A stretch of DNA of 64,000 nt from Fimbriimonadia bacterium (GTDB lineage: Bacteria > Armatimonadota > Fimbriimonadia > Fimbriimonadales > JABRVX01), in NCBI GenBank assembly GCA_041483895.1, contig JBGPGO010000001.1, positions 288,001-352,000 on the forward strand, written 5' to 3'. The stretch's first letter is position 1. Each line of letters starts with the position of its first letter. Positions 1 through 64,000 of this stretch are shown piece after piece. Both the position numbers and the translations under genes were made by a program. The notes beneath the pieces are model-generated. The model was not told the origin of the DNA. It did not search any database and saw nothing but the letters and a program-made list of their open reading frames with translations.

Positions 1-989
1 GCTACAAGAGTCGCATCTGTCTCGGCGACCTTTTGAATCAAGGCAAGCTGGACCGGGTTTGCCTGATCCATCACTTGCTGCTCATACATCTCGCCTTTGA
101 TTGCTCCGGCAAGCGCTGTCGCGAGCCGCTTTTCCGTCTCCGCGATCTGCTCGTCAACCTCTTTCACTTCCGGCTGGTCGGTCTTGTATTCGTACTGGCG
201 CTTTGCCCTTTCTACGTTCAGCTCATTCAGGTCCTGGCGCAACTTATCTACCACCGGCGAGGTGCCGTAGGCGGTCGAAAAGCGTATTGTCGGGGCCTCC
301 TTCGCGAATTCGGCTCGCAATCGATCGGCTTCCATCCGCCCGGCCGCCGCCTCTACCTGAGTCTCATGCAGCTCATCCTCCGCTGCGCCGAGCCGGGTCA
401 CTAGCAGCTTCATCTCCTCTTCCGGAAGGCCGAGCTTGTTGCGTTCCAGCCAGCCAACCATTTCGGCCTCCTTGGCCTTTAGCTGCCCCTCGATTTCCAG
501 CAATCGGCGATGAACGTCCCCGGCGGTGGAATCTGCCTCCATCTCCTGCCGCCTTTCCGTGTCCAACATGTAACCCTGAACCAAGGAATTCGTGATTTCC
601 GCCGCCTTTTCCGGGGTCGGGCCGGCCGCGAACACCTTGACGATCTCGGTCTGTTTCGGGTGCATCGCGTGCACCTTCTTCTCCAGGTCTTCCGGGCGCA
701 TGCCCAGCTTCAACTCGCGGATCGTCCGCTCCAGGTTGGGGCGAGCCAAAATAACCTCCAACTGCGTCTCCGGCGAAGGCCCGCTGGAGGCGCCCACCAG
801 GTCAGATAAAATCGCTCCCTGGGCGCTGAGGTTGAGTCCCGAATCGAGGAGGACGGTCGATTGCGCTTCGTATTCTCGTGGCAGGAACAGGATCAGCCCG
901 GCCGTAACGGCAAGGACCGTACCAAAAATCCAAATGGCCAGGCCCCGGCGCTTGCGTAGGACCTGTAAATAGTCTTGCGGGAACCGCAC
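1..989 (-). CDS. GumC/Wzc-family polysaccharide chain-length determinant (runs off window start; absent from ORF track)
   Basis: Hand translation from GTG at 989: MRFPQDYLQVLRKRRGLAIWIFGTVLAVTAGLILFLPREYEAQSTVLL, then AAEITNSLVQGY and long coiled-coil segments. The frame is open to the window edge and a purine-rich RBS precedes it. Confidence 0.85.
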   Translation of the reverse strand, partial: MRFPQDYLQVLRKRRGLAIWIFGTVLAVTAGLILFLPREYEAQSTVLLDSGLNLSAQGAILSDLVGASSGPSPETQLEVILARPNLERTIRELKLGMRPEDLEKKVHAMHPKQTEIVKVFAAGPTPEKAAEITNSLVQGYMLDTERRQEMEADSTAGDVHRRLLEIEGQLKAKEAEMVGWLERNKLGLPEEEMKLLVTRLGAAEDELHETQVEAAAGRMEADRLRAEFAKEAPTIRFSTAYGTSPVVDKLRQDLNELNVERAKRQYEYKTDQPEVKEVDEQIAETEKRLATALAGAIKGEMYEQQVMDQANPVQLALIQKVAETDATLV

Positions 990-1143
990 ATCTTCCCCCT
1001 AGAGAAGGCAGGCTCCGGTAAGCCTGCCGGGTTGACAATCCGAACCTAACAATCTGCTTCAATTGTTGGGGGGGATGACCGCTTTCTTTAGCCGATACCC
1101 TACCTAGGGACGGCATGCGTCGTCCGCGTTAGGAGGCAGACCT

Positions 1144-3252
1144 GTGAGAGTTACTTCATTTCTTTCGGCCCTGGGTGCGGTGTGTGTTGGTCTCCCTGCC
1201 CTCGGCCATGCCGGTTGGACCGGAAGCATCGGCGGTCTCGAGCTCACCAGACCCTTGCAAATCCAAGCCGTCTCCGAGGGTCTGATTGGGCGGCTTGCGA
1301 GCGCTGGAGCCAATGCCCCGGCCGGATACTACGTCGTTCATTTCTATGCCGTACCGACCGAAAAAATGCTCGCGAAGCTGGCCGGCATAGGCGTGACCCT
1401 GCACGAGCCCATCTCCGGCAACGGATATCTCAGCCATCTGGATGCCGGAAGCGCGGCGGCGCTGCTGCATACCACCGGGGTGCGCGGCCTCTACCCGTAT
1501 CAACCGCTCTTGAAGGTGGCCCCGTCCTTGGTGCGCCAGTTGGATTCGCCCACTCTCGCCAATCCGGCCCTTCGCGGAGATCGGATAACAGTGGGCGTGG
1601 AAATGTTCCCGGAGGCGGACGCGACGGCGCTGGCCGACCGTCTGACGCGTTTTGGCGCGGAGGTTCGCTCCAACCAAGCGACGCCTGTCGGATCCATGAT
1701 GCTGGTGGACCTGCCTGCCTGGCAGATCGCCGGCCTCGCCCTCACAGACGGGGTCAAATGGATCGATCGTGTGTCCGAACCGCATCTTGACAACAATGTC
1801 GCCCGTGTCCTCATCGGGGCCGATCCCGCAGGCGCGCGCTATGCGCCATCTAACGCCCTCTATGGCTCCGGGGAAGTGATCGCCATCGTCGATACCGGCC
1901 TCGATACCGGTCTCGCTGGTACGGTTCACCCTGATCTTCGTGGGCGGATCGTCAATGCAACCGCATGGGCCAACTCCACATGGGCGGATGATGAAGGCCA
2001 TGGGACGCACGTCGCGGGCACCGCGGCAGGCAACGGAACCCAATCCGGGTCAAATCCAGGGAGCCATGTGTACACGAACAGCTACGCCGGGGTTGCGCCC
2101 GACGCGGGCCTCAGCATCCAGTCGGTGATTTCGAGCACAGGCAGCCTCAGCGGCCTCAACAGCTTCTTCAACATTATGGCGACCGCTTATAACGACGGCG
2201 CGCGGGTCTGCAACAACAGCTGGGGCGCGGACACCCGTGGGGTCTATGACTACTACGCCCGGCTCGCGGATAGCTTCAGCTACTCCAACCCCGACTTTCT
2301 GATGGTCTTCGCGGCCGGAAACGCGGGTGTCGATGTCAATCGCGACGGGATCATTGATTTTCAGTCGGTCGGTTCGCCCGGTGTCGCCAAGAACGTTCTT
2401 ACCGTGGGGGCCGGCGAAAACAATGAGAGCGGCCGATCCGGGGCGGCACGGTATGGGAGGACGTACGGCTATTTCGGCTTCCCGACCTTCCCCATCAGCG
2501 GAGACAACATCGCGAATACCCCGAACGGCTTGGCCGCATTCAGCAGCCGGGGACCGACCAGGGACAACCGAATGAAGCCGGAGATCGTCGCCCCAGGGAC
2601 CGCGATCATCTCCACGCGCTCCTCTCAGCCCGAGGCCTATTACGACAAGGTGGTCAATCAGTGGTACGCGTTCTCCAGCGGAACCAGCATGGCCTCTCCG
2701 GTCGTGACCGGGGCCGCGGCGATCGTCCACCAATACTTGAAGAACATCAAGAGCATCGCCGAACCGACGTCGGCTCTTATGAAGGCCGTGATGATGGTTT
2801 CCGCCCGCGACCTGTCCCCCGGCCAATACGGGGTGGGTACGAAGCGCGAAATCCAACCGGCCCCCAACAATTCGGAAGGCTTTGGCCGAGTTGACGTTGC
2901 GGCAGCGACCTCAACGGCCATGCAGATTCTGGCCTCCGACGCAACCGTCGCGAACCGCGCCTACGTGGACTACACGCTGAACGTCCCCGGCGGGAAGCCG
3001 GAGATGAGAACCGTGCTCTGTTGGACCGATCCACTCGCCGCCAGCACAGCGAACACCCAGTTGGTGAACAACCTTGACCTGACCGTGTATGCGCCCGACG
3101 GCACTCGCTATATCGGACGCTCGACGGTCAATAACTGGGAGTCGCTCTATTGGGCGTTTCCGAAGCCAGGAGTTTGGACGTTCCGAGTCACGGGCGCATC
3201 CGTTCCCGCAGGACCGCAACATTTCTCTCTCGTCGCGTTCTGGCGATACTAA
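1144..3252 (+). CDS. Secreted S8 subtilisin-like serine peptidase with C-terminal beta domain
   Basis: Catalytic triad motifs IVDTG, GHGTHVAG and SGTSMASP; AAGN oxyanion motif; signal peptide; AGGAGG RBS. Confidence 0.93.
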   Translation: MRVTSFLSALGAVCVGLPALGHAGWTGSIGGLELTRPLQIQAVSEGLIGRLASAGANAPAGYYVVHFYAVPTEKMLAKLAGIGVTLHEPISGNGYLSHLDAGSAAALLHTTGVRGLYPYQPLLKVAPSLVRQLDSPTLANPALRGDRITVGVEMFPEADATALADRLTRFGAEVRSNQATPVGSMMLVDLPAWQIAGLALTDGVKWIDRVSEPHLDNNVARVLIGADPAGARYAPSNALYGSGEVIAIVDTGLDTGLAGTVHPDLRGRIVNATAWANSTWADDEGHGTHVAGTAAGNGTQSGSNPGSHVYTNSYAGVAPDAGLSIQSVISSTGSLSGLNSFFNIMATAYNDGARVCNNSWGADTRGVYDYYARLADSFSYSNPDFLMVFAAGNAGVDVNRDGIIDFQSVGSPGVAKNVLTVGAGENNESGRSGAARYGRTYGYFGFPTFPISGDNIANTPNGLAAFSSRGPTRDNRMKPEIVAPGTAIISTRSSQPEAYYDKVVNQWYAFSSGTSMASPVVTGAAAIVHQYLKNIKSIAEPTSALMKAVMMVSARDLSPGQYGVGTKREIQPAPNNSEGFGRVDVAAATSTAMQILASDATVANRAYVDYTLNVPGGKPEMRTVLCWTDPLAASTANTQLVNNLDLTVYAPDGTRYIGRSTVNNWESLYWAFPKPGVWTFRVTGASVPAGPQHFSLVAFWRY

Positions 3253-4010
3253 AAGCCGGAATACCAGTCGTATCCGCGCTCGGCCCAGTAATCGCTGGGC
3301 CGAGCTTCCATCTGCCGGATAGCTCCAACCCATTTGATGCTCTTGATCCCGTATTTGGTTGGGACCACCAGCCGAAGCGGCGCGCCGTGCGGCACAGTGA
3401 GAGGCTGGCTGTTCATTTCATAGCAAAGCAGGGTCTGCGGGTGCATGAGCGCCTCACGTTCCAGCCCGACATAATAACCTCTGTCCGGCGTCTCGATGCT
3501 GGCGTGGGGAGCGATGTCGCCATTCCAAAAGTGCTGCGCCAGCTCCGCAAACGGTGTGCCTCCCCAGTGCACGATATAGCTCCATCCCTCTATGCACTTA
3601 TGCTCCGTCACAATCTCGGTGAACGGCAGCTTCCGGATATCCTCCATGCCGATCTGGATGACTTTTCGATGCGCGTCGATGAGGTTGATGACCCACGATG
3701 CCTGAACATCCGGGTTTTCATAGCTGGGACTGAGTCCAAGGGTGCCGTTGACCCGGGGCATTTCCGCGTGAGACCGATCGAACGTAGGCGCCAACCGCCC
3801 GGAGCTGCCGACCGATCGCCAAAAACGTTCACTGAAACCAAATCCAGACCGGAAGGGACCACCGATTCCGTCTTCCTTCGGCCGAGAGATCAGCCAGCGC
3901 CATCCCCCAAACCCGGCGGCCAAAGAGACCGCCGCCCAAAGAAATCCGCGGCGCGAACGCATCCGCATCTCTTCCTCGGGCGAGTGGTCTTCCTTGGGCT
4001 TTTCTGACAT
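3249..4010 (-). CDS. Molybdopterin-dependent oxidoreductase, sulfite-oxidase/MsrP-like catalytic subunit
   Basis: SRRGFL Tat-like motif, Mo-ligand HKCIEGW, and HGAPLRLVVPTKYGIKSIKW. Confidence 0.9.
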   Translation of the reverse strand: MSEKPKEDHSPEEEMRMRSRRGFLWAAVSLAAGFGGWRWLISRPKEDGIGGPFRSGFGFSERFWRSVGSSGRLAPTFDRSHAEMPRVNGTLGLSPSYENPDVQASWVINLIDAHRKVIQIGMEDIRKLPFTEIVTEHKCIEGWSYIVHWGGTPFAELAQHFWNGDIAPHASIETPDRGYYVGLEREALMHPQTLLCYEMNSQPLTVPHGAPLRLVVPTKYGIKSIKWVGAIRQMEARPSDYWAERGYDWYSGF

Positions 4011-4013
4011 GCC

Positions 4014-4478
4014 TTATAGAATGGGCGGGCCAACCAGCTCGATGCCATATTGGTCGGCGACCGCCGCAAGGTCCGTAAAGTCCATCATGCCGTCTTCCGA
4101 CCCGGTGTCCAATTCCTCCAAAAACCGTTCGTAACCGGCTGGCGTCAGGAACTGAAGGAATCGACCGGGTTTCTTGCCGACGTTTTTGTATGTGTGCGGC
4201 ATGCCCTTCGGGAAGTAGACGAACGCCCCCGCGCCGACCGTGTCCACATGATCGCCGACCTGCAGCTTGAAATCACCCTCTAAGATATAGAACGCCTCGT
4301 CTTCCTTCTGATGGATGTGCAGCGGCGGGCCGTTGCCCGGCAACTCGATCCCCTCGAACAGGGAAAACGCCCCGCCGGTTGTTTCGCGATCCGCCTTACA
4401 GGTTATGAGGGCCCCCATCGCGTTATAGGAGCGACCCTCGCTTTTTCCCAACAGGGTCACTACTTTGTCGATTGTCAA
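4014..4478 (-). CDS. Cupin-domain protein (quercetin dioxygenase-like)
   Basis: GPPLHIHQKEDEAFYILEG and PKGMPHTY cupin motifs. Start reassigned to TTG 4478 after a GGAGG RBS. Confidence 0.85.
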   Translation of the reverse strand: MTIDKVVTLLGKSEGRSYNAMGALITCKADRETTGGAFSLFEGIELPGNGPPLHIHQKEDEAFYILEGDFKLQVGDHVDTVGAGAFVYFPKGMPHTYKNVGKKPGRFLQFLTPAGYERFLEELDTGSEDGMMDFTDLAAVADQYGIELVGPPIL

Positions 4479-4525
4479 ACCTCGTGCCTCCGATGCAGTC
4501 TGTTTTTTGTCTCTTCTATTATGGT

Positions 4526-5224
4526 CTACGCATTCTTGGCAGGCCGCCGTTTTACCGCAATCGGGTCCTTTGGGTCTGCCGGAACAAGTTCGTACCCGGT
4601 CACCATCGCGCGAAAATTGTTCCATCCCGCTCGAATTACCTGCGCGACATGGACCAGGAAGAACAAAACGAACGCGATGGTGAGGACGAAATGCCACGTT
4701 CGAGCGAGCTGATAGCCCCCAAACAGCGTCGCCAGCCAAGAAAACTGCACCGATTTATAGATGGCCAGACCCGTCAGCAGTGAGCCCAGGCCCACGAGAA
4801 TCACGCCAGTGTAAGCGAACTGCTGGGCGCCGTTGAACTTCCGCCGGGGCGGATGCTCCGTCGAGAGCTTCAGGTCATACCTCACCACCTGAAGCGCCTC
4901 CTTCAGGCTTCCATTTTTCGGCACGATGTACCGCCATTGTTTGGAAATCGCCAGGTACAGCACGTATAGGATGCCGTTGATAGTGAAGAACCAGGCAAAG
5001 AGAAAGTGCCAACCCATGCCTTCCGCCAGCCGATGGTCAATGTGAGCGGCATCGTAGAACGAATCGGGGAAGAATGGGAAGAGGGTCCAACCGCCCCACC
5101 CGATCCGATAAACATGGTTGGCCCAATAGATCAGGGTGCCGCTCCACACCATGGCCAACATCACCGGAAAATTGATCCAGTGAAACCAGCGGATGGCGAG
5201 CGGGTGTTTCTTCTCAATCCTCAT
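4526..5224 (-). CDS. Cytochrome b/b6-type membrane subunit, partner of the Mo oxidoreductase
   Basis: HPLAIRWFHW, WHF, KFNGAQQFAY and ARTWHF...VHV heme-ligand His pattern. Start reassigned to ATG 5224. Confidence 0.87.
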   Translation of the reverse strand: MRIEKKHPLAIRWFHWINFPVMLAMVWSGTLIYWANHVYRIGWGGWTLFPFFPDSFYDAAHIDHRLAEGMGWHFLFAWFFTINGILYVLYLAISKQWRYIVPKNGSLKEALQVVRYDLKLSTEHPPRRKFNGAQQFAYTGVILVGLGSLLTGLAIYKSVQFSWLATLFGGYQLARTWHFVLTIAFVLFFLVHVAQVIRAGWNNFRAMVTGYELVPADPKDPIAVKRRPAKNA

Positions 5225-5324
5225 GCGCGTGTGCCCCAAGCCGCCAGGATGGCAGCGCTTCCAGTGCCGGCTGGAAGCCGGCGTTAGAAAAACCAGAATG
5301 CCTGACCCCCCGTTTCCTTTCCAA

Positions 5325-5627
5325 CTACTCGGGAGTCCCGCCTTTTTCATACGAGGCCACCTGCCGGGCGATATCCGGTATCTGCTCCACGGCCTTCTGG
5401 GCGTTTGATCGATACGCGCCTTCCAGAACCTGCCGAACGTTTTCGCCACTGACCTTGGCGCCCGCCCTTTTGAGCGCTTCGCGCGCCATCTCCACCACGG
5501 CTTCGGGCTTCATGTCCACACCGGAGGCCCTGATGAAATTCTTTGCGGCGTCCAGTTCTCTGGAGCTATACCCTCCGCCGCATCCCACCAGCATCGTTAT
5601 CCCTATCGCAACAAGCAATGCTCTCAT
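5325..5627 (-). CDS. Small hypothetical lipoprotein
   Basis: Signal peptide with lipobox LVGC; TATACT 6 nt before the ATG. Confidence 0.7.
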   Translation of the reverse strand: MRALLVAIGITMLVGCGGGYSSRELDAAKNFIRASGVDMKPEAVVEMAREALKRAGAKVSGENVRQVLEGAYRSNAQKAVEQIPDIARQVASYEKGGTPE

Positions 5628-5671
5628 GCCGCAAGTATACCGGCGTAATGTCGGCTCTCAACTCGTGGTCA

Positions 5672-5713
5672 TCGTAGGACATATAGGACCAATAAGTCCA
5701 ATATGTTCTACGA
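5672..5713. repeat. Imperfect palindrome in a divergent intergenic region
   Basis: tcgtaggacatat..ggac/gtcc..atatgttctacga inverted arms. Confidence 0.6.
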
Positions 5714-5751
5714 GACAGGAACATGCCGTTAAGTGTCGAACCTAACACGCA

Positions 5752-6714
5752 ATGCCCTACGAGATGTTTGACCCAAACCGGCTTCACATCGAGCCGTTGG
5801 CCCAGCGAGAACATTTGCAGAGTCTGGAAGAGATGTACCGATTGGATGAGCCCTTCGAGATGCTCGACAATCCGAACATCCAGACCATAGCGAAAGACAT
5901 TCTCGCGGCGCGGAAGCGCAATGCCTCCGTCATCCTCACCATGGGCGCGCACGTGATCAAATACGGCCTGTCGCGCTTCATCATCGACCTCATGCAAAAC
6001 GGATGGGTCACCCACGTCGCCACCAACGGCGCGGGGCCGATCCACGATTATGAAATGGCGATGATCGGTAAGACATCCGAGAGCGTGCCCAACTATATCC
6101 GCAAGGGGCAGTTTGGCATGTGGAAGGAGACGGGAGAGCTGAACCGCGCGGCGGTCATCGGCGCGGAACAGGGGATTGGGCTCGGCGAGGCGATCGGAGG
6201 CCTGATTGAGAAAGAGAAGTTTCCCCATCGGGATGTCAGCGTTTTCGCGTCGGGATTTCGTCTGCGCGTGCCGGTGACCGTGCATGTCTGCATCGGCCAA
6301 GACATCATCCACCAGCATCCCAACTTCGATGCCGCCGCCACCGGACTCTGCTCCTATCGCGACTTCCTTATCTTCGCCAACAGCGTGTGCAACTTGGAAG
6401 GCGGTGTGTTTCTCAACTTCGGCTCCGCCGTGATGGGGCCGGAGGTCTATCTGAAGGCGCTCTCGATGGCCAGAAACGTGGCGTACCAAGAAAGTCGGCA
6501 GATTTCAGATTTCACAACCGCCGTCTTCGACCTCATCCCGATCACGGGAGAATTCCACGACGAACCGCCGAAGACCGATCCGCGCTACTACTATCGTCCC
6601 TGGAAAACCATCCTCGTTCGCACCGTCGCCGATGGCGGCCAAAGCTACTATGTGCAAGGCCATCACAAGGACACCGTGCGCACGCTTTGGAGGCGCCTTC
6701 GGGACCTTTCGTAG
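5752..6714 (+). CDS. Deoxyhypusine-synthase-like conserved protein of unknown function
   Basis: VILTMGAHVIKYGL..IIDLM..GWVTHVATNGAGPIHD and GGVFLNFGSAV resemble DHS-fold NAD-binding segments. Confidence 0.65.
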   Translation: MPYEMFDPNRLHIEPLAQREHLQSLEEMYRLDEPFEMLDNPNIQTIAKDILAARKRNASVILTMGAHVIKYGLSRFIIDLMQNGWVTHVATNGAGPIHDYEMAMIGKTSESVPNYIRKGQFGMWKETGELNRAAVIGAEQGIGLGEAIGGLIEKEKFPHRDVSVFASGFRLRVPVTVHVCIGQDIIHQHPNFDAAATGLCSYRDFLIFANSVCNLEGGVFLNFGSAVMGPEVYLKALSMARNVAYQESRQISDFTTAVFDLIPITGEFHDEPPKTDPRYYYRPWKTILVRTVADGGQSYYVQGHHKDTVRTLWRRLRDLS

Positions 6715-6884
6715 GACCGCGAGAACCTCGGGCTCCCAATCTCGTCAACAAACTGTCCAGAGTCCTATCGCTGCAAAGCGTGGCGGGCGAGAGGAGTATG
6801 CTGTCTACACTCCGAACACATCTGGAAGACGTGTGGCCCCCTGCCATCGGTTGGGGGCCATCCGCCACGTGTTGGGAGGGTTCT

Positions 6885-7316
6885 ATGCTCAAGGAATTCA
6901 AACAGTTTGCCATGCAGGGCAACATGCTCGATCTCGCCGTTGGACTTATTCTCGGCGTTGCATTTGGCGCGATTGTTACGTCGCTAGTAGGAGATGTGAT
7001 CATGCCTGCGATCGGCGGAATCTTCGGCGGGTTCGATTTCAACAATCTCTGCTTCAACTTGTCCGGTGTGCACTATGATACGATGGATGATGCGGTGAAG
7101 GCCGGCGCTCCACTTATCAAATACGGCACGTTCTTGACGAAGGTGATTGACTTTGTCATCGTGGCATTTGTCATATTCTTGTTGGTGCGCGGCGTCAATC
7201 GGATGCGGAAGCAGCCGGAAGCTGTGCCGGATACGAAAGCGTGCCCGTTTTGCATGCAGAACATCCCGATTGCGGCGAAGAAATGCGCGTTCTGCACCTC
7301 CGAGGTGCCTGCATAG
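6885..7316 (+). CDS. mscL: Large-conductance mechanosensitive channel with C-terminal zinc ribbon
   Basis: MLKEFKQFAMQGNMLDLAVGLILGVAFGAIVTSLVGDVIMP, YGTFL..VIDF, and a CPFC...CAFC tail. Start at ATG 6885 after GGGAGG. Confidence 0.95.
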   Translation: MLKEFKQFAMQGNMLDLAVGLILGVAFGAIVTSLVGDVIMPAIGGIFGGFDFNNLCFNLSGVHYDTMDDAVKAGAPLIKYGTFLTKVIDFVIVAFVIFLLVRGVNRMRKQPEAVPDTKACPFCMQNIPIAAKKCAFCTSEVPA

Positions 7317-8284
7317 ATCGGACACGGATTGCGGAGATTCTGGCTGTTTTTCCGTCGCTGAAGATTGCGGTCTTTGGCGACTTCTATCTGGACAAATATC
7401 TGGTCACGGATCCGGCGCTGGATGAACCGTCCATCGAGACCGGGTTGACCGCGCGGCAGGTGATTAAAATACGTTGTTCTCCAGGGGCAGCCGGGACGGT
7501 GGCCTCCAACTTGGCGGCGCTAGGGGTCGGGAAAGTGTTTGCGGTCGGCATGATCGGCAGCGACGGCGAGGGGTTCGATCTGACGCATGCCTTGCGCAGC
7601 CGGGGGATTCGTACAGAGGGCCTCATTGTGTCCCAGCAGTGGCGGACGCCGTGCTACATGAAACCGACGTCGGGCGAGCTGGAATTGGAGCGGCTGGATA
7701 TCCATAACTATGAGCCCCCGCGATTGAAGTCGCTGCGCAAAGCGCTGGATTCCCTTGAGTCACTGGAAGTGGACGGCATTCATGTCGGCGATCAGCGCAT
7801 CGCCGACAACGGCGGCGTTGTCAGCGAATTGGCGCGGGAGCGGATCATGTCTCTTGACGGCCCTCCAATCCTTGTTGATTCCCGTTCGCGCATTGCACTC
7901 TATCGAAGCGTGATTGTCAAGCCGAATCTGTCCGAGGCGGCCGGCGCGTTGGGCGAGCCTGCCGACCCCGCACGCTCGGAAGAGTATGCCCTTGCCATGT
8001 CAGCCCGCACAAGCAAACCCGCCTTCATCACGCTCGGATCATCAGGCATCGCCGTCGCAAGCGAGGGCGTCGCCGCAACTGTCCCCGCCCACCCTATCGA
8101 CGGCCCCATTGATATCACCGGCGCGGGGGATGCGGCGGCGGCGGCCCTCATTGCTTGCATCGCCGCCGGCGCAACGCCAACAGAGGCCGCAGTCATCGCA
8201 AACCTCGCCGCCGCCGTCGCGATCCAAAAGATTGGAACCACCGGTACTGCTACCCAGCGCGAGATTCTTGCGCTTGTAACCTAA
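7313..8284 (+). CDS. PfkB/ribokinase-family kinase, HldE/RfaE kinase-domain-like (start uncertain: ATA 7313 or ATG 7283)
   Basis: IAVFGDFYLDKY, PGAAGTVASNL, VKPNLSE and DITGAGD motifs. Confidence 0.85.
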   Translation: MDRTRIAEILAVFPSLKIAVFGDFYLDKYLVTDPALDEPSIETGLTARQVIKIRCSPGAAGTVASNLAALGVGKVFAVGMIGSDGEGFDLTHALRSRGIRTEGLIVSQQWRTPCYMKPTSGELELERLDIHNYEPPRLKSLRKALDSLESLEVDGIHVGDQRIADNGGVVSELARERIMSLDGPPILVDSRSRIALYRSVIVKPNLSEAAGALGEPADPARSEEYALAMSARTSKPAFITLGSSGIAVASEGVAATVPAHPIDGPIDITGAGDAAAAALIACIAAGATPTEAAVIANLAAAVAIQKIGTTGTATQREILALVT

Positions 8285-8309
8285 CTTCCTGCCATACTGA
8301 CGAATCGGC

Positions 8310-9632
8310 ATGTTCAAGGACCGAATGACCAAGAAACTTCTCATCTTTGCGGCAACGCTTGCGATCGTTTTGATTGCGCTAGGCATCTACGGTTACTTCG
8401 TCCTGCGTAGCGTCGTATCAACTGCGCAAGTTGAGGCTAATTCGTTGCCAGCGGAACTTGCGGCGGCACGACGCGAAGGCCTACCGCTTGAGCCGAGCGA
8501 TCTTCGCCCAGCTACACCGATTCCAGATGACCAGAATGCCGCCAATGTTTACCGAGCGATCTCGCCGAAGATCTCTCACTTGCCGTCGATTCCCTCAGAC
8601 AGCATCGCCAATGTCGCGATTGGCGATGGAACTACAAAGGATATTGCAAAGGTGCAAAATTATCTTACTCACCATGAGAACCAGCTCTCTCAAATCGAAG
8701 GAGCGAGTTATCTTCCCCATTGCGACTTCAAGCCACGATGGGAAGAAGGCATGGAATTGCTTTTTCCAGACTTCGCTCGGCTCCGGGAAGTTGCGCGGCT
8801 CTTCGCTGCCCGGGCGATGCTGAAGAGCAAGAGCGGCGATCCCATTGGAGCCTTGTCGGACATTGCTACCGCGGGACGCATTGCTCGACATGCCGGGGAG
8901 GTACCTACAATCATCGGATCCCTCGTCCAAATCGCGATCGACGCCATTGCCGATCGCGCATTCTTGCAGGTCTTGCACGCGCATTCCACCGATTCGAAAG
9001 TGCTTCAGGCCGCGCAATCCGCTGCCGCGGCATTCGATCCATCTCCGGACGTGGCGCATACATTTGGCGGCGAGGCCGTTATGTTGCGTATGACAATTCA
9101 TAAAATTCGGGACTCGACGGAAGCTTTGGACGAAAGTGTGGCGCACTTCGTGCCGATCCGGTTGAAGAACCGGCGGGTCTGGTGCGATGCATGGGAAGCG
9201 AGAATGATCCACTATTGGCGTCGCGTCTATGCAATCTTTTCAAGAACCAAGAACGATCAGCTCGCACAATTCCAGGCGCTTGAGAAAGAGGGAGCTAGGA
9301 TGGATGCCCAGTCAAAACTACCTATGCATGAAGTCGACGGCATATTAACCCCAATGTACGGCCTAGTTTGGTTGAAAGCAACGGAGGCAAATGCGCGCGG
9401 CCTGCTCCGATCCACGATGCTCTTACTCTTCGAATATCGGATCAAACACGGCCATTTCCCAGCAACGTTGGTTGATATTCATGCTCCGAACGATCCGTTC
9501 ACCGGCAGCAGCCTTCACTACCGCACAACCTCCAAGGGCCTCATACTATACAGCGTCGGAGCGAATTTCAAAGACGATGGAGGAAAGACCTCCTACAAGA
9601 ACCCGCCTGACATCGCTGTCTCCTACCCCTGA
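8310..9632 (+). CDS. Hypothetical N-terminally anchored protein with GspG-like C-terminal motif (paralogue of 36651..37811)
   Basis: N-terminal TM segment; C-terminal FPATL..DPFTG..LHY..LYSVGANFKDDGG. Confidence 0.75.
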   Translation: MFKDRMTKKLLIFAATLAIVLIALGIYGYFVLRSVVSTAQVEANSLPAELAAARREGLPLEPSDLRPATPIPDDQNAANVYRAISPKISHLPSIPSDSIANVAIGDGTTKDIAKVQNYLTHHENQLSQIEGASYLPHCDFKPRWEEGMELLFPDFARLREVARLFAARAMLKSKSGDPIGALSDIATAGRIARHAGEVPTIIGSLVQIAIDAIADRAFLQVLHAHSTDSKVLQAAQSAAAAFDPSPDVAHTFGGEAVMLRMTIHKIRDSTEALDESVAHFVPIRLKNRRVWCDAWEARMIHYWRRVYAIFSRTKNDQLAQFQALEKEGARMDAQSKLPMHEVDGILTPMYGLVWLKATEANARGLLRSTMLLLFEYRIKHGHFPATLVDIHAPNDPFTGSSLHYRTTSKGLILYSVGANFKDDGGKTSYKNPPDIAVSYP

Positions 9633-10528
9633 CGCTCTAGCGCGGCGCGGTCCCATTTGCCGGTTTCCGCCGCTGCCTCGTAGGTTGATCGCAGAAATTC
9701 GAGCAGCATCTCGTCCGGCGAATCGGCGCGCCGCACCGCCTCGTACGGCAGGATGAATTCGTGAATATCGTTGTGGTAGTACGCCGCCGACGGCAGCAAG
9801 GGATACGACGAGTAGCCCGGAGGTTCCGGATAGGAATAGGCATAAAACGCCGGCTCGCCAAGACCCAAACCGGCCCAAAATCCGGCGGATGAAACCTCGT
9901 GCGAATAGGCCTCAACCATCACATGCTTGCCGACATTCGGCACGCCCGGATGCGCAGGTGCGCGCCGACCGGAAAACCGTGTGACCGCCAAATCCGACGC
10001 CCCCCAGAAAAAATGGACCGGACTCTGCTTGCCCAAGAATCCCGCAGCGTATCGCTTCATCACCTGGTCCGTTTGCACCAGAATCCGCCAAAACCGAGTC
10101 ACATATTCCGCATCATACGCCGAGTGCTCAAAGTCCTGATCGAATCGCAATTGGTCCGGCAGCTCCACCGGCACCGGCCAGATCTTCACATCGATTCCAA
10201 GCGACGCCAAAGCTGACATGATATCGCGATAGCATTCCGCGACATTGCAGGCCCTCAACGGCAGCGACGCATGGCCGCCCTCGCTCGTGGAGAACCATAT
10301 CTGATGCGCGATGAAATCGAAGTCAATGGAAAAGGTCATTTTCTCATACGGGATCGGCGATGAAGTGAGACCGCGCGAAGTCACATAGAACGTCGCCTGC
10401 CAATAGTGGTTCTGCATCGGCGCAAGCTTCAGGCGCACCTTGCCCGCGATCTGCAGCCATCGGCCCAAAGTGATGCACGTATCCTGCCACTCAGAAAGAG
10501 GTAGCGCCGGCCAGACTTCGCGTATCAA
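9623..10528 (-). CDS. DUF5996-like conserved hypothetical protein
   Basis: WPALPLSEWQDT, FLGKQSPVHFFWGASDLAVTRFSGR and EAYSHEVSSAGFW. Confidence 0.8.
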   Translation of the reverse strand: MIREVWPALPLSEWQDTCITLGRWLQIAGKVRLKLAPMQNHYWQATFYVTSRGLTSSPIPYEKMTFSIDFDFIAHQIWFSTSEGGHASLPLRACNVAECYRDIMSALASLGIDVKIWPVPVELPDQLRFDQDFEHSAYDAEYVTRFWRILVQTDQVMKRYAAGFLGKQSPVHFFWGASDLAVTRFSGRRAPAHPGVPNVGKHVMVEAYSHEVSSAGFWAGLGLGEPAFYAYSYPEPPGYSSYPLLPSAAYYHNDIHEFILPYEAVRRADSPDEMLLEFLRSTYEAAAETGKWDRAALERQG

Positions 10529-10788
10529 ATCTCCGCCGCCACTTCATCCACAAAACACCATGCCCATCGATCACCCGGCTCTAGCGATCGCATGACCGGA
10601 TGCCCCGTCGCGTGGAAATGCTTTGTCGCGTGCTTGTTCTTGGAAGAATCGCAGCAGCCCACATGGCCGCATTGCAGGCAAAGGCGCAGATGCACCCACT
10701 TGTCCCCCATCTTCAGGCACTCCTCGCATCCCTCGCTGTTGGGCGTCACATTCTGAAGATCACCGAAATGCTCACACGGTCCGTTCAT
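10525..10788 (-). CDS. UBP-type zinc finger protein
   Basis: CEH..GCEECL..WVHLRLCLQCGHVGCCDSS..KHATKHF..GHP. Confidence 0.9.
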   Translation of the reverse strand: MNGPCEHFGDLQNVTPNSEGCEECLKMGDKWVHLRLCLQCGHVGCCDSSKNKHATKHFHATGHPVMRSLEPGDRWAWCFVDEVAAEI

Positions 10789-10875
10789 TGGCTCCCTCCC
10801 CGCGACGGGAATCTACCTCAAATAGAAATCCCCCCACAGCAGGCCATAGGGGGATATCTTTCGCGAGAGTGAAGT

Positions 10876-12531
10876 CTAGTTCTTTACCGAGACGTTGCCG
10901 GTGACCACCGTGCCATCTTTCGATAACAAATCGTGGTCGCTGGTGTAGTTCTGATTGTCGTACACGACAACGCCGGTGAATTTGTTCCAGATCCTGATCC
11001 GAAATCGATCCGGACCTGAATCGCCGAAGACGTCCCCGTCATATAACGTGACGCGGAAGTTGAACTTGCCGCTGCCGTTGACGGTTCCAGTACCAGTGAT
11101 CTCAGCGCGTCCGCCGGCAGAAACCAAACTGTCGATGGTTGTGCCAAGGAACTTGACGCTACCGGTTTTGAATTCAAACTGGATTACGCCGATCGGCATG
11201 CTCAAGGGACTGTTCAAATTCGCGAAGAAACTAAATGAGGCAGAACCCCTTGCCGCGTAGGTTTTCGGTACCGCGCCGAGCGGAGAATTGATCCAGCCGC
11301 TGCCGCCGACAAACCCGCGTTTTTCTTGGAAGTAGTTTTCGAACGCCATGCGGGCAATCGTGCGTCCGCCGGCCTGTGCGTCCTGATTGCTGTACTCAAA
11401 GTGAATACCGCCGTAAATTCGGCTGCGGCCCGCTTCCGCGGCCGCCTCCGAAAAGGCCGTATACGATCGATCCGGCTGTCCGTCAGAACCGGTGGTGAAG
11501 TTCACCGTATCGGTGCCAAAGTACAAAGCAAGCACCTGTGCCGCGCCGCCGCTGAATGTGCTGTGTCCAGACGAGTATTCCGGGAAGTTCGGCGTGACGA
11601 TGAACGATGACCATGTGGTGTCTGCGGTGGTGGCACGGATTGCGGTAACCGGCCTCCACCAATTGTAGGCAAACTTATTGTCCCAACACGAGATCGCCGC
11701 ATCTGCCTCCGCAATATTCAAAATCGCAAACAGCCGAGCGTTCTCAACAAGTGATAGTCCGAACTGTCCAGAAATATCCTGGGCAATCTGATTCCAGTGT
11801 CCAGGGGGCGTGACCGTTCCCGCGCCATCCGCCCAAAAGAGTGCGATTGCGGACTGGTCCGCAGTGCGGGTGGCGCTCGTGTTCTTCCCCAACGATTGAG
11901 TTTCAAGCATCGTTGCCAGGTCTTCCGCCGAGCCTAGGGCGGGGGGACCGGAACCGCGGAACTTCGATCCGGTAAGAATGCCAAAAGGCTTCACGAGAGG
12001 CCAGTTCGGCAGGAGCGCGGGTAGGAAGCCCGGAGGTGTCGGTTGCCAATCTCCCGGATCGGTACCGGGAACATAGGGAACGACGTCGGTGGAGTGATCG
12101 CCAACGCGCGACAAGAGCATCTTGTCGCCGGCGATGCCCCCAACATTGATCCCCTCCGTCTTCTCCGCTCCATTCGGAATGCCGGCAAGCGACGCGGTTC
12201 GGGCGGCGTCGAACGTCGCGAGCTGCGCAGGGTACAGGCCCTTAAGCACTCGATAAGCCGCTTCCACAACAGCGGCCTCTTTGGAAGCCGTGGACGAAGC
12301 ATTGATTGGTGTCAGATACACGTTGTAAGATTTATCGATCGCGTTGACCGCGTCAAAAATCGCGCAATGCACCATCGCCATGGCACGGGATGACTTGGGT
12401 GGCGGGGTCTTATCTACTTTGATTGCGTTTAACAAAACGTTGTTCCAATCGAAAACAACGTCCGCCGAGCCGGAGCCGGCAATCAAGAAGACCCCGAGCG
12501 CCATAAATGACGCCAGAAGATAGCGTTTCAT
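10876..12531 (-). CDS. Secreted vanadium-haloperoxidase/PAP2-family protein with extra C-terminal beta domain
   Basis: KFAYNWWRP, PNFPEYSSGH and SRIYGGIH motifs; signal peptide. Confidence 0.85.
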   Translation of the reverse strand: MKRYLLASFMALGVFLIAGSGSADVVFDWNNVLLNAIKVDKTPPPKSSRAMAMVHCAIFDAVNAIDKSYNVYLTPINASSTASKEAAVVEAAYRVLKGLYPAQLATFDAARTASLAGIPNGAEKTEGINVGGIAGDKMLLSRVGDHSTDVVPYVPGTDPGDWQPTPPGFLPALLPNWPLVKPFGILTGSKFRGSGPPALGSAEDLATMLETQSLGKNTSATRTADQSAIALFWADGAGTVTPPGHWNQIAQDISGQFGLSLVENARLFAILNIAEADAAISCWDNKFAYNWWRPVTAIRATTADTTWSSFIVTPNFPEYSSGHSTFSGGAAQVLALYFGTDTVNFTTGSDGQPDRSYTAFSEAAAEAGRSRIYGGIHFEYSNQDAQAGGRTIARMAFENYFQEKRGFVGGSGWINSPLGAVPKTYAARGSASFSFFANLNSPLSMPIGVIQFEFKTGSVKFLGTTIDSLVSAGGRAEITGTGTVNGSGKFNFRVTLYDGDVFGDSGPDRFRIRIWNKFTGVVVYDNQNYTSDHDLLSKDGTVVTGNVSVKN

Positions 12532-12747
12532 AACCTCTCCCTTGTGAGTTCGCGGACGGCGACCACGGAAATGCTCCGGTTAGTTGATCACGCAGACCCA
12601 ACATCTTGGCATCAACCCGGACGCATTAGCCTCCAAATTCCACGTCATAGATTTGTACGACAACCTGTCGCGTACGGCATTCTATCGCAAAGTCGCTGTT
12701 TCTACAAGCTGGCAACTTTGTCGGGAAATGACTTTGTTAAAAGGACG

Positions 12748-12783
12748 ACGCGGCGGAGTGAGTGCCGGCACGCCGCCGCGTCT
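12748..12783 (-). terminator. GC hairpin downstream of the asparagine-synthase-like gene (putative terminator)
   Basis: gacgcggcgg...ccgccgcgtc stem, followed on the minus strand by a short T run. Confidence 0.45.
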
Positions 12784-12819
12784 TGTGAGGTTGACAGTGC
12801 AAGTCAAAAAGACGTTGAT

Positions 12820-14271
12820 TTAGGCCGCCTGGGACCTCCCCACCAATCGCCCCATTTCCGGGACAAAGTGCTTCCGCCACAGACGGTAGTACAAAACCTC
12901 TTCTTTGTTGCGCAAAGGCTCGCTCCACGGTTCCGCCCGCCCTCCCGCGAACATCGAATCGGTGATTTCGCGCTCCGCGTACGCCCGGAGCACAGAATCG
13001 ACACCCGCGCCTTCCGCAAAGGATCGACGAGGTTGACGCAGGATCCAGTTCGGAAGCTCGTCGGAAAATGCGTGGCGGAGAATCCACTTGGATTCGCCGT
13101 TCGCGCCCGTTTTCATCCAATCGGGCAGGGAGAACGCGAGTGCGATGACCTGCCGGTCCAAAAACGGCACTCGCGCCTCCAGCCCGTGCGCCATGGTCAT
13201 TCGATCCATCCGCTGAAGCTCCGTGTTGTGGAGACCGGAAGTGAGGCGCCACAAACAGGCATTGCGCTCCGCGGGCGGAAGTTCTCGTAGGCTGGCGTGC
13301 CCTCCAAAAAGCTCGTCGGCGCCATCACCGCACTGCACGGAGGAAACATGCTTCTTGGCGGACTCCGCCAGGTAATAGTTGCAGACAGCCGAGCGAACGA
13401 CCTGAGCGTCAAACGATTCCAACAGGTGGATCACCTTTGGAAGTATCTCCACTACTTCGTCGGGGTGGAGAATTCTTTGCGTGTGGGCGCAGCCGAGAGC
13501 CCCCGCCGCCCTTTCCGCGGCCACGATATCCGCACTCCCTGCCAGCCCGACGGAGAATGTGCGAACCTGTGTTTGGATCTGCCCAAGCAGCCACGCCAAA
13601 ATCGAGCTGTCCAGGCCGCCCGACAGGAACACGCCGGACGGGTCCCCCACATCGGTCAGCCTTCCGACAGCCGTCTCAATCGCGAGCCGCAGCCGGGGAG
13701 CCGCTTTGTCAATGGTGAGGCTGCCGTCGGACGGTTCCGGGAGGCTGTAAAATCGGCCTTTTCCGCTGCGGGAGTGATAGAAGCAACCCGGCGGAAACTC
13801 GCGGTAGTTCGAACACATTTTTCCGAACGCCTTCAGCTCGGAGGCGAAGATGCGTCCCTCATCCCGCTTGGCGTAATAAAGCGGCTTAATTCCAATCGGA
13901 TCGCGGGCGACGAAGAAGTCGTTTCCATCCCGCAATAGGATCGCGAAATGGCCGTCAAATTTCTGCAGGCAGTCAATGCCGTTTTCTTCGTACAATCGCA
14001 GGATGGTGTCGGCGTCGGCGGCCTCTTGCGGCGCAGCGCCTTTGCAGAATATGCGGCCGTTGTACGCCAAAATCCGTTTGCCATCTTCGCTGACGGCCGG
14101 CGCAGTCACGCAGTTTCGGCCCAGAGCGGAATGGATCCTCTGCCCGATGACCATCTTCGCGCAAGACAGAATGTTGGCTCCGTCGGGTCCGCGATGACGG
14201 ATGCGACTCAGCATCTTAGAAACACTGTTCGCATCTCCCGTAGATATCGTGCAAACGAATCCACTCATCAT
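12820..14271 (-). CDS. Asparagine synthase (AsnB)-family protein lacking the N-terminal catalytic Cys
   Basis: HRGPD, RDPIGIKPLYY, FASELKA, LSGGLDSS, GDGADELFGG and DRMTMAHGLEARVPFLD motifs. N-terminus is (M)MSGF rather than MCGI. AAGGAGG RBS. Confidence 0.88.
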   Translation of the reverse strand: MMSGFVCTISTGDANSVSKMLSRIRHRGPDGANILSCAKMVIGQRIHSALGRNCVTAPAVSEDGKRILAYNGRIFCKGAAPQEAADADTILRLYEENGIDCLQKFDGHFAILLRDGNDFFVARDPIGIKPLYYAKRDEGRIFASELKAFGKMCSNYREFPPGCFYHSRSGKGRFYSLPEPSDGSLTIDKAAPRLRLAIETAVGRLTDVGDPSGVFLSGGLDSSILAWLLGQIQTQVRTFSVGLAGSADIVAAERAAGALGCAHTQRILHPDEVVEILPKVIHLLESFDAQVVRSAVCNYYLAESAKKHVSSVQCGDGADELFGGHASLRELPPAERNACLWRLTSGLHNTELQRMDRMTMAHGLEARVPFLDRQVIALAFSLPDWMKTGANGESKWILRHAFSDELPNWILRQPRRSFAEGAGVDSVLRAYAEREITDSMFAGGRAEPWSEPLRNKEEVLYYRLWRKHFVPEMGRLVGRSQAA

Positions 14272-14361
14272 GCGTGACCCTCCTTACAGTCTTTTGACTG
14301 CTCGCGGAGAATCGATAGAACGATTGGAGTCTCGACCGATTCAAAAGGCTCGAGGCTTTCC

Positions 14362-14480
14362 TGCTATGTCTGCGAGGTTAGCTGACGGGTTAGGGCCAGA
14401 ATTACCCTTTCCGACCGAAGCCGGAATTCACCCCGATAATTGGTTCCCCCGCTTTCCGTTCTACCGGAAACTCGACGTGA
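14362..14480 (-). ncRNA. c-di-AMP riboswitch (ydaO/yuaA class)
   Basis: Minus strand reads GUCGAG..GCGGGGGAACC..UCGGGGUGAAU..GGGUAA..CCCUAACCCGUCAGCUAACCUCGCAGAC. This matches the ydaO consensus blocks in order and lies in the 5' UTR of the AsnB-like gene. Confidence 0.9.
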
Positions 14481-14513
14481 GCCAAATCAGGCAACTTGCC
14501 TGACGGTGACACC

Positions 14514-14522
14514 AGTATACCA
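14514..14522 (-). promoter_or_regulatory. Extended -10 promoter for the riboswitch-AsnB-like transcript
   Basis: TGGTATACT (TGnTATACT) about 35 nt upstream of the aptamer. Confidence 0.55.
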
Positions 14523-14558
14523 GCGCGCTCCCAACGAATGGAAGCCTAGCAAATATCT

Positions 14559-16562
14559 CTATTTGGCAACTGTGACCGTGACCGTCTGAGCGGGACTGAA
14601 GGCGACCCAACCGGCGTTCTTCGGCCCTATCTCCTTGGCCCCGACCACCTTCGCCGATTTGGAGCCTGCGGGCAATCGAAGGCGGACTGATTTCAGGGGG
14701 GTGGCGCCCTTCCCAGCCCAGGAAAACTGGTACGTGACCTTTTTGCTGTCCGGCGTCACAGTTACTGAAACGGAACCGTAGGCCGTGGGTAGCTTCTTGA
14801 TGAAAAACGGCTTCTTCTGGGCCAGCCACCGGTCGGGAATGGCAGGGCAAATCTGCAGAACACCGTTGAATTGGTCCGTCTTGTCGCACTCCTCATAGAC
14901 AAACATCCGCCGCATCTGCATCAGCATCACAGCGGCGTTCGCCCCACTCGGTTCCAGCCCATCATATCCAGGTGAACCGCCATACAGCGCCGACGTGCCG
15001 AAAAAGGGATCGAAGCAGCGGGCATAGGCATCCAGGATGGCCTTTGAGTACCCTCCGCCGTCCTCTTCCCTCAGCCGCTCGAGCTGATATCCCATGGTCC
15101 ATCCAAACGGCGCGTTCTTGCCCAGAATCGCGCCATTCGCCATTTTCAGCAGGTCTTTCGCAAGCGTGCTGCCCGCGTCTGCGGCGCCAAATTCCAAGAT
15201 GAACGCGGCGAGATAGGCATCCGATTCTCCTCTTGTCTGCGCGCCCAGCTCCATCGGCACGGAGCCGGCGATTCGCCGATCGAACAGAGCCTTAATCTTC
15301 GTTCGATAGGCCGCCGCAGCCTCGGCAATCTCCTTGCCCCCTGACTCATTGACCGAATCGAGGCAGAGCGCCGTGTCCCGTATGCCTCGCCAGGCAAACG
15401 CATTTTCGTCGAAGGGCTGGCCCGAATCGGTATTCGCGGGCAAGATCCCCTGCGGATTGCCCGCGATCCGCTCCAGCAGCCAGTTCGCGTTCTCCTTCAT
15501 TCGATCCGTGTGAAGCTTCATCCAGACCGGCTCGGGAGCGATGGACTGAATGCGATACGCGAGCGCGGCGGCTATCGCGTTGTCGAGCCAATCCCGCTGC
15601 TCAACGGGCTTCTGGTCGTCTTGTGGTCTCGAACCGTCGAACAGGTCGCGCGCCGTGTCGGCGAATCCCCACTCGGCTAGAGCCTGAATCTGCCACCAAA
15701 TCGTCGGCGACGTGGCAGACGGAGAGGCATACATTTCATCCCGATCCGCAAGCACCATGAGCTGCGCCAAAAGCTGATCCTTGAGCGCGGTCCAACCCGG
15801 TTCGGGGGACGAATATTCGGCGGCGCCCTTGAATTTCTCTGCCCATGCCTCTTTCGTGAGCTTCAGATCGCCCTGCGGATCGATCATAGTGGATGGCGTA
15901 GAGTTGGAATAAAACGCATACGAACAAATCCACTCGACCGTCTCGCCGGGCTCGATCGCCTCACGGCTCATCTCCAGCCGCCATTTAATCCAATCTTCCG
16001 GCAATCCACCGGTTAATACATTGATGGGACGTGGATCGGATTCGATATAGCGCCCATCACCCACGTCCGCGGCGTAATAGTGATAGGTAACTTTTCGGTC
16101 AATCGGTTTCGGCGCTCCCTTTATGCCGCGCTGCAAAAGAGAAAACCCCAAATTGGGCGACAGCAGTCGGAAAACGCGGCTATTGTTCTTGCATTGCAAA
16201 AAGATAAACAGCCGCTCCTGGCCGGGCGCAAACTCGGACACAAATGCAAGCTGCCGCCACTGCAACCCATCTTTCGTCGCCGTGTGCACCGTCGCCGAGA
16301 GACGGGGGCTGGGGATGGAACGCTGGGCCGCGCTGAAGATCGGCTGCGGCCCGCTATCGGAATTCAAGTACAAACGCATCCAAAGGAGGTAGTCCGGACC
16401 CGGCGCCAAGAGTGCGCCGTCGGGCGTAACTTGGACTTCATTCTCGCCGTATGGGGTGCCTAGCACCGTATTGACGAGCGGCGGCTTCGTGGGCTCGGAA
16501 ATCGGAGCCAGGGGCGCGGTCAGTGCAGGGACGGTGATGAGGGCCGGCAAAAGATAAAGCAT
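14559..16562 (-). CDS. Hypothetical secreted protein, possibly six-hairpin glycosidase-like
   Basis: Long ORF with hydrophobic N-terminus (MLYLLPALITV); DENAFAWRGIRD and C-terminal LQICPAIPDRW..LPTAYGSVS resemble (a/a)6 glycosidase tails. Confidence 0.6.
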   Translation of the reverse strand: MLYLLPALITVPALTAPLAPISEPTKPPLVNTVLGTPYGENEVQVTPDGALLAPGPDYLLWMRLYLNSDSGPQPIFSAAQRSIPSPRLSATVHTATKDGLQWRQLAFVSEFAPGQERLFIFLQCKNNSRVFRLLSPNLGFSLLQRGIKGAPKPIDRKVTYHYYAADVGDGRYIESDPRPINVLTGGLPEDWIKWRLEMSREAIEPGETVEWICSYAFYSNSTPSTMIDPQGDLKLTKEAWAEKFKGAAEYSSPEPGWTALKDQLLAQLMVLADRDEMYASPSATSPTIWWQIQALAEWGFADTARDLFDGSRPQDDQKPVEQRDWLDNAIAAALAYRIQSIAPEPVWMKLHTDRMKENANWLLERIAGNPQGILPANTDSGQPFDENAFAWRGIRDTALCLDSVNESGGKEIAEAAAAYRTKIKALFDRRIAGSVPMELGAQTRGESDAYLAAFILEFGAADAGSTLAKDLLKMANGAILGKNAPFGWTMGYQLERLREEDGGGYSKAILDAYARCFDPFFGTSALYGGSPGYDGLEPSGANAAVMLMQMRRMFVYEECDKTDQFNGVLQICPAIPDRWLAQKKPFFIKKLPTAYGSVSVTVTPDSKKVTYQFSWAGKGATPLKSVRLRLPAGSKSAKVVGAKEIGPKNAGWVAFSPAQTVTVTVAK

Positions 16563-16629
16563 CAATCGATCCTTTCGGCATGGGATTGCTTGCTCCCTAC
16601 CGAAAATTATAGGGAAGGAGCGTGCCGTC

Positions 16630-17703
16630 ATGAGAGCTATGGTTCTGAAGGCCCCGAGAGAGCTTATTGTCGAGGAGATCCCGGAGTTCACCCTACGTCC
16701 TACGGATGTGATGGTTGAACCTGTGGCCTGCGGCGTCTGTGGAAGCGATCTCCGGTATTTTGTGGGTGAGAACCCCTGGGCTCAGCACACTCTTGGCCGC
16801 TTCATGGAAAACCCTCCCAATATCGTCCCTGGCCACGAGTTTTGCGGCTCGATTACCGCCGTCGGGTCGTCCGTTGACCCTGGGATGGTCGGCAAGCGGG
16901 TGGTGGTGCAGCCATTGCAGGTCTGCGGCGAGTGCGAGCAATGTCGGTCTGGTTACAACAACTTGTGCCCAAAGCAGGAGCATTTGGGCCACGGGGGCGG
17001 CTGGGGCGATATGAAATACTATCCGGGCGGAATGGCACAACGCTGCCCGGTATGGGCCTCCTGCTGCTTCGAGGTCCCCGATTCCCTGCCCGACCGGGAG
17101 GCGGCGCTGATGGACATGCTGGCGGTCGCGGTCCATGCGTCCAATTTGGGCAGGATCACGGCGGACGATCGTGTCGCCATCATCGGCTCTGGCCCCATCG
17201 GCCTGTCCATCGCCCAGGTCGCCCGATCGCGCGGCGCATCGAAAGTGGCGCTGTTCGATCCCAGCTCCACGGCGCGGGACGTGGCTCGGAGCTGCGGGAT
17301 GGACGATGTGTACGACGTTCCGTGCGGCGACATCGAAACCGCATTGAAGCCCATGCGTGGCCGCGCGACGAAAGTCTACGATACAGTGGGCCGACCCAAC
17401 ACGCTCAAGGCCGGGCTGGAGACGCTGCGATTCGCCGGGGAGCTGATCGTGATGGCGGCGCACGGAGAGCAGCTGCCGTTTTCGATGGAGGACGTCGGGC
17501 AGGAGCGATGCATCCGGACCTCCTGCAACTTCGTGGCGCCCACAGACTTCCAGGAAGCGATCCGTCTTGCCACCACAGGCGGCGTCCGCCTCGCGCCGTA
17601 TATCACGCGGGAGGTACCGCTTTCGGTAGGTCCGCACGCCATCGAATCCATGATCGAACGCCGCGACTGGGCCTTCAAATGCGTCATCCATCCCCAAATG
17701 TAG
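16630..17703 (+). CDS. Zinc-dependent (MDR) alcohol/sugar dehydrogenase
   Basis: CGVCGSD, GHEF, CGECEQC...C and GSGPIG. Confidence 0.92.
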   Translation: MRAMVLKAPRELIVEEIPEFTLRPTDVMVEPVACGVCGSDLRYFVGENPWAQHTLGRFMENPPNIVPGHEFCGSITAVGSSVDPGMVGKRVVVQPLQVCGECEQCRSGYNNLCPKQEHLGHGGGWGDMKYYPGGMAQRCPVWASCCFEVPDSLPDREAALMDMLAVAVHASNLGRITADDRVAIIGSGPIGLSIAQVARSRGASKVALFDPSSTARDVARSCGMDDVYDVPCGDIETALKPMRGRATKVYDTVGRPNTLKAGLETLRFAGELIVMAAHGEQLPFSMEDVGQERCIRTSCNFVAPTDFQEAIRLATTGGVRLAPYITREVPLSVGPHAIESMIERRDWAFKCVIHPQM

Positions 17704-17865
17704 CCGCGGTTCCTCATGGCGACCACCTACCAATTGCTGACCCCAAGAACCGCGCTGAACGTCCGGAATCGGCAATTCCGATGCTTTCCGCCGATTCTCA
17801 ACGGGTTCGCCCGGTTCTTGTGGTTGCGCGTTCGAAAGGCTTTCAGAATGAGGAACCGCGGCTAC
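17700..17865. repeat. 166-bp GTAG-terminated REPIN/MITE-like element, copy 1
   Basis: Perfect 18-bp terminal inverted repeat gtagccgcggttcctcat / atgaggaaccgcggctac; related copy at 34457..34620. Confidence 0.8.
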
Positions 17866-17911
17866 GGAGTTGCACAACCCAATCGGTTCCCATAGAGTAG
17901 CGACCTTGCAT

Positions 17912-18748
17912 TCACACCGTGGAGCGCTTACGCAATCGCAACGCCCCCAGCCCCATGCCAACAAGAACAACGGCGCTGCTTGGTTCCGGCACAGAATTAA
18001 ACTGCCAGCTAAGAATGTCCTGGTGAGCCCCGAGATCGCCCGCTGCTCCGGTGAAACCAATCCAAGCCCTGCCGTCTGACATTGACAGAGTCGAGGCAAG
18101 ATTGAGATTGATCATCAGCTTCGGAGTAACAAGATCATCCATCCAAACCGTCCATGAACCGGGCAAATAGGATATGCGAACAGTGTGTGTTGCATTGTTG
18201 TTTATGTCCGGAATGTTCTTATTCCACCCGAGCGAGTATTGAATGTCGGCGGAATTGGGAAGCAGGCCCCGCGTCTGCAAACTTGTCCAATTGTCGCTCG
18301 GGTCCCCAGACGGGATACCGCCATCCCCTACCAGATTACGGTAGTAATCGAACTGTTGCGCGATGCAGTTTGCGATTCCAACGGTTTCGCCTGGGCGATC
18401 CGCGTATCCGAGCTGACCGCCACGACCACCCATCGCGTTAACCTGTTGATTCTGGATAACGAACGCGAATCCATCATTAGAACCGAATGCTTGGAATGCG
18501 AACGTGGTTGTAAATCCGGCCGCCACGCTTTGCTTTGTGGTGTACCACCCCGCACTAGCTTCGGCACTCAAACGCAATAGATTGTTGGCCTGGTGTCCAT
18601 TTCCGACAAAAGTGATGCCCGACGTATCGGTGAAATTATTATAGTTAAAGTCCGCGTTGGCGACCGTCGGACCGACGATAGCTCCTATACCGAAAACCAC
18701 ACTGAGTACTGTGACTCGACGACCGGAAAACTTGATTGCTGATGACAT
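17912..18748 (-). CDS. PEP-CTERM protein with L-type (legume) lectin-like domain
   Basis: GFTTTF, DGFAFVIQ and AWIGFTGAAG..HQDILSWQF; C-terminal VPEPSS + TM + RLRKR. Confidence 0.85.
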   Translation of the reverse strand: MSSAIKFSGRRVTVLSVVFGIGAIVGPTVANADFNYNNFTDTSGITFVGNGHQANNLLRLSAEASAGWYTTKQSVAAGFTTTFAFQAFGSNDGFAFVIQNQQVNAMGGRGGQLGYADRPGETVGIANCIAQQFDYYRNLVGDGGIPSGDPSDNWTSLQTRGLLPNSADIQYSLGWNKNIPDINNNATHTVRISYLPGSWTVWMDDLVTPKLMINLNLASTLSMSDGRAWIGFTGAAGDLGAHQDILSWQFNSVPEPSSAVVLVGMGLGALRLRKRSTV

Positions 18749-18965
18749 TTTCGAACTCCTTAAGTTTGGTAAATGCCATCCGGCGGGTCGCTTCCATTAC
18801 AAAACAACGGGGATAGTATACAGCTGTTTGTGTCAAACGCAGAATTGCGGCGACACTCATCGATTTCGAAGGCGGCCCGTTTCGGAGCGGTGGAAGCGGC
18901 CAGTGACTTGAAATGAAGGAGCAACGCCTCTTTAAGGTTGTCAAGGGCCCCTTGTTCAGTCTCTT

Positions 18966-19089
18966 CAATGATGCGACCGGTCTCCCGACCGAGTCGCGTG
19001 TCTTGACTTCACCTAGCCCTGAATTCTCCAATGATGCGACCGGTCTCCCGACCGAGTCGCGCGTCTTGACTTCACCTAGCCCTGAATTC
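18966..19089. repeat. Tandem duplication, 63-bp period (two 61-bp copies, one mismatch), with internal hairpin
   Basis: caatgatgcgaccggtctcccgaccgagtcgcgYgtcttgacttcacctagccctgaattc occurs twice. Confidence 0.9.
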
Positions 19090-19123
19090 AACCTAAAACT
19101 GCGGGTTGGAGTAGTATTGTCCC

Positions 19124-19825
19124 GTGGGGTCCCAACAGAGCAACCTAACCGAATGCCGGGAATGCGCCGGTCAAGTCAGCGAACACGCGCCGTCATGTCC
19201 CCATTGTGGCGCGGTCCAACCGGCGCTCGCGACCCTGCCGCGCGATAAAGACGGGCACATCTCCCGGTCTGTCGTAGAGCGGTTGCAATCCGGAGAACCT
19301 GCCGGAAGCGTGACCGAGCTGGCCTCCTGCCGGGAGTGCAAGGGCCAAATCAGCCCGACCGCGGCGATGTGCCCCCACTGCGGCGCGCCGTATCCCGCCC
19401 GAGAACGTTACAGTGCCGGCAAAGATTGGAGAAGCAGTCGAACGATCAAAGGGAGGCCATTGGTGCACGTCGCCTGGGGCCGCGACCCGCTAACCGGCAA
19501 GCCGCGCGTCGCGAAAGGGGTTATCGCTATCGGCCAGTTCGCGAAAGGGGATATCGCAATCGGCCAGTTTGCCGCGGGGAAGTATTGTGCGTTGGGCCAG
19601 TTCGCGGCGTCGTTCGGAATCGGAATCGGGCAGTTCGCCATCGCGCCACTCTGTCTTGCCATGTTTGGGGTCGGGCTGCTCACAGTTGCGTTTATAGGAG
19701 TAGGCATGAAGGTTCTTGGCGGGCTGGGGATCGACCTTCATGGGATCGTAGGCGCCGGACAGACCGCGGCCGGGCACCTGGCGCCAAATGCGCCCACAAC
19801 CATCAAGTTTCCCGCCGGCAGATAG
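19124..19825 (+). CDS. Double zinc-ribbon membrane-associated protein
   Basis: Two CREC...CPHCG motifs, then AIGQFA repeats and a hydrophobic segment. Confidence 0.78.
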   Translation: MGSQQSNLTECRECAGQVSEHAPSCPHCGAVQPALATLPRDKDGHISRSVVERLQSGEPAGSVTELASCRECKGQISPTAAMCPHCGAPYPARERYSAGKDWRSSRTIKGRPLVHVAWGRDPLTGKPRVAKGVIAIGQFAKGDIAIGQFAAGKYCALGQFAASFGIGIGQFAIAPLCLAMFGVGLLTVAFIGVGMKVLGGLGIDLHGIVGAGQTAAGHLAPNAPTTIKFPAGR

Positions 19826-19826
19826 C

Positions 19827-21641
19827 ATGCAGGACCGCAAATTCCTCGCCTGGACCGCAGCGATATTCCTATTAATCGCCCTGCTACCGCAACTGTACGG
19901 CCTATTGATACAAGGCGACCGGATGTATACCGGCTTCGATGTCAACCCGGACGACATGTGCGTCTACGGGGCGTGGATGGAGCAGGCGCGGCGCGGACAC
20001 TTTTTTTTCTACAATCCCTTCACAACCGACGAACAGCCCCGCATGACGGTGCATCTGTTCTTCTATGCCCTCGGGACGGCCGAGCGCTTCACCGGCCTCT
20101 CCTTCCCTGTCGTTTTCCACGCGGCGCGGCTACTGTTCGGCCTGCTCTTCATCTTCGGTGCATGGCGGCTGATCGGGCGGCTCACTGAGGACCCATTGAC
20201 GCGGCGCATCCTGTTGCTCACGCTGCTGGTCTCCTCGGGCATCGGCTGGCTGTTCCAAGGCGCACAGGGGATGTCTGGGCCAACCGATCTTTGGCAGCCG
20301 GAAGGATTCACATTTCCAAGCCTCATGACGAACGCCCTCTTCGCGATCTCGTTGTGGCTGATCGTCGAGATTTGGATCGCGGTTTTGGATGCAAAGGAGC
20401 GCTGGTCGGCGGTCCCGCGCGGCGCTGTGCTGATGCTCGTGCTCGGAAACATCCACACCTACGATGTCCTTACGTTCGGTCTTGTCGCGGCCGCGTTCGC
20501 CATTTGTCTTTTGGCCCGCAGAGAGATTACGGGAGCGTGGCTGATGCGAGTCGTACTCATTGGATTGGGCGCCGTGCCGGCGGTCGCATGGCTGTGGTGG
20601 GTGCAGAAACACGACGCCGTTTTCGCGGCCCGCGCGGCAACTCTCACTTTCTCGCCGGATCCGTGGCAGTTCGTGCTCGGATATCTTCCGTTGATCCTTC
20701 TCGCGGGTGTCGCGCTGAGGCCGCGTTTGAAAGAGCTGGGCGCTATCGTTCCGTTAGCGATCCTTGGCCTATGTTTTGTGCGGCAATGGCTCAACACGTC
20801 CCCAGAACCGATTTTCATGCTCTGGTTCTTGTTGATTTACGCCTTACTGACAATCGGCGCGGCCTCGCTGGCAAAATCGAAGGAGGACGGGGTAGCGATG
20901 ACGCTGCTGATAGCATGGGCCGCCGTCGCGCTTTGGATCCCCTACTTCCCTGCCCTGTTCCAGCGCAAGCTGACGATGGGAGCGCACATCCCCATCGCCC
21001 TGTTAGCTGGCCTCGGCATCGCGAGGATTGCCGCATGGCAATCGGGTGGGAGAGAGAAAAGCCCTCCCCTTTTTTCCGGCTCAGGAGCGGCTTCCAAAAC
21101 TACAACCAGGAACTTTGGGCCGGAAAAAGGGGGAGAGCCTGTCCTGAGGTTGTCGAAGGAGTTGGGTGGGGGTTTCATTCGTCTCGCAGCCGTCCTCGTC
21201 TTGCTTTCGCTCACCAACATCTTCTGGCTCCGCAACAGCTTCGAAAACATCAGCACAAACACGGCATCGACAAAAATCCATCCGGTCTTCCTCGATCCCG
21301 ACCAGAGAGACGCGCTGCACTGGCTGCGAACGAACGCGTCCGAGAACGCCGCCGTTCTGGACCTCACCTTCTGGGCGTGCTACATCCCCGCGTTCGCCGG
21401 GCAAAAAACCTATGCGAGCCATTGGAGCGAGACGCCGGACTTCGCCGACAAGTTCAATCTGGTCAATCGCGACATTTATGGACTCGGAGGCAACAATCTA
21501 ACGGACGGCGAGCGATACAATCTCGTCCGCGGCCTCAGCGTGCAATATGTAATCTGGCACAAGGAAAAGGACTTGACGGACTTTTCCGACCTCGGTGACA
21601 TCGTGTTCGACCGTCCGACATTGGCGATTGTGAAGTTGTAG
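19827..21641 (+). CDS. Polytopic membrane protein (GT-C glycosyltransferase-like) with an in-frame repeat insertion
   Basis: Many TM segments, NPDDMCVY loop, C-terminal ALHWLRTN...YIPA..G...YVIW domain. Start at ATG 19827. Confidence 0.72.
   Translation: MQDRKFLAWTAAIFLLIALLPQLYGLLIQGDRMYTGFDVNPDDMCVYGAWMEQARRGHFFFYNPFTTDEQPRMTVHLFFYALGTAERFTGLSFPVVFHAARLLFGLLFIFGAWRLIGRLTEDPLTRRILLLTLLVSSGIGWLFQGAQGMSGPTDLWQPEGFTFPSLMTNALFAISLWLIVEIWIAVLDAKERWSAVPRGAVLMLVLGNIHTYDVLTFGLVAAAFAICLLARREITGAWLMRVVLIGLGAVPAVAWLWWVQKHDAVFAARAATLTFSPDPWQFVLGYLPLILLAGVALRPRLKELGAIVPLAILGLCFVRQWLNTSPEPIFMLWFLLIYALLTIGAASLAKSKEDGVAMTLLIAWAAVALWIPYFPALFQRKLTMGAHIPIALLAGLGIARIAAWQSGGREKSPPLFSGSGAASKTTTRNFGPEKGGEPVLRLSKELGGGFIRLAAVLVLLSLTNIFWLRNSFENISTNTASTKIHPVFLDPDQRDALHWLRTNASENAAVLDLTFWACYIPAFAGQKTYASHWSETPDFADKFNLVNRDIYGLGGNNLTDGERYNLVRGLSVQYVIWHKEKDLTDFSDLGDIVFDRPTLAIVKL
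21057..21175. repeat. Composite palindromic element inserted in-frame in the CDS
   Basis: Arms ctccccttttttccggc / gccggaaaaagggggag, then cctgtcctgaggttgtcgaagga and gttgggtgggggttt. The ends resemble the free element at 61258..61302. Confidence 0.7.
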
Positions 21642-21653
21642 CGGCATGTTCCG

Positions 21654-22952
21654 CTATCGACCTCTTCGCCGAAAACCGGCGAACAGCAGCAGACCTGGGA
21701 TTCCGCACATCCCTGGTTCCGGGACTGGCGAGGAGAGCCAGACGGAGACGGTGCCGTCGGGGTCCACCCCCTCCCACAGCACCTGTCCATTCACGCCGAC
21801 GGCGAGCGACCGGGCGGCGAGGAAGTTGAAGCTGCCATACGCGTCGAGAGATAGATTGAACTGATTGACAAAAACGCTGCGAACTGGAACTTTGGGACCT
21901 GATGCGTACCAGACGCCGTAGCCGAATCCGTCCAGCCCAGTCATATCGAAATCGGTTGGGATTCCTACGATATCCGTCGTCAGATTTTTTCCGTTGAGGA
22001 TGGCCAAGTACCCTAAGGTGCTGCTTGCCCCGTTCCAGAAGACGTCGCCTTTGTTGTTGACAAAGTTCAGCCCTTGGCGGATGCCGTCGATGTCCAGTTC
22101 CGGTACCTCCGCGGTGAGGTCCCTCATTCCCAGCATCATATGATCCGTATTGTTCGTGTCGACGCGAATCCAAAGAAATTGGTCAGATGAGTTGATCGCC
22201 TCGACGTGTCCGGCTTTCATCGTCGGGAACAGGTCCTTGGTCAAGTTCCGATCGTTGAGGAAGACGTCGAATCTCCCGTTAGTCGTCGACCCGAGCCCGT
22301 CCCACAGCACGCTGCCACTAGCTCCCAGGATACCCGTCTGCGCGAATTGCAATTCGCCCAAGATACCGGCGGTGAAATTGACGCCGTTCTTGTACAAATT
22401 GATCTGTCCGTCGGAATCTGTGGCTCGATACAGTGTATCACCGCGGCCGTTGATGCCGTAAAGCATGACATTGGATATCGCCGCGCCGCCGGAGATCTCC
22501 TGTCCTCCTTGGAAAACTCGGGTGACGCCGGACTTTTGGTACGTCCAGAATGGATTACCCGCGTCGTCGATCCCCCGAATTGTGACGCGGCTCTGACTTG
22601 GATCCGGCGGAAACAGCGGACCATAAAAATCGTGGCCGTCGGCGTTGACGGAGATCGAGCTCACCGTGCCCCCCTCCCACGCCACCTGCCCGCCGCGGTT
22701 GATACCGTACGTCGTGCCGTTGCTGACGGGTCCGAGGTAGGTGGAGTTGAGGTTGGTCTTGTACTTCCAAGCGTCGAAATGGCCGTCCAGGGATCTAGTC
22801 GTATAGCACGGGATGCCGTCTGCGTTGATGAAGCAGTTTACTTTTTGGCCCGCATATTGGACCTCCTTGATCAACTGCTCATGCTTCCATTGGGTCTGGG
22901 ACTCCGCGCACACGAATGCCAATGTCGCGATGACGGCGATGCATGATTTCAT
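21654..22952 (-). CDS. PEP-CTERM surface protein with repeated beta-propeller-like motifs
   Basis: Signal MKSCIAVIATLAF; repeated GIN..G motifs; C-terminal PVPEPG + hydrophobic + RRRGR. Confidence 0.82.
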   Translation of the reverse strand: MKSCIAVIATLAFVCAESQTQWKHEQLIKEVQYAGQKVNCFINADGIPCYTTRSLDGHFDAWKYKTNLNSTYLGPVSNGTTYGINRGGQVAWEGGTVSSISVNADGHDFYGPLFPPDPSQSRVTIRGIDDAGNPFWTYQKSGVTRVFQGGQEISGGAAISNVMLYGINGRGDTLYRATDSDGQINLYKNGVNFTAGILGELQFAQTGILGASGSVLWDGLGSTTNGRFDVFLNDRNLTKDLFPTMKAGHVEAINSSDQFLWIRVDTNNTDHMMLGMRDLTAEVPELDIDGIRQGLNFVNNKGDVFWNGASSTLGYLAILNGKNLTTDIVGIPTDFDMTGLDGFGYGVWYASGPKVPVRSVFVNQFNLSLDAYGSFNFLAARSLAVGVNGQVLWEGVDPDGTVSVWLSSPVPEPGMCGIPGLLLFAGFRRRGR

Positions 22953-22973
22953 CCAAGTATCTCCCTTTTCATG

Positions 22974-23179
22974 CCTCAACAGGTCCTCCTGTTGAGGGAC
23001 GTCCGGCAACTACTTCGGCGGCGCGGTGGACATGGGTCGGCAAATCCCACCACGTGGATATATTACACCAACTTTGGCGTCTTGGCGCTCGGAAGCCTCC
23101 CAAAAACCCTCAACAGGAGGACCTGTCTGAGGGATTCAACCCTCCCCGAAGACCCTCGCCAGAAGGACCTGTCTGAGGG
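22974..23179. repeat. Three copies of a ~26-bp palindrome (one inverted, two direct)
   Basis: ccctcaacaggaggacctgt(c)tgaggg-like copies at 22974-22998 (reverse), 23107-23133 and 23153-23179. Confidence 0.8.
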
Positions 23180-23190
23180 ATTCTGCAACG

Positions 23191-23292
23191 CTAATCCACC
23201 GTAAACACAACCTTGCCGCACTCGCCTTTGGCGATCAGTTCCATCGCCTCCACAAACTGCGTGTAGTGGAATCGGTGGGTAATGACCGGCGG
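23191..23292 (-). pseudogene. 3' remnant of a threonine-dehydrogenase-like (MDR) gene
   Basis: Translates to PPVITHRFHYTQFVEAMELIAKGECGKVVFTVD*, with no 5' portion of the gene present. Confidence 0.72.
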
Positions 23293-23294
23293 GA

Positions 23295-25481
23295 CTACTT
23301 CGCCGTCTTGTAATCCGGCAGCCGGACCTTCCACAAACTACGGCCATGCGTCCCTACCGTCAGATATCCGGTCCGGCGGTTGAGCGCCAGCCGCATGCAC
23401 GGGCAGTTGGGAAGCCCAGTCCCGTACCGCTTCCAGTTTCCGCCGCCGCTATTGGAAACATACACCCCGACGTCGCCCGCGATATACACGTCATCCGGCC
23501 GCGTCGGATCGATGACGATATGACCGAACGGCGCGTCCGGCAGATTGTCATCCACGCTCCTCCATGTCCCGCCCGCATTCTCCGTTTTGAAAATGTGCTT
23601 GTGGCCGTATCCATGCACCCCAACATATGCGGTCCGGGGCGAGCGCGGGTCGACCGCCAACGTGGCAATGTGCCCACCCGGCAGTCCTGCCGTAATGTCG
23701 AACCAATTTCCCCCGGTGTTCGGCGTGACCCATACCCTGCCCCAGGAGCTGCCTGCGTAGATCACTTCGGAATGCTTTGGCGCGATCGCAAGGGCGCTGA
23801 CATGCCCCATATCGCCGCTGATCGCCTCCCATGAATCCGTCCGGTTGGTCGTCCGCCACACTCGACTTGCCCCCGCAACCAAGATGTCCGAATTGTTGGG
23901 ATCGATTTCGAAAGGAGCGTAGAAGAGGCCGCCCGTTGTGTCCATATTGTTGACGCAGTAGTACCAACTATCGCCATAGTCGTCCGACCTATGCAACGAT
24001 AGGCCGACATATTCCGTGTAGACCCGCTCCGGATGCTGGTAGTCCACAATCGTCCAGCCGCCGTCGCCGAAGAAGGTCTCCTTCCATCTGAGGTCCCCCC
24101 GCGTTCGGCTGGTGCCGTTGTCCTGGGTTCCTCCGTAGGCGACAAAGGGGCTTATGGGGTCGACATCGATTCCGATGAATTGGAGCGTCGCCAGATTGTT
24201 GCTGATCGCCTCCCACGTATCCCCTCGGTCTTTCGTCATGAAAAGACCGCCGTCGCAGCCGGTGTACATCACCTTGGGATCGATGGGGTCGAAGATAAAG
24301 CAGTGCCAGTCGGGATGGGTGTTGCCGCCGGAATACGATCGGGAAACGTCCAGCCAGGTCGAGCCGCCGTCCAGAGTGCGAAGGATTGAATATCCGCCGC
24401 CAAAGACAATGTTGGGATTGTCCGGGGCGCAGGCGTAGAAGTTGTCGTACCAAAGCTGGCCGCCGCCGTAATTCGGCGCGTCCTTCAACAACCGCCAAGA
24501 TCTGCCGCCATCATCCGTGCGATACTCCGCAATGCCGTTGCCCCAACCGACCGCGTAAGAGACGTAGACCGTGTCCGGAAAGTCGCGGCACTGCGCGAGC
24601 TGGCTCCGGCCAAAACTGTTGTGAGGGAGCGTGCCGCCCAGCAATTCCCACGTGTTCCCGGAATCCGTCGTCTTGTAAACACCGTTCTTGCCGCCAAGTC
24701 CCCCAACCGCATAGTACACATCCGGCCTTTTGTCGCTGTTCACCACGTCTGTGAAGGCGCCTTCCACCACAGCCTGCCAGTGGTTGCCTCCGTTGAGGCT
24801 GCGCATCAATCCCCGGCCGGTGGCAGCAATGAGCAGCCCGCGCACCTTTGTGCTGGCGACCATCTTCGCCACAGCGGTACCGTTCAGTTCTTCCGAGCCG
24901 AGCAACTCCCATGTCTCCCCGGCGTTGGTCGATCGCAATATCCCCGCGCCGAAATAGCTGTCGGAAGCGCCATGCGCCTCCCCCGTGCCGGCATAGATGA
25001 TGTCCGGGTTGAACGGGTCTAAGACGAGGCTGCCGAAGGAGAGCGAGGCCTCGAAATCGGACATCGGCCTCCAGTTCTGGCCGCCGTTGGTGCTCTTCCA
25101 AACCCCGCCCAGCGATGCTCCGATGTACAAACGCCTCGTATTGCGGGGGTCCACGGCGATTGTGCTCACGCGTCCGGAGTTGTCCGAACCGCCCCACGCT
25201 TTATCCAGTGGCGCCGGGCCGATGCATTCCCAAGATGGGTGAACACCCTTAGCATCCGTCCAAAACGGCACTTGCAAGGCGTCCGTCCACGGAGAGGTCC
25301 TCGTGTCTTCGGGCAGCTTTGGGCCGGAGCGCCGAATCTGGTCGAAGTACAGCTCGCCTTCCGCCTCCTCCTTCTCCACCGTCGTGGGCAGCTTCTTTTC
25401 CCACTGCGGATCGGGTGGCCGGACACCCGCCGGGCCCTGCGCGCTTGCGGTGAAGAGGAGCCAGCCGAATGCAGCCACCAT
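23295..25481 (-). CDS. Secreted BNR/Asp-box repeat (Vps10/sortilin-like) beta-propeller protein
   Basis: SGRVSTIAVDP, many S/TxDxGxxW Asp boxes, GGTQDNG and GTHGRSLW. Confidence 0.87.
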   Translation of the reverse strand: MVAAFGWLLFTASAQGPAGVRPPDPQWEKKLPTTVEKEEAEGELYFDQIRRSGPKLPEDTRTSPWTDALQVPFWTDAKGVHPSWECIGPAPLDKAWGGSDNSGRVSTIAVDPRNTRRLYIGASLGGVWKSTNGGQNWRPMSDFEASLSFGSLVLDPFNPDIIYAGTGEAHGASDSYFGAGILRSTNAGETWELLGSEELNGTAVAKMVASTKVRGLLIAATGRGLMRSLNGGNHWQAVVEGAFTDVVNSDKRPDVYYAVGGLGGKNGVYKTTDSGNTWELLGGTLPHNSFGRSQLAQCRDFPDTVYVSYAVGWGNGIAEYRTDDGGRSWRLLKDAPNYGGGQLWYDNFYACAPDNPNIVFGGGYSILRTLDGGSTWLDVSRSYSGGNTHPDWHCFIFDPIDPKVMYTGCDGGLFMTKDRGDTWEAISNNLATLQFIGIDVDPISPFVAYGGTQDNGTSRTRGDLRWKETFFGDGGWTIVDYQHPERVYTEYVGLSLHRSDDYGDSWYYCVNNMDTTGGLFYAPFEIDPNNSDILVAGASRVWRTTNRTDSWEAISGDMGHVSALAIAPKHSEVIYAGSSWGRVWVTPNTGGNWFDITAGLPGGHIATLAVDPRSPRTAYVGVHGYGHKHIFKTENAGGTWRSVDDNLPDAPFGHIVIDPTRPDDVYIAGDVGVYVSNSGGGNWKRYGTGLPNCPCMRLALNRRTGYLTVGTHGRSLWKVRLPDYKTAK

Positions 25482-25790
25482 CCCAACCCTATAGAATGCC
25501 GGAATACAAAAGTTGTGTAAGGATTGACCCGCTGAGGCCACTTGGCCCCTGGCATCAATCGTATAAATCGGTGGGGAGGCATCTCTAGTAAATCGAGGGT
25601 GTCGAAGAAGGCGGTCCATGACCGGATCATTTCACGGTCAAGACAAAGGGTCCTTCCGGCCGGCATGCCCGTAAATACCAGAGATTACGAGGAAGGTCCC
25701 GAATTTCCCCGATTATCTACGTGGAAATTTGACTTTTCTGGTGGCAATTTGGTAGAGAGTGGAAGCATAGAGTTGGGAGGTTCGAAACAG

Positions 25791-26012
25791 ATGGAACCGA
25801 ATAGCAAGGCGGCGGAGATCTCCGTCTTTGAGAGCGATATCATATCCGACCTTGGACGTGGCGCTGGGCAGCAGGAAGTGGCTGATTCTCACGGAATTAC
25901 CCACGAGGATCTTGAAATCTCCTTGTACAGCGTGCTCGGCAAGCTCCAGGTCGGCGCGGCCAAATTCGTCCTCGACGACGTTACCGAACCGAAGGAACTG
26001 GTTCCCGCCTAA
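25791..26012 (+). CDS. Small protein, possibly a degenerate LuxR-type HTH
   Basis: GGGAGG RBS; ISVFESDIISDLGRG...QEVADSHGIT...SVLGKLQV resembles LuxR HTH spacing; downstream hairpin. Confidence 0.6.
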   Translation: MEPNSKAAEISVFESDIISDLGRGAGQQEVADSHGITHEDLEISLYSVLGKLQVGAAKFVLDDVTEPKELVPA

Positions 26013-26050
26013 AAAAGAAGGGCGGCCCGCTTTGGGGCGAACCGCTCTAC
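26011..26050. terminator. Hairpin between convergent genes
   Basis: A-tract plus gggcgg..cgc/gcg..ccgctc stem. Confidence 0.45.
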
Positions 26051-26093
26051 TCTACTCAAAGGTTCCGTTCTCAGAGGCTTTTGCTACGTATCT

Positions 26094-28313
26094 TTACTTG
26101 CCTAGGAGTCCAGATAGTTCCCCGGCGCTCAGAGATTCCGATCCCTGTTCTCCAATTTGCACCGCACCGCCAGGCAGTTGGACGATGAGCGATTCTCCCA
26201 ACTTGCTGTAGTCTTTGAACTTCTTCCACGCTTCGATCAGCTTGATGTGAGCATCGCTGAACGCCTTGATCTTGGTGACCTTGGCTTCCTTTTTGAACGC
26301 GGCATCGGTCCATACGCCATTGACCCAATAGAAGGTCTTGTCTCCGGCGATTCGCATCAGGGCCTGTGCCTCACGTCCCGGGGGCGCGGCGCCCCTATAT
26401 GTGCCTTGGGGGAAGCCTCCACTGCCGCCGCCCGTTCCGCCGCCGCCCAAACTTTTCAGCTTGCCGGCCTCAGCTGCTCCGTCCGATTGCCCGAATTGGA
26501 TGAATGCACCGTTCAAATCGTCGTTCAATTCGCCGCTGGCGTGCCCTGCTCTGCCATAATAATCCATCGGCATCTGGTGCTCAGTAATCAAAAACGAAGT
26601 CAATTGCGTAACGATCCCGAACTCCAGCGACAGCCGAACGATCTCATCCCGCAGTTCTTTCGTGTCCCTGCCGTCCAAGCGGAACTCGTCCATCAAGTAG
26701 CCGATCTTGCGCGCTGCCCAGACACGGGGGATGTAATCGTCCCTATCCTGCCTGCCGGACAGGTCCACGTCGATGAAGGTCCGATCCTGCCCACGCGCCG
26801 CCGCGCCGGTGACGGTAATCCTGCCGTGTCCGTCGCCGCGATACCGCCCGGCAATGACAAGCGCGCTGCCTCGGAACAGGTCCCTGGGCTCCTTGGGGAA
26901 CACGTCGTACACGTCCATCCCGTCGTACTTGATCGAAATATTGCTGAGGGCCGGGACGCTGACCTTCTCGAAGAACCCTTCGACGATGGTGTCGATCTTG
27001 TCGCCTTCCAGCACATAGTTGCTGTCGCCGCGCGCATCGAACGCAATGCGATCGAGCAGCTTGCTGTCCACATCGCTGCCGACCCCGAAGGAGTAGATGC
27101 GAATCCCGCCCGCCCGCTCGTTGAGGTCTGAGATGCCACGGCGAATCCGCTGGGGATCGGTTTCGCCGACAGTGGGCAGTCCGTCTGTGAGGAAGATGAT
27201 CGCCTGGAATTCATGGCCCTTTTCTTTCGGGAATGTGTTTATGCCCGCCTGCAGAGCCTCGTAAATGTTGGTTCCGCCTCGCGCGCTTATGTCATCGACA
27301 AAACGAATCGCCTTGCTCTTGTTCTGCTCGTCCGCTGAGACAAGGCCTTGGAACACTTTGTCCACGCCGTCGTTGAAGACGATGACCTGGAACCGGTCCA
27401 TCGGACGGAGCCTGTCCACGCACTGGCGGAGCGCCTTTTTGGCCTGGATGATCTTATCGCCGTCCATGCTTCCTGTGCGGTCGAACACGAACACGATGCT
27501 CTTCGAAACTTCCGCCTCCTTGGAGTGGAGCTGCGGTGACAGCACCATCAGGAAGTAGCCGTCCGCTCCCGATCGATAGGGGAGGATGCTGAGCCCGAGC
27601 TCATCAGACCCTGACCGAATTAGCAGTTGGAAATCTTGCGGCTCGGAACGGCCTCCCGACTCCCACGAAACCACCGCATGCTTGGCGCTGGTCGTCCGCA
27701 CGCTGATATCGGCGTGGCTGGGGGAATAGACAGTCTGGATCGGCTGCGAGGTCTCGATGTCGGCGTGCAAAGTTACGCGGGACGGAAGTTTCTGGGACCT
27801 GGCATCCAGGGACATGGGATAAGAGAAGCGGTATGCGCCGCCGTCTCTAGGCAGCACTTCACTGTATCGCAAAGAGATCTTCCGTTTGCCGTTCGGCGGG
27901 ATCGGGAAGATCCGCAGGCGGACCAGCCTACTGCCGAGCATCTCGAGAAGCGCGGGGTCCCGCTGGCGGCGCACGATGCTTTCGTATATTCGCCGCGCCT
28001 CGTCCGCGGGCAGGATTTTGGCCTCCATCAGCTTGTCCCCGTCGGTCATAGTCAGGCGAGAGATGCTTGCCCCCGCAGGCACGGGGAAAAGATAGACCGC
28101 CTCGAGGGGATAAGGATTGGGATTGAAGAAAACCTGCTCGACCCGCGTTTCCGACGCGGCATCTTTGATATCCACGTTTATGGCATGCGAATCCAGAATG
28201 AAGCCACCCCAGGGCCGCTCTCGTATGGGCCAGTCATCCGGCGGAACAAGGGTTCCCTGCCCAAACGCCGCTCCGGCTAAGCAAACGCACAACGACCAAA
28301 GAACTTGCTTCAT
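26094..28313 (-). CDS. Secreted VIT + vWA domain protein
   Basis: EQVFFNP..LEAVYLFP and DPALLE (VIT); DRTGSM MIDAS, GGTNI and LTDG (vWA). Confidence 0.9.
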   Translation of the reverse strand: MKQVLWSLCVCLAGAAFGQGTLVPPDDWPIRERPWGGFILDSHAINVDIKDAASETRVEQVFFNPNPYPLEAVYLFPVPAGASISRLTMTDGDKLMEAKILPADEARRIYESIVRRQRDPALLEMLGSRLVRLRIFPIPPNGKRKISLRYSEVLPRDGGAYRFSYPMSLDARSQKLPSRVTLHADIETSQPIQTVYSPSHADISVRTTSAKHAVVSWESGGRSEPQDFQLLIRSGSDELGLSILPYRSGADGYFLMVLSPQLHSKEAEVSKSIVFVFDRTGSMDGDKIIQAKKALRQCVDRLRPMDRFQVIVFNDGVDKVFQGLVSADEQNKSKAIRFVDDISARGGTNIYEALQAGINTFPKEKGHEFQAIIFLTDGLPTVGETDPQRIRRGISDLNERAGGIRIYSFGVGSDVDSKLLDRIAFDARGDSNYVLEGDKIDTIVEGFFEKVSVPALSNISIKYDGMDVYDVFPKEPRDLFRGSALVIAGRYRGDGHGRITVTGAAARGQDRTFIDVDLSGRQDRDDYIPRVWAARKIGYLMDEFRLDGRDTKELRDEIVRLSLEFGIVTQLTSFLITEHQMPMDYYGRAGHASGELNDDLNGAFIQFGQSDGAAEAGKLKSLGGGGTGGGSGGFPQGTYRGAAPPGREAQALMRIAGDKTFYWVNGVWTDAAFKKEAKVTKIKAFSDAHIKLIEAWKKFKDYSKLGESLIVQLPGGAVQIGEQGSESLSAGELSGLLGK

Positions 28314-28357
28314 TCGATCCACCTCTCGAACTTAGACGCATCCGGTCGGAGGAAAGG

Positions 28358-28792
28358 TTACGGCTTTTTGTCGGTAACCTCCACGGTCACCATCTTGGTG
28401 GTCCGCGGATAGGACTGCATCGCGAATGGATAAGTAATGGCCTGGGTCACAATCGCGTCCTTGGGCGGCGCTTCGACGACCGCCGATATCACGATCGCAC
28501 CGTTCTGTTCCTTCATGCCCGTAAACTTCACGGAATAGCCGCCCGTCCGCCGCATGCCGGCGTAGACAACAACAACCATGTTCTGGCCGAAATTCACGGA
28601 AGGCGCTTTCTCACCCCGGGCATGGCGCCGCCAGAGCTTGGTCCAGTCACCGGCATCCCGGATCACCATCGTCTCCGCCTTATGAATTCCGCTCTGAGCG
28701 CCCGTCAGTGAAAATGAGCTTGGTTCCACGTGCTTCCTTTGCCCGGCCGCCGGTGTGAGAAGCAGTACGATTGCAAAAACCAGAGAAGTCAT
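28358..28792 (-). CDS. PrcB C-terminal-like domain protein
   Basis: PSVNF..MVVVVYAGMRRTGGYSV and VTQAITYP. Confidence 0.8.
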   Translation of the reverse strand: MTSLVFAIVLLLTPAAGQRKHVEPSSFSLTGAQSGIHKAETMVIRDAGDWTKLWRRHARGEKAPSVNFGQNMVVVVYAGMRRTGGYSVKFTGMKEQNGAIVISAVVEAPPKDAIVTQAITYPFAMQSYPRTTKMVTVEVTDKKP

Positions 28793-28844
28793 GTTCGCAC
28801 CCCCTATCATTGTAGACGTCGCGAGGTTTTGCTACAATACCAAA

Positions 28845-29858
28845 ATGCTGCCCTTAATCCTCGCGATTTCGCTTGGTGCCGCGGATTTGCCCTTCACGGA
28901 CTTCCCGATCGGCGCCTCTCTTCCCCCTGCCGCCACGAAGGACGGGTACGCCATCTATCGGATGGCGGGGTTCAATCTCCTGGAGCTGCCCGCGTTGGAT
29001 TCGCAATCGGGCGCGATCAAGCTCGCCGTGGAAGCCCATCTGTCCGTCATTTTGGCCTACCCGGACATCCACCGCTACAAAGAGACGCCGGCAGATTGGG
29101 TGAAGTTCGCTGAACAGTTCCCAAACGTCGTTGGATGGCGATTGCGGCCCGGCTCCAAGGCGGCGGCGGACTTGGCGAAGATTGACCCTGGACGGCTGAT
29201 TTGCCCGGAGACGAGGCCACGGGCACCGTTTCTGTATAAAGGTGGCATGGAGGCGGACGGCCGCGCGCCCGCCGGTCTTGGGGCCGTCGGGGGCGCATTC
29301 TGGGGCCTGGTGCAATCGGCGGGATACGACGGCTTCCGAACGCCGTCGGAAAGCGATCTGTTTTGGCAGGTGAATACGCTCCTGTCCAACAGCGCGAAGG
29401 GGCTTTGGTATCAAGCCTATATGGTGCCGAAAAGCGACACTGACGAATATAAGCATTGGTATCGCGGTTGGGACGAGGCGCTCTACAACCCGGAGAACGA
29501 CCAAACGATGCCATTGCATGCTTTCGTCGAACGCGTCAACGCAGAGGCGGCGATGATGGGGCGGGTTCTGATGAATGCCAGCCGAGCGGCAAGTCCATCC
29601 GTCCAAGTGGAATTGCCGGGTCGAGTTGTGGAGTTTTCGGGGAAGGATGGGAATCGGTATCTGCTGGTCATGAACGATCTTCATGGCGAAAAGGATGCCT
29701 GCGTAGACCTGGAGAGGGAAATCGCCGTCACGATCGAACGGGGTGAGCGCTTGAACATGCAGAACAGCAAATGGGAGGCGGTCCAGGTCAAGAACGGCCA
29801 TTGGACCGTTCGATTGGGTGGCGGATGCGGGGTACTATTGCGTCTGCCCGCAAAATAG
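28845..29858 (+). CDS. Hypothetical secreted protein (possibly glycoside-hydrolase-like)
   Basis: Signal-like MLPLILAISLGA; TGcTACAAT 6 nt before the ATG. Confidence 0.65.
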   Translation: MLPLILAISLGAADLPFTDFPIGASLPPAATKDGYAIYRMAGFNLLELPALDSQSGAIKLAVEAHLSVILAYPDIHRYKETPADWVKFAEQFPNVVGWRLRPGSKAAADLAKIDPGRLICPETRPRAPFLYKGGMEADGRAPAGLGAVGGAFWGLVQSAGYDGFRTPSESDLFWQVNTLLSNSAKGLWYQAYMVPKSDTDEYKHWYRGWDEALYNPENDQTMPLHAFVERVNAEAAMMGRVLMNASRAASPSVQVELPGRVVEFSGKDGNRYLLVMNDLHGEKDACVDLEREIAVTIERGERLNMQNSKWEAVQVKNGHWTVRLGGGCGVLLRLPAK

Positions 29859-29941
29859 GCGGGTATTTATCGGCGCTCATGACACCTCTTTGAATCCACA
29901 GCGTCGAAGACATCAAACCACACACGGAGGCGAGCTTCTTT

Positions 29942-30289
29942 ATGAACAGAGGGATAATTGCCGCGGTAACAGCCGCAATTGCCGCCATCATTATCGCCCA
30001 AACCGCGCCGGAGGCCGGCAAACCGGCCAACGGCAAGAAGCTGTTCGAAAAGTTCGGTTGCATCGGTTGCCACATGGTCGGGAATAAAGGCGGCAAGACA
30101 GGCCCGCTCTTGAGCACCGTCGGCTCCAAGCACGACGCGGTCTGGTTTGACAAGAAGCTCACAAATCCAAAGGAATTCAATCCGAACTCCATCATGCCGG
30201 CCCTTAGCAACAAGGTCGCGAAGAAGGACAGGACCGACCTCATCGCGTTTCTGGCTTCCCTCAAGGAACCCGCGCCGCGAAGCCGGTAG
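29942..30289 (+). CDS. Monoheme class I cytochrome c
   Basis: Signal peptide, CIGCH, GPLL and SIMP. Confidence 0.92.
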   Translation: MNRGIIAAVTAAIAAIIIAQTAPEAGKPANGKKLFEKFGCIGCHMVGNKGGKTGPLLSTVGSKHDAVWFDKKLTNPKEFNPNSIMPALSNKVAKKDRTDLIAFLASLKEPAPRSR

Positions 30290-30321
30290 CCGCACGCTTC
30301 AGCTTGCGATAACCCGATAGC

Positions 30322-31332
30322 CTATTGGGCGCCGACCTCGCCGAAGTAGATGAATGTCAGCGTTAAATCTAACAGATTGACCTGTCCACTGCCGTCCAGG
30401 TCGACCCAACCGCCATCCGTTGATGCGTAGTTGATAAAGACGCTGTTGACGTCCCTGATGTCGATCACATTGGTTCCGTCGGTATCCCCGTTGCGGCCCA
30501 AATCCCAATCCAACTGGGTTGCGGCGGACAGGGAAACTCCGGTCTGCTTCTCCGAAAGCCAATGAGCCACTTTGAGAACAACATCGTGAGTGCCAATGTT
30601 CCTGGTTGAGAAGGTGTAGGAGCCATCGGCCGCCAACGGCGCATCGATATGTTCGATGACATTGCCATTGTCCTTGATGTCGATGGAGGCGGTCAGACCG
30701 GCATCAGTCCCCTTGGACCAATACTCAAGATTCACTTTGCCGTTGACTGTGGCTACATCGCCGACCCACTCGCAGATGCACCGAATGACAAAGTCGCCAG
30801 CGATTCCGAACATGCAGCCGTTCGTCCAACCCCCAGGGATGGCATAGATCAGGTTCTTGCCCACCTGGCAACCATCCGTGTCGGTGACAAGGCTCGGACC
30901 TCCCGCTGCAATGTCGGGCGGATTGAGGAATTTGAGGCCAATGGAGAACGGTCCCTTGTTGACCACGATGTTCTCCGTCGTCACGTCAAATTCGTTGAGG
31001 TAGCCGTCATGCAGGACCGGACTGTCGAGCTGCTTGAGGAGGATGGGTTTTGGTGGATTCTCGTTACCGCCTGTGTAGACAAGAATGGAATCCTGCTCGA
31101 CATCGGCTCCTTGCAGGCTGGCGGAAGCCCACATGATCTGGATCCTCTTAATTCTTAGGGGGAAATAGCCGGCCGGCGGATTGAAAACCGCCCCGCCAAT
31201 CTCGCCCGCGACAAACCCCAATTGAATGGCCACAGTACCGCCATCGACCAAGCTGTCATTTTTCAGCTCGAACTCTTGGCCGTATCCGGACAAAGCCGGG
31301 CAAATGAATGAGATGAATAATAGCTTACGCAT
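30322..31332 (-). CDS. Secreted protein with C-terminal dockerin-like/EF-hand domain
   Basis: Signal MRKLLFISF; NGDTDGTNVIDIRD and DLDGSGQVNLLD. Confidence 0.75.
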   Translation of the reverse strand: MRKLLFISFICPALSGYGQEFELKNDSLVDGGTVAIQLGFVAGEIGGAVFNPPAGYFPLRIKRIQIMWASASLQGADVEQDSILVYTGGNENPPKPILLKQLDSPVLHDGYLNEFDVTTENIVVNKGPFSIGLKFLNPPDIAAGGPSLVTDTDGCQVGKNLIYAIPGGWTNGCMFGIAGDFVIRCICEWVGDVATVNGKVNLEYWSKGTDAGLTASIDIKDNGNVIEHIDAPLAADGSYTFSTRNIGTHDVVLKVAHWLSEKQTGVSLSAATQLDWDLGRNGDTDGTNVIDIRDVNSVFINYASTDGGWVDLDGSGQVNLLDLTLTFIYFGEVGAQ

Positions 31333-31417
31333 AGAGGCTCCTTCACGCACACCATTAGTGTACAGCAACTTCTCTATTTTGGACAGTCCCCAAAGCCCCT
31401 AGGTTCCGATCCGGATG

Positions 31418-32386
31418 CTATTCTCCCTTATTTGGCGCCGGCGCCTGCGGCCGCATCATGCCCTTTGCCGCCGCCTGAAGCCCCATAATGCCGCCCAGAC
31501 CCATTGTCTCCACCGCGGAGCTGGGCACCACGATGAGAGCGCCTTTCTCCTTCAGGCCCTCGTAAAGCATGTTCATCGCCCGCAGGTGCAGTGCCATCGG
31601 ATTCTCCTCGTACATTTTGCCGGCTTCAATAAAACTGTCCGCGACTTGGCGCTCGGCATCGCCCAAAATGACGCGGGCTTGTCGCTCCCGCTCGGCCTGG
31701 GCCTGGCGGGACATGGCATCTTGCAATCCACTTGGGATGGAGATGTCTCGCACCTCGACGCTTTGAACGGTGATGCCCCAGGGTTCGGTTTCCTTGTCAA
31801 TCATGACCTGGAGGCGGTCCCCTATCTGCTTTCGGCCAACCAAAAGCTCGGAGAGCATGGTCTCGCCGATCACGTCGCGGAGGTTGGTTTGGGACTTATA
31901 GAAGATCGCGCGCTGGTAGTCGTTGACCTCCAGCACTGCCTTTTCCGCGTCCCACACGTGCCAGAACAGGACGGCATCGACATCCACCGGGACTGTGTCT
32001 TTGGTGAGTGTCTGCTCGGAGTTTATGGTTGTGGTTTGCACCCGCTGATCGACCCATTGCGTCACCTGATCGACGAACGGCATCACCCAGAAGATGCCTT
32101 GGGAGTGGGTCTTTTTGAATTTGCCAAATCGGAGTACGACAGCCTTCTCCCAAGCCGACGCCACGCGGAGACCGCTTGTGAGGAAGAAAGCGAGAAAGGC
32201 GGTCAAGACCGCCGGCCATAAGCCAATCGGGTTAAACACCGTTCCCATCCCGGTAATAACGATGGCAAAGGCGGCAACGGTGGCCACGACGCCAAGAAAG
32301 CTGAAAACCACCTGGATCGGATGGGGAGTGTGCGACCCCGAGGGCGCCTGCATGAGCGCGCTGTACTGCTGTTTTTGTGTAATCAA
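31418..32386 (-). CDS. SPFH/stomatin-like (slipin) protein
   Basis: WEKAVVLRFG, LTKDTVPVDVDAV, AMSRQAQAERERQA and ALHLR. Confidence 0.92.
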   Translation of the reverse strand: MITQKQQYSALMQAPSGSHTPHPIQVVFSFLGVVATVAAFAIVITGMGTVFNPIGLWPAVLTAFLAFFLTSGLRVASAWEKAVVLRFGKFKKTHSQGIFWVMPFVDQVTQWVDQRVQTTTINSEQTLTKDTVPVDVDAVLFWHVWDAEKAVLEVNDYQRAIFYKSQTNLRDVIGETMLSELLVGRKQIGDRLQVMIDKETEPWGITVQSVEVRDISIPSGLQDAMSRQAQAERERQARVILGDAERQVADSFIEAGKMYEENPMALHLRAMNMLYEGLKEKGALIVVPSSAVETMGLGGIMGLQAAAKGMMRPQAPAPNKGE

Positions 32387-32763
32387 CTCAATCCTCCATT
32401 TCCCAATTCGCGGATGACCGCGATCAAATCCTCTTGCGAATAGCCCAAAGACACGGCTTCCATGAGGGCCGTCTCGCCCACACCGATCAGTTGCCGCTTT
32501 TGCCGCTCCCCTGGCTTCTGTTTCGGCATGCCTCCGACAAATGTCCCTACGCCCTGCCTGCTGACGATGTAGCCGGTCTGATCTAGCTCCCGAAACGCCC
32601 GCGCAACTGTATTTGCATTGATCTTGAGATCGATGGCAAATTGGCGGACCGTCGGGAGCCGCTCGCCAGTCTGCAGCCTACCTGTTAAAATGGCGAGGCG
32701 CAATTGATTGACGATCTGGGCATAGAGCGGCAGCGGTGCGTCGGGGCAGATTTCGATCTTCAT
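32383..32763 (-). CDS. GntR (YtrA subfamily) transcriptional regulator
   Basis: PLYAQI, GERLPTVRQ, INANTVARAF and GVGTFV; short C-terminus. Confidence 0.92.
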   Translation of the reverse strand: MKIEICPDAPLPLYAQIVNQLRLAILTGRLQTGERLPTVRQFAIDLKINANTVARAFRELDQTGYIVSRQGVGTFVGGMPKQKPGERQKRQLIGVGETALMEAVSLGYSQEDLIAVIRELGNGGLS

Positions 32764-32768
32764 GGCTT

Positions 32769-32788
32769 TGTTCTACATAGGCAATACA
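32769..32788. promoter_or_regulatory. Putative YtrA-type operator over the GntR promoter
   Basis: Imperfect palindrome TGTTCTA-catagg-CAATACA just upstream of the GntR start. Confidence 0.5.
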
Positions 32789-32866
32789 ATTTTCACGGCC
32801 GACAGGTTGCGATTGCGGGGTGGAGGTAAAATTCAGGTTGCAAATTCTGTTAGGAGAGACCTACCC

Positions 32867-34411
32867 ATGCTCACCCCATACCGCCCGGAACCCTATCCAG
32901 ACTTCACTCAGCCCGAGCCGCAGGCCAAGATGCAGGAGGCGCTGGCGCTCGTCCAATCGCAGTTAGGAAAGGAATATCCGAACTGGATCGGCGGCCGCCA
33001 GGTCACCGCGTCGGAGAAGCTGCGATCGACCAACCCCGCAAAGCCGGACCAGCTGATCGGCATCTTCCCACGCATGGATGCGGATATGGCGACGCAGGCC
33101 GTGGAAGCGGCGGCGGCGGCCTATGAGACCTGGAGCCGGTTCCCTTACGACGCGCGGGCCAAGGTGCTTTTGAAGTGCGCCGCCATCATGCGCCGGCGGA
33201 TTTACGAGTTGTCCGCGTGGATGGTGTTCGAGGCGAGCAAGTCGTTTGCGGAAGCCTTTGGGGATGCGGCGGAGGCGGTGGACTTTGCCGATTGGTATGG
33301 GAGGGAGATGTTGCGATTGGGCGGACCGCAGCCGGTAGTTCCCATTCAAGGCGAGGACAGCGAAATGCGATACGTCCCGCTCGGGGTGGGGGTGGTGATT
33401 TCGCCGTGGAACTTCCCGCTCGCGATCATGTCCGGCATGTCGAATGCGGCCATCGTATGCGGCAACACCATTTGCGTGAAGCCTTCGGAGCAGACACCGA
33501 CCATCGCCTACAAATACGTGGAGATTATGCATGATGCGGGCTGCCCGCCGGACGTTCTCAACTTCATCACCGGGCCGGGGCGAATCGTCGGCAACACCAT
33601 GGTCAATCATCCGAAGACTCGCTTCATCGCGTTCACCGGATCGATGGAGGTGGGGCTGCAGATCAACGAGCAGGCCGCCAAGCCAAACCCGGAATGCAAG
33701 TGGATCAAGCGGACGATTTTGGAGATGGGAGGCAAGGATTTTGTTGCCGTGGACGAGACGGCTGACGTTGAAGAGGCGGCGACCGCCATCGTCCAGTCCG
33801 CGTTTGGGTTCCAGGGACAGAAGTGCTCGGCGGGCTCGCGCGCGATCATTCACAAGGATGTGTATGACAGGGTGGTGTCGATGGCGGTGGAGAAGGCGAG
33901 CAGGCTGACGATGGGCGATCCGGCGACCGGCAAGACGCTGGGGGCGGTGATCGACCAGGGGGCATACGACAAGATTTGGGGCTACATCGAGATTGGCAAA
34001 TCCGAGGGCAAACTGCTGCTTGGCGGAGAGAAGCCGGGAGGACCGGGTTATTTTATTCCGCCGACCATCTTTGGCGACGTGAGCCCGACGGCCCGGATTG
34101 CGCAGGAAGAGATTTTTGGACCGGTGCTTTCATGCATCAAGGCCAACGATTTTGAGGACATTATCAAGATCGCGAATGGAACGATGTTCGGTCTGACCGG
34201 CGCTCTGTTTTCCAAGAGTCGGGAGAGGTTGGAGAGAGGGCGGAATGAGCTGTTTTGCGGAAACCTGTATTTGAATCGGAAGTGCACCGGGGCGTTGGTT
34301 GGTGTGCAGCCGTTTGGTGGGTTCAATATGTCCGGCACGGACAGCAAGGCCGGCGGCCCGGACTACCTTCTGCTCTTCACCCAGGCCAAATCGATCAGCG
34401 AAAGGCTGTAG
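32867..34411 (+). CDS. rocA: L-glutamate gamma-semialdehyde (P5C) dehydrogenase
   Basis: PWNFP, FTGS, LEMGGK, AFGFQGQKCSA and PFGGFNMSGTDSKAGGPDYL. Confidence 0.92.
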   Translation: MLTPYRPEPYPDFTQPEPQAKMQEALALVQSQLGKEYPNWIGGRQVTASEKLRSTNPAKPDQLIGIFPRMDADMATQAVEAAAAAYETWSRFPYDARAKVLLKCAAIMRRRIYELSAWMVFEASKSFAEAFGDAAEAVDFADWYGREMLRLGGPQPVVPIQGEDSEMRYVPLGVGVVISPWNFPLAIMSGMSNAAIVCGNTICVKPSEQTPTIAYKYVEIMHDAGCPPDVLNFITGPGRIVGNTMVNHPKTRFIAFTGSMEVGLQINEQAAKPNPECKWIKRTILEMGGKDFVAVDETADVEEAATAIVQSAFGFQGQKCSAGSRAIIHKDVYDRVVSMAVEKASRLTMGDPATGKTLGAVIDQGAYDKIWGYIEIGKSEGKLLLGGEKPGGPGYFIPPTIFGDVSPTARIAQEEIFGPVLSCIKANDFEDIIKIANGTMFGLTGALFSKSRERLERGRNELFCGNLYLNRKCTGALVGVQPFGGFNMSGTDSKAGGPDYLLLFTQAKSISERL

Positions 34412-34419
34412 TTTCGGGC

Positions 34420-34445
34420 CCCTTCACAATGGGAATTGTGAAGGG
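34420..34445. terminator. 11-bp stem hairpin after rocA
   Basis: cccttcacaat-ggga-attgtgaaggg. Confidence 0.6.
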
Positions 34446-34456
34446 AGATTCGCATG

Positions 34457-34620
34457 GTAGCCGCGGTTCCTCACAGCGATATCCGTTCGAGCGCATACCA
34501 CAAGAACCGCGCAACCACGGCGCAATCGACGATATCAACGCGCGTCATCATTTCCGACCGTGTTACGCAGATTTTGGCGGCAGCATGCGAAAGGGAATCA
34601 GAATGAGAATCTGCGGCTAC
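34457..34620. repeat. 164-bp GTAG-terminated REPIN/MITE-like element, copy 2
   Basis: gtagccgcggttcctca ... tgagaatctgcggctac; the arms align with 17700..17865. Confidence 0.78.
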
Positions 34621-34665
34621 AGAGTGACTCGTCCCGAAGGGCGGGATCGGCGGGGCGGAACGGCA

Positions 34666-36540
34666 TCAAGACGATTGGGGAAAAGTGACGGCAACGCGCA
34701 TATCGTCCACGGGCCAAGGATAATCTTCCGTCGGCACCGGATTTGTGAGCATCTGCACGGTGGCGTGGGTCATGGCCACGCCACCGGGCGGGCACACCTT
34801 TTCCACGTGCGCCGCGATGTCAATGACCTGAGAAAAGCTAACTCCTTGCGCCTCCCCGGAAACGGAACCGGAATGGATGCCGATGCGCAACTTGAACGGC
34901 TCATCCAGCGTGTTCTGTCGCTCATTGAACTCGGCCAATCCCTGCTGAATGGCGAGGCCCGCTGCAAGTGCGTGATCCGGCTCCGGAAACGCGGCGATGG
35001 CGCCATCCCCGGCTGTGGAATGGATGACCCCATTGTTCCCGATCACTCTGTTGGCAATGTATCGATGGAATTCCGTAAACGAATACTCCACAGCGAGCGG
35101 GTCCGCGCCCTCTTTCAACTTCGTCGAACCCACAACATCGATCGACATGAAGATGGCGTTGCTGCTGCCTCGGTTGAGGGAAGAGCGCAGCTGTTCCAGC
35201 TCGTCCGTCAGCACCTTTTTGTCGTTTGCGGCCAGCCGCCGCTCGCGCTCCAGATTCTGCGCGTGCAGACCGGTGAGCGTTCCGGCCAGCAACGGCACGC
35301 CGGCAATGAGCAGCGACCACACGAAGTTAGCTCCGAGATGAGCCATGAGACCGGCGGCATTCGGAACGGACGCGAGTCCGTCCGCTTTTGGCGAGAACAA
35401 CGCTCCAACAACGTGCTGGGGAAGGTCTCCCAGCCCGCACATTACCGCCATCAAGAGACCGGTTTTGAGGCGGCCAACCAATGTGCCGAGGCTGAAGAGG
35501 AATAGGATGGCGGAACTTTGTATCAGGAGGAACAGCAAGGACTGAACCATGGCCAGCGTGCGACTATCGTGGCCCAGCCACTGCGCCCAGACCAAATTGA
35601 TCCCTAGCTGCAAGAAGCCGAATGCAACGGCGAACAAGAGCGCGGTGAGCCATAGCCGGGAACTGAAGAAAATCGCCCGTGGACTTTCTTTTGAAAAAAT
35701 GGTCCAGCTAATCGGCTCCTTTCCGGATTCCACGATTGGAGTCGGCGCCGCTTGACCGTTCTCTGTGCCTTCCAAACGTGTCGTCAACTCGAATACGCGG
35801 CGAATCAGTGTTTGGCGGTCGGCCTCTCGCTCGGCTTTCAACCGGCGGGAGGTCTCCGCGTAGGCTCCGGCTGTGGCGGCAAACCCGAACACGGTACCCA
35901 AGATCATGAACGCGGTTGCATAGGCGAGAACCAGGAGGAGGACGACATCCAGTGGAGATGCGATTGAATGCGATCGGACGGTCAGCGCTGCGATGAGAAT
36001 TGGCAACAGGATTACGATCGGGACTGCCGAGCCCGCCGCCGCCAACCGAAACGCGAGGCGGATGTTCGCGCTCCGATAGATAAGGCCGCCCTGCAGGAAG
36101 GCATATCCCGCCGCGATGAGGATGAGCATGGCGGTGCTGGCGATCTCCGCGGCCATCCCCGAATGAGACAGGAGGAAGGTCATAAGGGCGAGCATCACAA
36201 ACAGCACGCTGCAAACGATCAGATAGACGACGGTGAACAGAAGGCTTATCAGATACGGGTGTTTGGGGAAGAAGCGATAGAGGAAGTTGATGGGCAACGT
36301 CACCAACGCTTTCATCGCCTGGCCAAACGTTGGCCCTCTTCGATGGCTCGTCTTCTTGCCCTCGTGTTCGAATCGCAGCTTTACCGCGCTGCGCACCGTG
36401 CGGATATCGAGACCCGTCTCTTTGCTCAGATCCCGAATCTCAGCCGCGGTAGGGCGTACGCTGCGCCGCTCCAGCTCGGCGGCAAGCTGCAGCCAAGGGC
36501 TTAGAGACCCCCGCGGTTGTGTGCTCGAAAACTCTGTCAA
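34666..36540 (-). CDS. Multi-TM class III nucleotidyl cyclase with atypical active site
   Basis: SIDVVGST, AGDGAIA and LRIGIHSG; two hydrophobic blocks. Confidence 0.85.
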   Translation of the reverse strand: MTEFSSTQPRGSLSPWLQLAAELERRSVRPTAAEIRDLSKETGLDIRTVRSAVKLRFEHEGKKTSHRRGPTFGQAMKALVTLPINFLYRFFPKHPYLISLLFTVVYLIVCSVLFVMLALMTFLLSHSGMAAEIASTAMLILIAAGYAFLQGGLIYRSANIRLAFRLAAAGSAVPIVILLPILIAALTVRSHSIASPLDVVLLLVLAYATAFMILGTVFGFAATAGAYAETSRRLKAEREADRQTLIRRVFELTTRLEGTENGQAAPTPIVESGKEPISWTIFSKESPRAIFFSSRLWLTALLFAVAFGFLQLGINLVWAQWLGHDSRTLAMVQSLLFLLIQSSAILFLFSLGTLVGRLKTGLLMAVMCGLGDLPQHVVGALFSPKADGLASVPNAAGLMAHLGANFVWSLLIAGVPLLAGTLTGLHAQNLERERRLAANDKKVLTDELEQLRSSLNRGSSNAIFMSIDVVGSTKLKEGADPLAVEYSFTEFHRYIANRVIGNNGVIHSTAGDGAIAAFPEPDHALAAGLAIQQGLAEFNERQNTLDEPFKLRIGIHSGSVSGEAQGVSFSQVIDIAAHVEKVCPPGGVAMTHATVQMLTNPVPTEDYPWPVDDMRVAVTFPQSS

Positions 36541-36650
36541 TTCCTAATCCCGTTCCTCATACGATTGACGCGGCCAATTGGTTTACCGGCCGGTTCAGTA
36601 TAAAGCTATACTGGTTCGATTCGCAACGGCTGAATGAGGGGGTTTCTCGC

Positions 36651-37811
36651 ATGTGGTCCTTTCTTTTGGTAGCGGCGCTGGTTCAGCAGGGGCAAAAGCC
36701 CGGCCCGATATTTCAACAGGTGATCCCGAATCCTACCGGGGAGAACGGATACGAGGAGTTCGTTATGGCGGCGGAGATGGTGACGAATAGCCGAGAATTT
36801 CAGATGACGCAGGATGTTGAGAACGGCCCCATCACCCTGAAGCAGAAACGCGCGGCTGTGACCGCGAACAAGAAAGCCCTGGACCTCCTGCGGTTTGGCC
36901 TACAAAAGAAGTCGTTTCAACCCAGGACAGAAATGACTGCGGCGACGCTGCTGCCGGAATTCGCCCAGTTTCGCAACATGGCCCGGATGTTGGCGATGGA
37001 GCAACAGGTGTTTTTGGCTGATGGGAGCCTTCCCTTGGCCCTCGACAGCCTTCGCGACGGCCTGCTCTTTTCACACCGCTTCCAAAGCCACATCCTGATT
37101 GGAGGCCTCGTTGGCTTGGCGTGCACCTCAATCATCATGCGGCCGATCTCGTTGCATTTGGAGCAGTTGGATTACCAGCACTGCAATCGGTTAATCGAAC
37201 ACGTCAAGACTGTCCTGGAAGAACCGAGTCCGGAACTGAGCCTAGTCGAAGGGGAGGCGAAGTTTGCGGACGAGGAATTGTCCGATCCCAAAACGCTTTT
37301 GGAGAATTTGCCATATTTGGCTGGGCCCGAGGAGGTTTCGCTCCGCAAGGCCGCCGAGGCCGGACCAGAGTATTTCGAGCAAGAAGCTGGCCGAGCCCGC
37401 TTGATTGCCCGGGATTATTTCGCCACGATCCGAGCGGAACTGGGCAAATCGATTTGGGAGCGGAACATTCCCGCCATGTCCGCGGCTGAAAACGACCCGT
37501 TGGCCAACCAGATCGCCGCCATGTTTCTGCCCGCATTTACAGTCGCGTTTTCCCGATTCGCGGAGTCCGATGCAAGGGTGAGGCTGCTCGCCACCCACGC
37601 CGGCATTCTCGCGCACCGGTGGTGGTTCGGGGAGCTGCCAAGCAGTTTGGATGTATTGAAACTGGGCGATCTGGCGATCGATCCGTTCAGCGGCAAGCCG
37701 TTCGTCTATAAACCGAGTGGGTGGAATTACAAACTATATTCCGTCGGGGCAGACAAAACGGATAACGACGGCAACGACGATCTGTTTTTGACCCGCGAAG
37801 GGATACGATAG
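36651..37811 (+). CDS. Hypothetical secreted protein with GspG-like C-terminal motif (paralogue of 8310..9632)
   Basis: PEFAQFRNMAR, LIGGLVGLA and DPFSGKPFVY..LYSVGADKTDNDG. Confidence 0.75.
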   Translation: MWSFLLVAALVQQGQKPGPIFQQVIPNPTGENGYEEFVMAAEMVTNSREFQMTQDVENGPITLKQKRAAVTANKKALDLLRFGLQKKSFQPRTEMTAATLLPEFAQFRNMARMLAMEQQVFLADGSLPLALDSLRDGLLFSHRFQSHILIGGLVGLACTSIIMRPISLHLEQLDYQHCNRLIEHVKTVLEEPSPELSLVEGEAKFADEELSDPKTLLENLPYLAGPEEVSLRKAAEAGPEYFEQEAGRARLIARDYFATIRAELGKSIWERNIPAMSAAENDPLANQIAAMFLPAFTVAFSRFAESDARVRLLATHAGILAHRWWFGELPSSLDVLKLGDLAIDPFSGKPFVYKPSGWNYKLYSVGADKTDNDGNDDLFLTREGIR

Positions 37812-37815
37812 AGAT

Positions 37816-40716
37816 ATGATGCTTTTCGCCCTCATCCTCTTCTCGCAGACCGCTTTCCGTGACTTTCCCGCCGCGTTTACCACTTACGGCGATGGGGACT
37901 GGGGCGTCCGCAATGGCCGCCTCGAACAGAGCAAGCCCGCCTACGATATCGCTGCCATTCAAAATAAGAAGCCATCCATGGCCGCCTTCGCTCTCACCGT
38001 GGTCTTTGAGCGATTGGGAGACGCGATGGGCGGCGGGCTGATGTTCAACTGCCGCAATAAGGACAAGAAAAACGATTCCATGATGGTGCGGCCGGATGGA
38101 GACAACCTCCTGTACGGCCACTTCGATGACGCCGGCGTCTTCCAGCCGTCCGGTTCGCCGGTGGTTACGACGAAGGCCGGAAAGAACACGCTGACAGTGG
38201 TCGCGGACAACGGCAAGGGCCGGTACAGCGTTTTGCTCAACGGCGTCCGGGTCGTCACGAACGCATTGCTCGACTACACCTCCGGCTATGTCGGCGTCAC
38301 ATCCAGCGGCGGGCCGCACGCATTCTATGATCTGCGTGTTGAGTCTGCTCCGGCGGCAGAGCTATCGGAGCTGACATCTTCCGTGATCCCCAGACCGGTC
38401 TCCGTCGCGGTCGGCGATAAGGTGTTGTATGTTCTGACGCATGATAACCCCCCGATTCAGGTGTGGAGCAAGGAGGGCAAACTGCTCCGAAAGATCGGAC
38501 CTGTGATGACCGGCCAACGAAAGATTGAGATCGTGGTTGATCCGGATGCACCCGGAAAGGGACGGTTGATTGTCGATTCCGAGAAACTGCTGTTGCTGGA
38601 CGCACAGAACGGCAAGACGCTGGCATCATCCAACCGGCCGGAAGATGCCGTCGGCGGTACCGTCGCCTACCTGATTCATACGCCGATGTATTGGTGGGTT
38701 TCGAAGGACAAGCAGCTCATCATGGACTATCCCGGAATGGCTCATCCGCGCCGCATACCGGTCCCGAAGCTCAACAAGCCCACGTGCATTGGATACCACT
38801 TTGGCAGGCTGTATGTGATGGATTCGGACACCGAGCATGGCAAGTTCGAGACCCACGTGTTCAATCTGGACGACAATCCGATTGGGGCTATTTATGATTA
38901 CTCGTTCAGCTCCTGGCTCGATCCGAAAAGTGTGGCGTTTTTGCCGAATGGCGACATGGTCTATTCCGGCGGACTGGGCTACTACGAGTCTGGCGGCACC
39001 ATTCGGGTCTTGCACATAGATGGTTCTCGCGTTGACAACACGTCGGTTTTCATGTACGGAACGTTAAGCCGCCGAGCGAGTGTGGCGACGGGAGCGGACC
39101 GGAAGATCTACGTCGCCGATCCAGACGCGGAAGCGGTGTATATTCTCGGAGAGGGTATGGTGGAGCCGCGGCTGTATGAGTCCGATCCGGATGTCCAACC
39201 GGGGCAGAATGGCAGCGATATCAACATTCGATGGTACAGCACCGTTGATACCGGCGGCATGGTTCGATATGGCAGGGAAGGCACATGGCACACCGTATCG
39301 GCGGAGCGTTCTGGAAAGTGGTGGTTCGCGACGTTGAAGGGGCTGCCGCCGAATACGCGGTATGACTACTACTTCAAGCCGGGACCGCGCATGCTTCCTG
39401 TTGTGCGCACGTCGCGAAAATACACGTTCCTCACGCCGCCGCCGCCCGGTAAACGGCAGGCGGTCGAAGTTAATATCCTGACCGCTATCTACCTAAAGAC
39501 CTTCGCCGATGGAAAGAACCACTACACCATCGGAGAAGAGGGCGTGCTGGACAAAGTCAAGAGAGAGTTCGCGAAGGGGCGTCTGTTCTATTGGCGCAAC
39601 AGCCGCTGCCGATTCCACATGAAAATGAACGACTTCGTGATCGTTCGCGACACAGAGGCGATCGTGAACGGCGGCTGGCTGGAGCCCAATCGCGCGAAGG
39701 CCGACCTCGCGAAGATGGGTGTCGACGCATCGAAATATGATTCTTTGGTGACTGTCTGGGCGGAGCCGGGATTCAACCCCAACACCGACGATGAATTGGG
39801 AGCGGTCGGCGGTGGGGGATTGACGCCGTACGGTTATTCGACGTTTGGAATCAATGGCCGCCTCGCATGGCTTCTGACGCATGAATACAACCACCAGGTG
39901 GATGCGTTCTACGATCGATCGGGATCGGTGAAGTATTGGCTCAACCATCCGGAATTCACGGTGCATCCAGGCCGGTTTGGGCAGCACTTCGATTGCAACG
40001 CATTCATTCTGCGTGAATGGCGGGATGATGAGTATTTCACCAACGAATTTGGCAAGATCATTTTGTATGATGATAAAGATGGGGACGGAATGCCAGATGA
40101 GGATGCAACTCTTCCGATGGACGAGAAGCGATTCGGGAGCGATCCGAAGAAGAAGAATACCGACGGGGACTGGCTGGACGATTTGGGCGAATTCATGGCG
40201 GGTATCTTTAGCGCGACCGATCCGACGGACCCAAAATCCGTCCGGTTGTATTCCTGCGATCCTGTCATCCTCCAGACGCCTATGGAGCGTCCAATTGAAT
40301 TGCGATCACCAAACACCGTCTATCCACCGGGGAGCGATCCATCGAAGGCGCCGGCCGGAAGTTTGGGAACGGTCGGCATCACATGGTCGTCGGGTGGCCT
40401 CGATCTCACTTTCCAACTCGCTGACTCAAAACCGTTCCGCGGGCAGATCGATTTCGACATGGACAACGACGGCTGGTTCACTGGCCACGATAATTTTGAA
40501 TTTGGCTTCGACACGGCGAACAGTTCCGTAAGGCCGCCTGGCGCTAGTTTGACTTCCTCGGGGTCGTCGTTCGTCTTCCACATTCCGGCGTCCAGTTTGG
40601 GAGTGGATACGCTGCAAGACGGGCACATGTTTGGGCTGCGGCTCCGTGTGGAACAGGATGGCAAGGCAGTTTCGGCATTCGATCCTTGGACGCTCGAGCC
40701 GTTTTATCTCAGGTAG
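37816..40716 (+). CDS. Large secreted multidomain protein with HExxH metallopeptidase motif
   Basis: Lectin-like N-domain, NHL-like repeats, FN3-like segment (GLPPNTRYDY), LTHEYNHQVD and DxDGDG repeats. Confidence 0.72.
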   Translation: MMLFALILFSQTAFRDFPAAFTTYGDGDWGVRNGRLEQSKPAYDIAAIQNKKPSMAAFALTVVFERLGDAMGGGLMFNCRNKDKKNDSMMVRPDGDNLLYGHFDDAGVFQPSGSPVVTTKAGKNTLTVVADNGKGRYSVLLNGVRVVTNALLDYTSGYVGVTSSGGPHAFYDLRVESAPAAELSELTSSVIPRPVSVAVGDKVLYVLTHDNPPIQVWSKEGKLLRKIGPVMTGQRKIEIVVDPDAPGKGRLIVDSEKLLLLDAQNGKTLASSNRPEDAVGGTVAYLIHTPMYWWVSKDKQLIMDYPGMAHPRRIPVPKLNKPTCIGYHFGRLYVMDSDTEHGKFETHVFNLDDNPIGAIYDYSFSSWLDPKSVAFLPNGDMVYSGGLGYYESGGTIRVLHIDGSRVDNTSVFMYGTLSRRASVATGADRKIYVADPDAEAVYILGEGMVEPRLYESDPDVQPGQNGSDINIRWYSTVDTGGMVRYGREGTWHTVSAERSGKWWFATLKGLPPNTRYDYYFKPGPRMLPVVRTSRKYTFLTPPPPGKRQAVEVNILTAIYLKTFADGKNHYTIGEEGVLDKVKREFAKGRLFYWRNSRCRFHMKMNDFVIVRDTEAIVNGGWLEPNRAKADLAKMGVDASKYDSLVTVWAEPGFNPNTDDELGAVGGGGLTPYGYSTFGINGRLAWLLTHEYNHQVDAFYDRSGSVKYWLNHPEFTVHPGRFGQHFDCNAFILREWRDDEYFTNEFGKIILYDDKDGDGMPDEDATLPMDEKRFGSDPKKKNTDGDWLDDLGEFMAGIFSATDPTDPKSVRLYSCDPVILQTPMERPIELRSPNTVYPPGSDPSKAPAGSLGTVGITWSSGGLDLTFQLADSKPFRGQIDFDMDNDGWFTGHDNFEFGFDTANSSVRPPGASLTSSGSSFVFHIPASSLGVDTLQDGHMFGLRLRVEQDGKAVSAFDPWTLEPFYLR

Positions 40717-40803
40717 ACGCGGGCCAGCTTGCCGATACCCTTTCGTCCGCCGAATCCAAAGGCCCGCGTTTGACCACGGCGGAAGCGCCACAACGATTGG
40801 ATA

Positions 40804-41379
40804 TCAGAAATTCCCGCCTTCGTCACTGCCGCGGTGGATCTCCACCATTCGGCCGGCGTCATCGATCATCTTCATGACGCTCATACCCGGACCGGGGCCG
40901 CCACCGCCCTGCATCCGGCTGATCGCATCCTGCTGTTGTGGCGAAAGGTCCTCCCAATTCAGATAGCCGCGGTCATCCATCAGGTCCCATTGCTTTCGGT
41001 TCAGCATTCCATGAATGCCTTCGCTCGCCTTAATTCCTTGCAGATCGGTCTTCCCTTTTAGGATGTACTCGCCGTCCTTGCCCTCTTTCCACGTCGAGGA
41101 AGAGGCCTTGGCGATAGCCGCCAACAGTTCGCGTAAGGGCCTGTCGGTCCGCAGAGCATAGACATGGGCATCCTGTTTCGCCTTCGCGTTCATCGCCAGC
41201 TTGAGGCCAGTTTTCGTCGCGATCCCCTCCACAATCTCCGACAAAGATTGGCCTTTGATTGTGGTTTTGTACACTTCGTCGAACTTCGGGCTGCCGGCAA
41301 ACAGCTTGGAAGCCTCCGTCTGCCCATGCCCATAGCTGCCCAAGAAAATACCAATTGCTAATGCAATCCATTTATTCAT
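40804..41379 (-). CDS. Hypothetical secreted protein (tandem paralogue of next gene)
   Basis: Signal peptide; STN-like domain; GYLNWEDLSPQQQ. Confidence 0.72.
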   Translation of the reverse strand: MNKWIALAIGIFLGSYGHGQTEASKLFAGSPKFDEVYKTTIKGQSLSEIVEGIATKTGLKLAMNAKAKQDAHVYALRTDRPLRELLAAIAKASSSTWKEGKDGEYILKGKTDLQGIKASEGIHGMLNRKQWDLMDDRGYLNWEDLSPQQQDAISRMQGGGGPGPGMSVMKMIDDAGRMVEIHRGSDEGGNF

Positions 41380-41978
41380 TGGTCGTCTCCAAATTTGATG
41401 GTCAGGTCGCCGAATTCGGGCGAGCGGAACTTCATCGCCATGTGATTTCCCTCTTCTCCCCAATGCGGGTTGATCGACTTGAGGTGCTCTTGCTGTTCCG
41501 GCGTGAGATCGTTCCAGCCCAGGTAGCCCTGCTGCCTGTGGAGCGCCTTTTGCTGGTCCGTGAAGCTTCCGATGAACTTTTGCATGTCGGCCTTGTTGGC
41601 CTTGAGTCCGCCTGGACCGAGCGGGGTTGGAACGGAAAACTTCTTCGCGCTTGGCTGCAAGATGATGAAATCTCCCTCGCGCTTCCAGACACCGCTGACC
41701 TCTCTTGCGAGGTCAACCAATAGTTTGCGCAGCGTAACATTCGTTAGCTTTAGGTTCGGTTTGGTGCCCAACTGGTCCGGGTGCAGTTGGGCAACGATCT
41801 CCAGACTGAACTTTTCCCCAATGTCGTTGATGACTTCTTGGACTGGCTTATCGGCGGTCGTGTAGTCCACCGCCTTGTCAAATCGTTCCTCCGGGAAGGT
41901 GGCGTCCTTCGCCTTGACTTCCTGTCCCATCGCCGCGACCGATACGGCCAGGACGAAAGCGCTGATGATTGCTTTCAA
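41376..41978 (-). CDS. Hypothetical secreted protein (tandem paralogue)
   Basis: AGGAGG RBS; STN-like domain; GYLGWNDLTPEQQ; ATGA overlap with the downstream gene. Confidence 0.72.
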   Translation of the reverse strand: MKAIISAFVLAVSVAAMGQEVKAKDATFPEERFDKAVDYTTADKPVQEVINDIGEKFSLEIVAQLHPDQLGTKPNLKLTNVTLRKLLVDLAREVSGVWKREGDFIILQPSAKKFSVPTPLGPGGLKANKADMQKFIGSFTDQQKALHRQQGYLGWNDLTPEQQEHLKSINPHWGEEGNHMAMKFRSPEFGDLTIKFGDDQ

Positions 41979-42040
41979 AACCAACCTCCTGTTTTAGCCC
42001 CTGACGATACGATCTTCAGGGTAAAGGGCTGCCTCGGTGC

Positions 42041-42069
42041 CATGCACACATTTGGTACGAATGTGCATG
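42041..42069. promoter_or_regulatory. Imperfect inverted repeat in the divergent region upstream of the sdh operon
   Basis: catgca(ca)catt-tggtacg-aatgtgcatg, upstream of TAAAAT at 42093. Confidence 0.4.
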
Positions 42070-42143
42070 AGCGGAAAGTTTCCGGCGACGGGTAAAATCT
42101 CATTCCGGTTCCCGCTTATCGCTGCGGGCACATGGAGGTGACC

Positions 42144-42911
42144 TTGGCGACGACTTCTCAAACCGCCGAGCCGCGGGCGATAACCCATCCGCGCCGGAAG
42201 GATGCTTGGTGGGTGATGCCGCTTTTCACCGTTGTGGTTTTGGGCGGTTTCGGAGTGTACGCGACGTTTCGAGCGTTCGAAGGGTTTTGGTCTCCAGAAC
42301 TGGCCGGCTTCGAGAACTACCTTTCCCCGTTCTACTCACCGCCGATTGCCGAATGGCTGGGCATTCAGCATCTCGTGCCGACGGCGATCCTGATCTTGGC
42401 CTTCCCACTCACCTTCCGACTGACCTGCTACTACTATCGCAAGGCCTATTATCGAGCGTTCTTCTGGGACCCGCCCGCCTGCGCCCTGCCTGAGAGACGG
42501 AAAAAATACAAAGGTGAGACGGCATTTCCGTTCGTGCTCGTCAATATCCATCGGATCACCTTCTTCTTCGCGGCGATATTCGTGGCGTTCCTTTGGTACG
42601 ACACCTTTCAGGCCTTCATCTTTGACGGCAGGTTTGGCATCGGGCTCGGCAGCATTCTGTTCCTCGTCAACATCGTCTTGCTCTCGGTCTACACCTTCTC
42701 GTGCCACTCATTCCGGCACCTGATCGGAGGCAAGCTGGACTGCTTCTCCTGCCCAAAGGCACAGATTCGGTACAAGCTTTGGAACCGGGTCTCCATCTGG
42801 AATCGCAACCACATGCTCTGGGCTTGGCTCAGCCTGTTTTCCGTTGCGATTGTCGACATCTATGTTCGGTTTTTGGCGGCAGGCATAATCACCGATGTGA
42901 GGTTTTTCTAA
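42144..42911 (+). CDS. Succinate dehydrogenase membrane anchor, mycobacterial Sdh1 (Rv0249c)-like
   Basis: YLSPFYSP, FRLTCYYYRKAYYRAF..PPAC and SCHSFRH.IGG.LDCFSC; located before sdhA. Confidence 0.85.
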   Translation: MATTSQTAEPRAITHPRRKDAWWVMPLFTVVVLGGFGVYATFRAFEGFWSPELAGFENYLSPFYSPPIAEWLGIQHLVPTAILILAFPLTFRLTCYYYRKAYYRAFFWDPPACALPERRKKYKGETAFPFVLVNIHRITFFFAAIFVAFLWYDTFQAFIFDGRFGIGLGSILFLVNIVLLSVYTFSCHSFRHLIGGKLDCFSCPKAQIRYKLWNRVSIWNRNHMLWAWLSLFSVAIVDIYVRFLAAGIITDVRFF

Positions 42912-44729
42912 ATGACCGAGTCGTTCGACCAATTTGAATACGATGTGCTGATCATCGGCGCCGGGGGAGCGGGGCTTCGCGGCGCGATCGCAGCGCAAGA
43001 GGCCGGCGTAAAGATTGGGCTAGTCTGCAAGTCTCTGTTGGGAAAAGCGCACACGGTGATGGCGGAGGGGGGCGCCGCCGCGGCCCTCGGCAATCTGGAC
43101 GAAAAAGACGATTGGAAGGTCCACTTCGTCGATACAATGAAAGGCGGCAAATTTCTCAACGATCCCAGAACGGTGGAGATTTTCGCGAAGGAGGCGCCGG
43201 AACGGGTTCTGGAATTGGAGAAATACGGCGCGGTGTTCGACCGTACGAACAAGGGTCTGATCTCACAGCGGCCATTCGGTGGGCACCTATATCGGCGATT
43301 GAATCATATCGGCGACCGCACCGGACTCGAGCTGATCCGCACGTTGCAGGACAAGGCCGTGGGCATCGGCGTTCCGGTTCACATGGAGATTACGCTGACC
43401 GCGCTGCTGAAGGATGGCGGCCGGGTAAGCGGGGCCATCGGATACAACCGTGACTCCGGCAAGCTGATCGTTTTCAAGGCAAAGGCGGTCGTTCTGGCAA
43501 CGGGCGGATGGGGAAAGATGTTCAAGATCACATCCAACTCCTGGGAAAGCACGGGAGATGGCGGGGCGATGGCTTACGATGCCGGAGCGGAGCTGAAGGA
43601 TATGGAGTTCGTGCAGTTCCATCCGACCGGCATGGTGTGGCCGCCGGGAGTTCGGGGTTTGCTCGTGACCGAGGCCGTGCGGGGCGACGGCGGCATCCTG
43701 ACAAACTCGAAGGGCGACCGGTTCATGTTCAAGCCGGAATACATGCCCGCGCAATACGTGGGCCAATACGCCGAATCGCCGGAGGAAGCGAACCGATGGC
43801 TGACGGATAAAACCAACTACCGCCGGCCTCCAGAGTTGCTGCCGCGCGACGTCGTTGCGAGGTCCATCTACAAGGAGGTACAGGCAGGTCTTGGAAGCGA
43901 ACACGGGGGCGCTTACTTGGACATTCGGCATCGAGGCGCGAAGTTCATCAAAGAGAAGCTGCCGAGCATGTACGACCAGTTCCACACGTTGGGCGACATC
44001 GATATCACGACTCAGCGCATGGAGGTCGCGCCGACCATCCACTACACGATGGGTGGGATTCGGAGCGAGGCGGACAGCTGCGCGACGACGCTTGCCGGTC
44101 TGTACGCGGCGGGCGAATGCGCCTGCGGTTTGCATGGGGCGAATCGGTTAGGTGGCAACTCGCTCAGCGACCTGCTTGTCTTTGGTAAACGCGCCGGGGA
44201 ATATGCGGCCGAATTCGCATCGAAGAGTGGTGAAGTATCGTTGGATGAGGGCCAGATTGAGGCGGAAACCTCCCTGCTGCTGGCCCCCTTTGCCGGCAGC
44301 GGCAACGAAAACCCATTCCAAATGCACAAGGAGCTGCAGGCGATTATGGGGGAACATGCCGGTATCGCGCGCACCACTCAGGGACTCGCGGATGGTCTCG
44401 CGCAGCTGCTGAAAGTGAAGCAGCGGCTTTCCGATCTCAAGGCACAGGGCGGACGGGAATACAACCCGAGCTGGCACACATGCCGCGACGTTCGAAGCAT
44501 GGTCACTCTGGCGGAAGCCATCTTGCGGTGCGCCGCGGAGCGCAAGGAGAGCCGAGGCGGGCATTGGTACCTGGACTATCCCGACGAGTCGGAAGTCTGG
44601 GCGAAGCAGAACACAATCGCCGTCCAGGAAAACGGGGAGATGAGCGTACGGACGGTCCCGCTGGCGGAGATGCCGGCGGCGTTACAGGCGCTTTTTGAGG
44701 ACCCTGCAAAGGTGGCGGTGAAGGCATGA
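42912..44729 (+). CDS. sdhA: Succinate dehydrogenase/fumarate reductase flavoprotein
   Basis: GAGGAG, KAHTVMAEGG, QFHPTG, HYTMGG, HGANRLGGNSL and ESRGGH. Confidence 0.95.
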   Translation: MTESFDQFEYDVLIIGAGGAGLRGAIAAQEAGVKIGLVCKSLLGKAHTVMAEGGAAAALGNLDEKDDWKVHFVDTMKGGKFLNDPRTVEIFAKEAPERVLELEKYGAVFDRTNKGLISQRPFGGHLYRRLNHIGDRTGLELIRTLQDKAVGIGVPVHMEITLTALLKDGGRVSGAIGYNRDSGKLIVFKAKAVVLATGGWGKMFKITSNSWESTGDGGAMAYDAGAELKDMEFVQFHPTGMVWPPGVRGLLVTEAVRGDGGILTNSKGDRFMFKPEYMPAQYVGQYAESPEEANRWLTDKTNYRRPPELLPRDVVARSIYKEVQAGLGSEHGGAYLDIRHRGAKFIKEKLPSMYDQFHTLGDIDITTQRMEVAPTIHYTMGGIRSEADSCATTLAGLYAAGECACGLHGANRLGGNSLSDLLVFGKRAGEYAAEFASKSGEVSLDEGQIEAETSLLLAPFAGSGNENPFQMHKELQAIMGEHAGIARTTQGLADGLAQLLKVKQRLSDLKAQGGREYNPSWHTCRDVRSMVTLAEAILRCAAERKESRGGHWYLDYPDESEVWAKQNTIAVQENGEMSVRTVPLAEMPAALQALFEDPAKVAVKA

Positions 44730-45475
44730 GGGAAGCGACGTTACGGGTGTTTCGTGGCGATAAAGGCGGCGGCAGTGAGGTCGAATACCACGTGCCGATT
44801 GAAGAGGGCTGGGTTGTGCTCGACGCCATCCATCATATCCAGGCCGAAATGGACGGGACGCTTGCCTGCCGGTGGAATTGCAAGGCGGCGAAGTGCGGTT
44901 CTTGCAGCGCGGAAATCAACGGGAAGCCGGCACTGTTGTGCAAAACCCGCATTGACGCTCTGCCGCAGGGCAGGCCGATTGTGGTCTATCCGATCCGAAC
45001 TTTCCCACTGATCCGCGACCTGGTAACGGACGTTTCCTGGAATTATGAGGTCGCCAAGAGAATCAAGCCGTTCCAATACGACCCGGCAATCGGCGACAAG
45101 CCGTTTGTCATGTATCAGAACGATTTGGGCCGGCCGCGCGAATTCCGCAAGTGCATCGAGTGCTTCCTATGTCAAAACGTGTGCCACGTGCTGCGGGACC
45201 ATGGCGCCAAATCCCAATATTTTGGCCCGCGCCACATGATCCGTCTTGCCGGGTTGGAAATGCACCCCATGGACGTCGAGGATCGCACGGAGATGATCTG
45301 GAAAGAGGGCGGCGTCGGGTTCTGCAACATCACGAAATGTTGCGAGGAGGTCTGCCCGGAGCATATCCATCTCACCGACAACGCGATCATCCCTCTCAAG
45401 GAGCGCGTGATTGATTCGGTGGGCATGCTGAGAGTCATCAAAGGGTGGGTTAGAGGCAAGACCGACAGCGAATAG
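44726..45475 (+). CDS. sdhB: Succinate dehydrogenase/fumarate reductase Fe-S subunit
   Basis: CKAAKCGSC, CIECFLCQNVC and CNITKCCEEVCP. Confidence 0.95.
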   Translation: MREATLRVFRGDKGGGSEVEYHVPIEEGWVVLDAIHHIQAEMDGTLACRWNCKAAKCGSCSAEINGKPALLCKTRIDALPQGRPIVVYPIRTFPLIRDLVTDVSWNYEVAKRIKPFQYDPAIGDKPFVMYQNDLGRPREFRKCIECFLCQNVCHVLRDHGAKSQYFGPRHMIRLAGLEMHPMDVEDRTEMIWKEGGVGFCNITKCCEEVCPEHIHLTDNAIIPLKERVIDSVGMLRVIKGWVRGKTDSE

Positions 45476-45573
45476 TTCGCTTCGTACTGCGGTAAATACT
45501 GGGGCTACCCAGCGCAATTAGCGATACTTTTCAGTTAATTGTGAGTTTTTTCGCCGATTATTCATCCGAACTG

Positions 45574-45602
45574 TTGCCGATTTCCAATATCTTTGCTAAA
45601 AT
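45574..45602 (+). promoter_or_regulatory. sigma70-type promoter with no downstream sense gene
   Basis: TTGCCG-17 nt-TAAAAT with an extended TG. Confidence 0.55.
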
Positions 45603-45693
45603 GCGAGTTGAGAAAACCATCGGATCGGGGAGCGTCAGAAGGCCACGGCTGTTCTGCAGCCGTGACGTTCTCCCAACCGAATGCCGTAGCCGG

Positions 45694-46608
45694 TCACGGT
45701 GTAGGCAAGACTCGTCTCCCAAAATCATTCGAACGGGAGGCCGAGCCTTGCCTGAGCAAGCGGTCATAAAACAGATACTGGTGCGCCCAGCCGGCCAAGT
45801 TGCCGAACCGATCCCGAAAGAACCGCCCTAGCTCCGCATAGCGCTTGTCCGTGAGCGACTTTCCTTGCCAGTCCGGGAAGTAGCGCTGGCAGCAGGCCTG
45901 CCAAAGATGCGTGTCTATCGGAACGGCTTCGTCGTGCCATAGGCCGAAGAGGCAGACGCAATCCGCCACTTTGCGGCCAACGGAAGGGAGTTCGATCAGA
46001 GCCGCATGGGCTTGCGCGTAGGGGACTTCCCTCTGAGATTCGAGCCACCCTGGCGACCTTTGCAAGAGGGCTTTCGCGGCGGCGATGAGGGTTCGGGAGC
46101 GGTATCCGAATCCGATTCCTGCGAGGTCTTCTTCCCGCAAAGACGCGATGCGTTCCGTGGTCGGAAAAGTGTTGATGCCTTCGGCAAGCGGCTGCCCGTA
46201 TAGTTGGCAGAGCCTTTCGATCATGCCTTTGATGCGAGGGATGTGGTTGTTGACGGTGCAGAGGAAGCTGAACAGGCACTCCTCGGCGCTGTGCCATCGG
46301 AGCAGGCGGAGACCGGCGTACTGCTCGATGATGGGACCAAGCTCTGGCTCGACATCCAGCACGCGGCGTTTTATTTCGTCAAGGGAGGCATCTAGCCGGA
46401 ACATCTCCCGGAGCCAATCCTCCCTGCCTTGCACTGGAAAGGTCTCATACTCGAAACCGTCAGTCGCCTTCCGCATCCGCAACACGCGCGGCCCATCAAC
46501 GCCAGTCCACCACCCGTCCCGCTCTTTCCACCGAAACACCTGCCCGCTGGAGACACAGAGAGGGAGGTCAAAATCTGAGGGTCGGCAAGGTAGCAACCGA
46601 AGAGTCAA
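45694..46608 (-). CDS. OGG1-type 8-oxoguanine DNA glycosylase/AP lyase
   Basis: SGQVFRW, LFSFLC..NNHI.RI, GFGYR, HhH LPSVGRKVADC, VPIDTH and AGWAHQYLF. TTG start overlaps the upstream TGA. Confidence 0.9.
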   Translation of the reverse strand: MTLRLLPCRPSDFDLPLCVSSGQVFRWKERDGWWTGVDGPRVLRMRKATDGFEYETFPVQGREDWLREMFRLDASLDEIKRRVLDVEPELGPIIEQYAGLRLLRWHSAEECLFSFLCTVNNHIPRIKGMIERLCQLYGQPLAEGINTFPTTERIASLREEDLAGIGFGYRSRTLIAAAKALLQRSPGWLESQREVPYAQAHAALIELPSVGRKVADCVCLFGLWHDEAVPIDTHLWQACCQRYFPDWQGKSLTDKRYAELGRFFRDRFGNLAGWAHQYLFYDRLLRQGSASRSNDFGRRVLPTP

Positions 46609-47084
46609 AAGAATTGGCCAATGTACCGCTGTCGAAAGCCACTTGCAGAAGGTTGATTGTGGGCCAACTGTGTACAATTCCACGACTCCCAAGCATCCTC
46701 TTGGCACTCTCGCGCTAACTTTCGGCCAATCGATTCTCGGTCTATTGCTAGTTCACTAGTTAGTTGTTCGCACTTGCCGACAGGACCAAGCACGATGACC
46801 CGCTCGCGTAAATGTTCCGGAACAACTTCCAAAAATCGCTCTCTCCTCTGTTCGCCCTCATTATCGAAGTCGATAACGACAATGACGATTCTTTGCGAAT
46901 AGTTATCCAATTCATTGATCTGTCGCTCCAGTTGAACTTCTGCCCTGGGCCATCCACCGGCCGGCTGCCTGATATCAAATTGATTCCTATGTGCATTTTC
47001 GATGGCGAAACCCCTAGCTATGTCTGCCAACTTGCTGTCCTCCACAATAACATGCAAATGAGGCCGAAACTTATTGATTGACAA
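46605..47084 (-). CDS. Hypothetical TOPRIM-like partner of the ABC ATPase
   Basis: HVIVED and IVVIDFD acidic motifs; overlaps the ATPase 3' end. Confidence 0.7.
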   Translation of the reverse strand: MSINKFRPHLHVIVEDSKLADIARGFAIENAHRNQFDIRQPAGGWPRAEVQLERQINELDNYSQRIVIVVIDFDNEGEQRRERFLEVVPEHLRERVIVLGPVGKCEQLTSELAIDRESIGRKLARECQEDAWESWNCTQLAHNQPSASGFRQRYIGQFF

Positions 47085-48165
47085 TTGATTCCTCGCCCGA
47101 TGCCAAAATGTCCACTAAGTCTTCGTGCTCTGGAAGTTCAGTGGCCAACTTCGGCGGTTGGGTCGGTTCAGAATGACTATCCCTGTGAATGACAATCGTG
47201 TTTTCGCGCGAAAACATATGTATGGCTTCTGGATTATGGGAGGTAGCAATAAACTGCCGATTCTTGAAGGTGCGGCGGAGGCTAAGGATCAACTGGCCTA
47301 CTTCGGACAGTGACAGGTAGTTATCGGGCTCATCCCAAAAACATACTGCTCCCGGCGTATTTTCCGCCCAAGCCTGGACCGTTGAAGCGATGACGAAACA
47401 CTTTTCTCCGTCGGATAACTGATCAAACGGAATGGTCAGACCTATTTCTCCATTTTCAAATAGGAATTCAAGATTTCGACTAACTTTTCCCGACTTAACA
47501 TTCTTCATTGATCGAATATCCGGCCAGATTTCGGACAGAAATTCCAGGATCCTAGCGCTGGAGGTTGCATTTAGTTGAGAAACGACCCGATACCACTCCG
47601 CGAAGTCCTCAAGGGATCGCTTTGGTACCAGCGTTTCGTGAATCGATTCTCCGTCTATCAGCGGCGGAATTGGTGCCATAATTAAGATGTCTGAAAGCCA
47701 ATTCTTGAAAGCCGCTGCGTCGGAGCCGAGTTCAAGAATCGGTAGCGCTAACTGATTGGTTTCCATTGGCAATGCGATGGTCCCAACATGAATCATATTG
47801 CCAGTTCGCTCGAAGAGACTCCAATCGCCTTTCCATGAAAGAGATTCGGCAGTTACCCTAAATTGGCGATTCCCCTCTTGCAGTTCAAAACTGGCCCGGT
47901 AACAGATGGGCTTCGATTCGATTTCAGTTTCAATTTCCAGAGTCAAAACCCGATCATCGCCAATTCGATTGAGATCTGATTCAGGCAAAGCATCTTCCAA
48001 GCGATGTCGTCCACTTGCCAGTGAGCGCAGTGCCAGTAATGCATCACGGACCGCCGATTTGCCGGATCCGTTGCGCCCAACAAGGAGTACCGAGTTGAAG
48101 TCCGCCAGGTTCAATTCGAAGTTGACCAGGCACCGGAAGTTGTGGACGTAGAATCGGCGAATCAT
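47071..48165 (-). CDS. AAA_21/ABC-type ATPase (non-transporter)
   Basis: VHNFRCL, Walker A GRNGSGKS, LSDGE signature, Walker B FWDEPD and TSH. Confidence 0.9.
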   Translation of the reverse strand: MIRRFYVHNFRCLVNFELNLADFNSVLLVGRNGSGKSAVRDALLALRSLASGRHRLEDALPESDLNRIGDDRVLTLEIETEIESKPICYRASFELQEGNRQFRVTAESLSWKGDWSLFERTGNMIHVGTIALPMETNQLALPILELGSDAAAFKNWLSDILIMAPIPPLIDGESIHETLVPKRSLEDFAEWYRVVSQLNATSSARILEFLSEIWPDIRSMKNVKSGKVSRNLEFLFENGEIGLTIPFDQLSDGEKCFVIASTVQAWAENTPGAVCFWDEPDNYLSLSEVGQLILSLRRTFKNRQFIATSHNPEAIHMFSRENTIVIHRDSHSEPTQPPKLATELPEHEDLVDILASGEESIVNQ

Positions 48166-48190
48166 GATGTGATCATACCGCCTATCGAAC

Positions 48191-50984
<2,794 letters not shown>

Positions 50985-50985
50985 C

Positions 50986-51957
50986 TTACTTCACTCGCTT
51001 CGTATGATTCTTGATCACCATATGAATGGTGGAAGCCGTGCCTTCATTTCCCGCTTTTGCCGCTCCGGGCAGAACCGTGTCGCTCTTCATTGTCGTCTGC
51101 GAATCGAGCACCTGCCCGGTCGCGGGATCGATCCAAAAAACCGTGCTTGAGTCCATTTTCGATTTTGCGCCGGCAAGAGGCGAACTCGATTCCCCGGCGG
51201 CTTCTTTACCGGAGATGTCCATAGTCATCGTACTTTGCACTTTCAGGGAATCTTTGCCTCCAAATTTTCCGGCGCTGATCAGCTTATATCGAACAACTAT
51301 CTCCGTGGGTACGTTGGCGCCCGCCGACTTTGCCCGATTGCCGAACAGAGTTGCGCTCGGTATCTTGGCTTCCCACGGGTCGCCGACGGCAACAGGTTTG
51401 GCAGGAAGTTGGATCGTCGCGAGCGGCGCCATAGTCATCTGCGCCCATGCGGCTTGGGACTCGGGTCCTCCTCTGGCTAGACCATGAGCATCCAACGAAA
51501 TCGTTTTGACAATCGGTTCGGTTGGGCCCTTCGGCATCCCAGGCATCATCGGGCCGGAAGGCGGCTTGATCGTATACTCCAGCGTTACGCCGTCACGCCT
51601 GGCATCCTTAACAAGCACAGAAAACTCCGAGTTGCTGGTATTCGTGTTGCCCATTCCCGACATTGCCATTTCCGTTGACACGGTGGTGGTGTATCGGCTC
51701 TTTGCGCCCTTTTTGAGGTTCAGCCGCAGGTCCCATCTGGCCGCATTTGCGCCGGTATCTTCAGGAGCCGCCTTTGACGCGGTATCAGTTGGATTGGCTT
51801 TGGAAACAGCCGTCTCGGGGCCGGAAGATTCCGGCCCCTTCGAAACAACTGAGTCCTTGCTGCCTGTGCCCGAAGGTTTGCCCTTCCCGGCCGTCGGCCC
51901 TTGAGAACAGCCAACGATCGAGATGAGGACACAGACGAGCCAGAATGCTCGAGTCAT
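50986..51957 (-). CDS. DUF6263-like lipoprotein
   Basis: Lipobox IVGC; DLRLNLKKG, LPAKPVAVGDPW and FWIDPATG. Confidence 0.72.
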   Translation of the reverse strand: MTRAFWLVCVLISIVGCSQGPTAGKGKPSGTGSKDSVVSKGPESSGPETAVSKANPTDTASKAAPEDTGANAARWDLRLNLKKGAKSRYTTTVSTEMAMSGMGNTNTSNSEFSVLVKDARRDGVTLEYTIKPPSGPMMPGMPKGPTEPIVKTISLDAHGLARGGPESQAAWAQMTMAPLATIQLPAKPVAVGDPWEAKIPSATLFGNRAKSAGANVPTEIVVRYKLISAGKFGGKDSLKVQSTMTMDISGKEAAGESSSPLAGAKSKMDSSTVFWIDPATGQVLDSQTTMKSDTVLPGAAKAGNEGTASTIHMVIKNHTKRVK

Positions 51958-51963
51958 ACGTGT

Positions 51964-52920
51964 CTAACCGCCCGTTTTGGCAGGCTCTGCCGTCGCCTTT
52001 TCGTCCGTAACCTGCTCGAGCAAAATCTTGCTCTTCGACGCCATCTTCATTTCCATGTCACCGGCGGGAGTGCCGCCGATGCTCATGTTCGTCATCGAAT
52101 CCAGGTCCTGTTTCATGTTGAGGACAAAACAGGTTCCGCGATCGAGATAGGCGGTCGCCTTGATCGTGGTCTTGCCCTTCATCTTCATGGTCATGCCTTC
52201 TGCCCCAGGCTGTTCCGCAAACATCTGGCCCATATCCATATCCATCGGAACGTCGTAGGTGAGCTCCAGTTTGTAGGCCGGAATGCCCTTGTAGGTCTCG
52301 AGTCCAACAAGGGTAGCCTTCACCTTCGCCTTTGGCATCTTGAGTTTCGCCTTCGCGCTCGCAATCATTGCGGATCCGGGATAATCGACCGTCGAATCCC
52401 ACGTTCCGCCCACAGCGATGGGATCCGTGGGAAAGGCCGGCATCATCGAGAGCAGGCTAAAGGCGGTACCACCGCCTCCCATGCTCATCTGGCGCATTCC
52501 TTCCGGTATCCCTTCGACACTTGTGTCCAGTGTCTCGCCACGGCTATTGACGTGACTGGTGAGCGTCATTTTCTCAATACCATCCGCCATAGCCTCCGCC
52601 TGCGAGCCTACGTCCATTCCGTTGACGTCCATGGAGAACTTCATATCTTTGAAACTGGATATGATGGTCGCAACGCCGTCTTTGACGCCGGTGACCTTGT
52701 GCTTCATAAGCATGTTCTGGGTCATCTTCATGGGCTGCTCTTCCTCGCTGCCCATCATGCCGGTCATCGTGCCGTTCAAGTCCATATTGATCTTGTACGT
52801 AAGGATTCTCGGCAGCGGAGTTTTGTCGAATTTGTATCGCAGCGTGTAGGTATCTTGGGCGGTCGCCGCTACCGCCAGCGCAATGCTCCATAGCAGCGCG
52901 GTGCTCGTAACTAATTTCAC
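51964..52920 (-). CDS. Met-rich secreted DUF6263-like protein
   Basis: GTG start after GGAGGA; YTLRYKF, FPTDPIAVGGTW and YLDRGT. Confidence 0.72.
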   Translation of the reverse strand: MKLVTSTALLWSIALAVAATAQDTYTLRYKFDKTPLPRILTYKINMDLNGTMTGMMGSEEEQPMKMTQNMLMKHKVTGVKDGVATIISSFKDMKFSMDVNGMDVGSQAEAMADGIEKMTLTSHVNSRGETLDTSVEGIPEGMRQMSMGGGGTAFSLLSMMPAFPTDPIAVGGTWDSTVDYPGSAMIASAKAKLKMPKAKVKATLVGLETYKGIPAYKLELTYDVPMDMDMGQMFAEQPGAEGMTMKMKGKTTIKATAYLDRGTCFVLNMKQDLDSMTNMSIGGTPAGDMEMKMASKSKILLEQVTDEKATAEPAKTGG

Positions 52921-53013
52921 AATATCCTCCCGACGAAGTGCCCCTTCATGAGATTCCCGGAGCCTCGCCATTGGTTACTGCAGTTTGTACCACATCGTTG
53001 CGGTCGTGAGCGC

Positions 53014-54003
53014 TTAGACCCCCGCTAAAGCGCTGAACAGCCGACGTCGGATCGTTTGGAATCGGCCTCCATCCGGATCTGAGAATACGCGATTGGTCAG
53101 CAGCGCCATCGCCGGGCCGCATTCGTAATTGACCAGCATCACCGTGCCGGTAAACCCAGTGTGCCCGACCACCGAGCGACCGAACACACCAGGATCGGGG
53201 AGCATTTCACTGCCGTGCGTGAAGAATCCGATGGAGCGAGGTTCCAATTCGCCGATCTGGTTCCGAAGCAGGGCATCCATAGCTCCCCGGGAGCGCAACG
53301 GCGGCGCAATCGCGCCCGGCAGCAGCGATTCCGAGTAGGAAGCAACGTCGTCCAGCGTGCCGAACAGACCGGCGTGGCCGGCAAATCCGCCCAAGGCAGC
53401 GGCGTTCGCGTCATGCGGTTCTCCCCGCAGCGTCTTCCCTTCTCGCCAAGGGCAGTTGCCGGTGACCGCGTACGATCCGCCTTGGAAGCCTAGCCCAAGC
53501 GGACGAAACACCAATTCGTTCGCAAGATTTCGCAGGGAATCACCGCCGGCCCGCTCCAAAATCACGCCGAGCAAGATGTAACCCACGTCGCTGTAAACAT
53601 GCCCCATCGATGGCAGCCGCTCCAACGGGGTCTGGAGCGCCTCATGCAACAGTTCGTCCGACTGGTAGAAAGGCCGCCACGCCGGAAGGCCGCTGGTGTG
53701 GGTCGCCAAATGGAATACGGTGACACCCTTCAGGTGCCGTGCTTCCGGCAGCCAATCTCCCACGGGATCGCGCAGCGACAACTTGCCTCGCTCGCACAGC
53801 GCCAGCAACGTAGTTGAAGTACAAATCGGTTTGGTAAGCGATGCGAGATCGAACACCGTCTCCGCCCCGCATTCGACCCCGCGTTCCGGGTCCGCCTGAC
53901 CTACATGCCAGACCTGGCGATCCTTTCCCGGCCATCGCAAGGAACAGGCGGCGCAGGTAAAGGCCCGCTCTTCGATCCCCGATTGCAAAATTGCTTCGAT
54001 CAC
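53014..54003 (-). CDS. Serine hydrolase, beta-lactamase class C-like family
   Basis: FDLASLTK, YSDVGY, HTSGL and GHTGFTG; GTGA overlap start. Confidence 0.9.
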   Translation of the reverse strand: MIEAILQSGIEERAFTCAACSLRWPGKDRQVWHVGQADPERGVECGAETVFDLASLTKPICTSTTLLALCERGKLSLRDPVGDWLPEARHLKGVTVFHLATHTSGLPAWRPFYQSDELLHEALQTPLERLPSMGHVYSDVGYILLGVILERAGGDSLRNLANELVFRPLGLGFQGGSYAVTGNCPWREGKTLRGEPHDANAAALGGFAGHAGLFGTLDDVASYSESLLPGAIAPPLRSRGAMDALLRNQIGELEPRSIGFFTHGSEMLPDPGVFGRSVVGHTGFTGTVMLVNYECGPAMALLTNRVFSDPDGGRFQTIRRRLFSALAGV

Positions 54004-55109
54004 GGCGGTCCGAGGGCCGCTACCGTGTCCTTGAGTTTTTCCAGATTCTTCAAATTCCCGCCATCGGCCGTTATCCCGCCGTACGAGAACAGGGAAAATC
54101 CGGACAGCCCGTTCGAGCGGACCGAACGTATCCGGTCGGCAATCTGTTCGGGATTGAGTCGCCATGCGCCGATACCCATCACCACTTTGGTCCTTCCGGC
54201 CGCTTTCTTCGCGGCTTCGGAGAAGGAGCGGAATTGCAGCTCATCGACCACGTAATTCATGGGAACGACCTCATCGAGGAGGCCGGCTTTGCACCAGGCC
54301 GGCCAGTCCTGCATCTTCTGGCCGACCGCAAGCTTCTGGTTCGCCCACACGGCCGCCGAGAGCTCTTTGTCCGTACCCAAATCTTTCCGAATCTCCTTCA
54401 CGAGCGAAGTGATCTGTTCGCGGCGCCATTCATCCCATTTTTGGGGATAGGCGGCAATCAGAGCGTTTGGGGCCATGTCCATTCCCATATACGCCTTGAA
54501 CCTGCGGAGGCAGCAGTCGCAATAGCAAAAGGCGCTGCTGGGGTACCGGATGTAATCGAGGTGGATGCCGGCAATATCGTATTTCTTTGCAATCTCCTTC
54601 AGGACCGCCCGAAGATGCTGCCGCGCTTCCGGGTTGCTTGGGCACAGATAGGCGCCCTCGTTCTTGCCGGAAGAGAGCGGCTGGTCCCCAGATTTAGTAA
54701 TGGCGATCCAATTTCGGTGCGCGATGAGGATATGCTTTGCGTCTTGCGGCAGCGTCGCCTCGTTCCAGACATACATCGTGTTCACCCAGGCATGGACCTT
54801 TATTCCAGAGGCGTTGGCCTGCTTGATCACCTCCGCCAAAGGGTCGAAATCACTGGGGGCGTCCTTCAAAGCCTCCGACCGAGGCTCCAGGGTGGAAGCA
54901 TAGTAGGCGTCGCCCCGGCCCCGAACCTGAACGAACAGGGTATTGAATCCGGCTTCCGCGGCCCGCTTCACCAGGTTGTCGATTTTTTCCTTCGAAGAGA
55001 GGCTGTTGCGAACGACCCACATCGCGCGGGTCTCGTTCCGGTCGGTTTGACCTGGACCGGACGATAGGCTGAGGCCCAAGGAAATCAGGATTACGAAAGC
55101 GACCCGCAT
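54000..55109 (-). CDS. GHL10/DUF187-family glycoside hydrolase
   Basis: RAMWV, FVQVRGRGDAYY, FDPL, VHAW, GIHLDYIRYP and QDW. Confidence 0.88.
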   Translation of the reverse strand: MRVAFVILISLGLSLSSGPGQTDRNETRAMWVVRNSLSSKEKIDNLVKRAAEAGFNTLFVQVRGRGDAYYASTLEPRSEALKDAPSDFDPLAEVIKQANASGIKVHAWVNTMYVWNEATLPQDAKHILIAHRNWIAITKSGDQPLSSGKNEGAYLCPSNPEARQHLRAVLKEIAKKYDIAGIHLDYIRYPSSAFCYCDCCLRRFKAYMGMDMAPNALIAAYPQKWDEWRREQITSLVKEIRKDLGTDKELSAAVWANQKLAVGQKMQDWPAWCKAGLLDEVVPMNYVVDELQFRSFSEAAKKAAGRTKVVMGIGAWRLNPEQIADRIRSVRSNGLSGFSLFSYGGITADGGNLKNLEKLKDTVAALGPP

Positions 55110-55292
55110 GTTTGCTATCCCCCTTCACCTGTCGCACCGTTCGCGGAATTCCGACAATTTCGTATTGATAGACTTCTAGCAGTTGCTCAGGGTACCTGTT
55201 GCGGAAGCGTATCCATTGAATCGGAGGACCGTAGCGCAAATGGCTTTTTTTCAGGGGACAAATTATTCCGATGAGAGCATGAGGCGAAGAGC

Positions 55293-56171
55293 TTGACACC
55301 GCCAGTAGACCACGAAGCCTTCCGCCGGCATGTGGAGCGTTCTGTAAACGACCTGCCGGCGATGCCAACTGTTGTGTCAAAGGTTATCGAAATTGCAGAC
55401 AGCCTGGACGGGTCCGCACAGGATGTTCAGAAGATCATCGCGACGGACCAGGCGCTGACCGGCAAAGTGCTGCGCGTCGTCAATTCGGCCTATTACGGCG
55501 CGGCGGGACAGATCTCTTCGATCACACAGGGCGTCATGGTATTGGGAATGCGGCAATTGCGGAACCTCACCCTCAGCTTGGCCGCAATGAGCCTGGTCAA
55601 GTCCCGAGCCGCCCACATGGTCGAGCACCAAGCGGCCTTTTGGCGTCATTCATTCGCTGTGGGATCCGCATCGATGATGGTCGGGAAACAGGCTCGGTTG
55701 CCGCAGTCGCGGTTGGATGACGTCTTTACCGGCGGGCTGCTGCACGATCTTGGGCGTCTGTTCTTGCTCAGCTTTTTCTATGATCTGTTCTTCGCAACGT
55801 TGCAAATGGCGGAGGAAAGGGGCTGCACCACGGAACAGGCAGAGAAAGCGCTGCTCGGCCTCGACCACACGGAAATTGGCGCAATGTTGGCCGCCCACTG
55901 GAAGTTCCCGGAGGGACTCCTGCAGATCATCCGCTACCATCACGGGCCGATGCCACAGGGGGACTACTTTGCCAGCGTCGCTTGCGTACACCTCGCGGAA
56001 GCGCTTACCGACGAGGCAAGTGAAGGCAAGGCGTTTGCAGAGATTGCCATCCTGGATGAAGTTCGAAGCTGGGCTAAGCTGACGGAGGACGAATTCACCT
56101 TCATTCAAGTGACCGTCAGTCAGCAGATATCGGAAGCGGAAGACATGATCGGTTTGATGCACGCCGCATAG
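55293..56171 (+). CDS. HDOD domain signalling protein
   Basis: LPAMP, DQALTGKVLRVVNSAYYG, FWRHS, GLLHDLG and W.FP..I.YHH. Confidence 0.92.
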   Translation: MTPPVDHEAFRRHVERSVNDLPAMPTVVSKVIEIADSLDGSAQDVQKIIATDQALTGKVLRVVNSAYYGAAGQISSITQGVMVLGMRQLRNLTLSLAAMSLVKSRAAHMVEHQAAFWRHSFAVGSASMMVGKQARLPQSRLDDVFTGGLLHDLGRLFLLSFFYDLFFATLQMAEERGCTTEQAEKALLGLDHTEIGAMLAAHWKFPEGLLQIIRYHHGPMPQGDYFASVACVHLAEALTDEASEGKAFAEIAILDEVRSWAKLTEDEFTFIQVTVSQQISEAEDMIGLMHAA

Positions 56172-56208
56172 AGATCGGGTCGCCTATATTAGGATAGACT
56201 CAAGTCCG

Positions 56209-58182
56209 ATGTACACGCTGCGAACCAAACCATCCTATTCGGTGTTGGCAACCGCACTGATTCTGGTTGCGGGCCTGGGACTTTCCGGAAAGTTCCTCCG
56301 ACGGTATGAGGTCCAGGCGGATAGAAACGCTCTTGCCAAATCGCGCAGCCCGTTTCTAAAGACCTCGAAATCCCACTTTATCCAGTGGATGGAATGGGGA
56401 CCGGAGGTGTTCCAAGCAGCCAAACGGCGAGACGTGCCGATCTACATCGACATCGGCGTCTTTTGGAATCGTCTATGCGGCCGGATGAACGGGGAAATCA
56501 ATGTCGATTCACAGCTCGCGCAGTATCTCAACGACCATTTTGTGTGCGTGAAAATCGATGCGGAGCAAGAACCGGCGGTGGCAGCCTCGTTCTTGCGGCA
56601 AGCACGAACGCTGGGGGGGTCTGCCGATTGGCCTCTCGTCGCGGTCGCGGATCACCGGGGAGCGATCTTCCGAGTTGCGACGTGGGACCAGGACCTGTCC
56701 ATTGAGCAGTTGTACGCTTGGCTGCAAGATGCCAGAGAACTCTGGGCGCAAAATAGGGCGGAGGTGACCAGGCTCGCCGATACCACTTTGGCTGCCGAAC
56801 AAGAGTCCATCGTCTCGGCGGAGCATCGCCCGGCGGCTCCGGAGCCTGAAGTTCTGGCTGCGATGACGGAGAAACTATTCCAGCGCTACGACGCCCAGTA
56901 CGGCGGCTTCGGAATCCCCCGCCAGGAGGGAAAGGGTGTTGATGGACCGGCGCTTCTGTTTCTCTTGGATCGCGCGGAGCGGGACAAGGATGCTGACTCA
57001 AAGCAAAAACTGCGATTCTGTCTGGACACATTGCGCGACAGCGCCCTCCATGATTGGGTCAACGGAGGCTTCCATCTCTCCTCCTCGGATCGCGCGAGAA
57101 AGCTGCCGGATTTTGCGAAGCACATTGCCCTCAATGCGCAATTGCTGGAGATCTACGCTCGTGCAGCGAAGCTGTTCAATGATGAATCCTATCGAAAGAT
57201 CGCCGGTGAAATCGTCGATTTCATTCAGACCACATTGTGGGATGACATGGAGGCGAAAGTATTCACGTCCGTCAGTTACGGCTTGTCGCCCTCTGAACGC
57301 GGCGCATATTACGCATGGTCGCTCAGCCAATTGAATACGGTCTGTACTCCCACGGAGATCGCGGCGCTGCGGTACCGTTTTGGTTTGGATGAAGAGGGAT
57401 CGATCCGGTGGGATACGTCGTTGCGAGTTTTCCACGTATCGGCGAGTTTTGCGCAAATCGCTTCGAAGATGGGGATATCCGAGGCATCTGTTCGTTCGCT
57501 GATTGAAGATGCATTGGGAAATCTCCAAGACGCTCGGGATCGCCGAGCGTTGCTTCCGCCCGTGGATCGATCCGTTCACACAGACCTCAATGGGCTTGCC
57601 GCTTATTCCTTCGCGGTAGCCGGAAAAGCACTCGGCAACGACAACCTCGTCAGCATGGGTGACAGGGTCATCCAGCACCTGCTGGACTTTAAGAAAGAAC
57701 CGGATGGACTGCTCAATCATGGCTTAAGCACCGCGACCGGCCTACTAGCGGATCAGGTTTGGCCCGCGCTTGCTTCGGTAGCCGTGTATCGAGCGAATGG
57801 CGATCCCGAACGGCTGCGGTTCGCGGAAGCAATCGCGGGGGCGTTGCAACGGCGATTCGAAGACCGGACGGGTTGGTGGGGACTGTGGATGCGGGCAACG
57901 GACAAAGCGCTTGCGGAGGCAGCACCGATCGAATCCATGCGACTGGCCCCAATCGAACGAGGGATGATACCCTTCAAGCCGATCTACGACACGCTCTATA
58001 TGTCGGACAACGCCGCGTCCGCGCTGCTGATGATCGATCTGTACGAAGTCACCAAGAACCCGGAATATTGGGAGACGGCCCGCCGCATTCTGTTCGCGTT
58101 CGGCAAGAAACTGGAAGAGGGCGATCCGGCGCAAGTCGGTATGATGATCCCATTGAACCGGTTCTTGGAGGCGAAGCGATGA
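56209..58182 (+). CDS. DUF255/YyaL (SPATA20-like) thioredoxin + six-hairpin protein, divergent
   Basis: SPFL, W.EWG.E.F..A, NDHFVCVKID, GGFG and GGFH. Confidence 0.82.
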   Translation: MYTLRTKPSYSVLATALILVAGLGLSGKFLRRYEVQADRNALAKSRSPFLKTSKSHFIQWMEWGPEVFQAAKRRDVPIYIDIGVFWNRLCGRMNGEINVDSQLAQYLNDHFVCVKIDAEQEPAVAASFLRQARTLGGSADWPLVAVADHRGAIFRVATWDQDLSIEQLYAWLQDARELWAQNRAEVTRLADTTLAAEQESIVSAEHRPAAPEPEVLAAMTEKLFQRYDAQYGGFGIPRQEGKGVDGPALLFLLDRAERDKDADSKQKLRFCLDTLRDSALHDWVNGGFHLSSSDRARKLPDFAKHIALNAQLLEIYARAAKLFNDESYRKIAGEIVDFIQTTLWDDMEAKVFTSVSYGLSPSERGAYYAWSLSQLNTVCTPTEIAALRYRFGLDEEGSIRWDTSLRVFHVSASFAQIASKMGISEASVRSLIEDALGNLQDARDRRALLPPVDRSVHTDLNGLAAYSFAVAGKALGNDNLVSMGDRVIQHLLDFKKEPDGLLNHGLSTATGLLADQVWPALASVAVYRANGDPERLRFAEAIAGALQRRFEDRTGWWGLWMRATDKALAEAAPIESMRLAPIERGMIPFKPIYDTLYMSDNAASALLMIDLYEVTKNPEYWETARRILFAFGKKLEEGDPAQVGMMIPLNRFLEAKR

Positions 58183-58772
58183 GCGAGCGATTGATCGTCG
58201 GGATCACGGGGGGTAGTGGCGCAATCTACGGTGTCCGCTTGTTGCACCGCGCGCTGGAAAGCTATGACGAAGTGTATGCCTGCGTCTCCCATGCGGCATC
58301 CATTGTGTTGCGGCAGGAGCTGGACCGGGAATTCGATCCCGAAAATCCGTCGGCGGAGGCACTGCTCGGGCGATCTCCCTCCAATCTAACATTGCTCACA
58401 CCCAAAGATTTCATGTCTCCTCCCGCCAGCGGTTCGTTCCGTCATTCAGGGATGATCATCGCCCCCTGCTCGATGGGGACCGCCGGCCGCATCGCCAACG
58501 GTGTCTCGGACGATCTGATATCGCGGGCCGCCGACGTCTGCCTCAAGGAGCGAAGTCCGTTGGTCCTCATCATCCGCGAATCACCCCTGTCCCTCGTCCA
58601 CCTGAAAAACCTGACGGCGCTGACGGAGGCCGGTGCGATTGTGATGCCCGCCGCGCCCGGATTCTACTTCCGGCCCAAGACGATCGATGAGATGGTAGAC
58701 AGCGTCGTGGTGCGCGCGCTCCAGGTCATCGGCCGCGTGGATCCTTCCGCCAAGGAGTGGGGCAAGCATTAG
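58179..58772 (+). CDS. ubiX: Flavin prenyltransferase
   Basis: VGITGGSGAIYG, ASGSF, APCSMGT, RAADVCLKE, RESP and PGFY; ATGA overlap. Confidence 0.95.
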   Translation: MSERLIVGITGGSGAIYGVRLLHRALESYDEVYACVSHAASIVLRQELDREFDPENPSAEALLGRSPSNLTLLTPKDFMSPPASGSFRHSGMIIAPCSMGTAGRIANGVSDDLISRAADVCLKERSPLVLIIRESPLSLVHLKNLTALTEAGAIVMPAAPGFYFRPKTIDEMVDSVVVRALQVIGRVDPSAKEWGKH

Positions 58773-58775
58773 TCC

Positions 58776-58957
58776 TGGAGGGCTCCGCTCCGTCGGAGCC
58801 TCGTCGTTGGAGGGCTTCGCTCCGTCGGAGCCTCGTCGTTGGAGGGCTCCGCTCCGTCGGAGCCTCGTCGTTGGAGGGCTCCGCTCCGTCGGAGCCGAGA
58901 ACTTGCGGAGAAGATCACGCCTGCCCGCGGGCGGCTCCGACGGAGCGGAGCCCTCCA
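58776..58957. repeat. REP-like cluster: four tandem 32-bp units plus one inverted copy
   Basis: tggagggctccgctccgtcggagcc at 58776, 58808 (one mismatch), 58840 and 58872; inverted copy at 58932-58957. Confidence 0.92.
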
Positions 58958-58960
58958 TGC

Positions 58961-60175
58961 TCATGCACGCGGTAGATAGATGCGGAACGTAGTCCCTTCG
59001 CCGACCGTGCTCTCCGCTTCCAACCGTCCGCTGTGCATCTCGGCGATTTTGCGCACGATCGACGTCCCAAGGCCGGTTCCGCCCGCCTTGCTGCTCTCCG
59101 CGGTGCCGGCGAGAACCTGCGCCAGTCGCTCCGGGGGCATCCCCTTCCCGGTATCTCTAATCGTCAGACACACTTCGTCCGGAAGCTCGGCGATACCCAT
59201 GTGGACCTTTCCGCCTTCCGGGGTGGCCTCGACCGCATTGATCGTCAAATTGTAGACCGCCCTTTCCACCATCACCTCGTCCAACTGCAGCATGATCGGG
59301 CCGGCGGTATCGGCGATCAGCTCGACCCCCTTCGTCCGAGCCAGCTTCTGTTGGGTGAGAAATTCTCGCGAGGCAATCGCGCAAATGTCGGCGGGTTGCA
59401 GCGCTATCGCCATCTCTTTCCCCTTTGCGAGGTCTGCGATCATCTGCGTGTACCGATGGGTTTTTTGCGCTCCGCTCGCGATGATCTCGGCGGTCTCCTT
59501 CATGGATTGCAGCACGTCCGCCGCTCCCGTTCCATCAAGCGAGGGGGCCAGCATCTCCAGATCGAGCATGAGCGTCATCGCCCCCATGGTCAGCGGCGCG
59601 ACCTTATTCTTGATATCGTGCGCGATATCGCCCATCGCGGCGAGACCTGTTGCCTTCTTGGCGTCTTCGGCAAGCTGCGCGTTTTGGATCGCCATCGCCG
59701 CGACGCTCCCGACGATCTCCAGCATCACGAGGTCCTCTTCGTTGAAGTCCCCGCTGCGCTTATTCAATACCTGAACGACGCCTACCGGTTGAGAATCCGC
59801 AACCAGCAGCGGTACTGTTACGAGCGAGCGCGTCGTGTGCTCGGTCTTTTTATCAAAACCCTTTTGGTGATCGCTCGCGCCGGCCACGTCGTTGTCGATA
59901 CGGCTCAACCGATTGGTGAAAACCGAGCCGGCGATACCCTGCGTGTCGGGGAACGACTGGCCCTGGAGCTGGGCGTTCATCTCCGGAGGCAGGACGTAGC
60001 CGAATACAAGCACCCCTTTCCGTGGATCGTGCAGGTAGATCGTGCCACCCGTCGCGTCCACCGATTCGACGCAAACAGTTAGGATGCTCTCCAGCGATCC
60101 ATCGATGCTCGGGTTGGAAGAGAGCACCGAAGTCATCGCGTGAATGGCGGAGACGAGTCGCCGGTCCTGGGTCAT
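58961..60175 (-). CDS. GAF-domain sensor histidine kinase
   Basis: GAF domain (TRSLVTVPL..VQVLNK), IAHDIKN, NLTINA, DTGKG and GTGLG. Confidence 0.92.
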   Translation of the reverse strand: MTQDRRLVSAIHAMTSVLSSNPSIDGSLESILTVCVESVDATGGTIYLHDPRKGVLVFGYVLPPEMNAQLQGQSFPDTQGIAGSVFTNRLSRIDNDVAGASDHQKGFDKKTEHTTRSLVTVPLLVADSQPVGVVQVLNKRSGDFNEEDLVMLEIVGSVAAMAIQNAQLAEDAKKATGLAAMGDIAHDIKNKVAPLTMGAMTLMLDLEMLAPSLDGTGAADVLQSMKETAEIIASGAQKTHRYTQMIADLAKGKEMAIALQPADICAIASREFLTQQKLARTKGVELIADTAGPIMLQLDEVMVERAVYNLTINAVEATPEGGKVHMGIAELPDEVCLTIRDTGKGMPPERLAQVLAGTAESSKAGGTGLGTSIVRKIAEMHSGRLEAESTVGEGTTFRIYLPRA

Positions 60176-60202
60176 GGCGGGCAAATTCTACCCAAGTTTT
60201 GT

Positions 60203-60892
60203 CTACGTTTCTTGCGTAACTGGCCGCTTTTTCCACCAGGTCAGCCATCGGCGTCTGCGGTGGGGCGGGTGTTGTGTCGCATAGTGCACGTCCGCTGACA
60301 ACAGTTCAAACCATTCGCCGAGCGCTTCGTTGAGATCGTCGAGGGAGAGTCTGTATGGCCCCCATTGGTTCTGCGGATCGTCCGCATCTTGCTGCTCGTG
60401 GCGGCTGCGGAGCAGGAGAACGCCATCCGGCGCCAGCGCCCGATTGACCTCGCCTGCGTAAAGTTGCCGTTCCACAGCATGGTGGCAGTGCAGGCAGCCC
60501 TGGTCGAAAACCGCTGCCAGCGCGCCGTCCCGAACCGGAAGACGAAGGGCATCCGCGACAAACAAGCGACCGGTCAGTTCTGGATGGGATTCGCTCGCGA
60601 ACCGCAAGGCGGTCGGCGAGATGTCGAACCCGAAAGCAGTGCGGCCGGATTCCACGAGATACGCCAGGTCTGCCCCGGTGCCGCAACCGACATCTAAGAT
60701 CGGTCGAATCGGTAGGCGCGGGTCAGCTTCCCGGAGGTTCTCATTCACCGACTCCAATGACCCGCCTTCGCCAGGTAGCTTGTCCAACTCCGCTTCCATC
60801 TCAGCCGTAGGCTGCTCGTGATACCAAGGAAGTTGCGTCGGGTCCGCCTGTCGGTATCGAGCTTCCCACTTCTCCGATCGATCGTTGTTCAT
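60203..60892 (-). CDS. Class I SAM-dependent methyltransferase
   Basis: ILDVGCGTG, GFDISP and FDQGCLH. Confidence 0.87.
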   Translation of the reverse strand: MNNDRSEKWEARYRQADPTQLPWYHEQPTAEMEAELDKLPGEGGSLESVNENLREADPRLPIRPILDVGCGTGADLAYLVESGRTAFGFDISPTALRFASESHPELTGRLFVADALRLPVRDGALAAVFDQGCLHCHHAVERQLYAGEVNRALAPDGVLLLRSRHEQQDADDPQNQWGPYRLSLDDLNEALGEWFELLSADVHYATQHPPHRRRRWLTWWKKRPVTQET

Positions 60893-61227
60893 GTGCGCTT
60901 CGACTTCGGCACTTTGGCGAGCACCAACGCGTGGCTGGTGGCGATCAGCTTCTTGCATTCGTCGCAGGTCGGCCGGTTGCTGACCGTGATGTTGACCCAC
61001 CCGTTGTGCCACATGTAGGGCGCGGGGATGATATGGGGCTTATCCAGCAGGTCTCCCAACGCCTCCGGATCGGCCTTCAGCGAGACGTTCACTTTCCTCT
61101 CTTCATCGACAAGCGAAAACACCTTGCCATAAGTCTTGTAGACGAAGCACTCCCCTTGAAACACCATGGTGGAGCCTTCAAACGTCTCGCAGTAGTCCCG
61201 CAGCTCCTGTAGGTAGTCGATAGCCAT
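60889..61227 (-). CDS. MmcQ/YjbR-family protein
   Basis: GKVF, SLKADP, IPAPYM..GW and LI..SH.LV. Confidence 0.85.
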
Positions 61228-61257
61228 ACCGGCATTTTGGCACGGTTGACCTCCGTC

Positions 61258-61302
61258 AAACCCCCTCCCCCGCTTGCGGGGGAGGGTTGGGGTGGGGGTT
61301 TT
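61258..61302. repeat. G/C-tract palindromic element
   Basis: ccccctcccccgc-tt-gcgggggagggttggggtgggggtttt. Confidence 0.7.
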
Positions 61303-61322
61303 CGGCCATAATCACCGGCAGC

Positions 61323-61901
61323 ATGCTCCTGATGATCGACAACTACGACAGCTTCACCTACAACCTGGTCCAGTACCTGGGCGAGATGGGCGTTGAGCTG
61401 CTCGTAAAGCGAAACGACGAGCTGACGCTGGACGAGATTGCATATATGGCGCCGGCGGGGATCGTGCTGTCACCGGGGCCATGCACGCCGGACCGAGCGG
61501 GCATCTGCCTGTCGCTCATCGAGCGATTCGCAGGCCAGATTCCATTGCTTGGGGTCTGTCTCGGCCACCAGGCCATTGGGCAGGCGTTTGGCGGCAAGGT
61601 GGTTCAGGCGGTCAAGATCATGCACGGCAAGCCGTCGAACATCAGGCACAACGGCACGGGGGTTTTCCAGGGTCTTCCCAATCCGTTCGCCGCAATACGA
61701 TATCATTCGCTGGTGATTGAGAAGGAGTCGCTGCCGGATTGTCTGGAAGTTACGGCGACGTCGGAAGATGATAATGAGATCATGGGTGTCCGCCACAAGG
61801 AGTTGGATGTCGAAGGGATTCAGTTTCATCCGGAGTCGGTTTTGACAGAGCATGGGAAGGATCTGCTTCACAATTTTGCGGTCCGGACCGGATTAACATA
61901 A
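61323..61901 (+). CDS. trpG: Anthranilate/aminodeoxychorismate synthase component II (TrpG/PabA)
   Basis: [27 protein letters not shown] and QFHPES. Confidence 0.93.
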
Positions 61902-63001
61902 TGGAACCAAAATATCAAAATCGAATCGAGAAAATGCAGCAAGCTCTTACGGACCAAGGCATAGACGCCTTCTTCGCCTCCACACCGGTCACGATGGGCT
62001 ATCTGGCCAACTTTCACGAAGGCGGATGGGAGCGGATGCTGCTCCTCGGCATCGCGCCCAATGAGGCGCCGGCCATGCTGATACCAGCGCTCAGCCACAC
62101 GCAGGCGCAAGAGACGACGGGCCTCACGGACCTCACCACATGGTCAGACGGCGAGGACCCCGGCCTGAAATTCGCGGATTGGGCGGACCGCTGGGGATTG
62201 CGAACCGGTGTCATCGCCGTGGACGATGAGATGTCCGCGTCCTACCTATTGCGAATGCAGCAGGCCCTTCCCGCCGCGCTGTTCAAGCCGGGCACACCGC
62301 TCATCGAAGCCTGCCGGGGGCGCAAAGACGCGTGGGAGATGGAGCGGATGGAAAAAGCCTCGGCGGCGGTCGACAAGGCCTACCTGGCGATCCAATCGAT
62401 GATCAAACCGGGCGCCACGGAGCGAGAAATTCAATCGGCCATCCATCGCGCCACGGTTCCCCATGCCGACTCCGCCAGCTTCGCCATCGTGGCTTCGGGC
62501 CCGAACGGCGCGAAACCCCACTATCTGACCGGCGACGTGCCGGTACAGGAAGGCGACGTGATCGTCATGGATTTCGGCGCGACGGTAGATGGATACCAGG
62601 CCGACATCACCAGGACCGTCTGCGTCGGCAAGGCGAGCGACGACGCGAAGAAGATCTATCGCATCGTGCTAGCCGCTCACAACGCATCGCGGGCCGCCGC
62701 AAAGCCCGGCGTCCCCGCGCAAGAGGTTGACCGGGCCGGCCGCAAGAAGATTGCCGATGCGGGCTTTGGAGACTACTTTGTGCATCGCACCGGCCACGGC
62801 ATCGGGTTGCAGGTACACGAGCCGCCGTTCATGGTCGAGGGAAACGAGAGTCCGCTGCAAGAGGGGAACTGCTTTACCGTCGAGCCGGGGATCTATCTGC
62901 CGGGCAAGTTGGGCGTGCGAATCGAAAACGTCTGCGCCATCACTTCCGATGGGTGCCGCTCGCTCAACGCCGACGCGCCAACCGAATTGCCGGAGCTATA
63001 G
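61901..63001 (+). CDS. M24 Xaa-Pro aminopeptidase/dipeptidase
   Basis: PH, DFG..GY.ADITRT, HRTGHGIG, VHE, TVEPGIY and GVRIE. Confidence 0.93.
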   Translation: MEPKYQNRIEKMQQALTDQGIDAFFASTPVTMGYLANFHEGGWERMLLLGIAPNEAPAMLIPALSHTQAQETTGLTDLTTWSDGEDPGLKFADWADRWGLRTGVIAVDDEMSASYLLRMQQALPAALFKPGTPLIEACRGRKDAWEMERMEKASAAVDKAYLAIQSMIKPGATEREIQSAIHRATVPHADSASFAIVASGPNGAKPHYLTGDVPVQEGDVIVMDFGATVDGYQADITRTVCVGKASDDAKKIYRIVLAAHNASRAAAKPGVPAQEVDRAGRKKIADAGFGDYFVHRTGHGIGLQVHEPPFMVEGNESPLQEGNCFTVEPGIYLPGKLGVRIENVCAITSDGCRSLNADAPTELPEL

Positions 63002-63937
63002 TTGACCGTTCTCTTCCTGTGGCAGGTCCCCGATCGGATGCGGACCTACCTGCAAGACGGACTGCCCGACGTCCATCTGGTTTTCCCCGAGAACGACGAT
63101 ATGTTGGCACACACCGGAGCAGCCGACATCGTAGTCGGTTGGAGACCGACGGCGGAATTCCTCGATGCCGCAAAGAACCTAAGACTGTTCATCAATCCTG
63201 GCACCGGCGTTCGCCATCTTGTGCCGCTGATGCGCGGGCGAAACATCACCGTGGTCAACGGCCACGGTCACGCGGAGTTCGTCGCCCAGCACGCTGTGGC
63301 ATTGCTTCTTGCCCTCTGCAACAAAATCGTTCCCCACCACAATTGGATGGCGGCCGGCGAGTGGCGCAAAGGCGACGCGGACGCGGCGACGATTCCGCTC
63401 GAAGGCAAAACGGTCGGCCTGCTTGGCTACGGCGCGATTAATCAATGCGTGCACAAACTCCTGCAAGGCTTCGACCTGTCGTTTGCGATCCACCGAAGAA
63501 GCGGGGAAACTACTCTCGACGAATTCCTCACCCAGACGAACATCCTGATCGCCGCCGTCCCCGATACCGAAGAAACCAAAGGCATGATCGGCAGCCGGGA
63601 ACTGGAGCTGTTGGGACCGTCCGCGCTGATCGTCAACGTCGGCCGCGGCTCGCTGATCGAAGAAGAGCCGCTCTATCGCGCGCTCAAAGAGGGGCGCATC
63701 GGCGGCGCGGGCCTCGACGTTTGGTACGACTATTCTCCGGAACCGGACGATGACGGACACCGGTACCCCTATCACTTTCCGTTCCATGAGTTGCCAAATG
63801 TGGTCTTATCGCCTCACCGCGCGGCATCGCCCGGCGATCACCTTCGGCGATGGGATGATGTAATCGAGAACATCAACCGCTTCGCCGCCGGTCGCGGCGA
63901 TTTGCTCAACGTCGTGGATTTGGACAGAGGTTATTAG
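63002..63937 (+). CDS. D-isomer-specific 2-hydroxyacid dehydrogenase
   Basis: GLLGYGAI, NVGRG, GAGLDVW and SPH. Confidence 0.92.
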   Translation: MTVLFLWQVPDRMRTYLQDGLPDVHLVFPENDDMLAHTGAADIVVGWRPTAEFLDAAKNLRLFINPGTGVRHLVPLMRGRNITVVNGHGHAEFVAQHAVALLLALCNKIVPHHNWMAAGEWRKGDADAATIPLEGKTVGLLGYGAINQCVHKLLQGFDLSFAIHRRSGETTLDEFLTQTNILIAAVPDTEETKGMIGSRELELLGPSALIVNVGRGSLIEEEPLYRALKEGRIGGAGLDVWYDYSPEPDDDGHRYPYHFPFHELPNVVLSPHRAASPGDHLRRWDDVIENINRFAAGRGDLLNVVDLDRGY

Positions 63938-64000
63938 GGTGCCGTGGGTCGGATCGGCAATTCGATCTCGCAGACGTACCGCCACGACCCACGCGGCAAC

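Follow-up and report, generated by a model that had tools for sequence, protein, structure and literature searches.

A c-di-AMP riboswitch ahead of a probably non-catalytic AsnB-like gene in Fimbriimonadales, a candidate remnant of an opine dehydrogenase-B12 mutase operon

The window analyzed in this study, a stretch of 64,000 nucleotides from a Fimbriimonadia genome (G000), carries a c-di-AMP (ydaO) riboswitch aptamer in front of a gene for a short AsnB-fold protein with eroded active sites (Table 1). In the explanation that we prefer, and to which we give about an even chance of being right, the riboswitch likely represses translation of a probably non-catalytic AsnB, which would be the remnant of an operon composed of riboswitch, opine dehydrogenase, B12 mutase and AsnB.

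Table 1. Features of the riboswitch-asnB locus (window positions)
Feature	Position	Strand	Basis
Extended -10-like element TGgTATACT, putative promoter	14514..14522	-	sequence; function presumed
5' hairpin before aptamer, 7-8 bp	14487..14503	-	predicted in all folds
c-di-AMP (ydaO) riboswitch aptamer	14352..14487; core about 14367-14477	-	RF00379, 83.5 bits
Pseudoknot, loop UUCUG (14401-14397) with 3' tail CAGGA (14363-14359)	14359..14401	-	complementarity
Putative anti-Shine-Dalgarno/switch strand, UUCUCCGC core	14303..14313	-	predicted pairing
CAGUC-AAAA-GACUG hairpin, inside the Shine-Dalgarno-sequestering stem	14287..14300	-	predicted folds
Shine-Dalgarno sequence AAGGAGGG	14278..14285	-	sequence
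Short AsnB-fold protein, 483 aa	12820..14271	-	Asn_synthase + GATase_7 (Pfam/NCBIfam, PDB alignments)
GC-rich hairpin and short T-run, probable terminator after asnB	12747..12782	-	-26.9 kcal/mol for the folded stretch

The aptamer and its leader

Searching the whole window with cmscan returned a single match, to RF00379, which scores 83.5 bits (E 5.8e-18; gathering score 38) and is aligned over model positions 1-134 of 134. The ydaO-type aptamer that a sequence-only reading had placed at 14362-14480 of the minus strand lies inside this match, which is the sole one in the genome, also by nhmmer. The end of the match is separated from the start codon by 81 nt, and the aptamer thus occupies the 5' leader. 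A 5-bp pseudoknot between a loop and the 3' tail, which we take to be a structural element of the c-di-AMP riboswitch, can form in the window aptamer. The same loop-to-tail pairing is found in 13/13 operon aptamers with paired sequences that differ between them. Its mean length is 6.6 bp versus 5.3 bp after tail swaps, and the observed value was reached in 0/2000 swaps, a figure that is not a probability because the 13 sequences are related. Junction J1/2 of the window aptamer reads GAG, with G for an A of the consensus GAA. The variant is also present in many other aptamers of the phylum. Since these include aptamers ahead of S9-type, hisB and small-protein genes, the variant is not linked to asnB, and a variant ligand was rejected.

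A diadenylate cyclase, named as a check in the sequence-only reading, is encoded on contig C3 (PF02457) and passes the CdaA family TIGR00159 with 214 versus 188.8 bits. The PgpH-type phosphodiesterase domain PF07697 gave no match in G000 by domain search. The window riboswitch resembles other members of RF00379 in its full-length match, its leader position, the pseudoknot and the cyclase in the genome. It differs from them in J1/2, in a leader without terminator, and in its target, the gene for an AsnB-fold protein whose active sites are eroded. OFF control of kimA/ktrAB by the c-di-AMP riboswitch is described in PMC7288161.

The extended -10 element proposed from the sequence is present, and a TATACT/TATAAT box recurs at the same place in two relatives of the same family (G001 and G002) and in G014, another genome of the order; the upstream TG is not common to them, and a consensus scanner found no full sigma-70 promoter, TGgTATACT included. 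A hairpin with a different sequence is found at the same place ahead of the aptamer in G001 and G002. The small hairpin adjoins the ribosome-binding site, as had been noticed earlier. Also in line with the earlier reading, the scanner listed nothing resembling a terminator from the aptamer to the start codon. Transcriptional attenuation was therefore rejected, and control is likely translational. Behind the gene, whose stand-alone nature had likewise been proposed, a hairpin with a 10-bp GC stem, absent from the list of the terminator scanner, is followed by a T-run, so the asnB-like gene is probably monocistronic.

The leader is likely to be a translational OFF switch, plausibly of the anti-Shine-Dalgarno type. 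The UUCUCCGC strand is predicted to pair either with the Shine-Dalgarno sequence (-12.4 kcal/mol) or with the GCGGGGGA strand of the aptamer (-13.1 kcal/mol). The ligand would stabilise the aptamer helix GCGGGG/CCUCGC and set the UUCUCCGC strand free to pair with the Shine-Dalgarno sequence (OFF); when the ligand is absent, the strand could pair with the G-run of the aptamer instead (ON). High c-di-AMP would then likely block translation of the AsnB-like gene. The anti-Shine-Dalgarno pairings are no better than those of shuffled leaders (p 0.12-0.15 in the window and about 0.5 in G001/G002). Equilibrium folding does not show the switch: the Shine-Dalgarno sequence is unpaired with a probability of 0.30 in the free leader and of 0.25 when the aptamer is masked. 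Forcing the ON state costs about 6 kcal/mol relative to the ensemble, and folding of truncated transcripts also failed to demonstrate switching.

The AsnB-like protein and its catalytic residues

The predicted model of the window protein (pLDDT 89.5) displays the complete two-domain Ntn and ATP-pyrophosphatase fold, with TM 0.88-0.90 to E. coli AsnB (1ct9). The PP-loop SGGLDS (S217-S222) is intact, as are Asp319 and Glu320. Fold and PP-loop are thus like those of E. coli AsnB and human ASNS (6gq3), and the differences reside in the catalytic residues. The N-terminus M-S-G-F places Ser at Cys1, the glutaminase nucleophile, and in the synthetase site Asp316 stands for E. coli Glu348 (human Glu364), Arg415 for Lys449 (human Lys466) and Gln for Arg447. 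Family scores also fall below the cut-offs, with 262.8 versus 267.1 for TIGR01536 and 354 versus 499 for PRK09431, while the intact sister AsnB of G014 passes TIGR01536 at 399. Moreover, 7-8 residues near residue 80 are deleted relative to the clade of the protein. The human variants E364A and E364Q are inactive, and for E. coli AS-B the residue equivalent to Lys-466 has been called essential (PMC6748925); these positions were mapped onto the window protein by PDB alignments. Glu to Asp and, in G000, Lys to Arg are conservative changes, and neither is among the tested substitutions in the parts of PMC6748925 considered here.

Our residue table contains 79 rows, 57 of which lie outside two degenerate clades, and Glu348 and Lys449 are kept in 57/57 of the latter. 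The window clade comprises eight full or near-full members. Asp occupies the position of Glu348 in 8/8 of them and Lys449 is kept in 0/8 (Arg, His or Gln); Ser replaces Cys1 in 6/6 rows having an N-terminus, and variation extends to Arg447 and the F-x-x-G motif that follows it. The PP-loop, Asp319, Glu320, Arg354, Arg357 and Arg367 are kept in 8/8. Outside the two clades, 9/57 rows are without Cys1 and retain Glu and Lys, so loss of the glutaminase alone is tolerated. With key catalytic residues changed, the window protein has likely ceased to function as an enzyme. The amidation step earlier assigned to the AsnB homologue becomes doubtful, given the changes of the glutaminase nucleophile and of two otherwise invariant synthetase residues.

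It is possible, at lower probability than the preferred explanation, that the protein is still an enzyme, namely a c-di-AMP-controlled, ammonia- or amine-dependent amide ligase of altered specificity acting on the opine/mutase product or on another acid. The residues kept throughout the clade and the nine rows without Cys1 are consistent with such activity. So are the opine dehydrogenase and mutase genes found in G001 and G002 on other contigs than asnB, which would make the product in trans. The freely variable Lys449 position and the variability of Arg447 and F-x-x-G argue against it, as does the absence of any match to opine dehydrogenase and mutase in the whole genome of G000 (95% complete). 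The AsnB-derived ligases beta-lactam synthetase and CarA match the window protein in sequence and fold as well, with TM 0.71-0.76 versus 0.90. These enzymes are without glutaminase activity, act on an N-carboxyalkyl amino acid and keep the catalytic lysine, which is lost in the window protein.

An ammonia-dependent asparagine synthetase tied to c-di-AMP, comparable to hisB and gdh behind the riboswitch in other genomes of the order, would agree with E. coli AsnB and human ASNS as top matches by family and structure, and with the amino-acid metabolism genes behind other riboswitch copies. We regard it as improbable in view of the scores below both AsnB cut-offs, the changed Glu348 and Lys449, and the descent from operon-type AsnBs.

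AsnB homologues are also known from peptidoglycan amidation, for which the long type (about 630 aa) includes amidotransferases, and from NAGGN synthesis, which has an acetyltransferase partner gene. Either role, put forward in the sequence-only reading, is very unlikely here. The NAGGN amidotransferase family TIGR03104 scores 161.7 versus a cut-off of 570.1, and Cys1 is lacking. The window protein belongs to the short E. coli/human type and is placed in the tree apart from the long AsnB clade, represented by Bacillaceae/Anoxybacillus long AsnBs and the other, intact AsnB of the genome (636 aa), with no characterised peptidoglycan enzyme in the tree. No peptidoglycan-synthesis or GNAT family was found among the neighbours scanned, nor an acetyltransferase partner among the window neighbours. 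What favours such a role is the occurrence of c-di-AMP riboswitches near cell-wall and osmoprotectant genes (PMC7288161).

The window AsnB clade is under purifying selection, with dN/dS 0.089 for G001/G002 and 0.13-0.16 for pairs with G000, at dS of 0.5 to about 2 and near saturation in the G000 comparisons. This largely refutes a non-functional leftover, in which gene and riboswitch persist by inertia after break-up of the operon. The open 483-aa frame, the intact pseudoknot and the eight clade members further oppose it. The changed catalytic residues, the partner genes not found in G000 and the deletion near residue 80 would agree with it, and we give it little likelihood.

The operon in relatives

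The riboswitch lies directly before the AsnB orthologue in 2/2 family relatives searched (G001 and G002) and in G014. The order in G014 is riboswitch, asnB, opine dehydrogenase and B12 protein; its AsnB is intact, and the P1/J1/2 sequence ACGTCGAGTT is the same as in the window. The window clade is sister to this operon AsnB with SH-aLRT 99, both with and without the long-branched proteins of family f5, in trees from quick searches with SH-aLRT support and no bootstrap. These quick trees suggest that the window AsnB descends from the AsnB of the opine dehydrogenase-B12 cluster.

The intact trio was found in four genomes of the order (G014, G030, G131 and G176), and the aptamer heads it in 4/4. 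Of 40 loci selected solely for their mutase gene, 39 have opine dehydrogenase next to it and 10 have the aptamer directly upstream. Within the phylum, the usual target of the c-di-AMP riboswitch is this opine/mutase pair, with AsnB as an optional third gene. Elsewhere in the order, the survey of genes after homologous aptamers yielded hisB-hisH, glutamate dehydrogenase, a PrsA-like gene and small proteins. No riboswitch-asnB pairing outside the phylum was found among the 80 loci listed (best nhmmer E 0.99).

For the model of the B12 protein, the best structural match is glutamate mutase (Foldseek E 6e-16; VIA Z 35.8, rmsd 3.1, 378 aligned). An N-terminal B12-binding domain and a GlmE-like barrel are shared with GlmS/GlmE, from which the operon partner differs as a single chain of about 15% identity, tied to opine dehydrogenase and carrying a CxHxxG or DxHxxG motif by subtype. 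The family is large, with 7,823/8,000 scored candidates passing E 1e-30, and is present in 77/401 sampled genomes of the phylum. A predicted B12-dependent family beside octopine/nopaline dehydrogenase was reported in 2009 with its function unexplained, and asparagine synthase or D-Ala-D-Ala ligase was noted near the gene pair in several organisms (Zhang et al., PMC2667541). The same gene pair with asparagine synthase nearby is described here, but the section of PMC2667541 on this cluster names no riboswitch and no Armatimonadota. In addition, the B12 protein is modelled here as a fused glutamate-mutase-like enzyme, and the genome of the window retains the AsnB gene alone, its cluster partners not being found.

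The operon context in relatives includes MscS and ProX-type binding proteins and points to osmotic physiology. This is the part of the earlier osmolyte-or-wall proposal that stands, whereas NAGGN and peptidoglycan do not. Because the riboswitch also precedes hisB-hisH, glutamate dehydrogenase and a PrsA-like gene, regulation by itself is no proof of osmotic function. From its regulation and neighbours, the operon is predicted to make an osmolyte-type compatible solute. In the ancestral pathway, opine dehydrogenase would couple a 2-oxo acid with an amino acid, and the skeleton would be rearranged by the adenosylcobalamin mutase; AsnB, where present, would amidate a carboxylate.

The second degenerate AsnB clade is more eroded, having also lost the PP-loop. 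Family f5 keeps it in 18/20 genomes, at dN/dS 0.025-0.105 and with AsnB followed by an ArsR-family gene. Close kin therefore offer a parallel for keeping AsnB without catalysis. Placing hits in the tree revealed no member of the f5/operon ArsR group in G000, G001 or G002. The best ArsR match of G000 groups outside these proteins, and ArsR was rejected as partner of the window protein; by our reading of the ORFs, this match heads an apparent hydrogenase-type operon. The sequence shared upstream of the f5 genes is the 3' end of an L25/Ctc gene, and a new RNA motif there was also rejected.

Proposed role and significance

According to the preferred explanation, the protein would be made at low c-di-AMP, in potassium shortage or osmotic upshift, and would likely work as a non-catalytic binding protein. 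Its ligands may be ATP and an amino acid or opine-like compound, and its role that of a sensor or scaffold. More tentatively, the AsnB of an orphan c-di-AMP-controlled B12-mutase/opine osmolyte pathway may have turned into a non-catalytic metabolite sensor in Fimbriimonadales, with the riboswitch kept in one lineage (that of the window) and, in another, the ATP loop lost and the gene fixed ahead of an ArsR-family regulator.

Our literature searches brought up no earlier report of this eroded AsnB or of a riboswitch-controlled AsnB pseudoenzyme; asnB, opine dehydrogenase or B12-domain genes may already appear in supplements of the primary riboswitch papers. As a class the riboswitch is familiar, and the RNA alone is ordinary. 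Its pairing with asnB leads to a compact three-enzyme operon of opine dehydrogenase, a fused glutamate-mutase-like B12 protein and AsnB. Because c-di-AMP control indicates under which condition the genes are induced and what class of product to expect, the question becomes testable by expressing the three genes. If inactive, the window protein would be a pseudoenzyme under riboswitch control, a regulated and selected AsnB with replaced catalytic residues and a further advanced counterpart in a sister family. If the sensor reading is true, the window protein would represent signalling by an AsnB fold, and work on the intact operons of relatives could lead directly to a compatible solute and an adenosylcobalamin rearrangement that are both new.

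The aptamer and the asnB leader

A full-length match to RF00379 was the single Rfam match in the whole window, which bears out the sequence-only reading of a c-di-AMP aptamer before asnB. No second RF00379 match is carried by the window's own genome (G000; 3.95 Mb in 43 contigs, 95% complete). The diadenylate cyclase on which that reading depended is encoded in G000 as a CdaA-type protein with DGA and RHR motifs, and the other leader elements it had named, TGgTATACT, the small CAGUC/GACUG hairpin and AAGGAGGG, are all present. Between TGgTATACT and AAGGAGGG lie, in 5' to 3' order, a 5' hairpin, the riboswitch aptamer and then the small hairpin. No terminator-like site was found in the leader, and a strong hairpin lies downstream of the asnB stop codon. 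Loop-to-tail pseudoknot pairing is seen in all 13 aptamers compared from the operons described below, with varying sequence. The riboswitch is real and of a known class, and its target is unusual and conserved.

Coordinates of features in the window
Feature	Position	Strand	Remark
TGgTATACT	14522-14514	minus	leader of asnB
RF00379 aptamer	14352-14487	minus	83.5 bits versus 38
UUCUCCGC strand	14311-14304		proposed switch strand
PAP2/vanadium-haloperoxidase-like protein	10876-12531	minus	secreted-looking, post-COAP-1 domain; downstream of asnB hairpin
MscL mechanosensitive channel	6387-7316	plus	ORF residues 167-293; ~5.5 kb from asnB
Repeated coding-length segment	18645-19091		motif NSGLGEVKTRDSVGRPVASL twice in one frame

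The PAP2/vanadium-haloperoxidase-like gene is probably a unit separate from asnB, and the proximity of MscL may be a coincidence. The sequence of the repeated segment suggests a short direct DNA repeat.

Our best guess is that the window's riboswitch would act as a translational OFF switch, because the leader has no terminator and OFF control is described for this class in passages of PMC7288161. In the proposed mechanism, the UUCUCCGC strand would pair with the Shine-Dalgarno sequence (SD; -12.4 kcal/mol) or, alternatively, with the GCGGGGGA strand of the aptamer (-13.1 kcal/mol, versus -11.7 for the aptamer's own helix). The SD was predicted to be unpaired at 26% with the aptamer helix forced and at 69% with the alternative pairing forced. 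However, the alternative state is about 6 kcal/mol less favourable than the free ensemble, SD access in the window's leader hardly responds to masking of the aptamer (0.30 versus 0.25), and the anti-SD pairings are unexceptional compared with shuffled leaders (p 0.12-0.15), all of which count against the switch model. Across 12 leaders, masking left SD access clearly lower in three (G485, G573 and G557), higher in two (G001 and G014) and little changed in seven.

The AsnB protein and its eroded relatives

The window's protein is a short AsnB, with E. coli AsnB and human ASNS nearest to it in both sequence and fold. It scores under the curated cut-off of every family matched, and its close homologues carry the source labels Fimbriimonadia or Armatimonadota, which makes membership of G000 in that phylum very likely. 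A second AsnB of 636 aa, with Cys1 present, is encoded on contig C24 of G000.

Residues were compared across 79 aligned AsnB proteins, which fall into three groups (E. coli numbering). Glu348 and Lys449 are kept in 57 rows, 48 of them with Cys1 and nine with Ser or Ala at that position. The window's clade (n=8: G000, its same-family relatives G001 and G002, and five database proteins) retains the PP-loop and has Ser for Cys1 in all six rows having an N-terminus; in all eight rows Glu348 is replaced by Asp and Lys449 by Arg, His or Gln. The third group is composed of 14 rows from family f5 of the same order, in which the PP-loop is also lost and Asp replaces Lys449. The status of Arg49, of the glutamine site, is ambiguous in the window's protein owing to a one-residue shift. 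PMC6748925 reports that human ASNS loses activity in E364A and E364Q, and describes Lys-466 as essential in AS-B; G000 carries other changes at these positions, Glu to Asp and Lys to Arg. From its residues, we infer that the window's AsnB is probably catalytically inactive. Nei-Gojobori dN/dS of asnB was 0.089 between G001 and G002 and 0.13-0.16 for G000 against these two, where dS (~2) approaches saturation. Two f5 pairs gave 0.025 and 0.105, and another was saturated. These ratios indicate that the genes are being retained.

The more eroded AsnB is present in 18 of 20 f5 genomes, behind an L25/Ctc gene in 18/18 loci and followed by an ArsR-family gene in 17, the remaining locus ending at a contig boundary. 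No aptamer was found within 1.5 kb of it, and the mutase described below is carried by just one of these 20. ArsR genes similar to those of f5 lie upstream of the aptamer in four intact operons. The f5 counts include genome G036, which was excluded from the trees, residue table and dN/dS pairs, and which contributed one of the 31 aptamers used to build the nhmmer profile. The f5 units are found at loci L007 and L009-L025 (for example L012:1074-3682, L25/Ctc, fully eroded AsnB, ArsR-family gene). Their AsnB lacks Cys1, has a TGSVES-like PP-loop and Asp for Lys449, and is under purifying selection; its few named close homologues are all from Armatimonadetes/Fimbriimonadales.

The opDH-mutase-AsnB operon in relatives

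An aptamer lies directly upstream in three of 20 AsnB loci of the order (1.5-kb flanks), those of G001, G002 and G014, a genome of family f4. Twenty wider AsnB regions were chosen after inspection of neighbours and are thus enriched for the operon; 16 of them combine AsnB with an opine dehydrogenase (opDH; PF02317, matching 1bg6 at E 1.7e-75) and a protein of 550-630 aa with an N-terminal B12-binding domain. The aptamer heads 12 of these 16, two being partial matches only; one cmscan run on 12 loci confirmed eight, and further scans confirmed two more. Two gene orders were found, switch-opDH-mutase-asnB, sometimes with MscS, and switch-asnB-opDH-mutase. A mutase match is present in 77 of 401 sampled phylum genomes. 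In an AsnB-independent sample of 40 mutase loci from these 77 genomes, with loci that had already been studied left out, opDH adjoins the mutase in 39 (convergent in three), an aptamer is directly upstream in ten, and a co-directional AsnB match within 3 kb occurs in six, one of them partial. The core regulated unit is thus opDH plus mutase, with AsnB optional. At one locus, an ATP-grasp protein is next to the pair. At L217, L218 and L222, opDH and mutase are arranged tail-to-tail on opposite strands and are not operonic.

As modelled with AlphaFold2 (pLDDT 90.9), the B12 protein has glutamate mutase as top match, followed by lysine 5,6-aminomutase and ornithine 4,5-aminomutase. The protein is predicted to share the mutase fold, which alone gives no substrate. 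Two subtypes, of ~630 aa with DxHxxG (L167, L174, L175, L177, L180) and ~550 aa with CxHxxG (L168-L173), both occur in AsnB operons. The only relevant paper found on the pair, PMC2667541 (2009), includes the prediction of a B12 family beside octopine dehydrogenase, of function unknown in that paper, and places asparagine synthase or D-Ala-D-Ala ligase near the pair. A full-text literature search, with subscription papers and survey supplements outside its reach, returned nothing joining the c-di-AMP riboswitch to asparagine synthase or Armatimonad-, ydaO to octopine, or opine dehydrogenase, cobalamin and asparagine synth- together; those papers and the supplements of riboswitch surveys may list these genes. 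Short AsnBs near a carbon-nitrogen hydrolase gene were also seen in Actinomycetota and Alphaproteobacteria, at ten of 69 clustered loci (L057, L058, L061, L062, L064, L065, L074, L076, L084, L098; one domain-tested).

Of 228 genomes from the order to which the window belongs, six have the mutase and four the intact trio, all four with the aptamer. G014 is the sole f4 carrier of aptamer (1/19), AsnB (1/29) and mutase (1/29), and it matches the window's locus in switch-asnB order and P1 sequence. Quick maximum-likelihood trees place the window's clade together with the intact operon AsnB of G014 (SH-aLRT 99), whether f5 proteins are included (79 rows) or f5 and most outgroups are left out (51 rows). 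G001 and G002 carry opDH-mutase on contigs other than that of asnB, and the regions retrieved there hold no aptamer. Four methods gave no opDH or mutase match in G000 and were positive in four relatives, though at 95% completeness this absence is no proof of loss; genes flanking the G001 mutase adjoin recG in G000, contig-internally. Most simply, the operon would have split, with asnB retaining the switch and its active sites eroding. A separate mutase C-terminus fragment (L198:3901-4437, contig C77 of G001) lies beside AspT and RmuC-like genes, which follow the whole mutase in G002, and may reflect duplication, rearrangement or an assembly break.

Other targets and physiology

MscS genes lie in or beside six (by labels) or seven (by automatic count) of 60 clustered regions, putative ProX-type binding proteins precede related AsnBs in two loci, and an AspT/TrkA-C transporter is downstream of the mutase in G002. 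These neighbours fit an osmotic role for the system. Against a purely osmotic reading, further genes lie behind the top-scoring aptamers at 30 loci of the order: hisB-hisH (5), glutamate dehydrogenase (2), PrsA-like genes (3), putative S9-like genes (2; without NCBIfam match) and a ~100-aa family (12). This family, the commonest target, has the aptamer directly upstream (L026, L027, L029, L032, L035, L036, L040, L041, L043, L044, L047, L050); the two members tested have no Pfam match, and a search of G000 found none. The unexpected hisB-hisH target belongs to family f2, with the aptamer 220-260 nt upstream (L028, L030, L034, L038, L039). Near-identical aptamers at L042, L045, L046, L048, L052 and L053 share the AAAGAACCGTCGC motif and precede a terminator-like hairpin and T-run; their downstream genes differ (glutamate dehydrogenase or PrsA-like), and what they actually control may be a small RNA.

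The window's target is probably an AsnB that is eroded but still under selection and that descends from an orphan opine/B12-mutase operon, and not the amidating enzyme that the sequence-only reading had proposed.
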